The position numbers and the translations under genes were made by a program. Under the pieces are notes generated by a model that saw only the letters and a list, made by a program, of their open reading frames with translations, did not search any database and was not told the origin of the DNA. Positions 1-64,000 of a DNA stretch of 64,000 nt are shown here, in pieces. How positions within the stretch are numbered: the first letter of the stretch is position 1; each line of letters starts with the position of its first letter. The stretch comes from Trichoplax adhaerens (lineage: Eukaryota; Animalia; Placozoa): assembly GCF_000150275.1 (NCBI RefSeq), contig NW_002060943.1, positions 2,384,462 through 2,448,461 of the forward strand, read 5' to 3'.

Positions 1-20
1 AATCCCAGCCAGTCCACAGG

Positions 21-1130
21 ACAGTCACTCCCTCTATTGCCAATGTCTGTCTTGGTAGTCTATAACTCGGTAAAAGTGTGCAATTCATGGCGATATGATG
101 TAGACTGCAGCCAGGCACTTGGACGATTTCCTTGCGATCAATCAAGCCAGCAAAGGAATAGTTCAAGAGAGACTTTTGGATTTTGGCCAAAAGTTCCTGC
201 TACAACTGTCATTCGCTCTACTGCCAATGTCTGTCTTGGTAGTCTATAGCTCGGTAAAAGTGTGCAATTCATGGCGATGTGATGTAGACTGCAGCCAGGC
301 ACTTGGACGATTTCCTTGCGATCAATCAAGCCAGCAAAGGAATAGTTCAAGAGAGACTTTTGGATTTTGGCCAAAAGTTCCTGCTACAACTGTCATTCGC
401 TCTACTGCCAATGTCTGTCTTGGTAGTCTATAGCTCGGTAAAAGTGTGCAATTCATGGCGATGTGATGTAGACTGCAGCCAGGCACTTGGACGATTTCCT
501 TGCGATCAATCAAGCCAGCAAAGGAATAGTTCAAGAGAGACTTTTGGATTTTGGCCAAAAGTTCCTGCTACAACTGTCATTCGCTCTACTGCCAATGTCT
601 GTCTTGGTAGTCTATAGCTCGGTAAAAGTGTGCAATTCATGGCGATGTGATGTAGACTGCAGCCAGGCACTTGGACGATTTCCTTGCGATCAATCAAGCC
701 AGCAAAGGAATAGTTCAAGAGAGACTTTTGGATTTTGGCCAAAAGTTCCTGCTACAACTGTCATTCGCTCTACTGCCAATGTCTGTCTTGGTAGTCTATA
801 GCTCGGTAAAAGTGTGCAATTCATGGCGATATGATGTAGACTGCAGCCAGGCACTTGGACGATTTCCTTGCGATCAATCAAGCCAGCAAAGGAATAGTTC
901 AAGAGAGACTTTTGGATTTTGGCCAAAAGTTCCTGCTACAACTGTCATTCGCTCTACTGCCAATGTCTGTCTTGGTAGTCTATAGCTCGGTAAAAGTGTG
1001 CAATTCATGGCGATGTGATGTAGACTGCAGCCAGGCACTTGGACGATTTCCTTGCGATCAATCAAGCCAGCAAAGGAATAGTTCAAGAGAGACTTTTGGA
1101 TTTTGGCCAAAAGTTCCTGCTACAACTGCC
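21..1130. repeat. 184-bp tandem satellite, about 6 near-identical copies
   Basis: The same ORF starts recur at 119, 303, 487, 671, 855 and 1039 (period 184). Copies differ at only a few sites (tataact/tatagct, gcgatat/gcgatgt). Confidence 0.97.
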
Positions 1131-1980
1131 ATCCATTCTCATCGCTGAGCATCTAGTTTATGCCAGTAGATATTATCTTGAGGGATGGACTGCAGCCAGC
1201 AAGTTGTACACTCAATGTACATTCTACATTGCCTCTAAATCAAAACACCAAATGCTTTAGTGAGCATTGCAAAAGAAAGAGACTGGCTGATTGGAGGAAA
1301 AGTCTCTTCTAGAACTACGATCAATTCTCATCGCTGAGCTTCTACTTCATGCCAGCGAATATTCTATTGCGGGATGGACTGCAGCCAGCAAGTTGTACAC
1401 TCAATATCCATTCTACAGTGCCTCTAAATCAAAACACCAATGCTTTAGCGAATGCGTTAGTGAGTATTGCAAGAGAAAGAGGCTGGCTGATTGGAGGGAA
1501 AGTCAGCTAGAACTACGATCAATTCTCATCGCTGAGCTTCTACTTCATGCCAGCGAATATTCTATTGCGGGATGGACTGCAGCCAGCAAGTTGTACACTC
1601 AATGTCCATTCTACAGTGCCTCTAAATCAAAACGCCAATGCTTTAGTGAGTATTGCAAGAGAAAGAGACTCGTTGATTAGGGGAAAACCTCTAGTTCATG
1701 CCAGCAAATATTCTATCGATAGAATATTTGCTGGCATGAACTAGACGCTCAGCGATGAGAATTGATCGCAGTTCTAGCAGCAACTTTTCCCCAAATCAAC
1801 GCGTCTCTTTCTCTTGCAATACTCACTAAGGCATTGGTGTTTTGATTTAGAGGTACTGTACATTGAGTGTACAATTTGCTGGTTGCAGTCCATCCCTCGA
1901 TAGAATATTTGCTGGCATGAACTAGACGCTCAGCGATCCGAATTGATCGCAGTTCTAGCAGGAAGGTTTTCCCTTAATCA
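1131..1980. repeat. About 190-bp repeat family: about 3 direct copies then inverted copies (fold-back)
   Basis: The unit attctcatcgctgagc...ggactgcagccagcaagttgtacactcaat...ctagaactacgatc starts near 1135, 1324 and 1522. Its reverse complement runs from about 1720 to 1975. Confidence 0.92.
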
Positions 1981-2800
1981 AGGCTAGAACTATGATCAAT
2001 TGATTCTATTAGTGTCTAGTTCGTGGCAGGGTGATACCGATATATTGTAGTAAAAGGCGGACTATAGTAAGGAACTTGAACGCTAGTGAATATTTAAAGA
2101 GAGAGAGAAGTTGATTTTGCAAAAATGAAGGCTAGAACTACCACCGCTTCTATTAGTATCTAGTTTATGGCAGCGTGATACTGATATATTGTACTAAAAA
2201 GACGGACTACAGTAAGGAACTTGAAGGGTAGTGAAGGGTATCTAGTTTCTAGCAATGGATATATAAATCCAGAATACCAATGCTGTAGCGAGTATTGAAA
2301 GAGAGAGACTGCTTGATTTTTGCAATAATCAAGGCTACAACTACGATCAATTGATTCTATTAGTGTCTAGTTAATGGCAGGGTGATACCGATATATTGTA
2401 GTAAAAGACAGACTACAGTAAGGAACTTGAACGCTAGTGAATATTTAAAGAGGGAGAGAAGTTGATTTTGCAAAAATGAAGGCTAGAACTACCATCGCTT
2501 CTATTAGTATCTAGTTTATGGCAGTGTGATACTGATATATTATACTAAAAAGACGGACTACAGTAAGGAACTTGAGCGGTAGCGAATCTTAAGGATAAAA
2601 TCATTCTTAGGAATGGCCGTAACAGATATATATCAATCCAAAATACCAATGCTGTAGCGAGTAATTAAAGAGAGAGAGAGAGAGAGAGACTCCTTCAACG
2701 ACGATCAATTCTATTAATATCTAGTTCATGGCAGTGTGATATTGATATATTGTACTAAAAGACGGGGAACTACGTTAACAAATTTGAACGGTACCCATCA
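1980..2800. repeat. Degenerate tandem repeat with alternating about 150/200-bp units, plus an (AG)n tract near 2669-2689
   Basis: The unit aaggcta(g/c)aacta...ttctattagt(g/a)tctagtt...gatatattgta...gactacagtaaggaacttga recurs near 1980, 2129, 2331 and 2479, with a partial copy near 2700. Confidence 0.88.
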
Positions 2801-4922
2801 ATCAAAAACGCCAAGGAAAAAACAGTCAATGATTAATCCTGTAATTAGTTACTGGCAAGGGGATAGTTGATCATGGAACTTTCGCCATCCTAAGTTATAA
2901 TGATGATAAAACTCAGCTATTATGAAATAGAACTCATCATCTGCTCCGTATACAGTCGCTAGAAAGAAGATTAATCCTTCAGTAAATTCTTAACTGGTAG
3001 ACGGTAGGATAATTGATCTTACCCCTGTCAGACATTACAAATAGGGCTCTACGATTAATCTTCAGTAGCTATCATTACTCATTCCATGTGTTGTACAAGC
3101 AGTAGGAATAATGCATGAAATAATCCAATGTCAACTGTTGTAGAAACGGGAATTATCTTACTGCCTATCAGATATTACAAATACAGTATATACTCTACCA
3201 TTAATCTTGAATCGTTATTACTCTTTCCAAGTACATACAGTCGAGATGACAAACGAAAAATTCACAGAAAATCTTCCAGAAGTATAAGTAATCTCACTAT
3301 ACAGCACAGTACGAGTATGCAAATAAATGCCATTAAACGAGATTATCTGGAGTAAATAGAAACTTTTCAGTAGCCATTGCTCTTTTCATGTACGCGTACT
3401 ATGACAATATATATATACAGTTACAGTAGAGATAATTGATGTACTTTCAGAAACAACCTAATGGAAACTGTTCCAAGAACGAGCGTTATAGAATTCTTGT
3501 TTCTGCGACCGTTTACATTAAGTTATAAATCATTAACAAACAGTAGGATACAGTGTTAACCCTCGTTTCTGAAATAGTCTGCATTATATATTATAGCGTG
3601 TCTAATCGCTTTATATATACATAAGAAGAGCAATGACTACTGAAAGTTAATCGTTCTACATTACAGATAGTGCGGCAGTCCCCTGAAACAGGATGTTGTC
3701 ATATTATATCGCTCGTAATAATCTTAACGCTTCCAATTAGTTTAACAGCAATGAATAGTAAACAGATTATGCGATAAACTTTCTGAGGCCATGGCTCTTC
3801 CCATGATCTACTAAAATTTTCATATTTAAATATGGACTCAAAAATTAGCAGTAGAAAGGCGTTCAATTTCGTCATGATATTTGTATTTAGGATGTAATAA
3901 TGTGTCCAATTTGGAAGCGAAAGATGGCAAGTTACAATATACGACTAGAACCTAGAATCGAGATACATGTCTAGTAGATTCAATTTAGGAAAAAGGCATT
4001 TTTTATTATGGTCAATAGAACATTTACGTGACTAATCATCAGGAATTCACCGACTAAACTTGACAGTCAACATAACAAAAATGCCATAGTTCAATAGTAA
4101 TATGGGCATCGATAGCACAAAATGGAACCTGTTTTAAACGGTATATCGTATCTCACTCAAACAGTTTGCCTAAAATCTGCTTATTGCAATCTACAGTTTC
4201 CTAAGATAATCCCAGACTATTTTACTACCTACAGTGGTAAATTAGTCATTTTTCGTTTATTTGGATAGGCAATGCATATCAGGAGAATAGGAGAATAGGA
4301 GAATATTCTACATCAGACTATTCTAAAAATTGCCGTTACTGGAAATGAATACTCGACAGATCGCTGAACTTTATTTAGATATTGCGTACGGTAGATTATT
4401 ACTCTACATGAATGGGCCTAACGTAATGAAAAAGGAGAGATCATCAAGTAGAACTTGTTATACTAATTTAGAAGATACAGCAGAGGATGATGGCATCATT
4501 AGTTACTCAACTTAGACTTAATTGAATGGCTTATTGATGGTAATATCTATGTATAGATTGCATTAAGAGTATCTTGCATTGAATTGAAATTGTAATATTA
4601 ACCATTTTTACTCTATTCATCAGCTTGGTAATGCCTAATATAAGCATTCAAAAAGCCAATAGTTTGTTAATTACAGCTACATTCTGTCTAATATAAAGCG
4701 TATGGCAAATATTTTCAAGACATAATTTCTCTTACCTGTTCCGCAAAGACATTGGATCGAGCGACAATATCTTGGACCACTTTAGCTGTCGATTGGGCGT
4801 AAAAAAAGACTTTTATCTGACTTTGATCTATCTTCAGGTATTGATTCTACAATTGCTTTGGGATTTTTCCAAGTATTCAAAATCTCTCAAGGTAGAAAAC
4901 TTTTCGAAAACGAATACTCAAA

Positions 4923-7900
4923 ATGGTTTGTTGCTATTCTTTCGTGTTGATATTCCTAATGCTGTCTATTGGCCAGTCGACAGCAGTTCCAATGAACTCC
5001 AGTTTTCACGCAAAGACCAAATTTTCCCTATCTGAAAATGTACAATGTTGCTGCCATGAAACAGTAGCCTTTTGCGATCTTCACCTGAAAGACAATCTTG
5101 TCATAACCAATAAATGTTTCTCCTACGTTACTACCCTAACGTTAAATGAGCCTGCCGTGGGCACCATCAAAAAATTCCACGCTAACTTTACAAGAAATAT
5201 GCAGCATTTAATCATCAATGGTGGCAGAGTCGATCTGGCCGAATTTAATGTCTTTATCAATTCTTCCTTGATGATGCTTACCTTAAATCAAACGACAATC
5301 GATGGACAAGAACATCCACTGCCTGCAATTGAGACAATTAAAATCTATCAAACTAATTTAAATCGTTTACCTTTTTTCCATCCTAGTTTCAATCCGAGGA
5401 AAAGATCGCTAGGAAAATATGTGGGCAGTTTACTTTTGGACAATAATCAAATCAAAAATACCGATGTGGATATTATGTCAGCTGGAGTCTATGCTCACTT
5501 GGAACGTTTATCACTTCGTGGCAATCAAATTTCTAGTCTTGTAAATTTTGAAATTTTAAACTTTATGCAAGGGTTAAAATGGTTGGATTTATCCAATAAT
5601 AGCATCAGTACAGTTGACAAAATGACTTTAGCACCGTTAATTCAATTGCATTATTTATCGTTAAAAGATCAACGGATTACTGGGCCTTTCCAATTTCAAG
5701 CCGATTTATTAGATTCGTTATTAACACAAATTAATCATCGATGGCAATTACGCATTGAGTTACCGCAATATGTCTATTGCAATTGTACTACATCTTGGAT
5801 TCAATCTTGGATTTTTAATTCCAATCCAGATTACTTTGTTGCTAATTATGATCAAATTGCATGCTTTAACAAAGTATTGCCAGGCAACAGTCAAAGGGCA
5901 ATTAATCGTGTCGACTTTAGTCGTTGTCTATGTCGGCAGCATGATTGCCATGATCCAATGTCATATTGCCATTACTATACTATTAACGGTGGTTTTGCAG
6001 CGGATTGGCAATGTGGTAAAGGATATGCAACTTACTTTGATGGGAGCGATCTTCGTAAACGATGCTATCCATGTAAGTTAACATCATATCTCATTTTAGC
6101 TGATGTATTAATTGCATTTATTTTCTATTTTCCTATTTCATACCAAATGAAAAGGGGGAAAAAAAACATTTACTTAAGGCCTCAAATTTCATAGTAGTAT
6201 GATTATTCTATTTCCATCCATTATTAAATAAGTTAACACTAAATCTCATTTTAGCTGATAGATGGATTGTATATACTATATTTTCATTTTCCCATTTCAT
6301 ATTAAATGAAAAGGAAAAAAAAGATTTATTACTTGATGCCTCAAATTTCTTCAGCAGCATGATTGTTCTATCTCTATATTTTATTGAACAAGTCAATACT
6401 GCATCTCATTTTAGCTGATGAATAGATTGCATATATTTTCTATTTTCCTATTTCATATCGAGTAAAAAAGGAAAGAAAAAATCTTTTTTACGCCGTACAT
6501 CAAATTTCATAGTACTGCATTTTTTATTGAATAAGATCTACCAAACTTAATCATAGAGGTTACCAAAAGAGGACGATGCAATTAAAAGTCTTCTTCATAC
6601 AGAATAGTATTAAAATACTGTACTAGCGTAGAACAGTCAATAGAAAATTTCTACTGTAGTAAATAGAATTTTCAAATTCTTGATCTTTCAGCTAATATAT
6701 CCTTCAAACCCTTTTAGTTAAAACGGCCTCATGTCGACATTCTGGAACAGAACTGTCCTGCTCAGGAAATGGTTATGATAACGTTCTCCGGCGAGAAAAT
6801 TTGGGTGATGCAGCTACAATATACCGTAAAGTTTTCGACAATAATAATGTATTCCTTTCTACGCTTCATTTGTTTGGCTTTAATTTTGCAAATCAAAGCG
6901 ATTTAATTGCGACTATGGCTCTGATCCATAGTCATTACTTCACTTTATCTGTCAGTAAAATCGTTATTGAAGATTGTATTTTACCCCAATTGGATGTTTT
7001 TCCATTTTTAAATCCGTTATATAGCGCGCCTATAACAGAATTGGTAATAAGAAATTCTCATTTGCAATCCATTACTTTGCCGCATCCAAGACTTGTACCA
7101 AACTTGCAAAAATTGTACTTAGAATATAATAATTTAAGCGCTTTTCCAATGCCACCAGCGCCATACGGAAATTTAACTTTGTTGATGTTAAAAAATAATG
7201 CTATTCAAGATATTCCGTCAGACTTCAACAATATGTATTCGAGATTAAGTAAAGTTGATTTAACCTATAATTCTATCCAACAAATACCAACACATCTTCT
7301 GGATAAATGGCGTCGAAGTCGTTATACATATGTAGATTTATCTTATAATAATATTAAAATATTACCTACGTCTTTAGCTGAAGTGATCGTGACTAGGTCA
7401 GCTAGGATGTATTTTGCTGATTTGCTTGATTATATAGTCGTTCCAATTCGTTTAAGAGGTAATTTAATTCCATTTGATGCTTTAATTGCATTTACATCCA
7501 AATTGCTAATGGATAACGGTAATTGTATGCCACGTACTGGTCAATTTAGTTCTAATCAGAGCCACGTAATGTTCTATCAGCAACATTTTTTCGATACTTA
7601 TCTACCATGTAATTGTCATTTTGCCTTACAATTAAAACCATTATGGATCAAATGCTTAAATTTAACACATCGTTGCTCGAATCAAGGCATTCAACCAGGA
7701 CAGCCTCTAGATTCGTTATTACATCATCGGTGTAAGTGCAGTAAAGAACGTGATGTATGTGTACCATTTGGAATTTGTCATGAATCATCGACAGAATTGG
7801 CATCATCTTGCGTTCTCGATTTCAGAGCAAGGCGTAGCAGTGTTCTATCGCAAGGCACAATCGGCGATTTACTGTGCTATAACATATCGGTTATAGTCTC

Positions 7901-9218
7901 GCCATCGACACTTCCTTCAATCATTGCACCACCATCGAAAAGTTTATCGACATCGACAAGCTTTACAAGTATTGTAACGAGTAGTTCGATTGATGACATT
8001 CAACTGACTCAAACGGAAACAGTAAAAAATGACTATGATAGCTCAGTAACAAATATTTCATCTAGTCCATCGAAAGCGCCATCCAATCATATCATTATTC
8101 CACCCGATAGTAAGAAACCTGAGCCTACTCCATCCATTGCTATTACTACAATGCCCTCTTTGAATCGCTCTACTAATAATTCTGAATTTCAAACTAATCC
8201 TATAACACCGACATTAATCGCAAACGCTTTTGGCGGAGGTGATGAGAAAGTTGCCTATGGTAGGTTCATAGTATGAATCATTCTATCGGCATTGCATGTT
8301 CGTATTTGAAGTTCATGATGCAATTTTTAAGATATTGGCTAAATTAAATTCATTCAAATCGAATCAATTTCATTTACATTAGAAAGTCATTAACAGCTAA
8401 TTCTATAATATTGATAAATTGTTATATTTCATCTTATACAGAATTTAATAATTTATTAACGATTATGTTTTATTTTTGGCTCGTATTGTTATGGTGCTAA
8501 ATTAAGTACTTGTATTTATTTATGACCTTATTTGACTATCGTATTAGCTGTGTAAAATCAAATTCCTAAATTTAAAATCGTCCACGACTAGTTAATAAGT
8601 AACAGCAACATCTTGATGTTCGACAGTACTGGTCGACTGTTTGATGATGATGAAAATGACAATTTTTTTTACTTTTAGGTGTGGCTGGGGCTTTAGCCTG
8701 CGTTGTTATAATAGCCGTAGTCATAGCTTATGCAATTTACAAAAATAAATGGTAAGATAATAACGCAAGTTATAAGGAATAATTTAAATTATTGCATCAT
8801 TATCGTTTTCGTATTCTAGTGATTTAAAATCAGTAAAAGGTTTTACTGACAATTTAAATAGCTGCTAATTTGAGAATATCGCAATGTTGTTTGGCTTATC
8901 TTTAGGGGATTAGGCAAGTACAATTGCTTTGCGAAATCGGATATAAGTCAAAAGTAAGTAAAATTGAGCAAATGTTTAAAATCAATATCTTGCAACATGC
9001 CATTCTTTTCTTACCATAACTGAAGGATACTTAGAGCCTAACAGACAATTTTTAGGATTATTTAGAATTAGCATAGAAAATTAATTTCTCTACTGATTTG
9101 CAAAATAGTATTGCATAGACTGCAATAGGTTACAGAATAATTGAAGTACCATTTCTAAGTAATACATTTTTAACCTAGGGCTTTGGTGAACAATGAAGTT
9201 CTGAATCCGTTGAAATGA
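4923..9218 (+). CDS. Single-pass type I membrane protein, about 950 aa: two LRR blocks each followed by LRRCT and an EGF-like Cys module, Ser/Thr/Pro stalk, TM, short tail
   Basis: Exons 4923-6072, 6718-8259, 8679-8751, 8906-8953 and 9179-9218 are joined by GT-AG introns and total 2853 nt in one frame. Signal peptide MVCCYSFVLIFLMLSIG; LRRs LERLSLRGNQI, LKWLDLSNNSI, LQKLYLEYNNL; LRRCT-like YCNC and LPCNC; TM GVAGALACVVIIAVVIAYAIY. Confidence 0.85.
6085..6530. repeat. Intronic minisatellite of about 155 bp, 3 copies
   Basis: atctcattttagctgat...tttcc(t/c)atttcata...tcaaatttc recurs near 6088, 6243 and 6403 in intron 1 of the LRR gene. Confidence 0.8.
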
Positions 9219-9837
9219 TTAATCCTGAGTAAAGTTTAAGCTTGATTAATTTTCAAGCAATGAACAGATCTTTAGTAAAGATGTAATAGAACTCATGAAT
9301 CTGTATTAATAGATACGTTTAATTTGCATTATATTTCCTGAGTTAGTACCGTAGATCTGTTCAATCAATGTATTTTCTTAACAACATACTCTTATAATCG
9401 TTTGATAATACGTATAATGTACATATATACATGGGTATCCACTGAAATTGTAACGTGGATAAAAGCAAAATAATAAAAAATTAATCACAAACCAAGCCAT
9501 AAATTCATACTAACATTACGTTGAAAGTCAAAACAGAGACACTAGAAAATCTGCTCACTGTAAACAGGCAACAGTAATTTATTAATTTTCACAGCGGAAT
9601 GCTTGCATATTGAATAAATTTGCTTACTTGATAATCGAATACCAATTTTTGGCAACATTTACATTGTGTACAGAAGACATTTACAGTTTTTTAATCAGAT
9701 AGGTAGAATCATACTGTAGAGATAAAAAATAATGGGGCTTTTTAACTCTATCGAAATAATAACAAAAATTTTTATTACGTTCCATAATAATTTAAGAGTT
9801 GATATCAGACTGTACAGTATAATTACGAAGATATCCT

Positions 9838-12800
9838 TTACGTCGAGAGACTGTTAAATTCGTGGTTAAAAGACGTTTTTCTCTGCACTATACAATGCTT
9901 TACAATGAAAGAAAAAGCGATTTCTATCGCTTTCAATATGTCTACAGTCGGTAATATGGCTTCCAAACTCTCACTGTCGTGTATATTTGATAAATCATGC
10001 GAAGAAGAATTGTCACTATTCGAGATATCCATGTCGTTACTATTGCTTTCATTTACTTGTACGATTCCGTTGGATATGCCACTTGCAGTAGTGCAATCCA
10101 CACTTGCATCAGGGGTTACATAATTTGAATTATAGGTAATTGCTGTTTTAGCCGGTGAAGATGTCGATGAATGCATAATCCTTCCACACTGAAGGAGTAA
10201 TGACACAATATCCTCACACATTGGAGGAAAAGCGTATCCGAATCTTGCTAATGCTGGTAAAACTGTTCTAATTAGTTGATTCAGTGCATTTGCAGGAAGC
10301 ACAGATAACATTAAAGTGACATGTTCAAGAATTTGGTTAGCAACATCCATGGACTTTTGAAGAGGATAGTGTATTGCTAAATGTGAGGCCAGTGATATAC
10401 CGAATAACTGAATACAGATAATTACAGATAATTAAGTAATGGAGGGGAAGGTATGCATTGAATTAAAAAGATACAATCAACTACAATTTCATTATCTACG
10501 GAGCTATATACATACTTGCTTGTCCAGTTGAGGTTGATTGATCAATTCTGGAATAAAATCTAAACATACATGCATAGATGGTACACCAGCAACCATCATG
10601 GAGATAAGTTCACTGGGATAGGACTAAAAAATAAATGCAATAGTCATTGATGATGTTACCATCATAATTTACAATGCTATAGCAGAGTAAGACCATAACT
10701 GTCTTATCATTCTACAATTCTTTAAACCTGAAAGTGGACCAGCTTGGTAATATTCGGATATGATATAAAGACTTGATGCAAATGGGAGCATATGATGCTC
10801 CGAATCTCCTGCAGTTCGCTAAGTCGTAACGACTGTTGCTAATACAAGAATAATAATTACATGTTAGAGCAACATAGAGTAGCTAAATATTTAAGATGCT
10901 ATCAATACAACCTGATGATCTTCATTCGTTGGGAGGCAAATCTCCAACAGTATTTGAATTGCAGCTGTTTCCTGGACATAAATAAAGGCGCTTTTAATTC
11001 CTTCTTTCCCTTGTATTTCTTGGTTATTTACGATATTGGCAGATTTTTCTTGTACAATGTTATTTAGAGATGCGCGAAACGCTGTCATGTAAGTATTTAG
11101 GATATGGAGTACTATTTCAAAAATAGGTGGGCACCTACAAATAACAATTTATTCAATTCAGTAAACTAGTAAATATATATTAAGTCCTTTAATTTGAAAA
11201 CTTACCTAAAGACACGCTTATCACATTTTAATATGATTAAGGGGGTAACAGTCAGACTTTCAGCAGATATGACATCTAATTGTTCCGGCAGATCCGTCAT
11301 TTGTGATCGATATAAAGCCTTAATAGTAGGTATCCATAGCCTAAAAAGGTAAATTATGTACTCTTTAGCATTATTACACATTTATTCATTATCTTAGAAT
11401 TAATCGACTACAAGATACTAACTGATGAGACATAGCAGCGGACAACCTATACCACAATTTGTTCACCATCAATGCAATCTTGCGCGGAGTATCTTCTTCA
11501 ATCATCAATGGTAGTGATTTGATTACTAAATTAGAATAACTTAACAGTGATTCCATAGGCAAGGACATTAACTGCGTCAGTAATAACATTGCCGCCATTG
11601 GTTGGGTGAAGGATTTTTCTAAAGCTGTAAAGCGGTGCAACAGTAACTTCAATTTAAAGCAAGTTATCAACATTATGTACACAACTTATCCAAGATCATA
11701 TACTATATACCTTTCCAAGCCATCTCGTGATTAATTAGAATTTGCCGGATGTGTTTTGGTATAAATACCGGAGTGTCACCTTTGACTACGCTTTGATTTG
11801 CTCTTAGCTCAGAGTTATGAGATTGAGTCAGCTCTTCTTGCATTTCTTCAACTTTTAGCCAGTGATCCACCATACATAGCTGACGGTGATGTGTTACTAA
11901 TAGACGAAGTAGCATAGGATAGATCTCGCCGTAGTCTTCCTGGTGACTTTTAGCTTCCAAGAACAATTTTCGTATAGGCAGTTGCGATATTAGCGCCTGG
12001 CTGTAAGTTTTTCTTGCACTAATCTTAGTTTGGCTGGTTACTAAACATTAATAAGATGTTATAGTGAATTGAGGAAGAAAATAATGTAGCTAGGTAAGTA
12101 ATTAATCGTGTATACCTGGCTTTTTCGTCTTATTTACGAAATGATCTTGATATGCCAATACATAATACAATACTAGAACCTTACTAGCAAGGCTGATATC
12201 ATCGTGAAATATAGATATAACTTCATCGTCACTGAAACCTTCCAATACAAACAATTTCTGATCATCTGGGTTAATATTAAATTTGCTCTGCGTTGATGAA
12301 CCGTCGTAAAATAGTAGATCTACAAACGCTTCAATGACGCGAGGCATTAAAGAATGCAAAGGTGATTGCGCTGCTCGAATCTGATTATATAGCCAAGTCT
12401 ATCAAAATAATATTTAAAAGGTTAATAATATTAAGTGCAATATCATACGTCGGCAAAGACGATACGTGGATAGATAATCATCAGTTTTTAGCATTAAGTA
12501 ATTACTGTACATACCTTAACTTGGACATTATGCTTATAAAATGCTTTCATTCGAAGTAGTTGGTAAATACAGTGTATTGGTAAGAAGCCATCAACATTTG
12601 CATTTAAACTGGGTGTTACGAGAACAGTAACTGCGTGTCTTGTTAAAGCCTACAACAAATGTGCTAACAGATGAGCAATAATAGAAATTGCAGCTGCTAG
12701 TTAATACTGTAAAAAAAATAAAGCAATCAGTTTGGATTGTTAAAATCAACTATTAACCTGTTCTTTAAAAATAACTTGTGTGAACATAATTTTCATTCTT

Positions 12801-15665
12801 GATAATGATTCTGATTTTATAGGAAGCTGCATGTCGATAAATTAAAAATTGCAAACAAGTAAGTAAAATCCTCATATGATGGTGAGTTTGCTAAGCTAAT
12901 AACGTCGCATAACTTACTTTCATGCCAAGTGTTGAATTTATCAACGACTCAATTGCTGAAAATTGTGAATTAAGGAAATGAATGGCCACTAGCAGTAGCG
13001 TCTCACCAAAAGAAGCATGGACTCCACTGATGCTTGAGTGTATAAAACAAAAATCCGCTTTAATATTAACGTTTTAAATTGATGAAATTTTGATATATAA
13101 AAGAGGAATAATACCAAGTAGCACAAATAACTTTATTGCTCACATTTCTTAAAAACAGAAATAGAAGGATTTACTAAACATCTAGCTGGGTTTTACGTAT
13201 TACGATTTAAACAATGGTCTAACCTTTCGTAAAATTTACTTTGATGAACTAACGATTGTAGCCATCTTAAAATAATGTTCTCAAATTCCGAAGATCTAGA
13301 TTGAAATAGAATATTAGGATAGCTGGCAGAAAAGAAACTGAAAAGAATTTATGGCACAAATTGCTTACTCTGTTACTACGGGGCAAGCTAATATAGTACA
13401 CAGTCCTAGGACAAGAAATCGAACGCCGGCGGCATTTGCGGGTGGTTGTAGAGTAATTAAGCGCAACAATGCTCGGCATTCTTGTCGATCAAATTTGAGT
13501 CCAGCGAAACCTTTTACAGCACAGTAGACACGTAGAATAGAACTAGCCCTAACCACTGTAGATTCGCTTATTTTTTCATCAGTAGATAAATCCTAACACC
13601 CAAAACCGATGGCTCAAATTAGCGACTGTAAGTAAACTTGATCAATTTGAATGATGTCCACACTAGTAAAATACCTGAAAACTTACATTATCTGTAATCA
13701 AATTGGAAGTATCGATATCATCCAATATAGAATTGGCAAACTTTGAATGTGAAGGGAGTAAGAAGAAGACTTCGCGTAACAAGCATAACCTTAATTTCTT
13801 AACGTGTAAATTCTTCGACTGTAATTTAGTAAGAAAACCTTGTAAGATTCAGTTGCATTTAACTACAATACACGTTTTACGAATGATAATGATAACGTAC
13901 GCTTGGAATATACTTTACATTTTGTAATCTATCTTCCTACTACGCTATCATCTAAATATAAGTACAATATTGCTGTCATCTATATGTATATCGTACACAC
14001 ATTGATGCACAGATCAGATGTAAAATTATCGCAACTTATATTACAACAGTAAGGTCTTCTCGAATATTTTAATAAATATTTTCCATCATCAAATACTAGC
14101 TAATGTTGCTTAAAATATTATTACCATTTCAATTGCAAAACTGTTGGATGTACGTAATAGTAGATGACGAAACTGTCAAATAATTCATTTATTCGGTTAT
14201 CATCTCACCTTATGGCCATTATGCAAGTATTGAGAAAACCAGTTTCGAACTTGAGAATTATTACCCAGTAATATACCGCTAACAAAGCAGACAATATCGG
14301 CATTCTGTCCTTGAATATCTTGTAAATTATCGGCAATATCTAATGTTAATGCAACAGCTAAAGTGGGCATTTTACAATTAGAAATGACTTGATCTCTTAA
14401 TAATGGGGCATAAGTGGGATTTAGGCGACAGAAACGACATAAAATATCAATTCTTTTTTGAGATGCAGATTGATTTTCTTCTGTCTTGTCCGAATGGTAG
14501 ATTAATCCTTGGCAAGCTAAGAAAATGAACATGATGATTGGAATTTACACTTGATGTAGTCTATCATTTGGTGAAAGGATAGATTTATTTTACGTTGATT
14601 TGAATAAATACTGTATTTAATAGCGAATTTAGATTTGCCATTTGCTCACTTTACCTTGATCGAATAAATATGGTAAATTCACGATTAATCTGCAAATGAC
14701 TTCGGAGCCATTTTCTATCATTAACAGTGCTTCGATTACCTCATTAATTGGTAATGCGGAAGGCATCTCTGTATTAGTTAAAAAATTGAGTAAAAAGTAA
14801 AGCATGAAGAATTGAGTTGCAAGATATGACAATTATCAAGAGCGAAAGAAAATGAGCTATAGCAAAGTACAGTATATCATCGAGGAATTTCATTTTACTT
14901 TGCTGTTGTTATGTTGGCATCGAATTGATGCCTAAGTTCATACTTTTATGTCGTCTTACCTGCCACTAAAATACAGATAACATCCACAATTTCGTCCAGA
15001 AATTGGCAGTGATCGATCAAATTATCACCAGCGATAGCAGACGAAGGAAATTTAGACTAGATGATAACAAGCAAAAAATGAAGTTACGCTTGGTTTAACC
15101 TCTCTAGCTACTCTTTTAGAATAATGCCTTCTCGTCAGAAGCAATCATGGCGATATTATTCATCTTCATGCAGTCAATTGATATTTCCTATTGGTTCAGA
15201 CTTATGATTGAGCCATACTAGTCTATCCAATGTGCTTACATTATAGATCAGTCTGATCGTTTCGTTTAGAACAAGTCGACAACGATTGAAACCTTCACTT
15301 CGTTCAAATTCTAATTCAATATTGTGATAGGGCATATATGATTCTGATTCTCGATGGGCTAGTTTCTTTCTAATTTCCAGCTCTCTTCCGGCTTCCTCAT
15401 TTAATACTAAAAAATTGGATGAGGTCAAGCAATATTCGATCGAATTGCAAACTTGATATTGCAAAATGCAAGCAAGGATCGATTTGCGTGTGTTGCGTTG
15501 GCTGTGGTCGTTTACGGATTGGAATACATATCGTACTAGACAAGGTAGAATAATTCTAATCTCCTTTTCTTTCAAGTCTTGAATTTGGCTTGCATCGAAA
15601 GTGCGTACGATGGTTAATAGCTTGGAATAGAGAGCATCATTAGCCATGATTCTCATTTTCGACAT
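9838..15665 (-). CDS. INTS2: Integrator complex subunit 2 (multi-exon)
   Basis: Exon-ORFs match recalled INTS2 motifs in the expected order: EIRIILPCLVR, LEFERSEGFNRCRLVLNE, FVSGILLGNNSQVRNWFSQY, LRVYCAVKGFAGLKF, LVLYYVLAYQD, YPMLLRLLVTH, QETAAIQILLEICLPT, LPALARFGYAFPPMCEDIVSLLLQ. First ATG is at 15665; 15647 (MANDAL) is an alternative. Confidence 0.95.
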
Positions 15666-15699
15666 ATTCTGATTCAATCGGACGTTCTTGACTACTGTT

Positions 15700-15900
15700 G
15701 CCTAGTCTGCAGTACAGTACAGTAATAGTAGTTGGACAGTTACAGTACTGTACTGTATGCAGAATACAGTACAATCCGTCACCTGTACTGTAGCATGGTG
15801 ATAGTACAGTACTGTACACTCATTCTACAGTATACTGTAGGACTGTACACTGTACACTAGTTGACGTGCTGCTATACTGAACCGTACCGTACCGTACCGG
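15700..15900. repeat. TACAG/CTGTA pentamer-rich cluster immediately upstream of INTS2
   Basis: Dense cagtacagtacagta, tacagtactgtactgta and actgtacactgtacac, plus ccgtaccgtaccgtaccg. Confidence 0.8.
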
Positions 15901-16456
15901 GCCTTAACCGACGCTCACTCTAAATATGAACTGGAGGTTAACCCTCGGCAATGCCTAGACTTGAAAGCAAGTCTCTGAATAGAAGACAACTTTTCGTTTC
16001 ATATCGGTGTTGTTGTTCACTACAGTAATACAGTAAGTAGTTTGGAGAAAGCTACACGTTAGCTACTCTATCCAGCTCTCCGGCTTTATTCAGAAGTGAC
16101 AACAACTGGATTGGACACAATCCAATAGACTTGTGTCTGTAGTATCTAGCGGACGACATCCAGTACATCTAGTGTTCTATCCGTAATATATACGGAATAA
16201 TACAATGCTTATACAGTTTCATTTTTTACTACACAAAGTTCAAATTTTGTAGACACTCTTATCCATTCTTAACAGTACTGTACAACGGACTCTCTGAATA
16301 TTGCATTTCGACAGTAGATTGAAATTGGAATTTTAAATTTAAATTTTATTCATTCGCCTGCTGCAATCCTCAACTCTGGCTCACAAAAAAACTTTTCGTA
16401 AATCGGTTTCGATGATTCATTCAAATACACAATTGTATATATAACTAATAACTGAA

Positions 16457-16528
16457 TCCGTGGTAGTATAGTGGTGAGTATCCCCGCCTGTCACGCGGGA
16501 GACCGGGGTTCGATTCCCCGCCACGGAG
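16457..16528 (+). tRNA. trnD-GUC: tRNA-Asp (anticodon GTC)
   Basis: Acceptor stem TCCGTGG/CCACGGA with discriminator G; D arm tagtatagtggtgagta; anticodon arm cccgc-CTGTCAC-gcggg; T arm cgggg-TTCGATT-ccccg. Confidence 0.98.
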
Positions 16529-16538
16529 CAGGTTCAAT

Positions 16539-16548
16539 TTTTTTTTTT
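16539..16548 (+). terminator. RNA polymerase III oligo-T terminator of tRNA-Asp
   Basis: Run of 10 T about 10 nt after the tRNA 3' end. Confidence 0.85.
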
Positions 16549-16639
16549 AATCGTGATAGTACTGGTATCGGCATGGACTACAGGACGGAACCGTGTAGTA
16601 CTTACAGGACAGCGCACAGTATGCCGACTGGAGCCCATA

Positions 16640-16880
16640 CTGGTACATTGTACTGTACGGTGCTGTACCAAACATTACAGTACAGCACTGTATAATTAAT
16701 TATTAGACGATTTGCTTTTGCCGGGTGCGGTCAGCCAGTTACAGTGTACAGTACTGCACTTGTACCAGGGACTACTGCGTCTCAAAGTAGTCCTTGCTAT
16801 CATGGCATGGACTACAGTGCTACAGTACAATGCAGTGCTACAGCATTGTACTGTACAGTACGGTACATTGTACAGTAGTG
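16640..16880. repeat. TACAG/CTGTA-rich cluster
   Basis: tgtactgtacggtgctgtac, tacagtgtacagtactgc and tgtactgtacagtacggtacattgtacagt; a smaller cluster lies near 17165-17205. Confidence 0.75.
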
Positions 16881-17711
16881 CAGTGAAGTGGAAAGAGACT
16901 CGGCTGGAAGGCCGGGCAGACACAAGAATCTTTAAGTAAACAGACATCTTTTAGCCAATTACTCGAGCAAGAGGCTACAAGCAGAAACTCTAGAAATCGA
17001 GTAGTTCCTGGCTATAGTTAAATAAAGAAATAAACAATTTCAGCGCATCGATCCATAAATGACAATGAGCTTTTAATTTTGTAAGTGTTTCACTCTACGG
17101 CACCGATGTTAGGCCGATCCAAAAGGATATTTAGTAGCCTAATATGATCATGGATGATCAAGTTGACAGTATACTGTACTACTAATGTACACTGTACAGT
17201 ACTGCAATAGTTGAATACGAGCGAAGGAATGGCTATTGAAAATGATAATATTGCACGCCACTATTAAAGGCGGCAATTCCGTAAAACGCATTTAAGCGGA
17301 AGTGATGGTATACACTAGAGATCCTACAATTTGCGAGTCTTTAGATATACCATGGGCTATGTTAGGCCTCTGATAATATCGCACTTGGCGATCATCTTTA
17401 TTAATCTAAACCATACCAGTTTACAGTATAAATAGATTTTAAATGCTTTCATACAAGTATCATAACAGAATTAAGATATTGGCATTATAGTTGATGCATC
17501 ATCTACGCTCGTTAAATATTCCAATTCGCTGACGTTGGCTACATGTAATTCAATAAAAATTTGAACTGCAAAGAGTTGCACAATTAGTCTACAATCAATA
17601 CCAGCTTCATACTCGTCAATTCTGAAGGGAACTGGAGAATTTCAATGACATCGTACATTAATTGGTACAATATTCAGTTGACTTAGCTTATCGTGGTAAT
17701 ATATTGGCAAC

Positions 17712-19937
17712 ATGGCAATTAGTGATGCAACATTATTGATAGAAGCAGTGGCCCGTGAGCTTTTGCAAATGCAAGCTTCAAAACGAAGATATTTTATAAC
17801 CTATTGGACAACGATAAAATTAGCCTTCTCCGGAGTCACGATTTTAACCAGTATTATAATAATTGCAAATAAGGAAGGTGCCTCCATTGGTAGTTCGTCT
17901 TTAGCCCTAATCGGCGCTTTCATGGTATGTGAAATATTATCTTGATTGATCAAGGTTTGGCTTGCAATTGATAATTATTACTGGTATTATACCCGATTAT
18001 ATAATCATTTAGCAATTATTTGTTATTCAGTGTTCATAGCTCATTTTGGCTGCGGTAGTCAAGGATTGATCAATATACATATTTCTTATGTGAATTTTAG
18101 ATGTTGATTAATAATGTTACTGCCATATTTAATCTTTAATGGTACAGTATAAATTAAGAATTTGAACAATCAAGCGCAGGCTACAATATAGAATATTAAT
18201 GTTATTCTTGTGTAATCCTTCACTACTCCAATACCATTATTTAAATTTTATGCTGAAGTTTGAATTTATTTATAAACGATATTGTCAAAAAAATGGACCC
18301 TAGGTCTCAATTTAGGATCATCGATTATAATTATTTATAGTGAAATAATTGCTAGATTACAAATGATTACCTCAATATATGCCAATAGTTGTGTTACTAT
18401 AGGTTCAATAGATCATTATATTCGATAAAGTAAATTTACGAACATGAAGAATACCGTAATATTGAACTAGAGTATAACCTTGTGCTGAGCTAGTATGTAG
18501 TCATTATTAATCTGAGAAAAAATCTCGGATCTCTAAATTTTTGCGTAATGTATCATTTAATTCTTTATCCATCTAAATATTCTAACTTATTTTTTGAATA
18601 AGTCAATCGCCAAATTAGTTATTAAATAAATATACCATTCTATGTAACTTCTACGATACCAGAATTTTAACAGGTTCTGAGCCGATGTATAACTAAACAG
18701 CGATAACAATCTTAAATGTATCTGTCCTATATATATATATTAGACAAAGTCATAGTTTATTATTCCTCATTAATGTAATGCTTTACTTTTTACAATTTCA
18801 GTCTGCCTTAACTACCTTGGCATGTTTTCTTTTAACATATTCCAATCGAGTTCTGAAATATTTCGCTAACCATGTAAGTGCAGCATTGTGATAAGATCGC
18901 GTTGGCTTATTTTTTTATTATGGTACAATGGCTTGACAATTCTAGTCGATTCGTGATCAACTTGGGTCATACTCGCTAAATCTGTAAATTCTTGATCTCT
19001 GCAATTTATTACCGTTTATTTACTGTATACCCATGTATTTTAAGAACCTAACTAAAACGTATTTAAATTATCTGTATTTAGGTTAACCTTTGCAGGCTTT
19101 GTCTTGCTATCGGAGAATTACCGCTAATAGTAGCATTTGGCTTTCAAATTTATCAAGTGATCACGCAATCCGATTCTATGAAAGTTCAATCTGCCACTAT
19201 CGCTAATTTAATTACTACAGGCCTAATATTTATATCTGCATTCAGGGTTAATTATCTCATGAAATCATATGGCAAATTATTGGTGGTAAATGTATTGATA
19301 ATTTAAAATACTATCGTATAATCGCACTTTCCTTTATTAATATTTTTTTACTTTAGAATGTTTTAAATTGATTCGATGTTAGAAATTTTTTTCTTTTTTC
19401 ATCGTCCGTGCCCCTTTAATTATTATAAGATTTAAACAACTATCATGTAATGTTTCTTATTTCTAGTCCTTGGAACATTCGCGTCGTAACGCTATCACCG
19501 AGAGTACTACAGATACGACTATTACGAATACAGTTAGGGAGAATAGTGAAATACCCCCGGAATATGGCCAGCATGATCCCGAAAGGAACAGCGAATACTC
19601 TACAGGAACGAATCAAGAAAGTGAATCTACAGTCAATGTGATACTGAACCCATTTCAGGAGAGCCTTCTTTCCAATGAGAGTATTAATAAAGTACAGGAT
19701 ACTAGTGCCATACAGTCTTCCTCATCTAGTTCATCGATACTTGATGAAACTATTTTACCGGCAATACGTCCTCAGTATCATCAATTTAAAACTTCCGAGA
19801 GTAATCTAGAATGTTTTATAAACAGTAATCATAATAGTGAACCTACAATCAACCCAATTGTTTCTATGATTGAGAGCTTTAGTACCAGAATGATTTCATC
19901 ATGGAGAAGCTATTACCAGCTCACTTATGATACTTAG
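17712..19937 (+). CDS. Uncharacterised four-TM membrane protein, about 319 aa, with a long Ser-rich cytoplasmic tail and PPEY motif (paralogue A)
   Basis: Exons 17712-17924, 18802-18873, 19082-19285 and 19467-19937, all phase-0 GT-AG and open throughout. Four hydrophobic segments followed by a hydrophilic tail. Confidence 0.72.
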
Positions 19938-21012
19938 AAAATTAAACATTAGGGAGTCACAATAAGTCGCTGTTGACAAGAAAACGAACATTGAAATTGT
20001 TACATGTACTTTCATAAATGAAATTTTTTCGTCTTCTTTTATTATTCTGTGTAACATTTCATCTTATAGAATAGCGTAACCAAATTAACAGAGTACATAT
20101 GATAGTAACTTTATATTGAATCTTTAATTCTAGCCGCGCACACTGATTTTTTTTACTCTATGCAGTGTATGGGCTTTGAATGAATAAAGAACTTATAAAT
20201 TTAAGTTTTTACGGATTAGCTTATGTTATAATATGCCAGTAGTAGATAATCTAACATCAATAACCCTTTATACGCGTATCTTTACAGTATTTGAAAAGAC
20301 TATCGAAACTAAACACCTGGTACGATTAGGTATGAATAAAACCAATTTTGCGTTTTGCGAAGCTGTAGTAAACGTGTACGTAGTCTACGTCAATTCGCAC
20401 TAGTATATTAAATTCCTCTATTGAAGTTCTACCGCAAAATTTTAAAGCCTTACTTGATTAAAAATAAACTATAGCTATACGCAAATATATAGTAGGAATG
20501 ATTAATAAATAAAACCTCTCTAGTACTTTTACTTTTTAGTGTTGTATTTAATTTTTTATGTAATTCTACCCGATACCATGTTAAATATTAACCTAAAGAA
20601 ACATAAATTATGACAATGGCATATGATGGAGGTAAATGTAATTGAAAATTTTTTTCATATTTGTAATAATGCATACAAATTTATGGAACTTACAATAAAC
20701 TTTAGAAATTTCTTGACAGTCGCGTGCAATGTTACTAATACTGTAATGAAACTAAAATAGCTAGTAAGAAAACATGGTAATAACATCAATAGCAAAGCAT
20801 GAAAATCTTCAACGAATTATTCAATGGCATTCTATTCTCTTTTTGTTGGGCTATAAACTAGTTATTGTTTAATTTATATCGCTTCAAATGATCATAACTA
20901 TTTTATTAGCGCATTTCCAGATGGAAAAACATTTTTTAATATTTAAAGCTACTAGTTGATGGTGAAGTTACCAAATTAGCTGCCATGTCTTTTACTTTGT
21001 CTATGTCACGAC

Positions 21013-21975
21013 TTACGAAGATGCAGTGCATACATTGCATCTTTTGCAGAATATTTTGCGAATAGGATCGGATATTTCTTTAATAAAATAGCCGTAAACA
21101 ATAGAATTTATAATAATGTAGCTAAGAGCTAGGTACCTCAATCTTTTTACTACATCATGAAGTTTTTGTAGGGCTTTTCCTCCAACATTCGATATCTGGA
21201 GAAATATTCTTAGGGCTAAACTAATAGTAAGAGGAAGCCATGTTAGGCAATAAAGCACTACCAACAAGCCAAGCAAACATGCGATGCGTGTATGTTTTCG
21301 AATAGATTTTAAATTACTACCAAATTTACCATTCAGGTTACTAAAATTTCTGGTGGCAATTTTGTAGACATTATAATAACAGATAGCCATGATAGTTACT
21401 GGTATGATAACGAAGAAAACAAAGTGGCCCATACGAAATAGAATTTCTTTAATGGGCCTTGGATTGCTGACTGATTTGCAAGTACTCTGTGAATCATACC
21501 GAAATATAATCAAAGGTAGGATACCAGCAAAAATAGTTAGTATCCAAATGATCGTAACTGCTAAAATAGCGTATCTTGATCTTGAATATATTCGATAGCG
21601 AAATGGAAATTTCATTGCCAATAATTTGTCTAAACTAGCTACCATTAAATGTAAATTGACAACACTACTGCAGATGAAATTAATACTCTTTATTATATCG
21701 CAATAAACCCAAATGCCATCGTAACCTAGATCGAACCAATAAACAATAACGTACAACGCAGCATAGGCTATATCACTAAAGAATAAACTTCCCATAATAG
21801 TATTAGTTGTTGAATGTAATTTTTTTCTAGCAATAATCACTACCAATAGGCTACCATTAAGTATGATTGCTATAGAACCAGTAATAGCCCGTATTAGCAA
21901 ATCAGTTGAAGTAATAGAGGATTTCTGGAGAGTAGAAACTGTAGCAATAGTTTGATTCGCTGTATTAGACGACAT
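21013..21975 (-). CDS. Intronless rhodopsin-class (class A) orphan GPCR, about 320 aa
   Basis: Seven hydrophobic helices with class A marks: TM1 N (ILNG), TM2 SLFFSD, TM3 SLDKL then FPFRY, TM4 W..P, TM5 FVIIP..CY, TM6 TWLP, TM7 INSIVY. ATG of MSSNT at 21975; N-glycosylation sequon NQT. Confidence 0.93.
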   Translation of the reverse strand: MSSNTANQTIATVSTLQKSSITSTDLLIRAITGSIAIILNGSLLVVIIARKKLHSTTNTIMGSLFFSDIAYAALYVIVYWFDLGYDGIWVYCDIIKSINFICSSVVNLHLMVASLDKLLAMKFPFRYRIYSRSRYAILAVTIIWILTIFAGILPLIIFRYDSQSTCKSVSNPRPIKEILFRMGHFVFFVIIPVTIMAICYYNVYKIATRNFSNLNGKFGSNLKSIRKHTRIACLLGLLVVLYCLTWLPLTISLALRIFLQISNVGGKALQKLHDVVKRLRYLALSYIIINSIVYGYFIKEISDPIRKIFCKRCNVCTASS

Positions 21976-24028
21976 CGTGAAAGTATAATTACGTCTGCAT
22001 TGATAAGAAGACAAGATTGGACGAACTAATACGACTTGAGACGAGAAGTTATTATTTCTCGTAAAATATCTTGGTGGTGATAAAGGTAGGTTGTTTTTAG
22101 ACAAGAAAAATCAGAGTCAGAGCTTGCTTCAATTCTGAAAACTTACTTTTAACCTGCAACAGTCCTTGTGATTATATTCATTGCAAGAGTAATTGCAAAC
22201 GATATTATATCCGTTTATTTACAGTTAATAATTAATGCAATTTTATACTTTTAGATTGACATTTTATAAATAATTTGACAAAAGCTAAGGTCTTCTATGC
22301 CAAGATAAAGCAAGCATTCTTCGAAGAGGTAAAAATCGAAATAGAAGCCAACTCTTTTCAATTAATTACCTTGTGTCAGCAATATTAAAATTGTGTAATA
22401 ATGTTTGATATTCGAATCTATAGAGTTCTCCTAACTTAAGTTAAATCATTAATGATAGAAATTTAAAACATTTGTGATGATAATACTGGTTGCGCTAATC
22501 ATTTACAAGGTTCCAGTATTTATTGTTGAATTATTATTAGTCATAGTCAACCCTAGGGATATCATCAAGTTAGCTAGACAATATCTTACTAATGGTACAT
22601 ATCTGCATGGATTATGTGGAAAAATACGCTGATATATAATCATATATTACTATTTTTATAGTTAGATGCTTATTTATCTTTAAGTATTTTAAAGTATCAA
22701 TATGTAACGCTTTTACTGACCAGATAGAATATTAAATTAATTAGTCGATTAATTAATATGTAACAAAAAAATACACAATTGATTACTTCTTATGCAAGAT
22801 ATCAAATATCGCAACCCGTCTACCATGTTATTAAATTTACCATGCGATAGATGAAATATTATCGTTGTTTGTCGTCATTATTTATTAACTTTAGTAGTAT
22901 TTACCAGGAAACTAATAAGAAAGACGGACAGATATTAATAAATTAAAAATCGATTTATAAATCATGTCCCTTTTCGTCCATTTAGACTAGATTTGAACCA
23001 GGGGCACCTTTCTTAACCGTAAATTCATTCCATTTAAAATCACTATTTTTCTTGTTATAACTTTCAATTGGACGGCAATTGCTGAATAACTGGTCCTATT
23101 CCTTATTTCATAACTCAATAACTACCGCGATTCATTGACGGAAAAAACTCCAATAGTTCGTATAAAGGATATAGTAAATATAGCTTAATATGATTGAAGG
23201 CCATTACCTGTCCGCGTCTACTTTTCATGATGGACGAGAAACAAATCTCACGAAAAGTTACAGTATTCTCAGCGGATCGCTTATCCAAATGGTTACTATA
23301 AATTAGGCTACTCTTCTAATAATAATTCCTTTCTAATCATTTCTCCAAGGAATTTCGTAATCGTGCACGTAAAAGTGTAGCCGAGCTGATATACTAGAAA
23401 TAGTAGACATATAAGCCCTAATTGCTGTTATTATTTCTTTTTCTTCCTCTATATATCGTATATGATAGAGGATACAATTCTCCTTTATTTACTTTTCAAT
23501 CATCTTCTCTGGGTACCATAATGATTAGTGTTCCTTAACCGAGTGATTTAAATAAGATTGAAAGTACGGTAACTTTATTTTTTACATCATCTCATCAATA
23601 TCAACAAAGTTAAATTCTGTAAAACTTCAAATATGAACAATCTTTACTTACTATATAAATAATTGCCAAATCTGTTTTGTGCCTGTAAAGGATGTCTTCC
23701 AAAAATGGCTAAATGCTCCATGAGCAATAAGTATTTTTGGGAATTAGAGAATACAAATATGGTGTGATCTATCTTTAGAAGCAAGTAGCATACTTGAGGG
23801 AAATCTCTTTTAATTACAAGTTGTTGACGTAAGTAGATCAAGATTAGAATTGAAATTTAAAATAGAATCTTGTAATTTTGACTTGATTAGCCAGGTTAGC
23901 TTCTTCTATAAATAAACTTTGCAATTTCGAAAATAGAGTGAAGTCGTGTGGTGGTGTTTTAGAAAGAGTAAAGAAATTCTATTAGCAAGATAGCGCTTTA
24001 GTACTTTTACAATTTTATCTAGTACAAA

Positions 24029-25290
24029 ATGAATATGAGAGATAATGAAGAATTAAGCCGGGAGGATATGTCTATTACTCTGCATCACATCCTCCCATCA
24101 AAGATAGTGAAATCTTTACTCTGCATTAGCGTAATCAAGTTAATCTTAGGTATCCTTATTCTATCAGTTAGTACCTGGTTTATGGTCAATCAGAAATTCT
24201 CCATGTCCGGAATTGTTATTATTTCCACAGCCGGTGGAATGACTGTACGTAAGTTATCAATAATTGACATTTACAGTAGGGAGGTACAGTGTCATAACGT
24301 AGCCTATTTTAAATTTTCTTTTTCGGAATGTATTGATCGGATCTTCCTAATAGTCGGTCATGGTTACACTGCTAAATTTAACTGTTCTACGAACCAAATA
24401 TTTTTGGGATACCTACCTTAGAAATGTAAGTGGATTTGGATGTCTTGAATGAGAATGTTTAATTCTTCGTATGAAAAGCTTCATTTTTTGAACAATAAAT
24501 TCGAATTTACTCCAAGGTTTTTATTTTAGGATAGCATTTAAAAGATATTTATTATCCATTTTATAGACAATGCTTGTTGGAATTGGTCAATTATTTCTTG
24601 GGGAATTAACAGTATCTATTGCGATGTATCTACATATGAGCGAATTAAAACCTGGTCCTCATAAACAGATTAAACTTTTTGTAACCCATATTCTCTACAT
24701 TTTCTTTGGTATTTTCTTGCTAGCTGCAGCCTTAGAAAATGTCAGACGATTAATAAGATTTAAATTGCCTAGCAATGTAAGGATATATGTAGTGGGAACG
24801 AACTGTTTTCTTCTATAAAGTGATAAATACGCCTATAGTATCCATTTCCTGAATTTTGTGACAACTAGTTGCTTTTTTCCTACTGATTGCTATCGATCGC
24901 TGAAAAATCTCACCTAATGGGGACTGTTCCATTTTCTCTTAATAGGTTATCGTTCCATTGCAATCTCTGGATAGTAACCGCAATGATGGGAATTTGCCCA
25001 TTGAAAGGCAGTTAGGTGTTAGCGTCGGAAATGAACATGAGATATTAAATCCTGAAGCAAGATGCAATGATACTAATTCGCAAACTCATCGCGAAATGGG
25101 ATCATCGTCGCCTAATTTTCATGAACATTCCTCAGATATTCTACCTTCCTATGACGAAGCAACCAATAAGATTCGTCAAGATTCGCCTTCCGATGATAAA
25201 GGGGGTCCAGTTTTATCTCCGTTTGAATCAACGCTAACAGTCAGGGCTGTAACTGAATGCTCAAGCCCTTATTGCGAAACTACTGTGTGA
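24029..25290 (+). CDS. Uncharacterised four-TM membrane protein, about 280 aa, with a cytoplasmic tail carrying LPSY (paralogue B)
   Basis: Exons 24029-24244, 24354-24425, 24567-24776 and 24946-25290, all phase-0 GT-AG and open. Exon layout matches paralogue A. Confidence 0.75.
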
Positions 25291-26332
25291 ACACCGTCTA
25301 TAGAATTGATATAAAGAAATTCTTCAGCCTTATTCCTTGGTAGTTTTAATCCGCGCTTGTGTGATGTATATTGTGACAACTATTTCTAATTTTTCGACTT
25401 AAGCCATTTATGACAGGATCGACTTTATATTTGATTAGCAGATGACTATACTAAGGAAGCCACTATGTTTTGGTATACTTTAATGCATATATGTATCATT
25501 TTTAGTCGATACAGTTAGGTATCTAAATGGTTACTCTTCTTGTTGGATTAAAGTACAGACGCAACAAAGGTTAATTTCTGATGTTAATTGCTATTAGAAG
25601 AATAATTAGATCTAATGTGTTATTTACTGTTTAACCTACGCACTTATCAGTACTATAATATCTACCAGGAATTAGTTATTGTACTAGTAAGAATATAGTC
25701 GGGCATGTCCTATTAACTTCTTCAGCTCTTAAAGTTGAAGGAATTCATCATGAAATAAAGTTTAAAAGTCAATCAAGTAGCTATTCCATTTTAATAGCAG
25801 CAACTTATGTAGAACAGGTTTACCATCAACCCGTTGAAATAATTTCCTTCTAAACTCTATGGTAAATAATACTTCAATTTTTTTTACACTACATAAGATT
25901 TAATCGTCTAACTTGAGTTTGTGAGTTCAGTAGAATCGATGGTAATGTAATTATTAGGGCAATATATCAAGCCTGATAATATAATCTGAACATGTGAAGA
26001 TTACATACTTCGTCAACAAAGTGGCAATAATATTTAAAGTTTTAGAACACAGGACAGAGTGCAAGCATTATGCTAACAGTATACCTGCTTTAAACAGTCT
26101 CGTTAAAAAAATAGATCATGAAACTTAACGGTCACAACGCCAGCCATTCTGGAATCAGTATAATACTAATGATTACAAAAGAGTTTAGAAACAATCCTTA
26201 ATTACTCGCAGTAAAACAAATGCAAACTTTACGGTAATGTGACAAGGTGTGGTAGAATTAGGCCGGCATAATAATAACTTACAGGTGCAATCTTAAATAT
26301 AAAGTCGCGGTTTGAGTAATATCACAGCTAGG

Positions 26333-26382
26333 NNNNNNNNNNNNNNNNNNNNNNNNNNNNNNNNNNNNNNNNNNNNNNNNNN
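26333..26382. other. Assembly gap (50 N)
   Basis: Run of n characters. Confidence 1.
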
Positions 26383-26774
26383 AATCAGTTTTTGCATAAA
26401 TCTCCGGATGTACATTAACAGATTTAAAAAAAAACTATCGGAATGTATGTGTAGGGATAGATAATCCGTTATGCTAATTAAAATAAATAGAATTTCTATA
26501 ATTTCGCCTCTCTAGTTAAATTTATGTGCTGTACATAGAATTTTACTCTTGCCTAATAATAAATTTTACCAATATCAAACATATACACATCGATCACTTT
26601 CAATCTTAACATTTTGGTCTACTCATGTATAACTACTTCCTAGTTTACTGTATGCATTTATAGGTTATGACACACTTGTAACAACTCTAGAAGATTACTG
26701 ATGCTATCCAAACTTCAACAGGATTTCAATAAAATCTATCTTCATAACTGAAATTATTTTTAAGAATTAAATAC

Positions 26775-28185
26775 CTGGCAAGCCTTCATGAACTTCTCCT
26801 TTCCATTGACTGTAACACAAACAACATAAAAACATATATTTATTAAGTGCATGGCGTAAGAATTTTCAAAGTCAGTTACAGAATCTGTTATCATCAGCTT
26901 AATTATTAAATGAAAGTAGCAGGAGTTTAGTTCATCATCTTAAAGCGATTCAATGATTGTCATATGAGAATATAATAAACAAGATTATTGCAGTTGTACA
27001 ATATGATGATGGAAATGTGTAAAACAGTATAAACTGCTTCAGGCTTATTCTATGGCTGTAGGCAAGTCCAGATTAAGACCTTTAAAATACTGTATTCCAT
27101 AAGAACGCTGTCAATGCCTGGAGATCATATCGGTTTCAGGAATTGGTTAACGATAACTACTACTTACAATATTTCCGCTAATTCTCCAACTTCCCCAGTC
27201 TATAGTGGAGATAAATGCAATCATGTTATGTGCTGGCTAATTATTGTTATCAGTCATTAGCTGAAGATGAAGAATTTAAATTTACAAATTTTTTTACGCT
27301 AGTCTTTTTCAGAAAAGACTTGCTATCTACAGTAGTCAAGGTCGTAGCTATGATAGCCCATTAAAACGCGAGCACAAACACAGTAAAAGGATTGTCAGAT
27401 TTGCGACCATCCCATTTGTGAAATTTCATTGATTTCTAGTACTCACTAAAGCTAACAATACATTCCGAGGAGAGTGGAATTGATCCCAGTTTCTTTCTTC
27501 AATAAATTTCTTTTGAATAGCTCGGCTAAAAATAAAATTATGCAATTCATTAAGTGTTATTTAGTAGCTTATATCCAATCAGTCATTTATTGATCATTTA
27601 TATGTTGTAATAAACAGTCTCATTTAGATTCTACCAACTCAGTTTTGTGATAAGAAAATCACCTAGTAAATAAATGAGGTGCTAAGAAAAATAGGGTTTA
27701 AGTAGTAAGATGACCGTAACACAAATAGTATCAGATGAAAAATTCACACAGGCTAAAGTGAGACTCTAACTTGTAGAAGTTAGCAATTGAATTAGTAGAA
27801 TGATAGAAAAGCAAGGATTATAACCGCTGTGCATAGGGAATTTTAACATCTATATTAAGTGTATTAAGTATACAGCGAATAGTATGAAAGTAAAATATAA
27901 GGTAATGACTACCGAATTCAGTCTGATCTACTAAGCAAGATGCAACATTGCACTTGTGGAGTCTATGTTGAGTTGCATGCTCCATCTAGTAGCTCAAGCC
28001 TTGCTCCTACACTGTACACTACTGAAACTGTATAGTATAATCGTATGCAACATCGCGGTAGATATAGGAAATATTTTACTTTCTATCCCATGCCATACTA
28101 CTTTAATTCATAGTTACATGTTCTCCAAGGAAATATTTTGGGTAAATTGAAATTTTTCCTGTTCTACGTTGTTGTCCATTTCCAT
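26775..28185 (-). CDS. DCTPP1: dCTP pyrophosphatase 1 (MazG-like all-alpha NTP pyrophosphatase), 5' four exons; 3' exons not found
   Basis: Minus-strand exons 28185-28118, 27525-27447, 27199-27168 and 26809-26775 have compatible phases. They encode MEMDNNVEQEKFQFTQNISLENIRAIQKKFIEERNWDQFHSPRNVLLALTGEVGELAEIFQWKGEVHEGLP, matching the DCTPP1 signature ERDWxQFHxPRNLLLALVGEVGELAELFQWK. Confidence 0.9.
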
Positions 28186-28229
28186 GTGAGCTTGAATTTA
28201 ATTTTTCCCGCGAATCTCCAGGGACTACG

Positions 28230-28505
28230 GTCTACAGTACAGTACAGTACAGTACTGAGAATCAGTAATTTGTACTGTACACTGTACAGTACAGTACCGT
28301 ACAGTAGTTGGCATTCTGAGTTATGTACTGTACACTGTACACAACTTGTACTGTACAGTATGTTGAGCTGTGTCCCTGGAGTAAGTCAATCCAGTATTTA
28401 TTTTACTATTGTATGGGTAATGCACGAAAGTTTCCCGTATCATTTTTCCAGTCAGTCTACTATACTATACGCTACCACTGAAACCAGATACTGTACTGTA
28501 CTACA
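28230..28505. repeat. TACAG/CTGTA-rich cluster immediately upstream of DCTPP1
   Basis: tacagtacagtacagtacagtactg, tgtactgtacactgtacagtacagtaccgtacagt and similar. Confidence 0.8.
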
Positions 28506-28798
28506 CCTACAAAAACGCCATTAGTGTATCGTTTTCGATGTATATTTCATTCTAATTATTTTAAAGGACTTCTTCTCCCTCTCTTTCTTTACTGGGAACA
28601 CTGTCATGGAATACTAGAAGAAGCCTTCTTCTAGTATTCCATACGCTGTATACTGTACAGTGGACACTGAGTGTTCAGTCACGGATTACTAGGTAATGGA
28701 GCGTTTCTACCTACTGTAGGTACTAGTCTCCGCATGCTCTAAAAGAAATGGATGGGAATCACGCATGAGTTGTACGGATCAATCGTCGTCAAGCAATT

Positions 28799-28811
28799 GT
28801 TGCTATGCAAC
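28799..28811. promoter_or_regulatory. Candidate RFX X-box (GTTGCTATGCAAC) upstream of the ciliary gene CCDC42
   Basis: Palindromic GTTGC-N3-GCAAC about 480 bp upstream of the CCDC42 ATG; fits the short RFX site. Confidence 0.6.
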
Positions 28812-29292
28812 GAGATACAAGTTAAGTTAAGACGGCCACTGTATTGCATACTACTCAAGCCGGATTTGTATATTGTCCATCTTTAAGAGGCATAACGGCT
28901 ATTACAAGCGACAAGCTAATGCAACATTGTTGGTGTCTACAACTGCGGTAAATTGCTGCTTAAAAGAATTACGAGTATAGATATACGAACTGCTATTACA
29001 TACTCGTAGTAGTATATTATTTTATTAAAGTTTCATCATATTGCAAACGTTGAACAACACAAGCTTCGAGATTGATCTCCGCCACGATCCACCGACCGAG
29101 AAGTTATTACGTGGCTTGAAACGCTAAACAATTGAGAATTTCTCATCATTGATTACTTATCAACGCTGAGATAGTGTTTACTCGTATTTAAGATAGTAAC
29201 CCTTGACATCAATTTTCATATAAACTACAAATACTGTCCATTATCCGTTCATCGTTCGATTGAATTACGCTACTGCAAAAGAAACGATCAAG

Positions 29293-31673
29293 ATGACTGT
29301 CAACTTAGAGGAATACTTTCGCACTACCTTCGAAGATAAACTGCTGGTGTAAGTACTAAAGCGATCATTTCACACTGCCTCTTTTTGGCATAGTGGACTA
29401 TTATAGTTCGACTTTCAGTAGAGAATAACAGTCTTATTGACCATATAGACGATTCAATTTGAAAATATTTATTCATAATAGTAAAATGCCTGAGCGCGAA
29501 GATGACCATCTTACACCAGCAACAAGACTATTGGAGAAAAGAAGGGAAATGTCTGAGGTTGAGCAGGCTCTGGCTGCTCAGAAAGAGGTTGATCAATTAT
29601 ATTTAGTAACCCATTTTGCCATTCAAATTGGTATATTCTCGAAGAAATATTAAATAAATGATGATTAAAATAATTAGGAATTTCAAATGAAAATGGAAAG
29701 TTTACAACAGCGAAGAGAGGAATTAGAGCGGAAGGAATACCAACTGAAAGAATCGCTTCTAAAATTTGACAAATTCTTAAAGGTTCTATTATGACAGCAA
29801 GTTAAATTGAGGAAATAGTGTGATGACATAGCATCAATTATTATTAATACAATTGGGTTTCGTTCTGTAGGAGAATGATTCTAAACGAACTAGAGCACTT
29901 AAAAAAGCACATGAAGAAAGAGATTTAATTAAGAGTAAGGATAAAGATATTATAAAGTAAGTAATGAAATTCCAATAAAAGGTATAAATCCATTGAATTT
30001 CAGGATTCCTAAATTTATTTCTTTTTCGATTCGCTATATCAGATTGATAGATGAAACTCAAACCATGATCAAACAGAGAGACAAAATGCAAAAGAAATTA
30101 CTGAAATATATCCTTTACTTATTTTTATCTTTAGTATTAAGTACACTTAGCATATGAGCATTGCTTGTGGCAGTACCATTACAAACGATTCTTCCGGTGA
30201 AAGAATTATTACATTCTTACTAAATTTAGCTATTTTCTTTAACATTCTTTACACCAAGCTTATCAAGCTTATTTAGAAAAAGTTTTAGAGAAGACGGAAG
30301 AGGTATGCGAGTTATGATGTTATCGTCTTCGTTTTAAAATTCTCAACAATAAAGCGTATCAGCACGAATTAGTCACATTTTTGATGAAATGTTCAATAGT
30401 ATAGAATTAACTTATTTAAATTAACTCTCAGTATAGTGAAATTCGAGAAATTACCGCCAGATTCGATACCTTGGTAGCGACTTATGATGTAAGTAGAATA
30501 ATATAGCTTAACTAAAATTAATCATATTTATGATATTTATTTAAGCATCATTAATATTTGACTTGCTTTTGTAAAATTTTAAATTGGGTAATTTATTTCA
30601 AATCATAAAATTAGGACTTAATTGAACGAGAAAGAAAGAATCAAGAATCAACAGAGGTAGAAAAGGGTCGGCTTTTAAAGTATAAAGAGGTACATAGATA
30701 TGTATTAAAAGATGAAATAGACATTTGTAGCGTAATCGATAATACGTGATTTTTAATATGAAATTAACATCATGGTAGCTTTAATGTTTTCCTTATCTTT
30801 GAAATATAAAATAGGAGAAAAATAATGAAGTTATGTATTACAATAATAAGGTAATGTATATATATCATTAACTACACTCTAAGTAACCGCCATTAAAAAA
30901 TAATTCATCCTGTAATCTATGTGTTAATGGTTTATTTCTGATATCACTTAAAATAGCTTGCGAATCTGCAGACACAGTTAGAAAAAACTCAAAGTGAAGC
31001 GGCAAAGTGGTAAATTTTGATTACCTATGCTCGATTACTATCATTTTGGACTTCGTAGTACACAGCACCGTAACTTATTGATTTTTAATTTTACGTAATG
31101 GCAATTATAGGGAGTCACGATGGACTTTTATTAAAAATACCGCAGCTAAAAAGACTCTTCTACTTGGCAGGGTTAAAATGTAATTGATAAATATATTATA
31201 CATAACCAAACAATTGTAACTTTCGCAAATAATTGATGACATTTGACGATATCTGTTTCACTGATATATCCAGCTTTCTAATACCTATATCATCAACTAT
31301 TATATTTTAAATACAGGGCAACTCACAATTTGTATACCTTGGTCAACAAACACTTAAAGCAGACACCTTTACCTCTTGATCAAACAGTTCTACAATTAGA
31401 CAAGGTAGCTTAATTATAGAATATTTCTGATAAATTTTGGCCTAAAACTAAATTTATAATATTTTACGCTGAATTTAGTTAGAAGGTATAATTGTTTATG
31501 TAAATAGTAGTCCCCTATAAATATTTCTCTCATCTGATCATTAGATTCAACTGTTCATAATGGACTTGACGCAAATTACTCAAGATATTAAACGCTCGGA
31601 ACAGTTAGCGGCATCTATTGCCGCTAAACAACAGCAGCAACAATTACAAATGCTATTAGATAAACAAGCATAG
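29293..31673 (+). CDS. CCDC42: Coiled-coil domain-containing protein 42 / CFAP73 family (DUF4200), 13 exons
   Basis: Exons 29293-29348, 29482-29587, 29678-29782, 29871-29956, 30043-30107, 30253-30302, 30432-30488, 30615-30689, 30815-30850, 30957-31009, 31111-31179, 31317-31404, 31545-31673. Translation includes LTPATRLLEKRREM, KEEFQMKMESL, ESLLKFDKFLKEND and NTAAKKTLLLGRVKMATHNL. Confidence 0.92.
30108..30252 (+). other. U12-type (minor spliceosome) AT-AC intron in CCDC42
   Basis: 5' site ATATCCTTT, branch site TTCTTTAAC about 10 nt before the terminal AC. Removal restores the frame (AAA T|AC CAA = K-Y-Q). Confidence 0.88.
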
Positions 31674-34248
31674 CGGTTTAACTCTATTTTGTGTAGTTAG
31701 AAAAGAAGGGAAGAGTATATTTTCCTAAGTTGCATTAAATGAAAGCCCTTTGGTTAGCAAACATGATCAATATCGCTATATCTCGTATAATGATGAGCCT
31801 TTATAAATGAGACTGTGATACTATAATAGGAGATTTAGTCTAATATAATGATCATACTGTACAAAGTAATGATATAAACTTACGAATGATCTGAATTGTT
31901 ACACTTGATGAATTTGATAATATAATCTGAGCAAAACTATCCTTTATAATTTGATAGGATTTTGCAACTTACGTTTTAATTACACGCCTTCACACTTAGA
32001 TAATGGCAGATCTCGTAGTACTTAAAGTCTTTCAAATTAAATTCAAAAAATCTTTTATTGATACTCAACTAAGATTGTAAATATACATTTAAGCATACTA
32101 TATTAAAGGAAAAATAACTTTTATTTGCAATTTATGGTATTTATTGTAGTAATTAGGATATTATGGCATTATTAAGATTACGCAATATGTATAATGTGAT
32201 GTAATCGGAATTTTTTATTCACTTTGATTATTTGAATACAATGTTTCTGCAACAAAGCCAATTAAGCAATTGAATTTTACTTAGCTCCATATACTTTCAT
32301 TCTATGAGATTTAAGCATAGAAAATCTGCAAAATAAACTAAAGCATATACGGATACCCTATCTGGAAACAATGCATTGCGATACGGAATGGAAATCATTT
32401 CATAAAATAGTACTACTTTTAAATCAAGTAAAACCTAAGCCCAACCCTATTCGATAAAAAAACGGTTTGAGAGTAGTATTTGTCACTAAAATTATTTTAC
32501 AGCCATGTTAATTATTTCAGGTATAGTAAATGCAACTTAAAAATTTTATTTGAACGCATTTCTGACAGTTTTAAGATTGTGATAAGCACGTTTGCGATTG
32601 TATCGTATCATACCATTAATCGGAATAACAATTTGAGGTCTGCGTCATTACTAAAAATTTCCCAAGTTTATCGCAAATCGACAGCAGGATGCGTTATCGT
32701 GATATTTATGTAAGAGAATACTTAAGGTAATTCAGTAAAAGAGAGAGAAAATATTAATGCCTATAAAGAATAAAATTAACAATAAAGAATATTTGGATAG
32801 TTACAATTTACTTATTTAATAGATAGCCAATAGTACCCAAAATGATAATATTGGATATAGGTCAGCCCTAAGTTACTAGTCTGGATCAAAAATGGACTCA
32901 ATTCATAGAGCAGTTGCTGAATTTGTACGATAGATTAACTGGTCATTTTTACTTACCCTGATAAGGAAACTCTATCTAAGATGTTGTAATAACATGGCAG
33001 TGATTGAAAAGTAAGTAAAAATGATTTAAAGGGTTCTTCTAAGCATAGATGTCGATACATAAAACATTTAATCTAAATTCTTATTAAGATCTAGATTACC
33101 TATGGAGCTGGCCGCTGTATAACCATATTGAACGAGATAGCTCATGCATAGAAGTCATAAACATATTATTTAAGAGTGCAGCAATGCACTTCATCAAACT
33201 ATAGTAAATATGTATCAGAGTTAAACCTATCTACTATCAAGATGGTGCAATAAAGAGATTTGAGCCGATGTTGCTATTTGATTGTATATGCATAACAGCC
33301 GAGCAAGGACTGTAATTGTAACTAAATATATTTATCAATCGGTCTAAGATTTCAAATGAAATACCGAATTTTCGCCTACTAGTTGATATAGCTATGTTAA
33401 GCACAATGATAAAAAAAACATTTTTAGGTATTTGTCTAAAATTAAACTATGTGTTGTCGAAATTAATTTCTGTGCTATTATATGTGTAAATATGGACTGG
33501 TATGTGATATAAAATTTAAGTACCTATGTCTCATATTGGCTATTCACTGCTGGTACTAGATACTGAATGGCGTATTACCTACATTTAGAAGATGTAATCG
33601 TCAAAGATAAAAATACATCCATATTACATCAGTATTGATCAAGGCAATTTATAAAAATGACAAGATATTGATTGATTACTGTGTAGTATAATTATACAAG
33701 TAATACAAATTTAGAAGGATTATACGCTGAAAATTTAAAATTCGTAAAGATTTATGCGTCATAATCGATAATCTGCTATACATGATTTCAGATTAATGAC
33801 GAAAATAAGTGTAGTGACTCTGAAAGATAGTATTAATAAATTTATGTTATTAATTGAAGTCTGAAGACTGGATATATATAATCGGAAAACTTTAAGAATT
33901 ATCAGTTTAATATTTTCTAATTTTTCGAACAAAATTATTCATTTCTGATTTGCGAAAGTGAAAAATTTCACGTCTAAATTTCAAGAAGATTATCAGGAGA
34001 AGGTTAATATAATATTCAATTGTATTAGAACTTAACATTTTATGCTTAGAATTATTCAATATTTGCAAATTGATTTTGAAGAACTCGACACTAAAAATAC
34101 TTGATTTTACTAAAGACATATAGGATAGCAATCAATTTCTAAATTCATAAATCAAACTTGAATCTACAGTACAAGAACAAGCATTAATATTGAGTATTGA
34201 TTGGCATTGCTTATTCTAGAACATCAAGATATCCAATTTAAGCCATAG

Positions 34249-35458
34249 AACAATTAAGTCTTCAATCAGTTACTCACAGAAACCAAAGATCGCAAGGAGA
34301 TCAAATCATTCCTTTTGATCAGTTAAACCCTACAGAGTGTACCATAGATCGGCCTTGCGATAATTTTAAGCCTACTGTTGCCAAAATAATTCGTCAATTT
34401 TATCATAGAATAGTTCGCAAAGTACCGCTTCAAATTTTCACAACGATTATCACCAATTCTGGTATGATGAAGGAGGAGGACAAAGATCAAGGCATAAATA
34501 TGTGTGAATTTATTAAGAAATTATCAAAAGATGTGCGAATATTTACCAAGTTCTGCATAGAATTATATAATTACCCCGATTCCTCCGAATATATTAAAGA
34601 ACTAGCCGTAACACCAGCATCTAAAGCAAGGCTAACACATATATTCGTAGGTACGGAATGGAGATTATCATATTTTAATTGTACAAATGTTTAATTCAGG
34701 TTGCACATAAATATTAGTTATTAGATTTAGCAGCATTTGCTAAAATCATATTTTTAGGATATTTAATTAATTAAATGGTAAATTTTGATTCGCATTATAT
34801 TAACGGAGAATTGACAAGCACTGTACGCTGTAACGTTATTACTCAGGGCTAATAACTTAGGGGGCATTAGTTTTGTATTAGTTGACTCGAGAAATTTACT
34901 GCGATAAATTAGGTGAAAATTTCAGCTGGTCTTTCATTGATGAACTTATTTACATTATACTTCAATCCGTGTAACTGTATATTGACTTTAAACTTTACTC
35001 TTATGGATATTTCTCTTTAATAGCAAGTGACTTTGCATACCAGAAAGCCTTAAATAATAACAGACATGACATAACTAAAGTATGCCTAAGCTCGAACATC
35101 AATATCATGTATGTTAGTGAAGAATTAAGAAGTAAAAATACTATTAATGAAGCTGACTATCGATTGATATTACACCAGCAGAAGCAATCAGAATGAGTGG
35201 GATAATAATATCGATAATCTTACTTATACGATCAATATAACGTTGCAAATGACAATTTTATCAATACATTATCATTTTTTTATCGTTTTGCGTAAATAAC
35301 TTATACTTTTTAACTAGAGAATTATAACATTTTATGATGATAGGCAAATACAATATCTGTTGTGCTTGCTATCCACTCGTAACAGTGAAGCTATTCAAAG
35401 ATTCTTGAAAATTTGGGAGGTATGGGATGAGAAATTGTCACAAACTATAAAAAGATAA
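34249..35458 (+). pseudogene. Putative tandem CARD (death-fold) gene, probably disrupted; 5' end unresolved
   Basis: A 150-codon open frame at 34242-34694 has a donor at 34650. It encodes IIRQFYHRIVRKVPLQIFTTIITNSGMMKEEDKD...FIKKLSKDVRIFTKFCIEL. A phase-matched exon from 35024 encodes YQKALNNNRHDITK...VSEELRSKNTINEADYRLI, and 35318-35458 encodes QYLLCLLSTRNSEAIQRFLKIW. An in-frame TGA lies at 35194-35196. Confidence 0.5.
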
Positions 35459-38400
35459 GCTTGGAATATGGTCATAAGTTAGTATGATGTTTTGAAATCA
35501 AAATTGAATAGAAAAATGTAACTTTAAAATTGTTCTACCATGGAAATTAATGTAACTAATTCATATTGCTTCAATTTCTAATTTATGATTTGCTATCGGC
35601 GATTTTATACACGTACCTTGGATGATACGATTAATATGAAGATATGGATAAGAAACAAGTCAAGAAATTATCTAGCGGTCAGATAGAGCAGAGCGTCTGG
35701 CAAAAATTTTATTCAAGGATAAATTAATTAATTATGACTGTTATGTACAATTGGTCAAAAATATGAAATTGAACCATAACTGAATTGGTTAGTCAATAAG
35801 TAATTTTTAAAGCTTACTATGAGCCAAGATAGAGTAAATTAATTATCTACAGTTGCCATTAATTGTCACATAGATTATTTGAAATTCTAAGGCAAGATAG
35901 GATGAGGTGCAAAGATCAGGACCATCATCAATTTCTAACTATCGCCAGATCCAACGGATTTAACTTTAAAATGTACATTGAATGCCTTCACATTCGTCTA
36001 TGCAGCTGTTTCTGTGCTATGCTATTGTACTCATTGAGGACAAACTATCGTCTATTTAAAAATAAGACTTTGTTAACTACACAACTAATATTTAGTAACC
36101 AATGCGATATATAAAATAATTATACCTAATGCTAAATATGTAACTCAACAATCATCTTATTGGCTTACTAGTTAAAAATAATACATTGTTGACTAGAGAA
36201 ATACTATTTAGTAACCGATGTAGTCCTTTATTAATTAAAGTAATTAAGCCTTAAGCTCTTGGCTTACTACTTCTATGCCATATCCATGTATTTATTACGA
36301 ACTGATCATTTTTTCATATCAATTTAAATGTTTAATTCATCGGCAAATATAATATTATTACATTGTAAATACTATTTATCGAGAATAAAACAATCTAATA
36401 TAGAGTAATACCATCTTCTTCTATAAGATTATGTGACTACTGTATTATTTCAAAATGAATTTTGCTAGTACTGAGCCTATCTGTCTTGTTTTTGCTAAAA
36501 ATTAAGGTGTGGAATTTATTCGGTACAGTGATGACGATTCGGAAATATTGTCTAAATTTAAGAATAAAAAGAATTCAATTTTATTTATCATGTAATAAAT
36601 GTAGCATAAATCAGGAACAACTATAACTCTTTCCTATCCGAGATAGAGCAATGCGATTAATCAACAGTACTTCATTTGTAGGAAAGTAAGAAGATCATTT
36701 TAGGAATGGAAAATGGACTTTTGATGAAATGATAGTAGCGTTAGAGAATGGATTTATTGAGAATTAGTTTGTGAAGGAATGAGAAGTATTTCAATAAATT
36801 TTTACAGAAATGCTAGTTGATAATTTATTGATTGCACGATCATATTCCAGTGTTTACCGGTAAGTAAACGAATATTTAGTATCAAAAAGCAATGGAAATA
36901 ATGAGCATAGGATTTCGACCAATCATTGATGCAACGATGCTTCCTAATGAATATTTAATATGAGAAAAGCAAAGCGAATGACAAGTATTTGGATCAATCT
37001 TTGCAAAAAATGCTAATTAAGTTAATGATTATAACATCTTATCGTAGTATTCATCTGTAAAACAGAGGATAAGAATAATTAAAGATCGGTAATATTCTGT
37101 GACAATGATGCAATAATATTCCCTAATGAATGTTAAGGCCTTTGGTTAGAGTTTGCAAAGGTACAAAATTCTTTCCTCGAGTGCCCATTAAACCCGAGTG
37201 CAATCACCTCAGTGTTAATTGTAAATGCGCAGTATTTTATTTAACGTGATGAAGAAGAGGAAAAGTGCCTTAGATTAAACAAGAAAATTTGCCGTCGTAT
37301 ATTATATAAAATGTAAAAAGAATGGCCGTTAACGGCCAGTTTTCAACATCGTCTAAACAAAATAATTATGGTAGGTAAATGTAATAAAATTTTCAATGTG
37401 TAGAAGTATCAGTATACTGTAGGCTAGCCAATCATAATCCAAAATCAATAAAGTTCTATAATGTCATAAAAATGGAGGATGAAATTGAGGGAAATGATCA
37501 GTATGATTTAGAATGAACCTCTTAAGGAGAAAATTGAAGATCGTACAGTGCGGATAAACAGAGTAAGTAATTCTAATCAGTCACGTAGACGGCAGCAATT
37601 GATGAACTGAGAAGAAAACAATTTATACATCACTAGTAGAGAATAATAAATTGGTATAGGAGTTGTACAACACTAATAAACTGAGTAATCTGTCAATCGA
37701 ACAGCAAGTAAATGAGGTGGCTATTTTGAACCATGAAGAATTCAATGAATGCTTCTTCAGTAACGGGTAATAAATCATCAGAAAATGCAATGAATGTTAA
37801 TATCCATTAAAAACTTGTGTTAGATGCACCAAAAGGTTTGACGAAAGCGACAAAAATTCAGTTATGTAATAAAGGATGCGGTCATTAAAGATTGAATACG
37901 CTCAATCTTTAACCTAGGCAAAGTTAAAAGCGATCAACAAATGAAATTTGTAATCGGCTTCATTTTCTGTGAGGTAAAACGAAACAGCGGTTAACTCGTT
38001 AGGCAATTCTAAATGGCTTGAGCTTTAAGCATCATGTAAATCATTTTACAACATGTCATGCAACATGATAGCATGAAATCATTTCCTAAGGTAACGAAAT
38101 TTATTTCAGCATTTGCAGAGTTTAAATGTTTAATAATCAAACAAGGTCGGTTGGTCTTTTTACATGCATGGAATGTTTTGAGCTGTAGAGGCCGATCTTC
38201 GGCTTGTTATGACTCAGCAGGATTTCTACTATGCAGGATAATAAATAAACTTTGACAGTCTGCACAATGGTTGGTCTATCAAATGAGCTAATTCTATGTA
38301 AGATTGACATCCATTTATATCTATCAGTCATCAACGCCAATGGTAAAACATTCCATTCTCTATTTTACACCTAAATCCTCGTGTCGAGGATTACGCCATC

Positions 38401-39049
38401 GCATCTTGCAAAAGCATGCTGAAATTTTTGTTATGTTGAGATTCGAAAATAATATCCAATGATCCATATTCAAGGGAAATAGAACTCCCTATTCTTCGGA
38501 GTCCGAATAATAGAGAGTCTTAAGGAAATGGGCTAATGAATAATTTCATATCTCTGAAGAAATAAAATCTTGACGTTATAGATTCCTTTTATGGTGAATT
38601 CATAATCGATTGGTGAACATTCTATCATATAATATTGTCCAAAACGTATGAATTTAATTTCATGCGTCAGCAAACCAAATCAGTACTGAGGGACTAAATG
38701 ATATTCGACAACTAAATTGAATAAATATAAAATCATGGATTTGTCTTCCCATAGCTTATTTCCACTTCTTCTTCAGTGTTGTAGAAAGCAGCCACATGAA
38801 AGACAATGATTCCTACTGCCAAGCTGCGTAATAAATAGTTCATTTTCAGATAGCAATAGCAGATTAATCAGAATTGATGATTAGGCTTTCTCATGACTCT
38901 ACTCTATTTCAAGTATGTTACATCAAACTAAAGGACTAATTGAAAATGGTCTAGACCATCATTTCTTAAATAATTTAGAACCGGAATCCAGCAAGCCAAT
39001 CGCTCACTGTCTGAAATCTCATCATGGCTAATCCAAACTTTTAGCTGCA

Positions 39050-39850
39050 ATAGGATATCATTAAGCACTATTTCGTGACACTGTACCTTAGGAACTACTA
39101 TATTGGTATAGTGATTAAAACAAGATCAAATACTGGATAACTACTATAAGTATAGTTATAAAATTTCATCATTTATCAAACTGACATTAGTGGCTTAGGT
39201 TAATAGTGAGTAGGAGCAATTTGGACTCTTTTTTTAAACTACAAAACGAAGGAGTCTTTTGAAAGGACTATTTTATGATATTATACCTTAGTAACTACTA
39301 TAAATTTATTAGTATAGCGATTAAAATAACATCAAATGCTGGATAACTATTATAAGCATAATTAATCAATTATCCAACTGACATTAGTAGCTTAGGCTAC
39401 AAGTGAGTAGGAGCAATCTGAACTTTTTAAGAGAGCAATTAATTAATTATTAGGGAAGCTGGTAAGTGATTTAGTTGAAGGATAGTTTTACGTAGATTGG
39501 GTACATTGGGAACTGGAATCAAACATGACAATCGTTCACCGTTTTTATATCTCATGACTGTTAATCTAAACTTTTAGTTGCAATAGGAGGATCATTAAAG
39601 AGACTATTTCGTGATATTGTACCTTAGTAACTACTATGCATTTATTTGTACAGTGATTAAAACAACATCAAATACTGGATGACTATTATGAGCATAATTA
39701 ATTAATCACTTATTATCAAACTGACAAAATCGGCTTGGACTGCAAACGAGTAGCGACAATTTGGACTCTTTAGTAAGTAAATTAAGAGAGCATTTATTAG
39801 CGAAGCTGGAAAGTAGCTTGGTTGAAGGATAGTTTCAAGCAGATTGTATA
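39050..39850. repeat. Three degenerate direct copies of a 200-330-bp unit upstream of the clathrin-like gene
   Basis: ctattt(c/t)(g/a)tga...accttag(g/t)aactactat...gattaaaa...atcaaat(a/g)ctggat...aactgaca...gagtag...caat(t/c)tg recurs near 39068, 39268 and 39604. Confidence 0.85.
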
Positions 39851-39855
39851 CGTTG

Positions 39856-42800
39856 ATGATGGATCAAATAGCACCATTCAAGACTAAATTATATCTCCAG
39901 GTAAATGTAACAGGATAATACCCTACAAGGCAGAATAATACCTATTGGTCATTTTGTGATATTTTTTCTACATGGATTATACGTGATTAACACGACGATT
40001 GCTTCGCTATCGATTGATCATTTTGCATATCTAATTTTGATATCATAGCTAAAGGATCAGGGAATACTTGCAAAAGATGTTGGATTTAACGCATTAACTA
40101 TACCATCGGATAGGTTTATATGTGCTCGTCAGCAAACGGAACCTAATCAATCGCAGTTCATTGTCCTTGATTTAGCTTCACCAATGCAAAAAATTCCATT
40201 AATTTGTCCTACATTGACTGAGTCCGCTATTATGAATCCGGTGATTAAAGTCATTGCAATTAAAGGTAAAATGACAGAGCTACGTTGAAATTGTTTCCCT
40301 TTATCCATAACAATAACAAACGATACATCTTTTAAGCCGACTATTTTCTAGATTTTAGTCAAAAATTCACCTTAAACGATATATCTCCTAGTCTAATATT
40401 ACGGTGCATATACATCACTTACCTTGAGAATGGTTGTCTTTCTTTATTTTAGCTGTCAGGTACTCTATATTAATAGATCTTTCAAGTTGATTCTATTTAT
40501 TTGCATGTCTTTAACTTAATAGCTTTTATTCAATAGGATTTTTATTTCCATTCTATGACATTAAATGCGATTTTTTAAGCTATTTGTCAAATTATTTTAT
40601 ACAAGATTATTCTTCAGCTTAGCGGCAATGCTAACACCTAGAGAAATAGACCATAAAAACAAACATTTAATGAACTTAAATACTTGGCACAGATCTTTCT
40701 GAGTAGGTTATGATTAACATTTTCATCTGCTCCCATTTTGTAGAGGGTCAAAAGCTTCAAACATTTGATTTAGAAATGAAAATTTGTTTGAAAACGATTT
40801 TCCTCCAGGAATATACGACATTCTGGAAGTGGATTTCTGTTAATGTTATAGCCTTAGTCACTCAAACAAAAGTATATCACTGGTCTATGGAAGGTAAAGT
40901 ACTGTAGTAGCAAAATCGGGAATTAACAAGCCTATTTCTCGATTGCCATCTGCAAATTTTAAACGAAAAAGTAGCGAATAAAAATATTTTACTTCGATTT
41001 GCTGCTTTTGATACAAAATTTGATTTTATACGCATTTTAATACAATCTATAACATGAAAGAAAAGGATAAATCGACTACTGCCGCATATTTTATGACATG
41101 ATGGAACTCCATCCATACTACTATTATAGCAATTTAAGTAAATTATCCTTTAGAGATGGCGGCCTAAAATCTTCTATCTCATCAATCATTGCTGTAATTT
41201 AAACGATATTCAGGGAATACCCAACTGAATGAAATCCATGCTAGGCATCAAGCCTTAAACGGTTACCAAATCATTAATTATCACGTCGATCATACTAAAA
41301 AGTGGTCATTATTGATTGGTATTAGAGTGCAAGTGAGTTAACTACTCGCTTTTTCTACATTTTAAGTCATTATTGAAACCATGAACGCTATTTTGACATC
41401 ATGTATTAACGTATGGAGAACTTGATTGAACTTAAGTTATTTTTCGGTGCTATTAGAATCATCGAGTTCTTGGTGTTCTACAACTTTACAATACCGAAAC
41501 GAAAATAAGTCAATTAATTGAAGGACATGTAGCAGCTTTTGCTTCCGTAAAACTGGGGGATAATTATGAACCTTCGAATCTATTAATCATTGGTACTCGT
41601 CGTCTCAAAGGTGGAACGGTAATAAAAGATTACGAAAACGAACTAGATTTTAAAAGATTATAACTGCATTTATATACGCTTAGCCATCTCTATTTTTCAT
41701 AAAATGTCATCAATCAATTCTAATTACCATGATAGCTACGCATTTTGGAGATTGGAGATCCACCTCTTAACAATGAACCATTCCAGGAACAGACATTGGA
41801 ACTACTTTTTCCTTCAGAAATTCAAAATGACTTTCCCGTCTGTCTTCAGGTCAGTTTTATGGGATTAGTTTAGTGCAATTGGAAAGTTGCTGCAGTGATC
41901 ATGCTTCCCAAGAATATTTTGATATTGTTCTTTACTATTTTTATCAACATGCGGAAAGAAGCTTAGGGACTGGAGAAACAAAATGATATTTCTATTTTCT
42001 TCTTCAGATAAACGAAAAACATGGTCTAATATATCTAATTACTAAATATAGTTATCTCCATGTGTGCACTATTGAATCTATGCAGTGTATTTATATGGGT
42101 AAGTTAAGCAACGCAAATACCTTTGCTGCAACGTTAGATACATCATCTCATGGCATTTTAAGTGTCGACGATAATGGGCAGGTAAAATTGGCTAGATGAT
42201 TTTTTGAGTGCCTTGCTTACTTGAGAATGATTTTAACTAACTTGGGTGTAAACTTAATTACTTTTTTTCATTCCTTTTCAATACTGATTCTATATCAGGT
42301 TTTTTCTACCAGCATGAATACAGAAAATATCGTGCCCTACATTATCAATACCCTCCAAAATAAGGCCCTGGCCAGAAAGGTGGCACTCCGTTGCAATTTA
42401 AGTGGTGCTGAAGATCTTTTTATCGAGGAATTTAATCAACTATTTGACAGTGGTGAATATGTAGCAGCTGCAAAGATTGCAGTCTCAGCGCCAAAGGTTG
42501 GCTTTCTAATTATCTATAATTTTAACGTTTAGAAACTATGCATGCGAACAAGTATCAAGTTGATGAGAATTTTGACAGATGTTAATAATTTACTGTTTTA
42601 TAGCGCTCTCCAGTTCTTCATCAATGCTGGAGTATTCTTTACATTCTTACTATTCTTGCTGATATAAGTAGAAAGTATAGTTATAGTATATAGTATATCA
42701 TCTATAATATAGTATACGTACTATGAGTATCGAATTGACGAGAATTTTGACAGATATTAGTTTAACTATTTTGTAGTGCTCTCTAGTTCTTCATCGTTGC

Positions 42801-44627
42801 TAGAGTATTCTTCAAGTTCTTACTATTCTTATTGATATGAGTATAAGTATAATCATAGCGCAAAAAGATCTAACATAAAGCATCCACACGTAGTAGTATT
42901 CAAGCATTAATAATTTCATATACACTTTAAAACACGTTTGTACACTGTACTAATACTCATGTAGAAGGCAAGTCAATGTCTTGTTTAAGGCGACTGATTT
43001 ACTAATATTCAAGTCAAATTTTCACATTCTTGCTCGTAATATGGATTAGGGCGTCTTAAGAACATCACAAACTATTCAAAGATTTCAACAGCATATTCCA
43101 AGAACAACTACCGCTTTAGCGATATATTTTGATGTCTTATTAAGGCAAGGCAAGCTGAATCGTTATGAATCACTTGAATTATCCAAGCGATTGATTCATA
43201 CTGGCAAGAATCAGGCTTTAGAACATTGGCTGAAACAAGCAAAGGTAAACCAGTATTTCGGTTACTCTTATTTCACTTTCCATTATGAAGAATTTCATGA
43301 ATTAAAATTTTCGTATTCATTCTAAATCACCACGAAACACAATTGCATTCGAGCAATAAATCTGACATCTATAGTGCGAACGTACGCCAAGTTTTAAAGC
43401 TATGTTTCGTATCTTTCTTTTTAAAATGAATTTAATGCAACATATCTTAAATATCTAGTCTCTCATTTTAACATTTATGAGCTATTCTTATTTCAATTGA
43501 GTTTTGTTGCAGATTCTAAATTCTTTCTAAAATATTTTTAATAGCTTGAAAATAGCGAAGAATTGGGAGATTTACTTAGGTCATCGAATCCCGTTACTGC
43601 ATCTTCCATTTATCTTGCTATTCAAAAACCTAAAAAAGTAATTATTAATGCCTTGTTTCGGCTTATAATTGCAATAATTAGAAAGTAATGCAGTAAAACA
43701 TCTCTCTACGGGATAATTAATGTTACGGTATTCTAATGTTTTCAGGCAGTGGAATGCTTTCTTGATGTTGAAAATGAGAAATTGGATCAATATGATGATA
43801 CAGTCTTCAACGTAGGATATAAGAGTCACTAATTATTTTTTAAAGAATTCTTGCTGTCGATATAATGTAATATTCAATTTTGCCTGCTATTTTTTTAGAT
43901 TTGCTACAGCAATAGACTATTTGATTGCTTAGCTAGTTATATTATGAAGCGCTGCAAACTTGACCTATGGGCAAAAGTGTTAAGCAACAGTAATGAATGG
44001 AGGCAGGAATTGATTGATCAATTATTTCCCGTTGCCATTACGAGGCAGCATAATAGCGACGAAATTACTATAATCATCAGAGCATTGATTGCAGCTAATT
44101 TGCACTATGAAGTAATTAAAATTATAGGGAAACTAATCAAAGACAATTCAATATATGCTGAGAACGAAACACTGCAGAATTTGCTGATTTTAACAGCTAT
44201 GAAAGTTCGTCATCAATATTTATTGGACTTTATTACAAACCTTCAACATTACGATCACATTGAAATTGCCACAGTTGCTACAAGAAATCGTTTCTATCAT
44301 GAGGCTTTTATAGTATTAAAAAAGTTAAAGAGCAAGGCAATAGCAATTCAGGTCTTAATCAATAATGAATCAAGTCTAGCGTATGCTTATCAGTTTGCAG
44401 AGTATTGTCAAGAGCCAGTAGTGTGGAGCATTTTAGGCAAGGCTCAACTAGACTCTCATCTGATTAAGGAAGCTATCGATTCTTACATTAAAGCTAAGGA
44501 TGTGTCTGCGTATAAAAAAATTGTTTCAGAGGCTCAAAAAGCAGGTCATTTCCAACATTTGCAACGTTATCTACGTATGGCTGAGCTAAATACTTTCGAT
44601 GCATTGAAAGAGGACTTAATGTATTAA
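39856..44627 (+). CDS. CLTC: Divergent, shortened clathrin heavy chain-like paralogue, about 753 aa: terminal beta-propeller, linker and a knee-region segment; no proximal leg or trimerisation domain
   Basis: Twelve GT-AG-joined exons (39856-39900, 40049-40265, 40744-40893, 41214-41332, 41457-41618, 41736-41849, 42008-42181, 42299-42496, 43050-43244, 43545-43637, 43746-43811, 43899-44627) total 2262 nt without stops. Clathrin motifs: SAIMNP, FWKWIS, VYHWSMEG, QIINY, IEGH, QNDFPV, NLSGAEDLF, SEELGDL, LQNLLILTA, EPVVWSILGKAQL, KEAIDSYIKA. Confidence 0.9.
42560..42855. repeat. Direct duplication of about 170 bp in intron 8 of the clathrin-like gene
   Basis: gagaattttgacagat...ctct(c)(c/t)agttcttcatc...gagtattctt...ttcttactattctt occurs near 42565 and 42740. 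Confidence 0.8.
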
Positions 44628-45369
44628 TCAATCCGATAATATTGGAAGCTAAAATTCTATTGATGATAATTTAACTGGAGCTATGATAGTTCTGATAATA
44701 TTTATGCTCGTATAAAATATCAAAAATTATGATGCAATTGAATTTCATTCTTAGTAGAAATTATTCAGAGATAATGGAAATTTATGCATATGTTGCGTTC
44801 AATCCATATATACTCTTATGATGCCAGTTAAATGTAGCGATAGGTTTCAAACATCCTTCTGCTGGCATTGGATGGAGTTATAAATAAATATTACATTGCT
44901 ATTTATTGGTTGTATTAGTAATGCCATGTAACCTCTTGTTCTTCAATGTCTACTGAAAGGTGGTATCTACTTATAATTTAGATTTACTAGGATAACACGT
45001 TAATCTAGGATGCATATTTTGATTTTGATAATTTGACATAATGGTACATATCAGAAATGTAAATTGATGAATGTGATAACGTAATGTGTCAAATTTGCAG
45101 TACCGTATTTATTCGTTACTGTATATTAATCCGTTTAATATCGGCTATAATATATTAGCCTATACATACTACCTACAAAATGGAAAAGATTTTGGGTAAG
45201 ATATTGAATGTCTACTTTGATTGTGATCATCGGAGATAATTTTATGAAGGGTGTATAATTGTTATAGAATTGATCGCTACATTATATTACACAATTTACT
45301 ATACTTATTTTTTGAAAAAATCTGTTATATTTAATCTATTTCAGTTAGCACAGTGTCAACTAGATTATC

Positions 45370-47030
45370 CGCGTATACAGTAAGCTATTACATTAATTAG
45401 CGAGAATAACTTTCTTCTTTATAGATATTCTATGCTTAAAAGATGACTAGACAATATACAAGATATGAAAAGATTATTAAATATTAAATATAGCATCAAC
45501 CTAAATATTCGCATATCAGCTACTGCATTAATCAGGGAGAAAAACTTCTACTTTAATATACAATCTGTAGTTAAAAGGTGTCTATACAAAATAAAAGATA
45601 TGTTTACTTACATATCAGCACTTTAAATAATGAACGAAAGTAATTTCGATTTTAACATGCGCGTATAGTACAATCCGTACTCGAAAATATGAAAAAGATG
45701 ATCAATTATTGAATATAACAACAACTAAAATGCCTACTCGCATATAAACTACTGTATTAATTACCGGTGATATCTTTCAGTTTAATTTACAATCTATACT
45801 TTAGAGATGATTAGATTATAAACGAAAAATGAAAAAGATAATTAAATATTGAAAATAATTTCGACTAGAATACCTGCTGACATATCAATTACAGGATTAA
45901 TCACCACGAATGGCTTTTATTTTATTATATAATCTACATTTTAGAGATGACTAAATGAATTATATGCCTGAGTAAAACAGGAGGATTAAATGAATATATA
46001 ATATCATCGATTATAATATCATCGATTAGAGTACTCGCATATAATCTACGGTATTTATTACTAAGGATATCTTCTATCTTAATATACAATCTATACTGTG
46101 AGGAGGACTACGCAATATGCAAGCTACGTGCATGAAAAAAATAATTAAATATTGAACGAATATCGACTAGGATACTTGAATATCAGCTTGTAGCGAAGTG
46201 ACGTTAAGTCATATTAATGCTGATAGTAAGTTGTACGGATGTGTAATAAATTAGTGAGTACATGATGATACGATCAACCGGAGTGCGTACTAAAATTTAG
46301 ACTCGTGTTACGTACAAGACAAACTTAGGACCTAGCATAATAGCGCAAGCTATTACACAGCTATCGTATTAATTGCTGAGGATATCCTCTATCTTAATAT
46401 GCAATCTATTCTTTAAGAAGGACTACTCAACATACGAGCTACGCATATGAAAGAGAATAATTAAATATTGCATAGGATATCGACTAGAATACTCGCATAT
46501 CAGCTACCGTATTTATTACTGAAAACATCTTTTATCTTAAAGTACAATCTATACTTTAAGGAGGACTACGCAGTATAAGAGATACGAAAAAATAATGAAA
46601 TATTGAATAGATTATCGATTAGAATAATCAGATATCAGCTACAGTATTTATTTCAGGTGATATCTTTTATCTTAATATACAGTCTATGCTTTATGGAGGA
46701 CTACTCAATATTTGAGACAGGAAAAAAGGATTAAATTTTAAATAGCAAATCGACTAGAATAATCAGATATCGTCTACTGCATTGATTACCAAAGCTATCT
46801 TTTATCTTGATATACAGTCTATTCTTAAGGAGGACTGCTTAATATACAAGTTAAGCGCATGAAAAGAATAACTAAATACTGAATAGAATATCGACTAGAA
46901 AACTCGGATATCAGCTACTTTATTACCAAAGATATCTTCATCTTAATACTAGATACTGATAGCCTATGCTTGAAAGACGACTACGCTACACCATATACAA
47001 GATATGAAAAGGATGATTAAATATAGATGG
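45370..47030. repeat. Degenerate tandem repeat of about 120-140 bp, about 12 copies
   Basis: Recurring atatcagctac..tatt..ttac...gatatc.t.tatcttaatataca(a/g)tctat.ctt...gaggactac...aattaaatattgaat...atcgactagaatactcgc. Confidence 0.88.
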
Positions 47031-48784
47031 ATATCCATAATGAGGAGGTAGTGACGAAATGATTACCATGGTGAATTAAACTGACGTAATGATGAAGGCT
47101 TTGTCAGCTAAGCTGGGCCGCTCCTATTCTCTTTTCTCTTCTTCATCATTATCAAGTGTATGACAATCAAAAAAATGAAATAACTTAATTAATATAGGGC
47201 TGGAAATAAACTTAGCGCATTAACTTTGCTGTCCTAATCTTATACTATATTAGTATAGCTTACAATGACGCATAAGCTACTATAAATAGCGATAAATTAT
47301 TTATACAGCGAAGTTAATTTGTTATATGCTTGGCAAATGAAAGTTGTTATTCGACATTTCAATCATTTCTTGGATTAAATAACCTCATGATTTTCATTTG
47401 ATTCAGAATCTTTCGTTTTACATCCTATTCAAAGGTAGGTAGACCGTTAAAGTTTACTTTATTACGCTGCTTTTCTAATAATTTCGTTTCGAAATTATTG
47501 GTAGTAAATCATTTTTCGACTGATTACTAAAGTTACTTTGTGGCAACTGTTCAATAGCTGAGTTGTCTTGATTCTTCGATATTGATCACAAGAAGTCAAT
47601 AAATATGACTTGGTTTATTTTGAGAGAAAATGAAGTTGCTATTTGCGTCTAAATAGATGGAATGAGACAGAAGCATCATTTTTATCCTGCTATGTTTTGA
47701 GAATGATATCTTGATTGAAAGGATGTAATCTATTTTTTTATTTTGACTCATACTGATATTGGATATACTGTACTTTTATAAAGTTAAATTATAATCACTA
47801 TGGAATACTGTCTTGATCGATGTCATACCGTAAAATTTTTTAGAATGAAGGTGTTCTAGTTTTTGTTTAGCATGAGTCAAAGTACGCCATCGAATTAAAG
47901 TCCAGTTTCTTTACATTTAAATAAATCCATCCATTCTCGTTCGAATAACAATTGAGGAGAGGAATCGAAAGAATTTTCTACTCCAAGTAGAAATAGTGGC
48001 AATTAAAAATACCATCACTAATGACACAATTTTGATTTAAAATACTTATTTCTACAATCAATTGTTTACTTCAATTTGATATGGTTGTAATCTCAGTATT
48101 CTTACATTTATTTCACAAGCTACAGATATTTTGTTTATCAAATTGAGCTAATAATGGGTTAAAGGCTACTCTAAAAGCTCTAATATCCGAAAGATATACT
48201 CTAGATTGATGAAGAAAGTAGTATTCGCTAGTATTCCCTGACAGAAGAATGCTTGCCAATGTTATAGCACATACCAGCACGTTATTAAAGCTGCTAATCT
48301 TTGATTTTGTCAGGGAACAGGAATGATATTTTTCATTCCTTTTTTTAACGATAGTAAAGTGTGTTAAGAATTCCATCATTTATTCTTGATGTGTCGTTAA
48401 TACTGACTAAAACATGTTTAATTCAGCTTTCTGTCACATAATATAATAAGGATACATTTTATGTTATCCTAATGTCAGTCATTCTTTTATGAGCACGGAA
48501 GGACTTTATTAACTAAAGCTTTTTTGATTAGTAAGGACGTTATCACCAGGCTATCAAGTATGAATATCTTTGTATACGACATCTTAAATAATCTTGTGCA
48601 AGTCGATGCTATTGATTACTGATTGTTTAACTAATGTACAAGAACGAATCAACAAGACATTGAATTACAAATAGTAGAAATTCATAATTCACTTATAGTA
48701 TTAATGCTATGTTAGGAATTGTTGTGCGCCAAAAAATCGCCAAATTTAATTTTATACTGTTCTTTTTTGTGCAACAGATTCAAT

Positions 48785-51055
48785 ATGCTCCATTTCCGTT
48801 GCCTGTGCTTGATTATCGCTGCGATATTAGCGATATTTTATCCAATATCGGTAATTGGAAATCGACCAATGTTGGACCAATTCAAGAAATACGATGTGAT
48901 CAATTATGATGCTGAAGAATTTGCTGAACATCATGAAAGATCACGCCGTAGTCCATCCGCTCATACCATGTTAGAATTTCACGCATATCACAGACATTTC
49001 CAATTACGACTTAAACGGGATACAAGTTTATACACCGATGATTTTATGATCGAATCCGGTAATGGCCAACCGGTCGAATTTGACATGCATAATATCGTTT
49101 CTGGACACTTGGTTGACGATGCAAAATCACTTGTGCATGGGACGATAGTCGATGGCATCTTTCAAGGTAAAATTTATACCGGAGAAGAACATCCTGAACA
49201 ATATTATATCGAACCATCGACTCGTTATTTCTCCAAAGACCAGCCTTTCCATTCCATTGTCTATCGACGATCGGATGTTCGAGTCAAGAAAAGCTATCAA
49301 GTGGGTACATGTGGTTTAGATGACAAGGAAAATATTCGTATGAGTGATATATTACAAAGTTGGGAACATTATGGACAAGCTTTAGATACCAAAAGAATTC
49401 CATCGATGTTTCAAAATCAACCATCTCATTCTAAGAGGAATAAACGAGCACCACCAACTAGAAATACTTGTCAGCTCTTGGTACAAGCAGATCATACCTT
49501 TACCACCTATATGGGTAGTAAAGAACAGGCTATCGCTGCTTTAAATGGTTATCTTCAGGCAGTCAACAAAATTTACGAAGTAATTGATTTTGATGGCGAT
49601 TCATCAGCTGATGGTATCGGATTTATCGTTCGTAGGATGAAAATTAATACAACAAGTGATGCCAGCCAGCCTAATAACCCATTTGCTCCAAGTAATATCG
49701 GTGTATCAAGCTATTTGGATATTACTTCTACTGCTAATCATGATCCCTACTGCTTAGCTTACACCTTTGCTGATCGTGATTTCGATAATGGCGTCCTGGG
49801 TTTAGCTTGGGTTGGTAGTGCAACGGGTAATGCTGGTATTTGTGCTAAGAATAGCGCCTATAAGGGGCAAAAAATGTCTTTAAATGCTGGTATTGTGACT
49901 ATTTTAAACTATGGCACAAGGGTTAGTACAGCCGTGACAGAAGTTACATTTGCCCATGAGCTAGGCCATAATTTTGGGTCGCAACATGATCCTACGACTA
50001 ATACACAATGTGCGCCTGGCTCGCCTCAAGGCAATTATATTATGTATCCACAAGCAACTACAGGCCGAGATCCTAACAACAAGCAATTTTCAAGTTGTAG
50101 TAAAAACTATATGCAACCTGTCATTAATGCTAAAGGAATTAGTAGCAGTGGTTGTTTTGTAAATCGAGCTACTTCTATATGTGGCAATGGGGTCGTTGAA
50201 GGCAATGAACAGTGTGATTGTGGTTATCGATCGGATTGCCAAGATAACTGTTGCAATGCTCCTTATGATAATCCATCTCAAGAGCCTGCTGGTTATCAAG
50301 CATGTACCCTTAAAGCAGGCTCTGTTTGTGGCCAAAGCTCTGGCATTTGTTGCAATCCTACAAATTGCCGATACTATGAATCAAGTGATAATCAGTTATG
50401 CACAGTATCGACTGAATGCAGCCAAAATGCTTACTGCAATGGTAGCCGCTATCAGGATAAATGTCCAACACCGGCATCGAAACCAGATGGAACATCATGT
50501 CGTAAGGGGAGTAATGTATGTAGCAATGGTGATTGTGATGGATCGATATGTTTAGCTGCTGATTTAGCCAGTTGTGCTTGTACTACTCAAGCCGATTATT
50601 GTAATACATGTTGTAAATCTGGTAATACTTGTGTTTCAAGTAAGACGATTAGTGCATTAGCCAATTTTAGCGTTCAACAAGCACCTGGCTCTTCCTGTAA
50701 CAACTTCCAAGGCTATTGCGATGTATTTGGTAAATGCCGTGCTGTTAATGAAAATGGACCGCTAACGAAATTAACCAATTTATTATTCTCGGCAGAAGGT
50801 ATAAGAAATATGTTGGATTGGATGAAACAATATCCATGGGCGGTTGCACTAATTATTGCTGGTTTTATAATCTTGATGGCCTTATTTGTCAAGTTATGCA
50901 GCCGAGCTACACCAAGTGATAATCCAAAATTTAGCTCAAGGGTATCAACACCGCGACGAGTTGATGTTGCTCCAACTGGTCATAGTCAAGAAATGTCTGA
51001 TCATCATTATTATGAGCAAGAGGATCGTTACGATTATAATAAAAGGCGATATTAA
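48785..51055 (+). CDS. ADAM10: ADAM10/Kuzbanian metalloprotease-disintegrin, about 756 aa, intronless CDS
   Basis: Signal peptide from MLHFRCL; prodomain HFQLRLKRDTSL...YYIEP; furin site RNKR; YCLAYTFADRDFDNGVLGLAWVG; zinc motif HELGHNFGSQHD; Met-turn YIMY; disintegrin CGNGVVEGNEQCDCG; CNNFQGYCDVFGKCR; TM helix. Confidence 0.96.
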   Translation: MLHFRCLCLIIAAILAIFYPISVIGNRPMLDQFKKYDVINYDAEEFAEHHERSRRSPSAHTMLEFHAYHRHFQLRLKRDTSLYTDDFMIESGNGQPVEFDMHNIVSGHLVDDAKSLVHGTIVDGIFQGKIYTGEEHPEQYYIEPSTRYFSKDQPFHSIVYRRSDVRVKKSYQVGTCGLDDKENIRMSDILQSWEHYGQALDTKRIPSMFQNQPSHSKRNKRAPPTRNTCQLLVQADHTFTTYMGSKEQAIAALNGYLQAVNKIYEVIDFDGDSSADGIGFIVRRMKINTTSDASQPNNPFAPSNIGVSSYLDITSTANHDPYCLAYTFADRDFDNGVLGLAWVGSATGNAGICAKNSAYKGQKMSLNAGIVTILNYGTRVSTAVTEVTFAHELGHNFGSQHDPTTNTQCAPGSPQGNYIMYPQATTGRDPNNKQFSSCSKNYMQPVINAKGISSSGCFVNRATSICGNGVVEGNEQCDCGYRSDCQDNCCNAPYDNPSQEPAGYQACTLKAGSVCGQSSGICCNPTNCRYYESSDNQLCTVSTECSQNAYCNGSRYQDKCPTPASKPDGTSCRKGSNVCSNGDCDGSICLAADLASCACTTQADYCNTCCKSGNTCVSSKTISALANFSVQQAPGSSCNNFQGYCDVFGKCRAVNENGPLTKLTNLLFSAEGIRNMLDWMKQYPWAVALIIAGFIILMALFVKLCSRATPSDNPKFSSRVSTPRRVDVAPTGHSQEMSDHHYYEQEDRYDYNKRRY

Positions 51056-51374
51056 TTAATTCATTTATGAACGACGATAGCCAAAGGTCTAGATAGTATC
51101 CTACTGGTATTCTAATTCAAATCAATAATTAGCATAGTTTATCATTTAGTCATTCTCTCTATCAGTTCTGATAGTAATATCATGGTTTGTCTTATAAATT
51201 ACTGCAATTTAAGATCATGAACAAAAGCATGTCATCAACAAGAATCAAATTTATTTTCCAATATTTGTATCATATTCTTCTTTTGCTAATTCAATAATTT
51301 GAAATATAATCATAGTAACCTATAACTCAAACTGTTGTACTTAGTTTACTTATGAAATTTTGATCGCATAATCT

Positions 51375-51830
51375 TTACTATCTCATTCTATGCTACTACC
51401 TTAGACAAGATATCGATGTTTTAATAGGGGTGATTGGATTTTACTGCCTATTGCAATTAAAAAACCAATCGCCTATCCTATATCTAGCAATCTCATTCTA
51501 TGCTACTACTTTAGATAAGATATCGATATTTTAATAGAAATAATCGGATTTTACTACATTTCCATAAGTAAAAACCAATAGTCCATCTTGTGTCTAATCA
51601 TCTTTTTCTATGCTACTACTTTATAGACAAGATATCGCTATTGTAATAGAGATGACTACATCTTATTACATATTGAAAACTAAACATCAATCGTCTGTCC
51701 TATGCCTGATGATCTCTTTCTATGCTACTACTTTAGACAAGATATCGATGTTATAATAGGGATGATTGGATTTTACTACCTATTGAAAAGTGAAAACCAA
51801 TAGCCTATTCTATATCTTATGATCTCTTAA
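51375..51830. repeat. Tandem repeat of about 112 bp, 4 copies
   Basis: tct(c/t)(a/t)ttctatgctactac(c/t)tt(at)aga(c/t)aagatatcg...taatag...tactac recurs near 51381, 51491, 51601 and 51713. Confidence 0.9.
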
Positions 51831-54800
51831 TCTGATTTTAGTCTTAACTTTTCGTATATTATGGCATAACTTTAGTTGATAGCTTTTCGTTGTTACAAAT
51901 CGATATTCATTTTACTCTTATATCAATTTGTACTTAATATCACTTTTAATTGTTTAAAGCCAGTGCCTATGATAGTACTTAATTTAACCATATTTCTTTT
52001 TGCATAGATTGCCTTTAGCAAAGGTTACTATAACATTTCCATTGTAAATTGATGCTTCTTACATTATTCTGTTCAAATATGCTTTCCAATCTAAGCTTAT
52101 GTTGGTCGAGAATAAGTAAAACCAATCTGGAATCGGCTCAATACTTCAGGCCAATTGTACGGGAAATAATCATAGCTTATAATATAATTACAATTATTGA
52201 ATAGGATGCTGTATTTGCATTCCCATAGGATGTAAAATTTCTCATGACTATTTTCATGCACGACTACCAGCCGATATACGAACGGCTGGATCTCTATATT
52301 TGTCAATGTTTATGCCGACTGTACTATAATGATTCGCTTCGTTTAAAGCACTTTCGTTAATTATAAGAAATAAAACTACTAAGAAATGATCAATTGAATC
52401 GAGTTGTTTCAGCGTTATTGAATTTTATGTCGATCGGAAGAGTTTTCTAATAGCCATTGAAGAGTGGAATACTCTTGGGTTAGCATACCTATGGTTGTTT
52501 TAAACATATTTGTACCTTGAGTTGCAAGATATCTTGATATATAAGGAAATTGGTTAGTGGTTATACTGAACGAAATGGAAGAGTTAGATCTTTTAATAAC
52601 CAAGCTATCATGATTTTGATAGATTATGTAGTTAGGTACTGTATGTTATACTATAGAAGGTCTAAATACTACTGCTATACGTTAAAGTCTCTGTGTCTTA
52701 TTATTTACAGTTTGATGATGATTTGTAGATTACCCTCAGTAACTACATTGAACGTGAAAGGTGCAAATAACAGATGTCTATACTATTATCATTATTTTAA
52801 ACCAGAATTTGTATGAGTCTACTTTATATCTGAGTTTGTAGAGCCTTGTTATAAATCTAAATTTAGAACTAGAAAAAATTGAACTGGTACAAACAACGAA
52901 CACGATGAGCCAACTGTTAGGTTTGTCCTCTCTAATATTTACTTACAGTGCGACTGCCGTAGTCAACTCACGACAAGGAAACCTGGGTCTCTAAATGTGC
53001 GTCAGTACTAAGCCTATAACAGCCAAATGTGCCCCTAACGGGTTACATGTAGACTAGACTTAGTCCCTTTTTAAAATAGTTTATTTGGCGAAGGTAGTCT
53101 TGTTATCCAAGACTACTCCAACTAGACGACCAAGGGTCAACTGACTAGCTAACGATATTGGTCTTTTATCGTCAGGAAGAATAGTAATATCGCTAGTCTT
53201 TCCTAGGCAAAACTGAATGCAAACTTTGTTGGAAAAACCAGTCAATTTATAGTAAATCGACATAAATATTATTTATCAGTGGATAGATAATATTTTAAAA
53301 CTACGCATTTATCTATTAAAATGTGTAATACGCCATAGATAAATTAATATCAACATATTCCTAGGCAAGTTATCTTATGGAAACCATATTATAACAGCTA
53401 GGCGAAAGTTACTCTGTAATAAGCCTATAGTATATCACAGTTATCATTCAGGTGTAATTCATATGCATGTTCTGTAACTTAACTTATCTTTAAAATTACA
53501 AAAAATGCCATGAAAATAGCAATAAGTCGGAAAAGCATAAGTATACGTAAAATTAGCCGTGTAGACGTTCATAAACTCATCAATTCTTAATTCTTGTTTG
53601 ACCTGTCAACTTTCGAACATAGAACAGCCCAATAACTAAGGATTATTTAATTTTTGCCATTTTTTATTGTATTGATGCACAAAATAGAGTAGATTATACA
53701 AAAGCATAGGAGAATAAAACTAATGCACTGCAAGGTCTTACCATAGTGTACTACATAGTAAGTAAAAGTAGCAAACCCAATTATATATTCTTTGCTGGAC
53801 AGCATGGAATATCATCACGCAGAGCCAATTTGATAGTGAATAGATTAAAATAAAAACAATTGCCTGGTGGTCGTTCTAAGATCTTGCCATATTTGCATTA
53901 TATAGTAATTTAAAGTGGCTGACCAATTATGCTATTCTTACTGAAGAGATTGGCACATCACGATGTACAGTCAATTAGATGTTAAATGGATTAGCATGGA
54001 CATTTCGTATTTAATGCATTTGATAGCGAGACACCTTTACTAGTAAATTCTGATTTCAAATAAACTAGTGCAAACTCCCGTCGCTTTGCTGACAGTTTAC
54101 GATAATGTGCTCATTTAACAGATAGTATTACCATTTGATAGACCTATCAGAGGTTCAGTAACTATTTACCGTGTACTCTGTACTAGAGCAAGTTTTTAAA
54201 CTTATTTCGTTGTAAATGGTTACAAAATTGAAGAAATGTTTAGATATTCTATTTCAAGCTGCAATCGATTTTTGAACCTTTACTTGAATGCTGGTTCAAT
54301 TTTCCCTACGAATTTGCTGCAATTGAATGAACTAGTACGGTATTAATTTTCGAGCGGATTCTCTTTTCGATTTCCATGATAGAAATTAGCTCCACTCTTA
54401 AATAAGATATTTGTAGTATATTTTATATTTTGCTATTGCTGAATATTAAAAAATCCATTTCCAAAAGTATTAATATTTAAATGATGCTGTCATTGACGAA
54501 ATTTTAGAGTACTGTAAAGTGCCTTGTTGGCTGAAATTTGAAAGGAATTAAAAAATTTAGTTCTAAAAGGTGATGAGCGATATGACGGCTACCAATACTG
54601 ACTTTGGGTAATCTTCACTGTTTTTAAACTTTTAATGAATAATTAGACCCTATCCCAAGATAGGGTTATAAGATCAGTTGAGATATTAAATCGCATTTGC
54701 ACAAAGTATCAGGGTGGAAATTTGCTCATTTTTGTTTAAATATCTCCTAATTTTGCGTTCTATCCACCTTTAAATAATGATTATATTTTACAGACTACTT

Positions 54801-55978
54801 TAGCTGATCACTCTGATACGCTCTCGTAAAAAGTCTACTAGGGTAATCCTTCAAACGTAGTTATCTTATAATCATTATGGCCTCATTCTGAATGAAGTTG
54901 GAATAGTCAAAAACTATCCTTAAAAATCTAGCCATTTTGGCTATCGGCGATATTTGCATCAATATCACTTCATTTAATAATGTCAAGTTTTTCTTAAAGT
55001 CGAGTAACCCTTCTCTATTAATATGTTTATGGTGCTTTACCGTAGCTTATCGATTTTATATTAGACCAATAATTAATACAGTAGTTAAATTGCTGGAACT
55101 ACTCTTCAATACGAGCATTCTTTTAAACGTAGTTATTTTAATGCATGTACACTATTATGGCTGGGCTTTTGGCTCATTAGTCTACGAGATTTTTCAACAT
55201 CTAGTAATCCTACAAGACTTTTAAAAGGTTCCCAGTTTAATTAATATATATTGAGGCTTTTTCAATTAAGATAAATTAATGAATCTATAATTACTCTTAA
55301 AGCCTAGTCGACCACCAATTGTAGTTATTTTACGTAAGTCTAATAGCTCTCTTATTAAATTGATATTGATTAGTCCACGACTTAGTCTTAAAATTAACTA
55401 CTAACCAAGCATAGTGTATTTAAATTAATATACGTCCTTTTAATGGATCACAGTTGAATACACTAGGGAGATTGTAATGAGGTATGCAAATCAAAAGTTT
55501 TAAATTCATTTCATACTTTACTCGAAAGTTCGCTAGCCTAGTAACAACTAGCGTTATTAGTTGATTTTGCAGGAACGCATTACTTTTCTACTCAACTTTC
55601 TGTCTATCTTGATTAATTGCTATTTCAAAGCTTATTTAAATTACATTTTTTAGTCCAAGAGACGATATAGCCCGATGCTTCCTTTCTCAAAAATAGATAA
55701 TAATTAAAATTTATTATGACGACTGCGGTGATAATGGGGTGTATAGGCTGTTTTATCTTTCATTTCAGTGATGCTATTTTATCGCCGCGGGATCGTCTTT
55801 AATTCCCTAGAGTATGAACAGTTGTAGTTATGTTGGTTGGTGCTTTGAGGGTATTTTGATATACGTAGAATGACTTAAAATAGTGATTTTTCCAGTAGGA
55901 TAATCATTCTGGACAGTTTGTAGAACGATATTACCTGATCGAATCGTACTTATAGACGTTGATCACAAGTTGAGTTCA

Positions 55979-58900
55979 ATGACAAGGAAATTATCAGGAG
56001 ATGCTTTATCAGCGGATGAAGGAGATGATGCTAGCCAGCTTAAAAAATTGGCCTCGCAGACTGACTGGAAAACGAATGATGAGCCAATCGATCGGTAGGT
56101 GGATTGTGAACTCAATACATACAAATGAATCGAACAAAAACTATAAAATAGTCATAAATGTGGTTGTGAACGGTTGGAATTTTCACGATTCCAGATTAAA
56201 CTCCTGCTAAATAAGTCTATCGAGTTCAAATACTTTTGTAGAGACTGCCGATTATTTTTTTAATCATCTAGTTCTACCTAATTCAAATGGCTTACGATAC
56301 CGGTACTAAAACATGATAATTTTCTACTACCAACATGTTTAGCTTTCACAAAATAGCTTATGATATTGAATGTAGTTTGCTGATGGCAATTCATCTTATT
56401 ATTATTCCTTATTAACACAACGATTTAGTAAGCAACATCGTTAATAGAATAAAAAGGCCGAAATTGGCGGAAGCAATGCTGTATACCAAAATAGTTATAG
56501 AATCTGTTATTTCATCTCGAGTGAAAAATGAAAGGGTTATAATATTTTCCCATAAATCCGACGGCATATTTATGCGAAGGAAGCTAAAATCATACTCTGG
56601 CCTGAAAAACAACTGCTTAAACTATAGCTTAGGTTTATCAGATTAATTTCATCATATTTCTAGCATATAGTAAAAGTTTGCCTATACTACCAACACTACA
56701 GTAACCATTAAAACGATTGGCAGTGCACCAAATAACGATCAATAGGTTGCATATAGCTTAATTGCGAGAGCATCAGATGCTAGTAATTGCCATTTTTTCC
56801 TTCAGCGTTGCTTGGGTGGTATTCTCGATCAGGTTGAAACCCAAACTGTGCTATTGGTTTTCCTTTTACGACATCCAGCCCCCAGGGATTAAGATGTATG
56901 TATTATCTATCGCAGCTAGCAAAAGTTGCACTATTGGACACAGAGCAGTACACTATAAGCGTCGAGAAATGATTTATTAATCATCAAAAGATCTCTACTA
57001 AAGCAATTATACTTATATCTTTTATCTTATGAAATCTGTGGAGAAAGAGAAAATCATTATAGTAGAAAGTATTTTCCGGTTTATAATGTATAATACAAGA
57101 ATAATGATCAAAAAGTAGAATGCAATTGTCTGTCTATGTGAATAAGTAAACAATTGGAGAGCTTTGAGACCATGTGCATTTGAATAGTTATTTTATTCTC
57201 TCCGTTCTAATGTAGAAAAAGTTCTAAGAACACTCCCAAAATAGCGCCATTATAGATTAACTATCTTATTGTGTCACACTGCAGGCAAGTAAATAATCAC
57301 AGAATTTTTAGCATAGATTGAAGAAAGATTCTATAGTAACGGAATTAAATATTTAGAATACAGATAGAGCCTTTAGATTCTATCACAGCAAAATTGAATA
57401 TTTTATTGTAAAGATAGAGCCTGTAGATTCTAAGACGATAAAATTTAAAAATCTATTATAAAGATAGTATAGGCCTATTTCTACTACTACGAAATTAGAT
57501 ATTTTACCCATAATTTAGATAGGATATATCAATTCTACTATAAAAAATTAAACTATAAAGATGGAAAAGATAGATTTAACAGGAACTAAATTCAATATTT
57601 TACTATAATTTAGATAGTTTAGATAAATTCTACTATAATAAAAAAAGTTCTAAAGATAAAGGAGGGATATTCTACCTTAATCGAATTAAATGTTTTGCTA
57701 TCTTTGGATGGAATAAATAAATTCTACTATAACGAAATTAAAGTATACAGATAGAAGAGATAGATCTTGCAGTAACCAAATTTAATGTCTTACTATAATT
57801 TAGATAGAATACGAGTAGATGAATTTTAATATAACAAAATAATACTATAAAGATAGGATAGACAGAATGTACGGTAAATTAAATCTAATATTTAAAATGA
57901 ATCAGAAAGAATAGACAAATTCTACAGTAATCGAATTAAATATTTTGCTATCCTTTGGATAGAATAAACAAACACAACTTTGACAAATTAATGCTATAAA
58001 GATAGAACAGATAATTTTACAGTAAATCAAATTCAATATTTACAGTAATTTAGATAGAATAGATAAACTCTACTATAATAAAACAAAGTTGTTAAGATAA
58101 AACGAGAGAAATATTTACTTTCATCAAATTAAATATTTTACTATGCTTTAGAATAGATAAATTCTACGATAATTAAATTAAACTACAACAATAAAAGAGA
58201 TAGGTTTTACGATTCTATGGAGATTTCTTCAAGGAAATCCCACCCATTACAGCGTAAAGCTAAGATTTAATCATTGCAACTTTCATCATCGAGGCTATAA
58301 GAGCTAATCTGTCATGGTGCGTTAGTCCTATGAAAGTGGGTACAAAATAGACGACTATTTTTAATATATTTACAGCGGGTGAAATTCTGTTGTAACGTCT
58401 TAAATACGGGTTAAATTGCTTGCATTATTATAAATAATACTTCCATTTTGCTAGTATAAAGTCAGCGTGTAAAATCTTAAAAAGATCTTTTATAAAAAGC
58501 TTTAAACTTTCAAAATTGGAATTTTTAAATTTAGACATAATTTCCGATAAAAAGATCATAAGGTCGACTGAGTAGATATATTTTAGCAATGAGGGAAAAT
58601 TAAGGAAGGATAAAATACCGAAATTTTATTTGTCATTCTTAATTATGATGCACTGCAATCAGTAGACAAGGGTTACCATCGTCGTCAGTGAGGGTGGATA
58701 CATTAATAATAACAAATGTATTAGAAAGTGAAGTAACGACTTTACATTTAATTCGAAAATCTGTTACCAGTGACCCGACGTAACTTGGCTATAGAAAGCC
58801 TGCATTAGTATAATATTCCAGTTGTAAATTATTATGACTAACAATATTCCAATAATTTAAACAGCCATCTTAATATTCCTATAAAAACTGGGAATGTTTT

Positions 58901-61900
58901 AAGTTAAAATAATTCTGGATAAAGGGCAAGATGGATTGGAATTGAAATTAAACTGAGTTTTATCTTTTTGATGTCATTTCTCTTAGGTTTCATATGGTAT
59001 ATGTGATATTCTTTTTTATTGGCATTGGAACTGTACTTCCAATTAATATGTTTATGACTGCTAGTTCGGTATGTTGGTTTGATATGAAAGTAATATCCTA
59101 TTAATTTTAGGGTATTGGTGATTGGATAATCTTGATATCATGAAACAATTAGCGAATCTTGTACTCTGAAGGAATCGTACTCTTTGAACAGTTTCTATCT
59201 GCCGAGATATAAGATGGTATAATATTTATTTTAATTTTAGTACTTTTCAGCGAAATTAGCCGGAACTCGATATCAATATATGTTTGAAGGTTATCTGTTA
59301 CTAGTTTATTCAATTGGTATAACAATTTCCGCTGCAATTAGCATTTGGTTACTGCGATCGTAAGAAATTTTTACAAAGTTACTTATGACTGAATATTCTT
59401 TTTGAATTTTATTGCCAAGCAATTTGTATAGTATCGGTAAAAATTATAGATTTAGAACATATTACGCTGAAACTAAGTAAACTTTTACGTTTTATTTTGG
59501 ATTCACAGACATAAGAATAATTTAGTTGTAGGGTAAAATTTATGTCCTATTTTCGATAAAGCCATCTCCTTTGTAGAGGAATTAATATTTCAAAAATTTT
59601 TCTACACTAGCTTAAAGTATTAATACGCAATTTGATTAGTTTCTATCTTATTCCGTCTTAATGGCCATATTCGATAAATTAATTATCATGCATTACTGAA
59701 TGGATGGTGTACATTGCAATTCCTATACCTGGCATTGAAATCACAAATTAAATATGAATTTTTCTTCAATGATAGGCTTTGACTTGCGTATAAAATTAAT
59801 TTTGATCGTTATTCATAAAATATATCATCTTATACAACTGTTCCTATATGCAGTAGATTGCAATCAACCTAAATTTCTGCACAATAATAAGTATTTGTGT
59901 ATATTTATGTTTAATATAAATTTTAGCATCCGAATTACGTATCGATTAGTGTTTTCGATACTGATTTTAATATCCATATTTACTTTTATGGCTGTATTGG
60001 CTCAAGTTGATACCTCAACCTGTAAGTTAAGATGTAGACTGTAATAATCTGCTATCCGTGAGTATAATTCACAGATCTTCAAATGGATGAGTATAATGAA
60101 AAGATTAATATTATATTATAGCTATAATAAGTGTAATATTTCAGAGAAATATCTATCAACTCTACTCTATGCTTTAAAAATGTACGGTACATAAATTGAC
60201 CGATATCATTTTAATTAATAATTATAACAGTCTAAACAAACGTGGATGAAAACAAAATTTTAATATTTTGATCAGTGTTGGATATAGAACTCATTTATTA
60301 TCCGTATTAACGCTAAAATATATCATAATTTCAAGAGAACGATTATTTACTAAGATTGTTGCCGAAATTGTAGCTGAATTAGCAGTTTAAATTGTTTTCT
60401 ATTATTGAAAGTTATTATATTGTGTTAATGAAGCAATATCTAAATTTCGTTAATATTGTTGTTATCATGGAACCTTATTTAATTGTTTAGTTCTCTTCGT
60501 ATACATTGATTTACTGCGGATATCATCTTGTTGAGATTGACATTTTCTGAGTTGGACTAACGCCAACATTGCAATTGCCACATTTCAAAACCCTGTTCAT
60601 TTATTTAATTCTTTTAATATACATTTACTTACTGTCAATATCATCTTGTTGAGATTGATGATTTCTGAATTTAACTAACATTGCTGTTACTTTAAGCTGG
60701 AGATGAAGAACTACAAAACTAATATTTTGATTATTTATTCTTTCTAATACTAGCTGGAAGACAAGCATTTTTCATATTGACGATGGCCGTCGTTTTTATT
60801 TTTAGCTGTAAGCGAAATAAATATTATTTCTAGTATGCATTAATAAGAATACATAGTAATAACCGAATATTAACTATTAATTAATAAAAGCATAAAGAAA
60901 TTGTGATCTTTAATATTTCTGGGATTGCTGAAATTCCGGCTTTAATGTAGAATCTTTTCATAGCTGCGAATTTTTGGTAGTGCTGAATCTTATTTTAATC
61001 GCATATTACTACTATTTCTAATACTTCCTTTATGCTTTAGATTTTTCTACGATATCATTTATAACTGATGGTTTTTAAAAATGCACAATCTTTCTATTCT
61101 GATATAGTAGCTTAAGCAGTCCACTTATTTTCAGTTATAGCATTGATCATTCTCTCACTATCTTTTATATTTATGTCACGGTCATTACAAAGTCACTTTA
61201 ATACTGAATTTTATCGATCCGCACTATCAGTTTTTGGTAGCGCATTATTTCAATCAAGCTTTCTAGGATTAGTTAGTGTATTTCCTAGAAGATATCCACA
61301 GTCAGTGATATCTGGCATGGTTAGTATTGCGTCAAACTTCTTGAAAGTTGAACAGTTAATCACCGTTTTTTATTATTAAAATGATATTTGTTAAAAAAGT
61401 GATCGATAGTAATCAAAAATTTAATACTTTTATCGCATCGTTATTTGCATTTGCTCTCTCATAGGCATTTTCTGGATTTTTTGCTGCTGTAGGTGGAATA
61501 GTATCTTTATCTGGTAAGTTATTTCTAGCTATTTCAACAATATAACAGAGTAAATCTATCTTTCTATATAGCAAAAAAATCAACTAGAGTTTGCCTCTTG
61601 CTGGACAGTGACAATATCTGTGATATGGTATTAGTTTTAGCAAAGAAAATCATTTATTAAATTCTTTGAATTTAGAAGACAAATGGAACTCATAAATTAT
61701 GCTAACGCTTGGAAAAAACATAAAGTCTAAAGCATAGTAAATAACAATTTCAGAAATAAGTCAATTTAAATTAACAGTAAATAAATTAGTTTCTAACAAG
61801 ATTAATTCAAAAGACATATTTTATTCCATCAAAGCCAATTTGATAGCCTCATGAAAGATATAAAACTTATGGTTAATTGAATATAGTAAAATCTTCAACA

Positions 61901-63353
61901 AACTAATAAGATTATCGGCTCTACCTTTGCTCAGATAGCACTCTCTCATTTCTTGAACGATATCTATTTATATATGCTTCTCAGAGCAAATAAAAAGTAT
62001 AATAAATTGTAAAATTAATAATATACATATTCTAGAATACTGTTAACAGATATTATATAATAGAAGCTAATTATATGAAGTTTAGGAATTAAATTATTTA
62101 GAACTATCTAATAGCATTATACCATTGAGAAATTTTGATAAAATTTTTCATAACACGTCTATCACCAATATGGTAAAAATAAATGTGACTGAATTTTAAG
62201 TATTAAATCTTAGATATTTTAGAAAGACTGTTTAGCTAGTAAATCACTGTGACCTCATCACGATATGTAATGCATTTTTAATTGATATGGAGCTTTCTGT
62301 CATTATTACAAAATTCTACTTCAACTAACTTCTAATCGGCCTAGATCTAGCATAGTCTAGCTAGAACTATGGTTAAATTTTGGTGCAATATTCACTTACT
62401 AGAACAAATTTTAAATAATTTTAAAAGTACAATCAGCCTTGAAAATAGCCAAAATATACATTTTGTAGATATATAACATATGTACAGTATACGTAGGCTA
62501 TATTTAGGATGTAACTATTTGGCTATAGGAAAATTTGACCTTTCATTTTGATACAATTATAAAATTGTTATAAGTGATTAATTATGCAAGCTGGACTAAT
62601 GTCTTTATGCTTAAACAGTTGGACGTTCAATGCAAAGTTTTGCAACAATTTACTTTTCTGCGGCTGCACTTTTCCTTAGTTTAATTTTGGCCTTACTGTA
62701 TTTTACGAGAAAGATGGTATGTGACTTAGAAGAAAGTCTAGTGATTGAATAAATCGAAGTAGAATGCTATAAATTTCTACCGTGTCGTTTTTCAATGATT
62801 ATAGTATTTTTATGATTGCAGGAGTTTGTTCAATATCATTTGCAATATTTAGAGTTTGGTAAGATTTTAGTAGAAATGCTATTTGTCGGCTAATTTTGTT
62901 AGTGTAACTGGTAATAATAACACAAATAATTTTCATTTTAGTTAGAAGCGTAAATTATGTTCATATAAATCGACTACCTATCTGAACCCAATGTAGGACA
63001 GAAAAATGCTAAACGTTTCTATCAATACGAGGAAGAATATGATAGCGATGATGATATAAACAGCAATCCTCAATGTGCTAAGACGCATCAGAAATTTAGT
63101 TATGTTTGGTATCTTCTAAAAAAGGTAAGAAAACTGCTCTATATTGTGAATAAATTTCTAGAAGTCATTGTGTCTATATCCTATAGAAACCGACATTGTA
63201 CGATAATATTATGAAGTAATCGATGACTTCAATGATAGATATGGTTATTGGCCTTGAGTCTCTTGCTATGTACAATGGTCACTTTTGCTATCTATCCTCC
63301 TATCATGGCTCGTGTTAGACCGATGCAAAGTTATCCTCAAGATCCATTTTTTA
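55979..63353 (+). CDS. Equilibrative nucleoside transporter (SLC29/ENT family), 5' portion; probably continues beyond the window
   Basis: Phase-compatible exons 55979-56094, 58987-59068, 59241-59359, 59927-60021, 60754-60807, 61231-61319, 61465-61513, 62619-62716, 62822-62858, 62942-63124, 63239-63353. They encode PIDRFHMVYVIFFFIGIGTVLPINMFMTA, AQVDTS, ALFQSSFLGLVSVFPRRYPQSVISG, SGFFAA, IYF and VTFAIYP, all ENT hallmarks. Confidence 0.9.
57330..58210. repeat. Degenerate AT-rich tandem repeat (about 50-60-bp subunits) in ENT intron 1
   Basis: Recurring attctactataa..aaattaaa, aagatag(a/g)a, gaattaaatatttt(a/g)ctat and tttagatagaat. Confidence 0.8.
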
Positions 63354-64000
63354 GTAAATTTATAAACGTGCATAATTTTATTTCGGCATTATATATATTC
63401 AATTCAATATTATCATCAAATCAGCATTAGGAATTTTTATGAAATAGTACTACCAAGTACACTAAAAAATAAAATGATTTCAGTTTGTAATGTAGTATAC
63501 ATATAAAATATTGGTTTAATTAATTGTAGTTTCTGTTAGGAATAGCACCCGGTACTTTAAAAAGGAAGACTACTTAAAATAGTCTATGTATCCTAGTTCT
63601 ATGGACAGCAATATAAAAGATATCATAGACTTTTATGCAGTATTTATTTCGTTAGCCATCCTTGAATGCTCAATTTATAACAAAGTCATTTAGTTTGACC
63701 TAGCTTATATAAGGATAATCAATTATTTCACAGATCTAATTTATTTTGCTAATATACGCGTATTACACAGTAGTAATAAGTTGATTTGATCAAAATCTGA
63801 CGAGAATTAGATAAATCTAGATTTAAATTCTACATCGAATTTAATCGTAGTGAAGCATTACCACCACCTTTAATAATGATGCCCACGAATATTTTATACA
63901 GTGTCTATCTATATTTGTAACCATAAAACAAGAAGTATGAATTTAAACATTTATAGTTTATTTATTTCTTAGTCGTTATAGCGCCACGTGGAGGCGATTA

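Follow-up and report, generated by a model that had tools for sequence, protein, structure and literature searches.

The window, the whole stretch of 64,000 nucleotides that was analysed, carries at 39856-44627 of its forward strand a 12-exon gene for a shortened paralogue of the clathrin heavy chain (CHC), here called mini-CHC. The ORF comprises 2262 nt (753 codons plus TAA) and has no internal stops; the introns are of the GT..AG type in 11 out of 11 cases, with AG/GT at every exon boundary, and an in-frame stop at 39823-39825 lies upstream of the first ATG (39856). The features of the gene are given below. Residues follow mammalian CHC numbering, as taken from alignments to solved CHC structures (the aligned span is given after "structure"); "RNA joints" are exon junctions found in transcript contigs, and "canonical gene" refers to the comparison with the canonical CHC gene of the same genome.

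39763..39855, + strand, 5' UTR, minimum extent (transcript contigs of runs X10 and X5 begin at 39763 and 39766)
39856..39900, + strand, exon 1, residues 1-15, start of the head propeller (joint 39900/40049 in RNA; residues by extending the exon 2 alignment)
40049..40265, + strand, exon 2, propeller, CHC 15-84 (RNA joints; structure 16-83; intron position in common with the canonical gene)
40744..40893, + strand, exon 3, CHC 85-134 (RNA joints; canonical gene; structure 85-133)
41214..41332, + strand, exon 4, CHC ~135-173 (RNA joints; canonical gene; structure 141-173)
41457..41618, + strand, exon 5, CHC 174-227 (RNA joints; canonical gene; structure 175-226)
41736..41849, + strand, exon 6, propeller, CHC ~228-265 (RNA joints; canonical gene)
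42008..42181, + strand, exon 7, propeller, CHC ~266-323 (RNA joints; canonical gene)
42299..42496, + strand, exon 8, propeller end and linker, Clathrin-link and Clathrin_H_link (RNA joints; Pfam; canonical gene)
43050..43244, + strand, exon 9, linker, second half of Clathrin_H_link (RNA joints; Pfam; canonical gene; relative L011)
43545..43637, + strand, exon 10, linker, CHC 457-487 (RNA joints; canonical gene; structure 457-487)
43746..43811, + strand, exon 11, 22-codon fusion exon with the deletion junction (joints 43637/43746 and 43811/43899 in RNA; relatives L011 and L012)
43899..44627, + strand, exon 12, 242 codons plus TAA, CHC 933 to ~1174 (Pfam; structure 933-1164, continuing to ~1174; acceptor shared with a canonical intron)
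44628..44937, + strand, 3' UTR, minimum extent (unspliced transcript contigs cross the stop)

Every one of the 11 junctions, 43637/43746 and 43811/43899 among them, is present in spliced transcript contigs (runs X5, X6 and X10), the contigs coming from three studies under two species labels. The stop at 44625-44627 is crossed by unspliced transcript contigs (43899-44729, 44092-44786, 44538-44894 and 44700-44937), and no splicing 3' of exon 12 was seen in transcript contigs up to 45500. A candidate AATAAA lies within the 3' UTR at 44883-44888. Contigs of a further, DNA-like run (X1) are unspliced and collinear with the window, and thus no exons have been collapsed out of the assembly. No CHC-like sequence, and in particular no exon encoding the proximal leg or the trimerisation domain, was found downstream of the stop to the end of the window (64000). 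An earlier note on this DNA had described an intact, diverged CHC paralogue of 12 exons with canonical splice sites and no stops; the gene model and the RNA junctions bear this out, as they do the exon joints and the stop position that it had singled out for checking, and the gene is not the product of mis-assembly, which it had raised as a danger. Mini-CHC is a genuine CHC paralogue that is transcribed, correctly spliced and maintained by selection.

The encoded protein comprises CHC residues 1-492, about nine new residues, and residues 925 to ~1174. This is the overall layout that the earlier note had proposed for it, with the N-terminal part ending at ~492 instead of 495 and the protein at ~1174 instead of 1185. 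Its N-terminal part is a homologue of the seven-bladed propeller that makes up the terminal domain of CHC: over residues 16-226, exons 2-5 align with solved structures of that domain (E 1e-12 to 3e-4). The linker comes next and is recognised above the curated cut-offs by PF09268, with 24.9 bits, and by PF13838, which scores 42.3 bits in exon 8 and 27.9 in exon 9. Exon 12 holds the end of CHCR3, the complete CHCR4 and the start of CHCR5, an all-helical zigzag in which PF00637 (Clathrin repeat) finds one complete copy (E 7.9e-19, 68.2 bits). In the AlphaFold2 model it has 16 helices at a mean pLDDT of 89.4, and it is confidently predicted to fold as a helical CHCR zigzag. Pfam also gives a weak TPR_COPA_B match that falls below the cut-off (E 0.016).

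Canonical CHC is about 1675 residues long; its proximal leg is needed for light-chain binding, and its C-terminal domain for triskelion formation and uncoating by Hsc70. This machinery is missing from mini-CHC. It does not have the seven consecutive CHCR repeats of ankle, distal leg, knee and proximal leg, as CHC 493-924 and everything from 1175 onward are absent, and PF00637 matches once at its locus against six separate times at the canonical locus. Of the leg, the ankle and the proximal segment are gone along with most of the distal segment; the trimerisation domain and the uncoating motif are absent too. Canonical residues beyond ~1174, including the light-chain-binding proximal leg (about 1267-1522), have no match anywhere in the 64-kb window; likewise, neither mini-CHC nor the window contains a C-terminal trimerisation domain or a QLMLT-type uncoating motif. 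The earlier note had already described the protein as devoid of a trimerisation domain. The canonical CHC gene of the same genome encodes the C-terminal part together with a QLMIT motif. Since residues 1175-1675 are missing, and in the light of what is established about CHC, we infer that mini-CHC on its own can build neither triskelia nor cages and most likely exists as a monomer.

The genome has two CHC loci only, mini-CHC and the canonical gene (contig C1393), and the comparison of the two reveals where the shortened gene came from. The intron positions of exons 2-10 and the acceptor of exon 12 are common to both genes, and exons 3-8 and 10 have the same sizes as their canonical counterparts. 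At the amino-acid level mini-CHC is 48.5% identical to its own canonical CHC over 711 residues (45-57% across exons 2-7), and the canonical CHC is 81% identical to that of a bird. Exon 11 records the internal deletion: its first 5 codons match the start of a canonical exon (mammalian residues 488-492), and its last 8 codons match the final stretch (925-932) of the canonical exon lying just before the counterpart of exon 12. The earlier note had placed the in-frame internal deletion within this exon or at its end. The shared gene structure shows that mini-CHC arose by duplication of the intron-containing canonical gene in the lineage of this organism, which is probably a placozoan (Trichoplax), and the duplication was at the DNA level, as intron positions and exon sizes match those of the parent. 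The canonical gene was duplicated with its introns; later, CHC 493-924 were removed by an in-frame deletion that starts within the counterpart of exon 11 and runs on as far as the end of the exon preceding the counterpart of exon 12, and a truncation inside the large exon ended the protein after about CHC 1174. The product is the present protein of 753 residues, in which a head propeller of seven blades is followed by the zigzag of the linker and by a single complete CHCR with its flanks.

Two diverged relatives (contigs L011 and L012) share the 22-codon fused exon 11 and end at nearly identical stop positions; the exon 8 orthologue in L011 is 66% identical. Downstream of the stop there is no synteny between the window and either contig, similarity ending about 25-35 bp past the stops. 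No further relative was found when JGI metagenome contigs were scanned with the three-sequence mini-CHC alignment. In a tree of 250 columns, built without cnidarian, sponge or ctenophore CHC, the three mini-CHC sequences make up one clade (100/100), with the canonical CHC of this genome as its sister (95/92) and a position inside the animals (99/98). The stem of the clade measures 1.1 substitutions per site. Truncated database entries do not add to its membership. The 635 aa CHC entry of Rotaria socialis is of the canonical type (74% identity to the canonical CHC of the present genome) and groups with another rotifer CHC, and the 436 aa entry of Pneumocystis canis is also canonical-type (54% to that same canonical CHC), its match being too short for the tree; both identities apply to the matched stretch only, and both entries are probably gene-model artefacts.

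The dN/dS values among the mini-CHC sequences (0.248/1.74, 0.249/1.69 and 0.132/0.648) amount to about 0.14-0.20 and show that mini-CHC is under purifying selection. Near-identical strains differ at 10 synonymous and 8 non-synonymous sites, of which the head and linker hold 7 and 3. Exon 12 keeps many residues that are invariant among canonical CHCs (37 invariant columns); it also contains many conserved residues specific to mini-CHC, and motifs of this kind are conserved in all three lineages.

The contigs of the relatives cover exons 8-12 and 11-12 only, and the head-domain peptide-binding sites were therefore read in this genome alone. Mutation of Q89, F91, Q152, I154, W164, L183 and Q192 disrupts the clathrin-box, W-box and arrestin-box sites (PMC5182127). 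All seven of these critical residues (7/7), which belong to three of the four head-domain sites, are retained; at a background identity of 48.5% and assuming independence, the chance of this is about 0.6%. The clathrin-box groove in exon 3 keeps K96 in addition and has T87 changed to K and K98 to C. The W-box retains Q152, I154 and I170 in exon 4. For the arrestin-box, W164 (exon 4) and L183, Q192 and I194 (exon 5) are kept, with R188 replaced by T, S185 by N and F216 by L in the exon 5 part of the region. The fourth site, the Royle box, is altered (F9 to T and E11 to L in exon 1; Q16K; N17D). F27 is kept in exon 2. Because the Royle box and residues T87, K98 and R188 have changed, adaptor binding may be altered.

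The reading that we favour, to which we give about an even chance on the strength of these residues and the conservation of the gene, is that this duplication-derived, conserved paralogue is a non-trimerising, adaptor-binding modulator of clathrin coats. The adaptor motifs that recruit clathrin would probably recruit mini-CHC too, given that it retains the critical residues at its clathrin-box, W-box and arrestin-box sites, and it would then modulate coat formation. It might do so by competing with clathrin for adaptor motifs, or it might be added to coats as a non-polymerising, adaptor-bound leg. The earlier note had suggested an adaptor-sequestering regulator, a lattice cap or a new protocoatomer-like coat subunit, and the one finding that speaks for such roles is that key residues survive at three of the head-domain sites for peptides. 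The length of the stem (1.1 substitutions per site) and the mini-specific residues of exon 12 speak against modulation, fitting a new function unrelated to adaptor competition.

Such a function is the essence of a second reading, possible but less likely, by which mini-CHC is a neofunctionalised propeller-solenoid scaffold outside clathrin coats, e.g., a trafficking, tethering or cytoskeletal adaptor, that engages specific partners through its diverged head domain and through a newly evolved surface of the short solenoid. Change after duplication was very fast, as is seen from the stem and from 48.5% identity to a parent that for its part matches bird CHC at 81%, and was followed by purifying selection; the mini-specific motifs are common to all three lineages and the Royle box is lost. 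Against this reading stand the seven critical residues of three head-domain sites, all of them kept, and the low probability of this by chance.

It is somewhat less probable that mini-CHC goes beyond mere adaptor competition by docking its CHC 925-1174 segment on canonical legs, where the distal legs of neighbouring triskelia sit, so as to decorate, cap or edge-stabilise lattices and to add head domains to them. Of the blocks available, exon 12 shows the strongest constraint (dN/dS 0.14-0.20); many residues invariant among canonical CHCs are kept in it (37 invariant columns) and its CHCR fold is confidently modelled, and recombinant head-plus-distal-leg fragments are able to join hub fragments in basket assembly. 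On the other hand, mini-CHC lacks the ankle entirely and three quarters of the distal leg, and with these gone it could not reproduce the geometry of the cage; it also carries many mini-specific substitutions. When exon 12 was paired with the canonical proximal leg (L001:706-1779:-), complex prediction gave no answer (score 0.00), which counts neither way. The further proposal that a single-legged mini-clathrin is a working coat component, co-assembling with triskelia or adaptors to build or terminate lattices, we regard as doubtful. Finally, although truncated CHC models do exist in databases as probable annotation artefacts, it is hardly credible that mini-CHC is a partial duplicate in decay, the outcome of a collapse in the assembly or a faulty gene model with further exons elsewhere, in view of 753 open codons at 48.5% identity to the parent, splice sites that are intact and used, independent collinear DNA-like contigs, an architecture repeated in two diverged relatives, dN/dS far below 1, the lack of CHC-like sequence downstream to 64000 and a genome with only two CHC loci; none of the marks of a pseudogene (intron loss, frame disruption, dN/dS near 1) is seen, the 11 introns standing at parental positions.

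Mini-CHC shares a homologous head propeller, linker and CHCR zigzag with canonical CHC of the CLTC/CHC17 type, whose copy in this genome is its direct parent, but has one complete CHCR instead of seven and lacks CHC 493-924 and 1175-1675. CHC22 (CLTCL1) is likewise a lineage-restricted CHC duplicate, and one kept for a specialised role. It is full length and forms triskelia, whereas mini-CHC is less than half as long and has no trimerisation through the canonical domain. The two duplications were independent, as horse CHC2 groups in the tree with other animal CHCs, outside the mini-CHC clade. Laboratory work has made use of CHC fragments for the head domain (1-363 or 1-494), the head plus distal leg (1-1074) and the hub (1074-1675). 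By analogy with the engineered head fragments, mini-CHC should be monomeric and adaptor-binding; its overlap with the hub is about 100 residues (1074-1174). Unlike these fragments it is natural and conserved, and its internal deletion is not known from any engineered fragment. Protocoatomer proteins such as COPI alpha/beta', Sec31 and the CHCR-containing Vps11/18/39/41 resemble it in their N-terminal beta-propeller and short alpha-solenoid, at about 750 residues. In mini-CHC, however, this architecture is secondary, having come about by deletion from a full CHC in one animal lineage, and there is no specific sequence relationship beyond the CHCR fold.

CHCs are among the most conserved eukaryotic proteins, and to our knowledge they have been described only as full-length, trimerising proteins. 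A full-text literature search on CHC with Trichoplax, placozoa or a lost trimerization domain returned nothing relevant. Mini-CHC appears to be restricted to a non-model lineage. It is in effect a natural deletion experiment on what a clathrin head and a short leg can do alone, and one that is transcribed and that purifying selection has preserved in at least three diverged lineages despite the loss of ankle, proximal leg and hub. As such it opens a way to study adaptor competition, the capping of lattices and the smallest unit of a clathrin leg that still functions, and it illustrates how a propeller-solenoid coat protein can be remodelled by exon-level deletion. Were mini-CHC indeed a working coat component, one of the earliest-branching animal lineages would have either a novel way of regulating clathrin coats or a coat of simplified design.

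The mini-clathrin gene was rebuilt by reading window positions 39500-45200 and translating the open stretches. Twelve segments joined at AG/GT boundaries give an ORF of 2262 nt (753 codons) with no internal stops, ending in TAA at 44625-44627, which recovers the intact 12-exon paralogue of the clathrin heavy chain (CHC) described in the earlier note.

39856-44627, + strand: mini-clathrin, 12 exons
43746-43811, + strand: exon 11, the fusion exon
43899-44627, + strand: exon 12
48719-51055, + strand: ADAM10-like metalloprotease ORF

In a Pfam search made one exon at a time, exons 8 and 9 matched Clathrin-link and Clathrin_H_link, exon 12 matched the PF00637 clathrin repeat (E 7.9e-19), and exon 2 gave a weak propeller-repeat match. 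Numbering against mammalian CHC was set by searches against solved structures.

Mini-clathrin exons matched to solved structures, in CHC residues
Exon 2: 16-83
Exon 3: 85-133
Exon 4: 141-173
Exon 5: 175-226
Exon 10: 457-487
Exon 12: 933-1164, onward to ~1174

The breakpoints proposed earlier (495, 925-935 and 1185) were close; the amended values are 492, 925/933 and ~1174.

Window positions 39600-45500 were compared with assembled contigs of four sequencing runs. Three of them (X5, X6 and X10) represent three studies and carry two species labels, X10 being recorded as RNA-seq, and their contigs contain all 11 introns as GT..AG joints at the modelled positions, including the 43637/43746 and 43811/43899 junctions singled out for checking; no alternative splice joints are listed in them over this region. 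As assembled contigs, they give neither expression level nor transcript ends. Transcript contigs cross the stop codon (43899-44729, 44092-44786 and 44538-44894), and none shows splicing beyond it up to 45500. A candidate AATAAA lies at 44883-44888, and transcript contigs of the three runs extend well beyond it (44900-45475); the contigs carry no strand information, and this extension could be read-through, an extended 3' UTR or an unannotated transcript of its own. The fourth run, X1, behaves as DNA: its contigs are unspliced, have a flat depth near 100 and differ from the window at ~0.5-0.6% of positions. Because this independent assembly has the same arrangement of exons 10, 11 and 12, collinear with the window across 43305-44234, the possibility that the missing exons were collapsed by mis-assembly is ruled out.

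Repeats occur around and within the gene. Three copies of a short element with similar translated strings lie directly upstream (~39054-39137, 39263-39343 and 39599-39679); X1 contigs jump backward and skip at 39600-39846, which suggests that the copy number or arrangement of this repeat differs between strains. Intron 8 (553 bp) holds a direct duplication of ~120 bp (~42545-42665 and ~42730-42850) with paired similar open stretches, and X1 contigs break nearby at 42862/42934.

In the genome assembly (105.6 Mb, 1414 contigs), CHC-repeat or CHC-linker matches fall at just two loci, the mini-clathrin and the canonical gene, which lies on the minus strand of contig C1393 at ~124-133 kb and has six PF00637 matches. 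Aligned as the earlier note had proposed, the two proteins share 48.5% identity over 711 residues. Exons 2-10 of the mini-clathrin each align to a canonical exon, with AG and GT flanks at the same codon positions, and in seven cases the exon sizes are identical (49, 39, 54, 38, 58, 66 and 31 codons). Exon 12 begins exactly where the canonical gene has an intron. For exon 11 there is no whole-exon counterpart: its first five codons correspond to the beginning of the canonical exon next after the exon-10 equivalent, and its last eight to the end of the canonical exon just before the exon-12 equivalent. The common intron positions and exon sizes, together with the two-part match of exon 11, imply a DNA-level duplication followed by a deletion. 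The intron-containing canonical gene was first duplicated; an in-frame deletion from within one exon to within another then left about nine new codons, and the copy also came to end inside the large exon.

That canonical large exon encodes 617 residues, only the first 243 of which match the window. No sequence resembling the proximal leg or hub was found on either strand of the remaining 19 kb downstream. The next gene found there is the metalloprotease ORF, a single frame of 778 codons with Reprolysin-type M12B, disintegrin and ADAM10 cysteine-rich domains. Two tandem repeats with 75% matches sit between the two genes, at 45682-45950 (period 140 bp, 1.9 copies) and 46390-46918 (period 135 bp, 3.8 copies).

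When exon 12 was searched exhaustively without a profile, a single close cluster emerged (P0001, 63% identity), other matches reaching at most ~50% identity over only part of the exon; a word-indexed search added P0151 (64%). The corresponding genomic contigs are AT-rich and come from two diverged relatives: L011, assembled by Logan from a public run, contains exons 8-12, and L012, an ENA metagenome scaffold, contains exons 11-12. Both share with the window the intron positions and the 22-codon fusion exon, and their stops lie 11 and 17 codons past that of the window. They are 80% identical to each other, and their similarity ends ~25-35 bp past the stop codons. The deletion junction has been fixed since before the three lineages split.

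Pairwise dN and dS in exons 11 and 12 (Nei-Gojobori)
Window vs L011: dN 0.248, dS 1.74
Window vs L012: dN 0.249, dS 1.69
L011 vs L012: dN 0.132, dS 0.648

For these exons dN/dS is ~0.14-0.20 in the three pairs rather than near 1, with dS saturated in the deeper pairs. Between near-identical strains, 10 of the 18 coding differences listed are synonymous and 8 non-synonymous (six further differences are unlisted), and those listed in the head and linker divide, in the same order, 7 to 3. With ~4:1 non-synonymous to synonymous sites, pN/pS is near 0.2, a value from small numbers and listed differences only. The mini-clathrin is under purifying selection over its whole length.

In a maximum-likelihood tree built from the region of exon 12 (250 columns; labelled CHC fragments from animals, fungi and plants, none from cnidarians, sponges or ctenophores), the three mini sequences form one clade (support 100/100) that is sister to the same genome's canonical CHC (95/92) and nested in animals (99/98). 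The stem of the clade measures 1.1 substitutions per site, whereas the branch of the canonical gene has almost no length; with the placement, this suggests that the gene duplicated within this lineage and then changed in a burst.

Clathrin light chains bind the proximal leg of CHC (about 1267-1522), trimerisation requires the C-terminal domain (about 1550-1675), and Hsc70-driven uncoating requires the C-terminal QLMLT motif. As the earlier note held for the leg and C-terminal domain, all three are absent from the mini-clathrin; the same genome's canonical gene encodes them. With these regions missing, the protein is predicted to be unable to assemble triskelia in the established way. A complete head domain is retained, and its residues were compared with those whose mutation disrupts peptide binding (PMC5182127).

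Peptide-binding residues of the mini-clathrin head
Clathrin box: kept Q89, F91, K96; changed T87 to K, K98 to C
W box: kept Q152, I154, F27, I170; no changes found
Arrestin box: kept W164, L183, Q192, I194; changed R188 to T, S185 to N, F216 to L, I231 to L, V233 to I
Royle box: kept Q14; changed F9 to T, E11 to L, Q16 to K, N17 to D

Exon 12 is confidently predicted to form sixteen helices in a zigzag reaching the C-terminus (pLDDT 89.4). The best reading is a monomeric rod ~410 residues long with a putative adaptor-binding propeller at one end. Such a protein would be recruited by the short motifs that also recruit clathrin, and would modulate coat assembly; candidate modes are competition with clathrin, lattice decoration via the retained distal-leg/knee segment, or action with a different partner.

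Two library proteins, from Rotaria socialis (P0002, 635 aa) and Pneumocystis canis (P0086, 436 aa), have a CHC propeller fused directly to the CHCR4 region; being canonical-type in sequence, they resemble exon-skipping gene models rather than real short clathrins and are probably annotation artefacts. No account of a truncated CHC protein of this kind turned up in full-text literature searches, and an automatic gene model of it may well exist in public annotation. The mini-clathrin is a clathrin heavy-chain paralogue, conserved, truncated by nature and predicted not to trimerise, and, although limited by its narrow taxonomic range, is of moderate-to-high relevance to the clathrin field.
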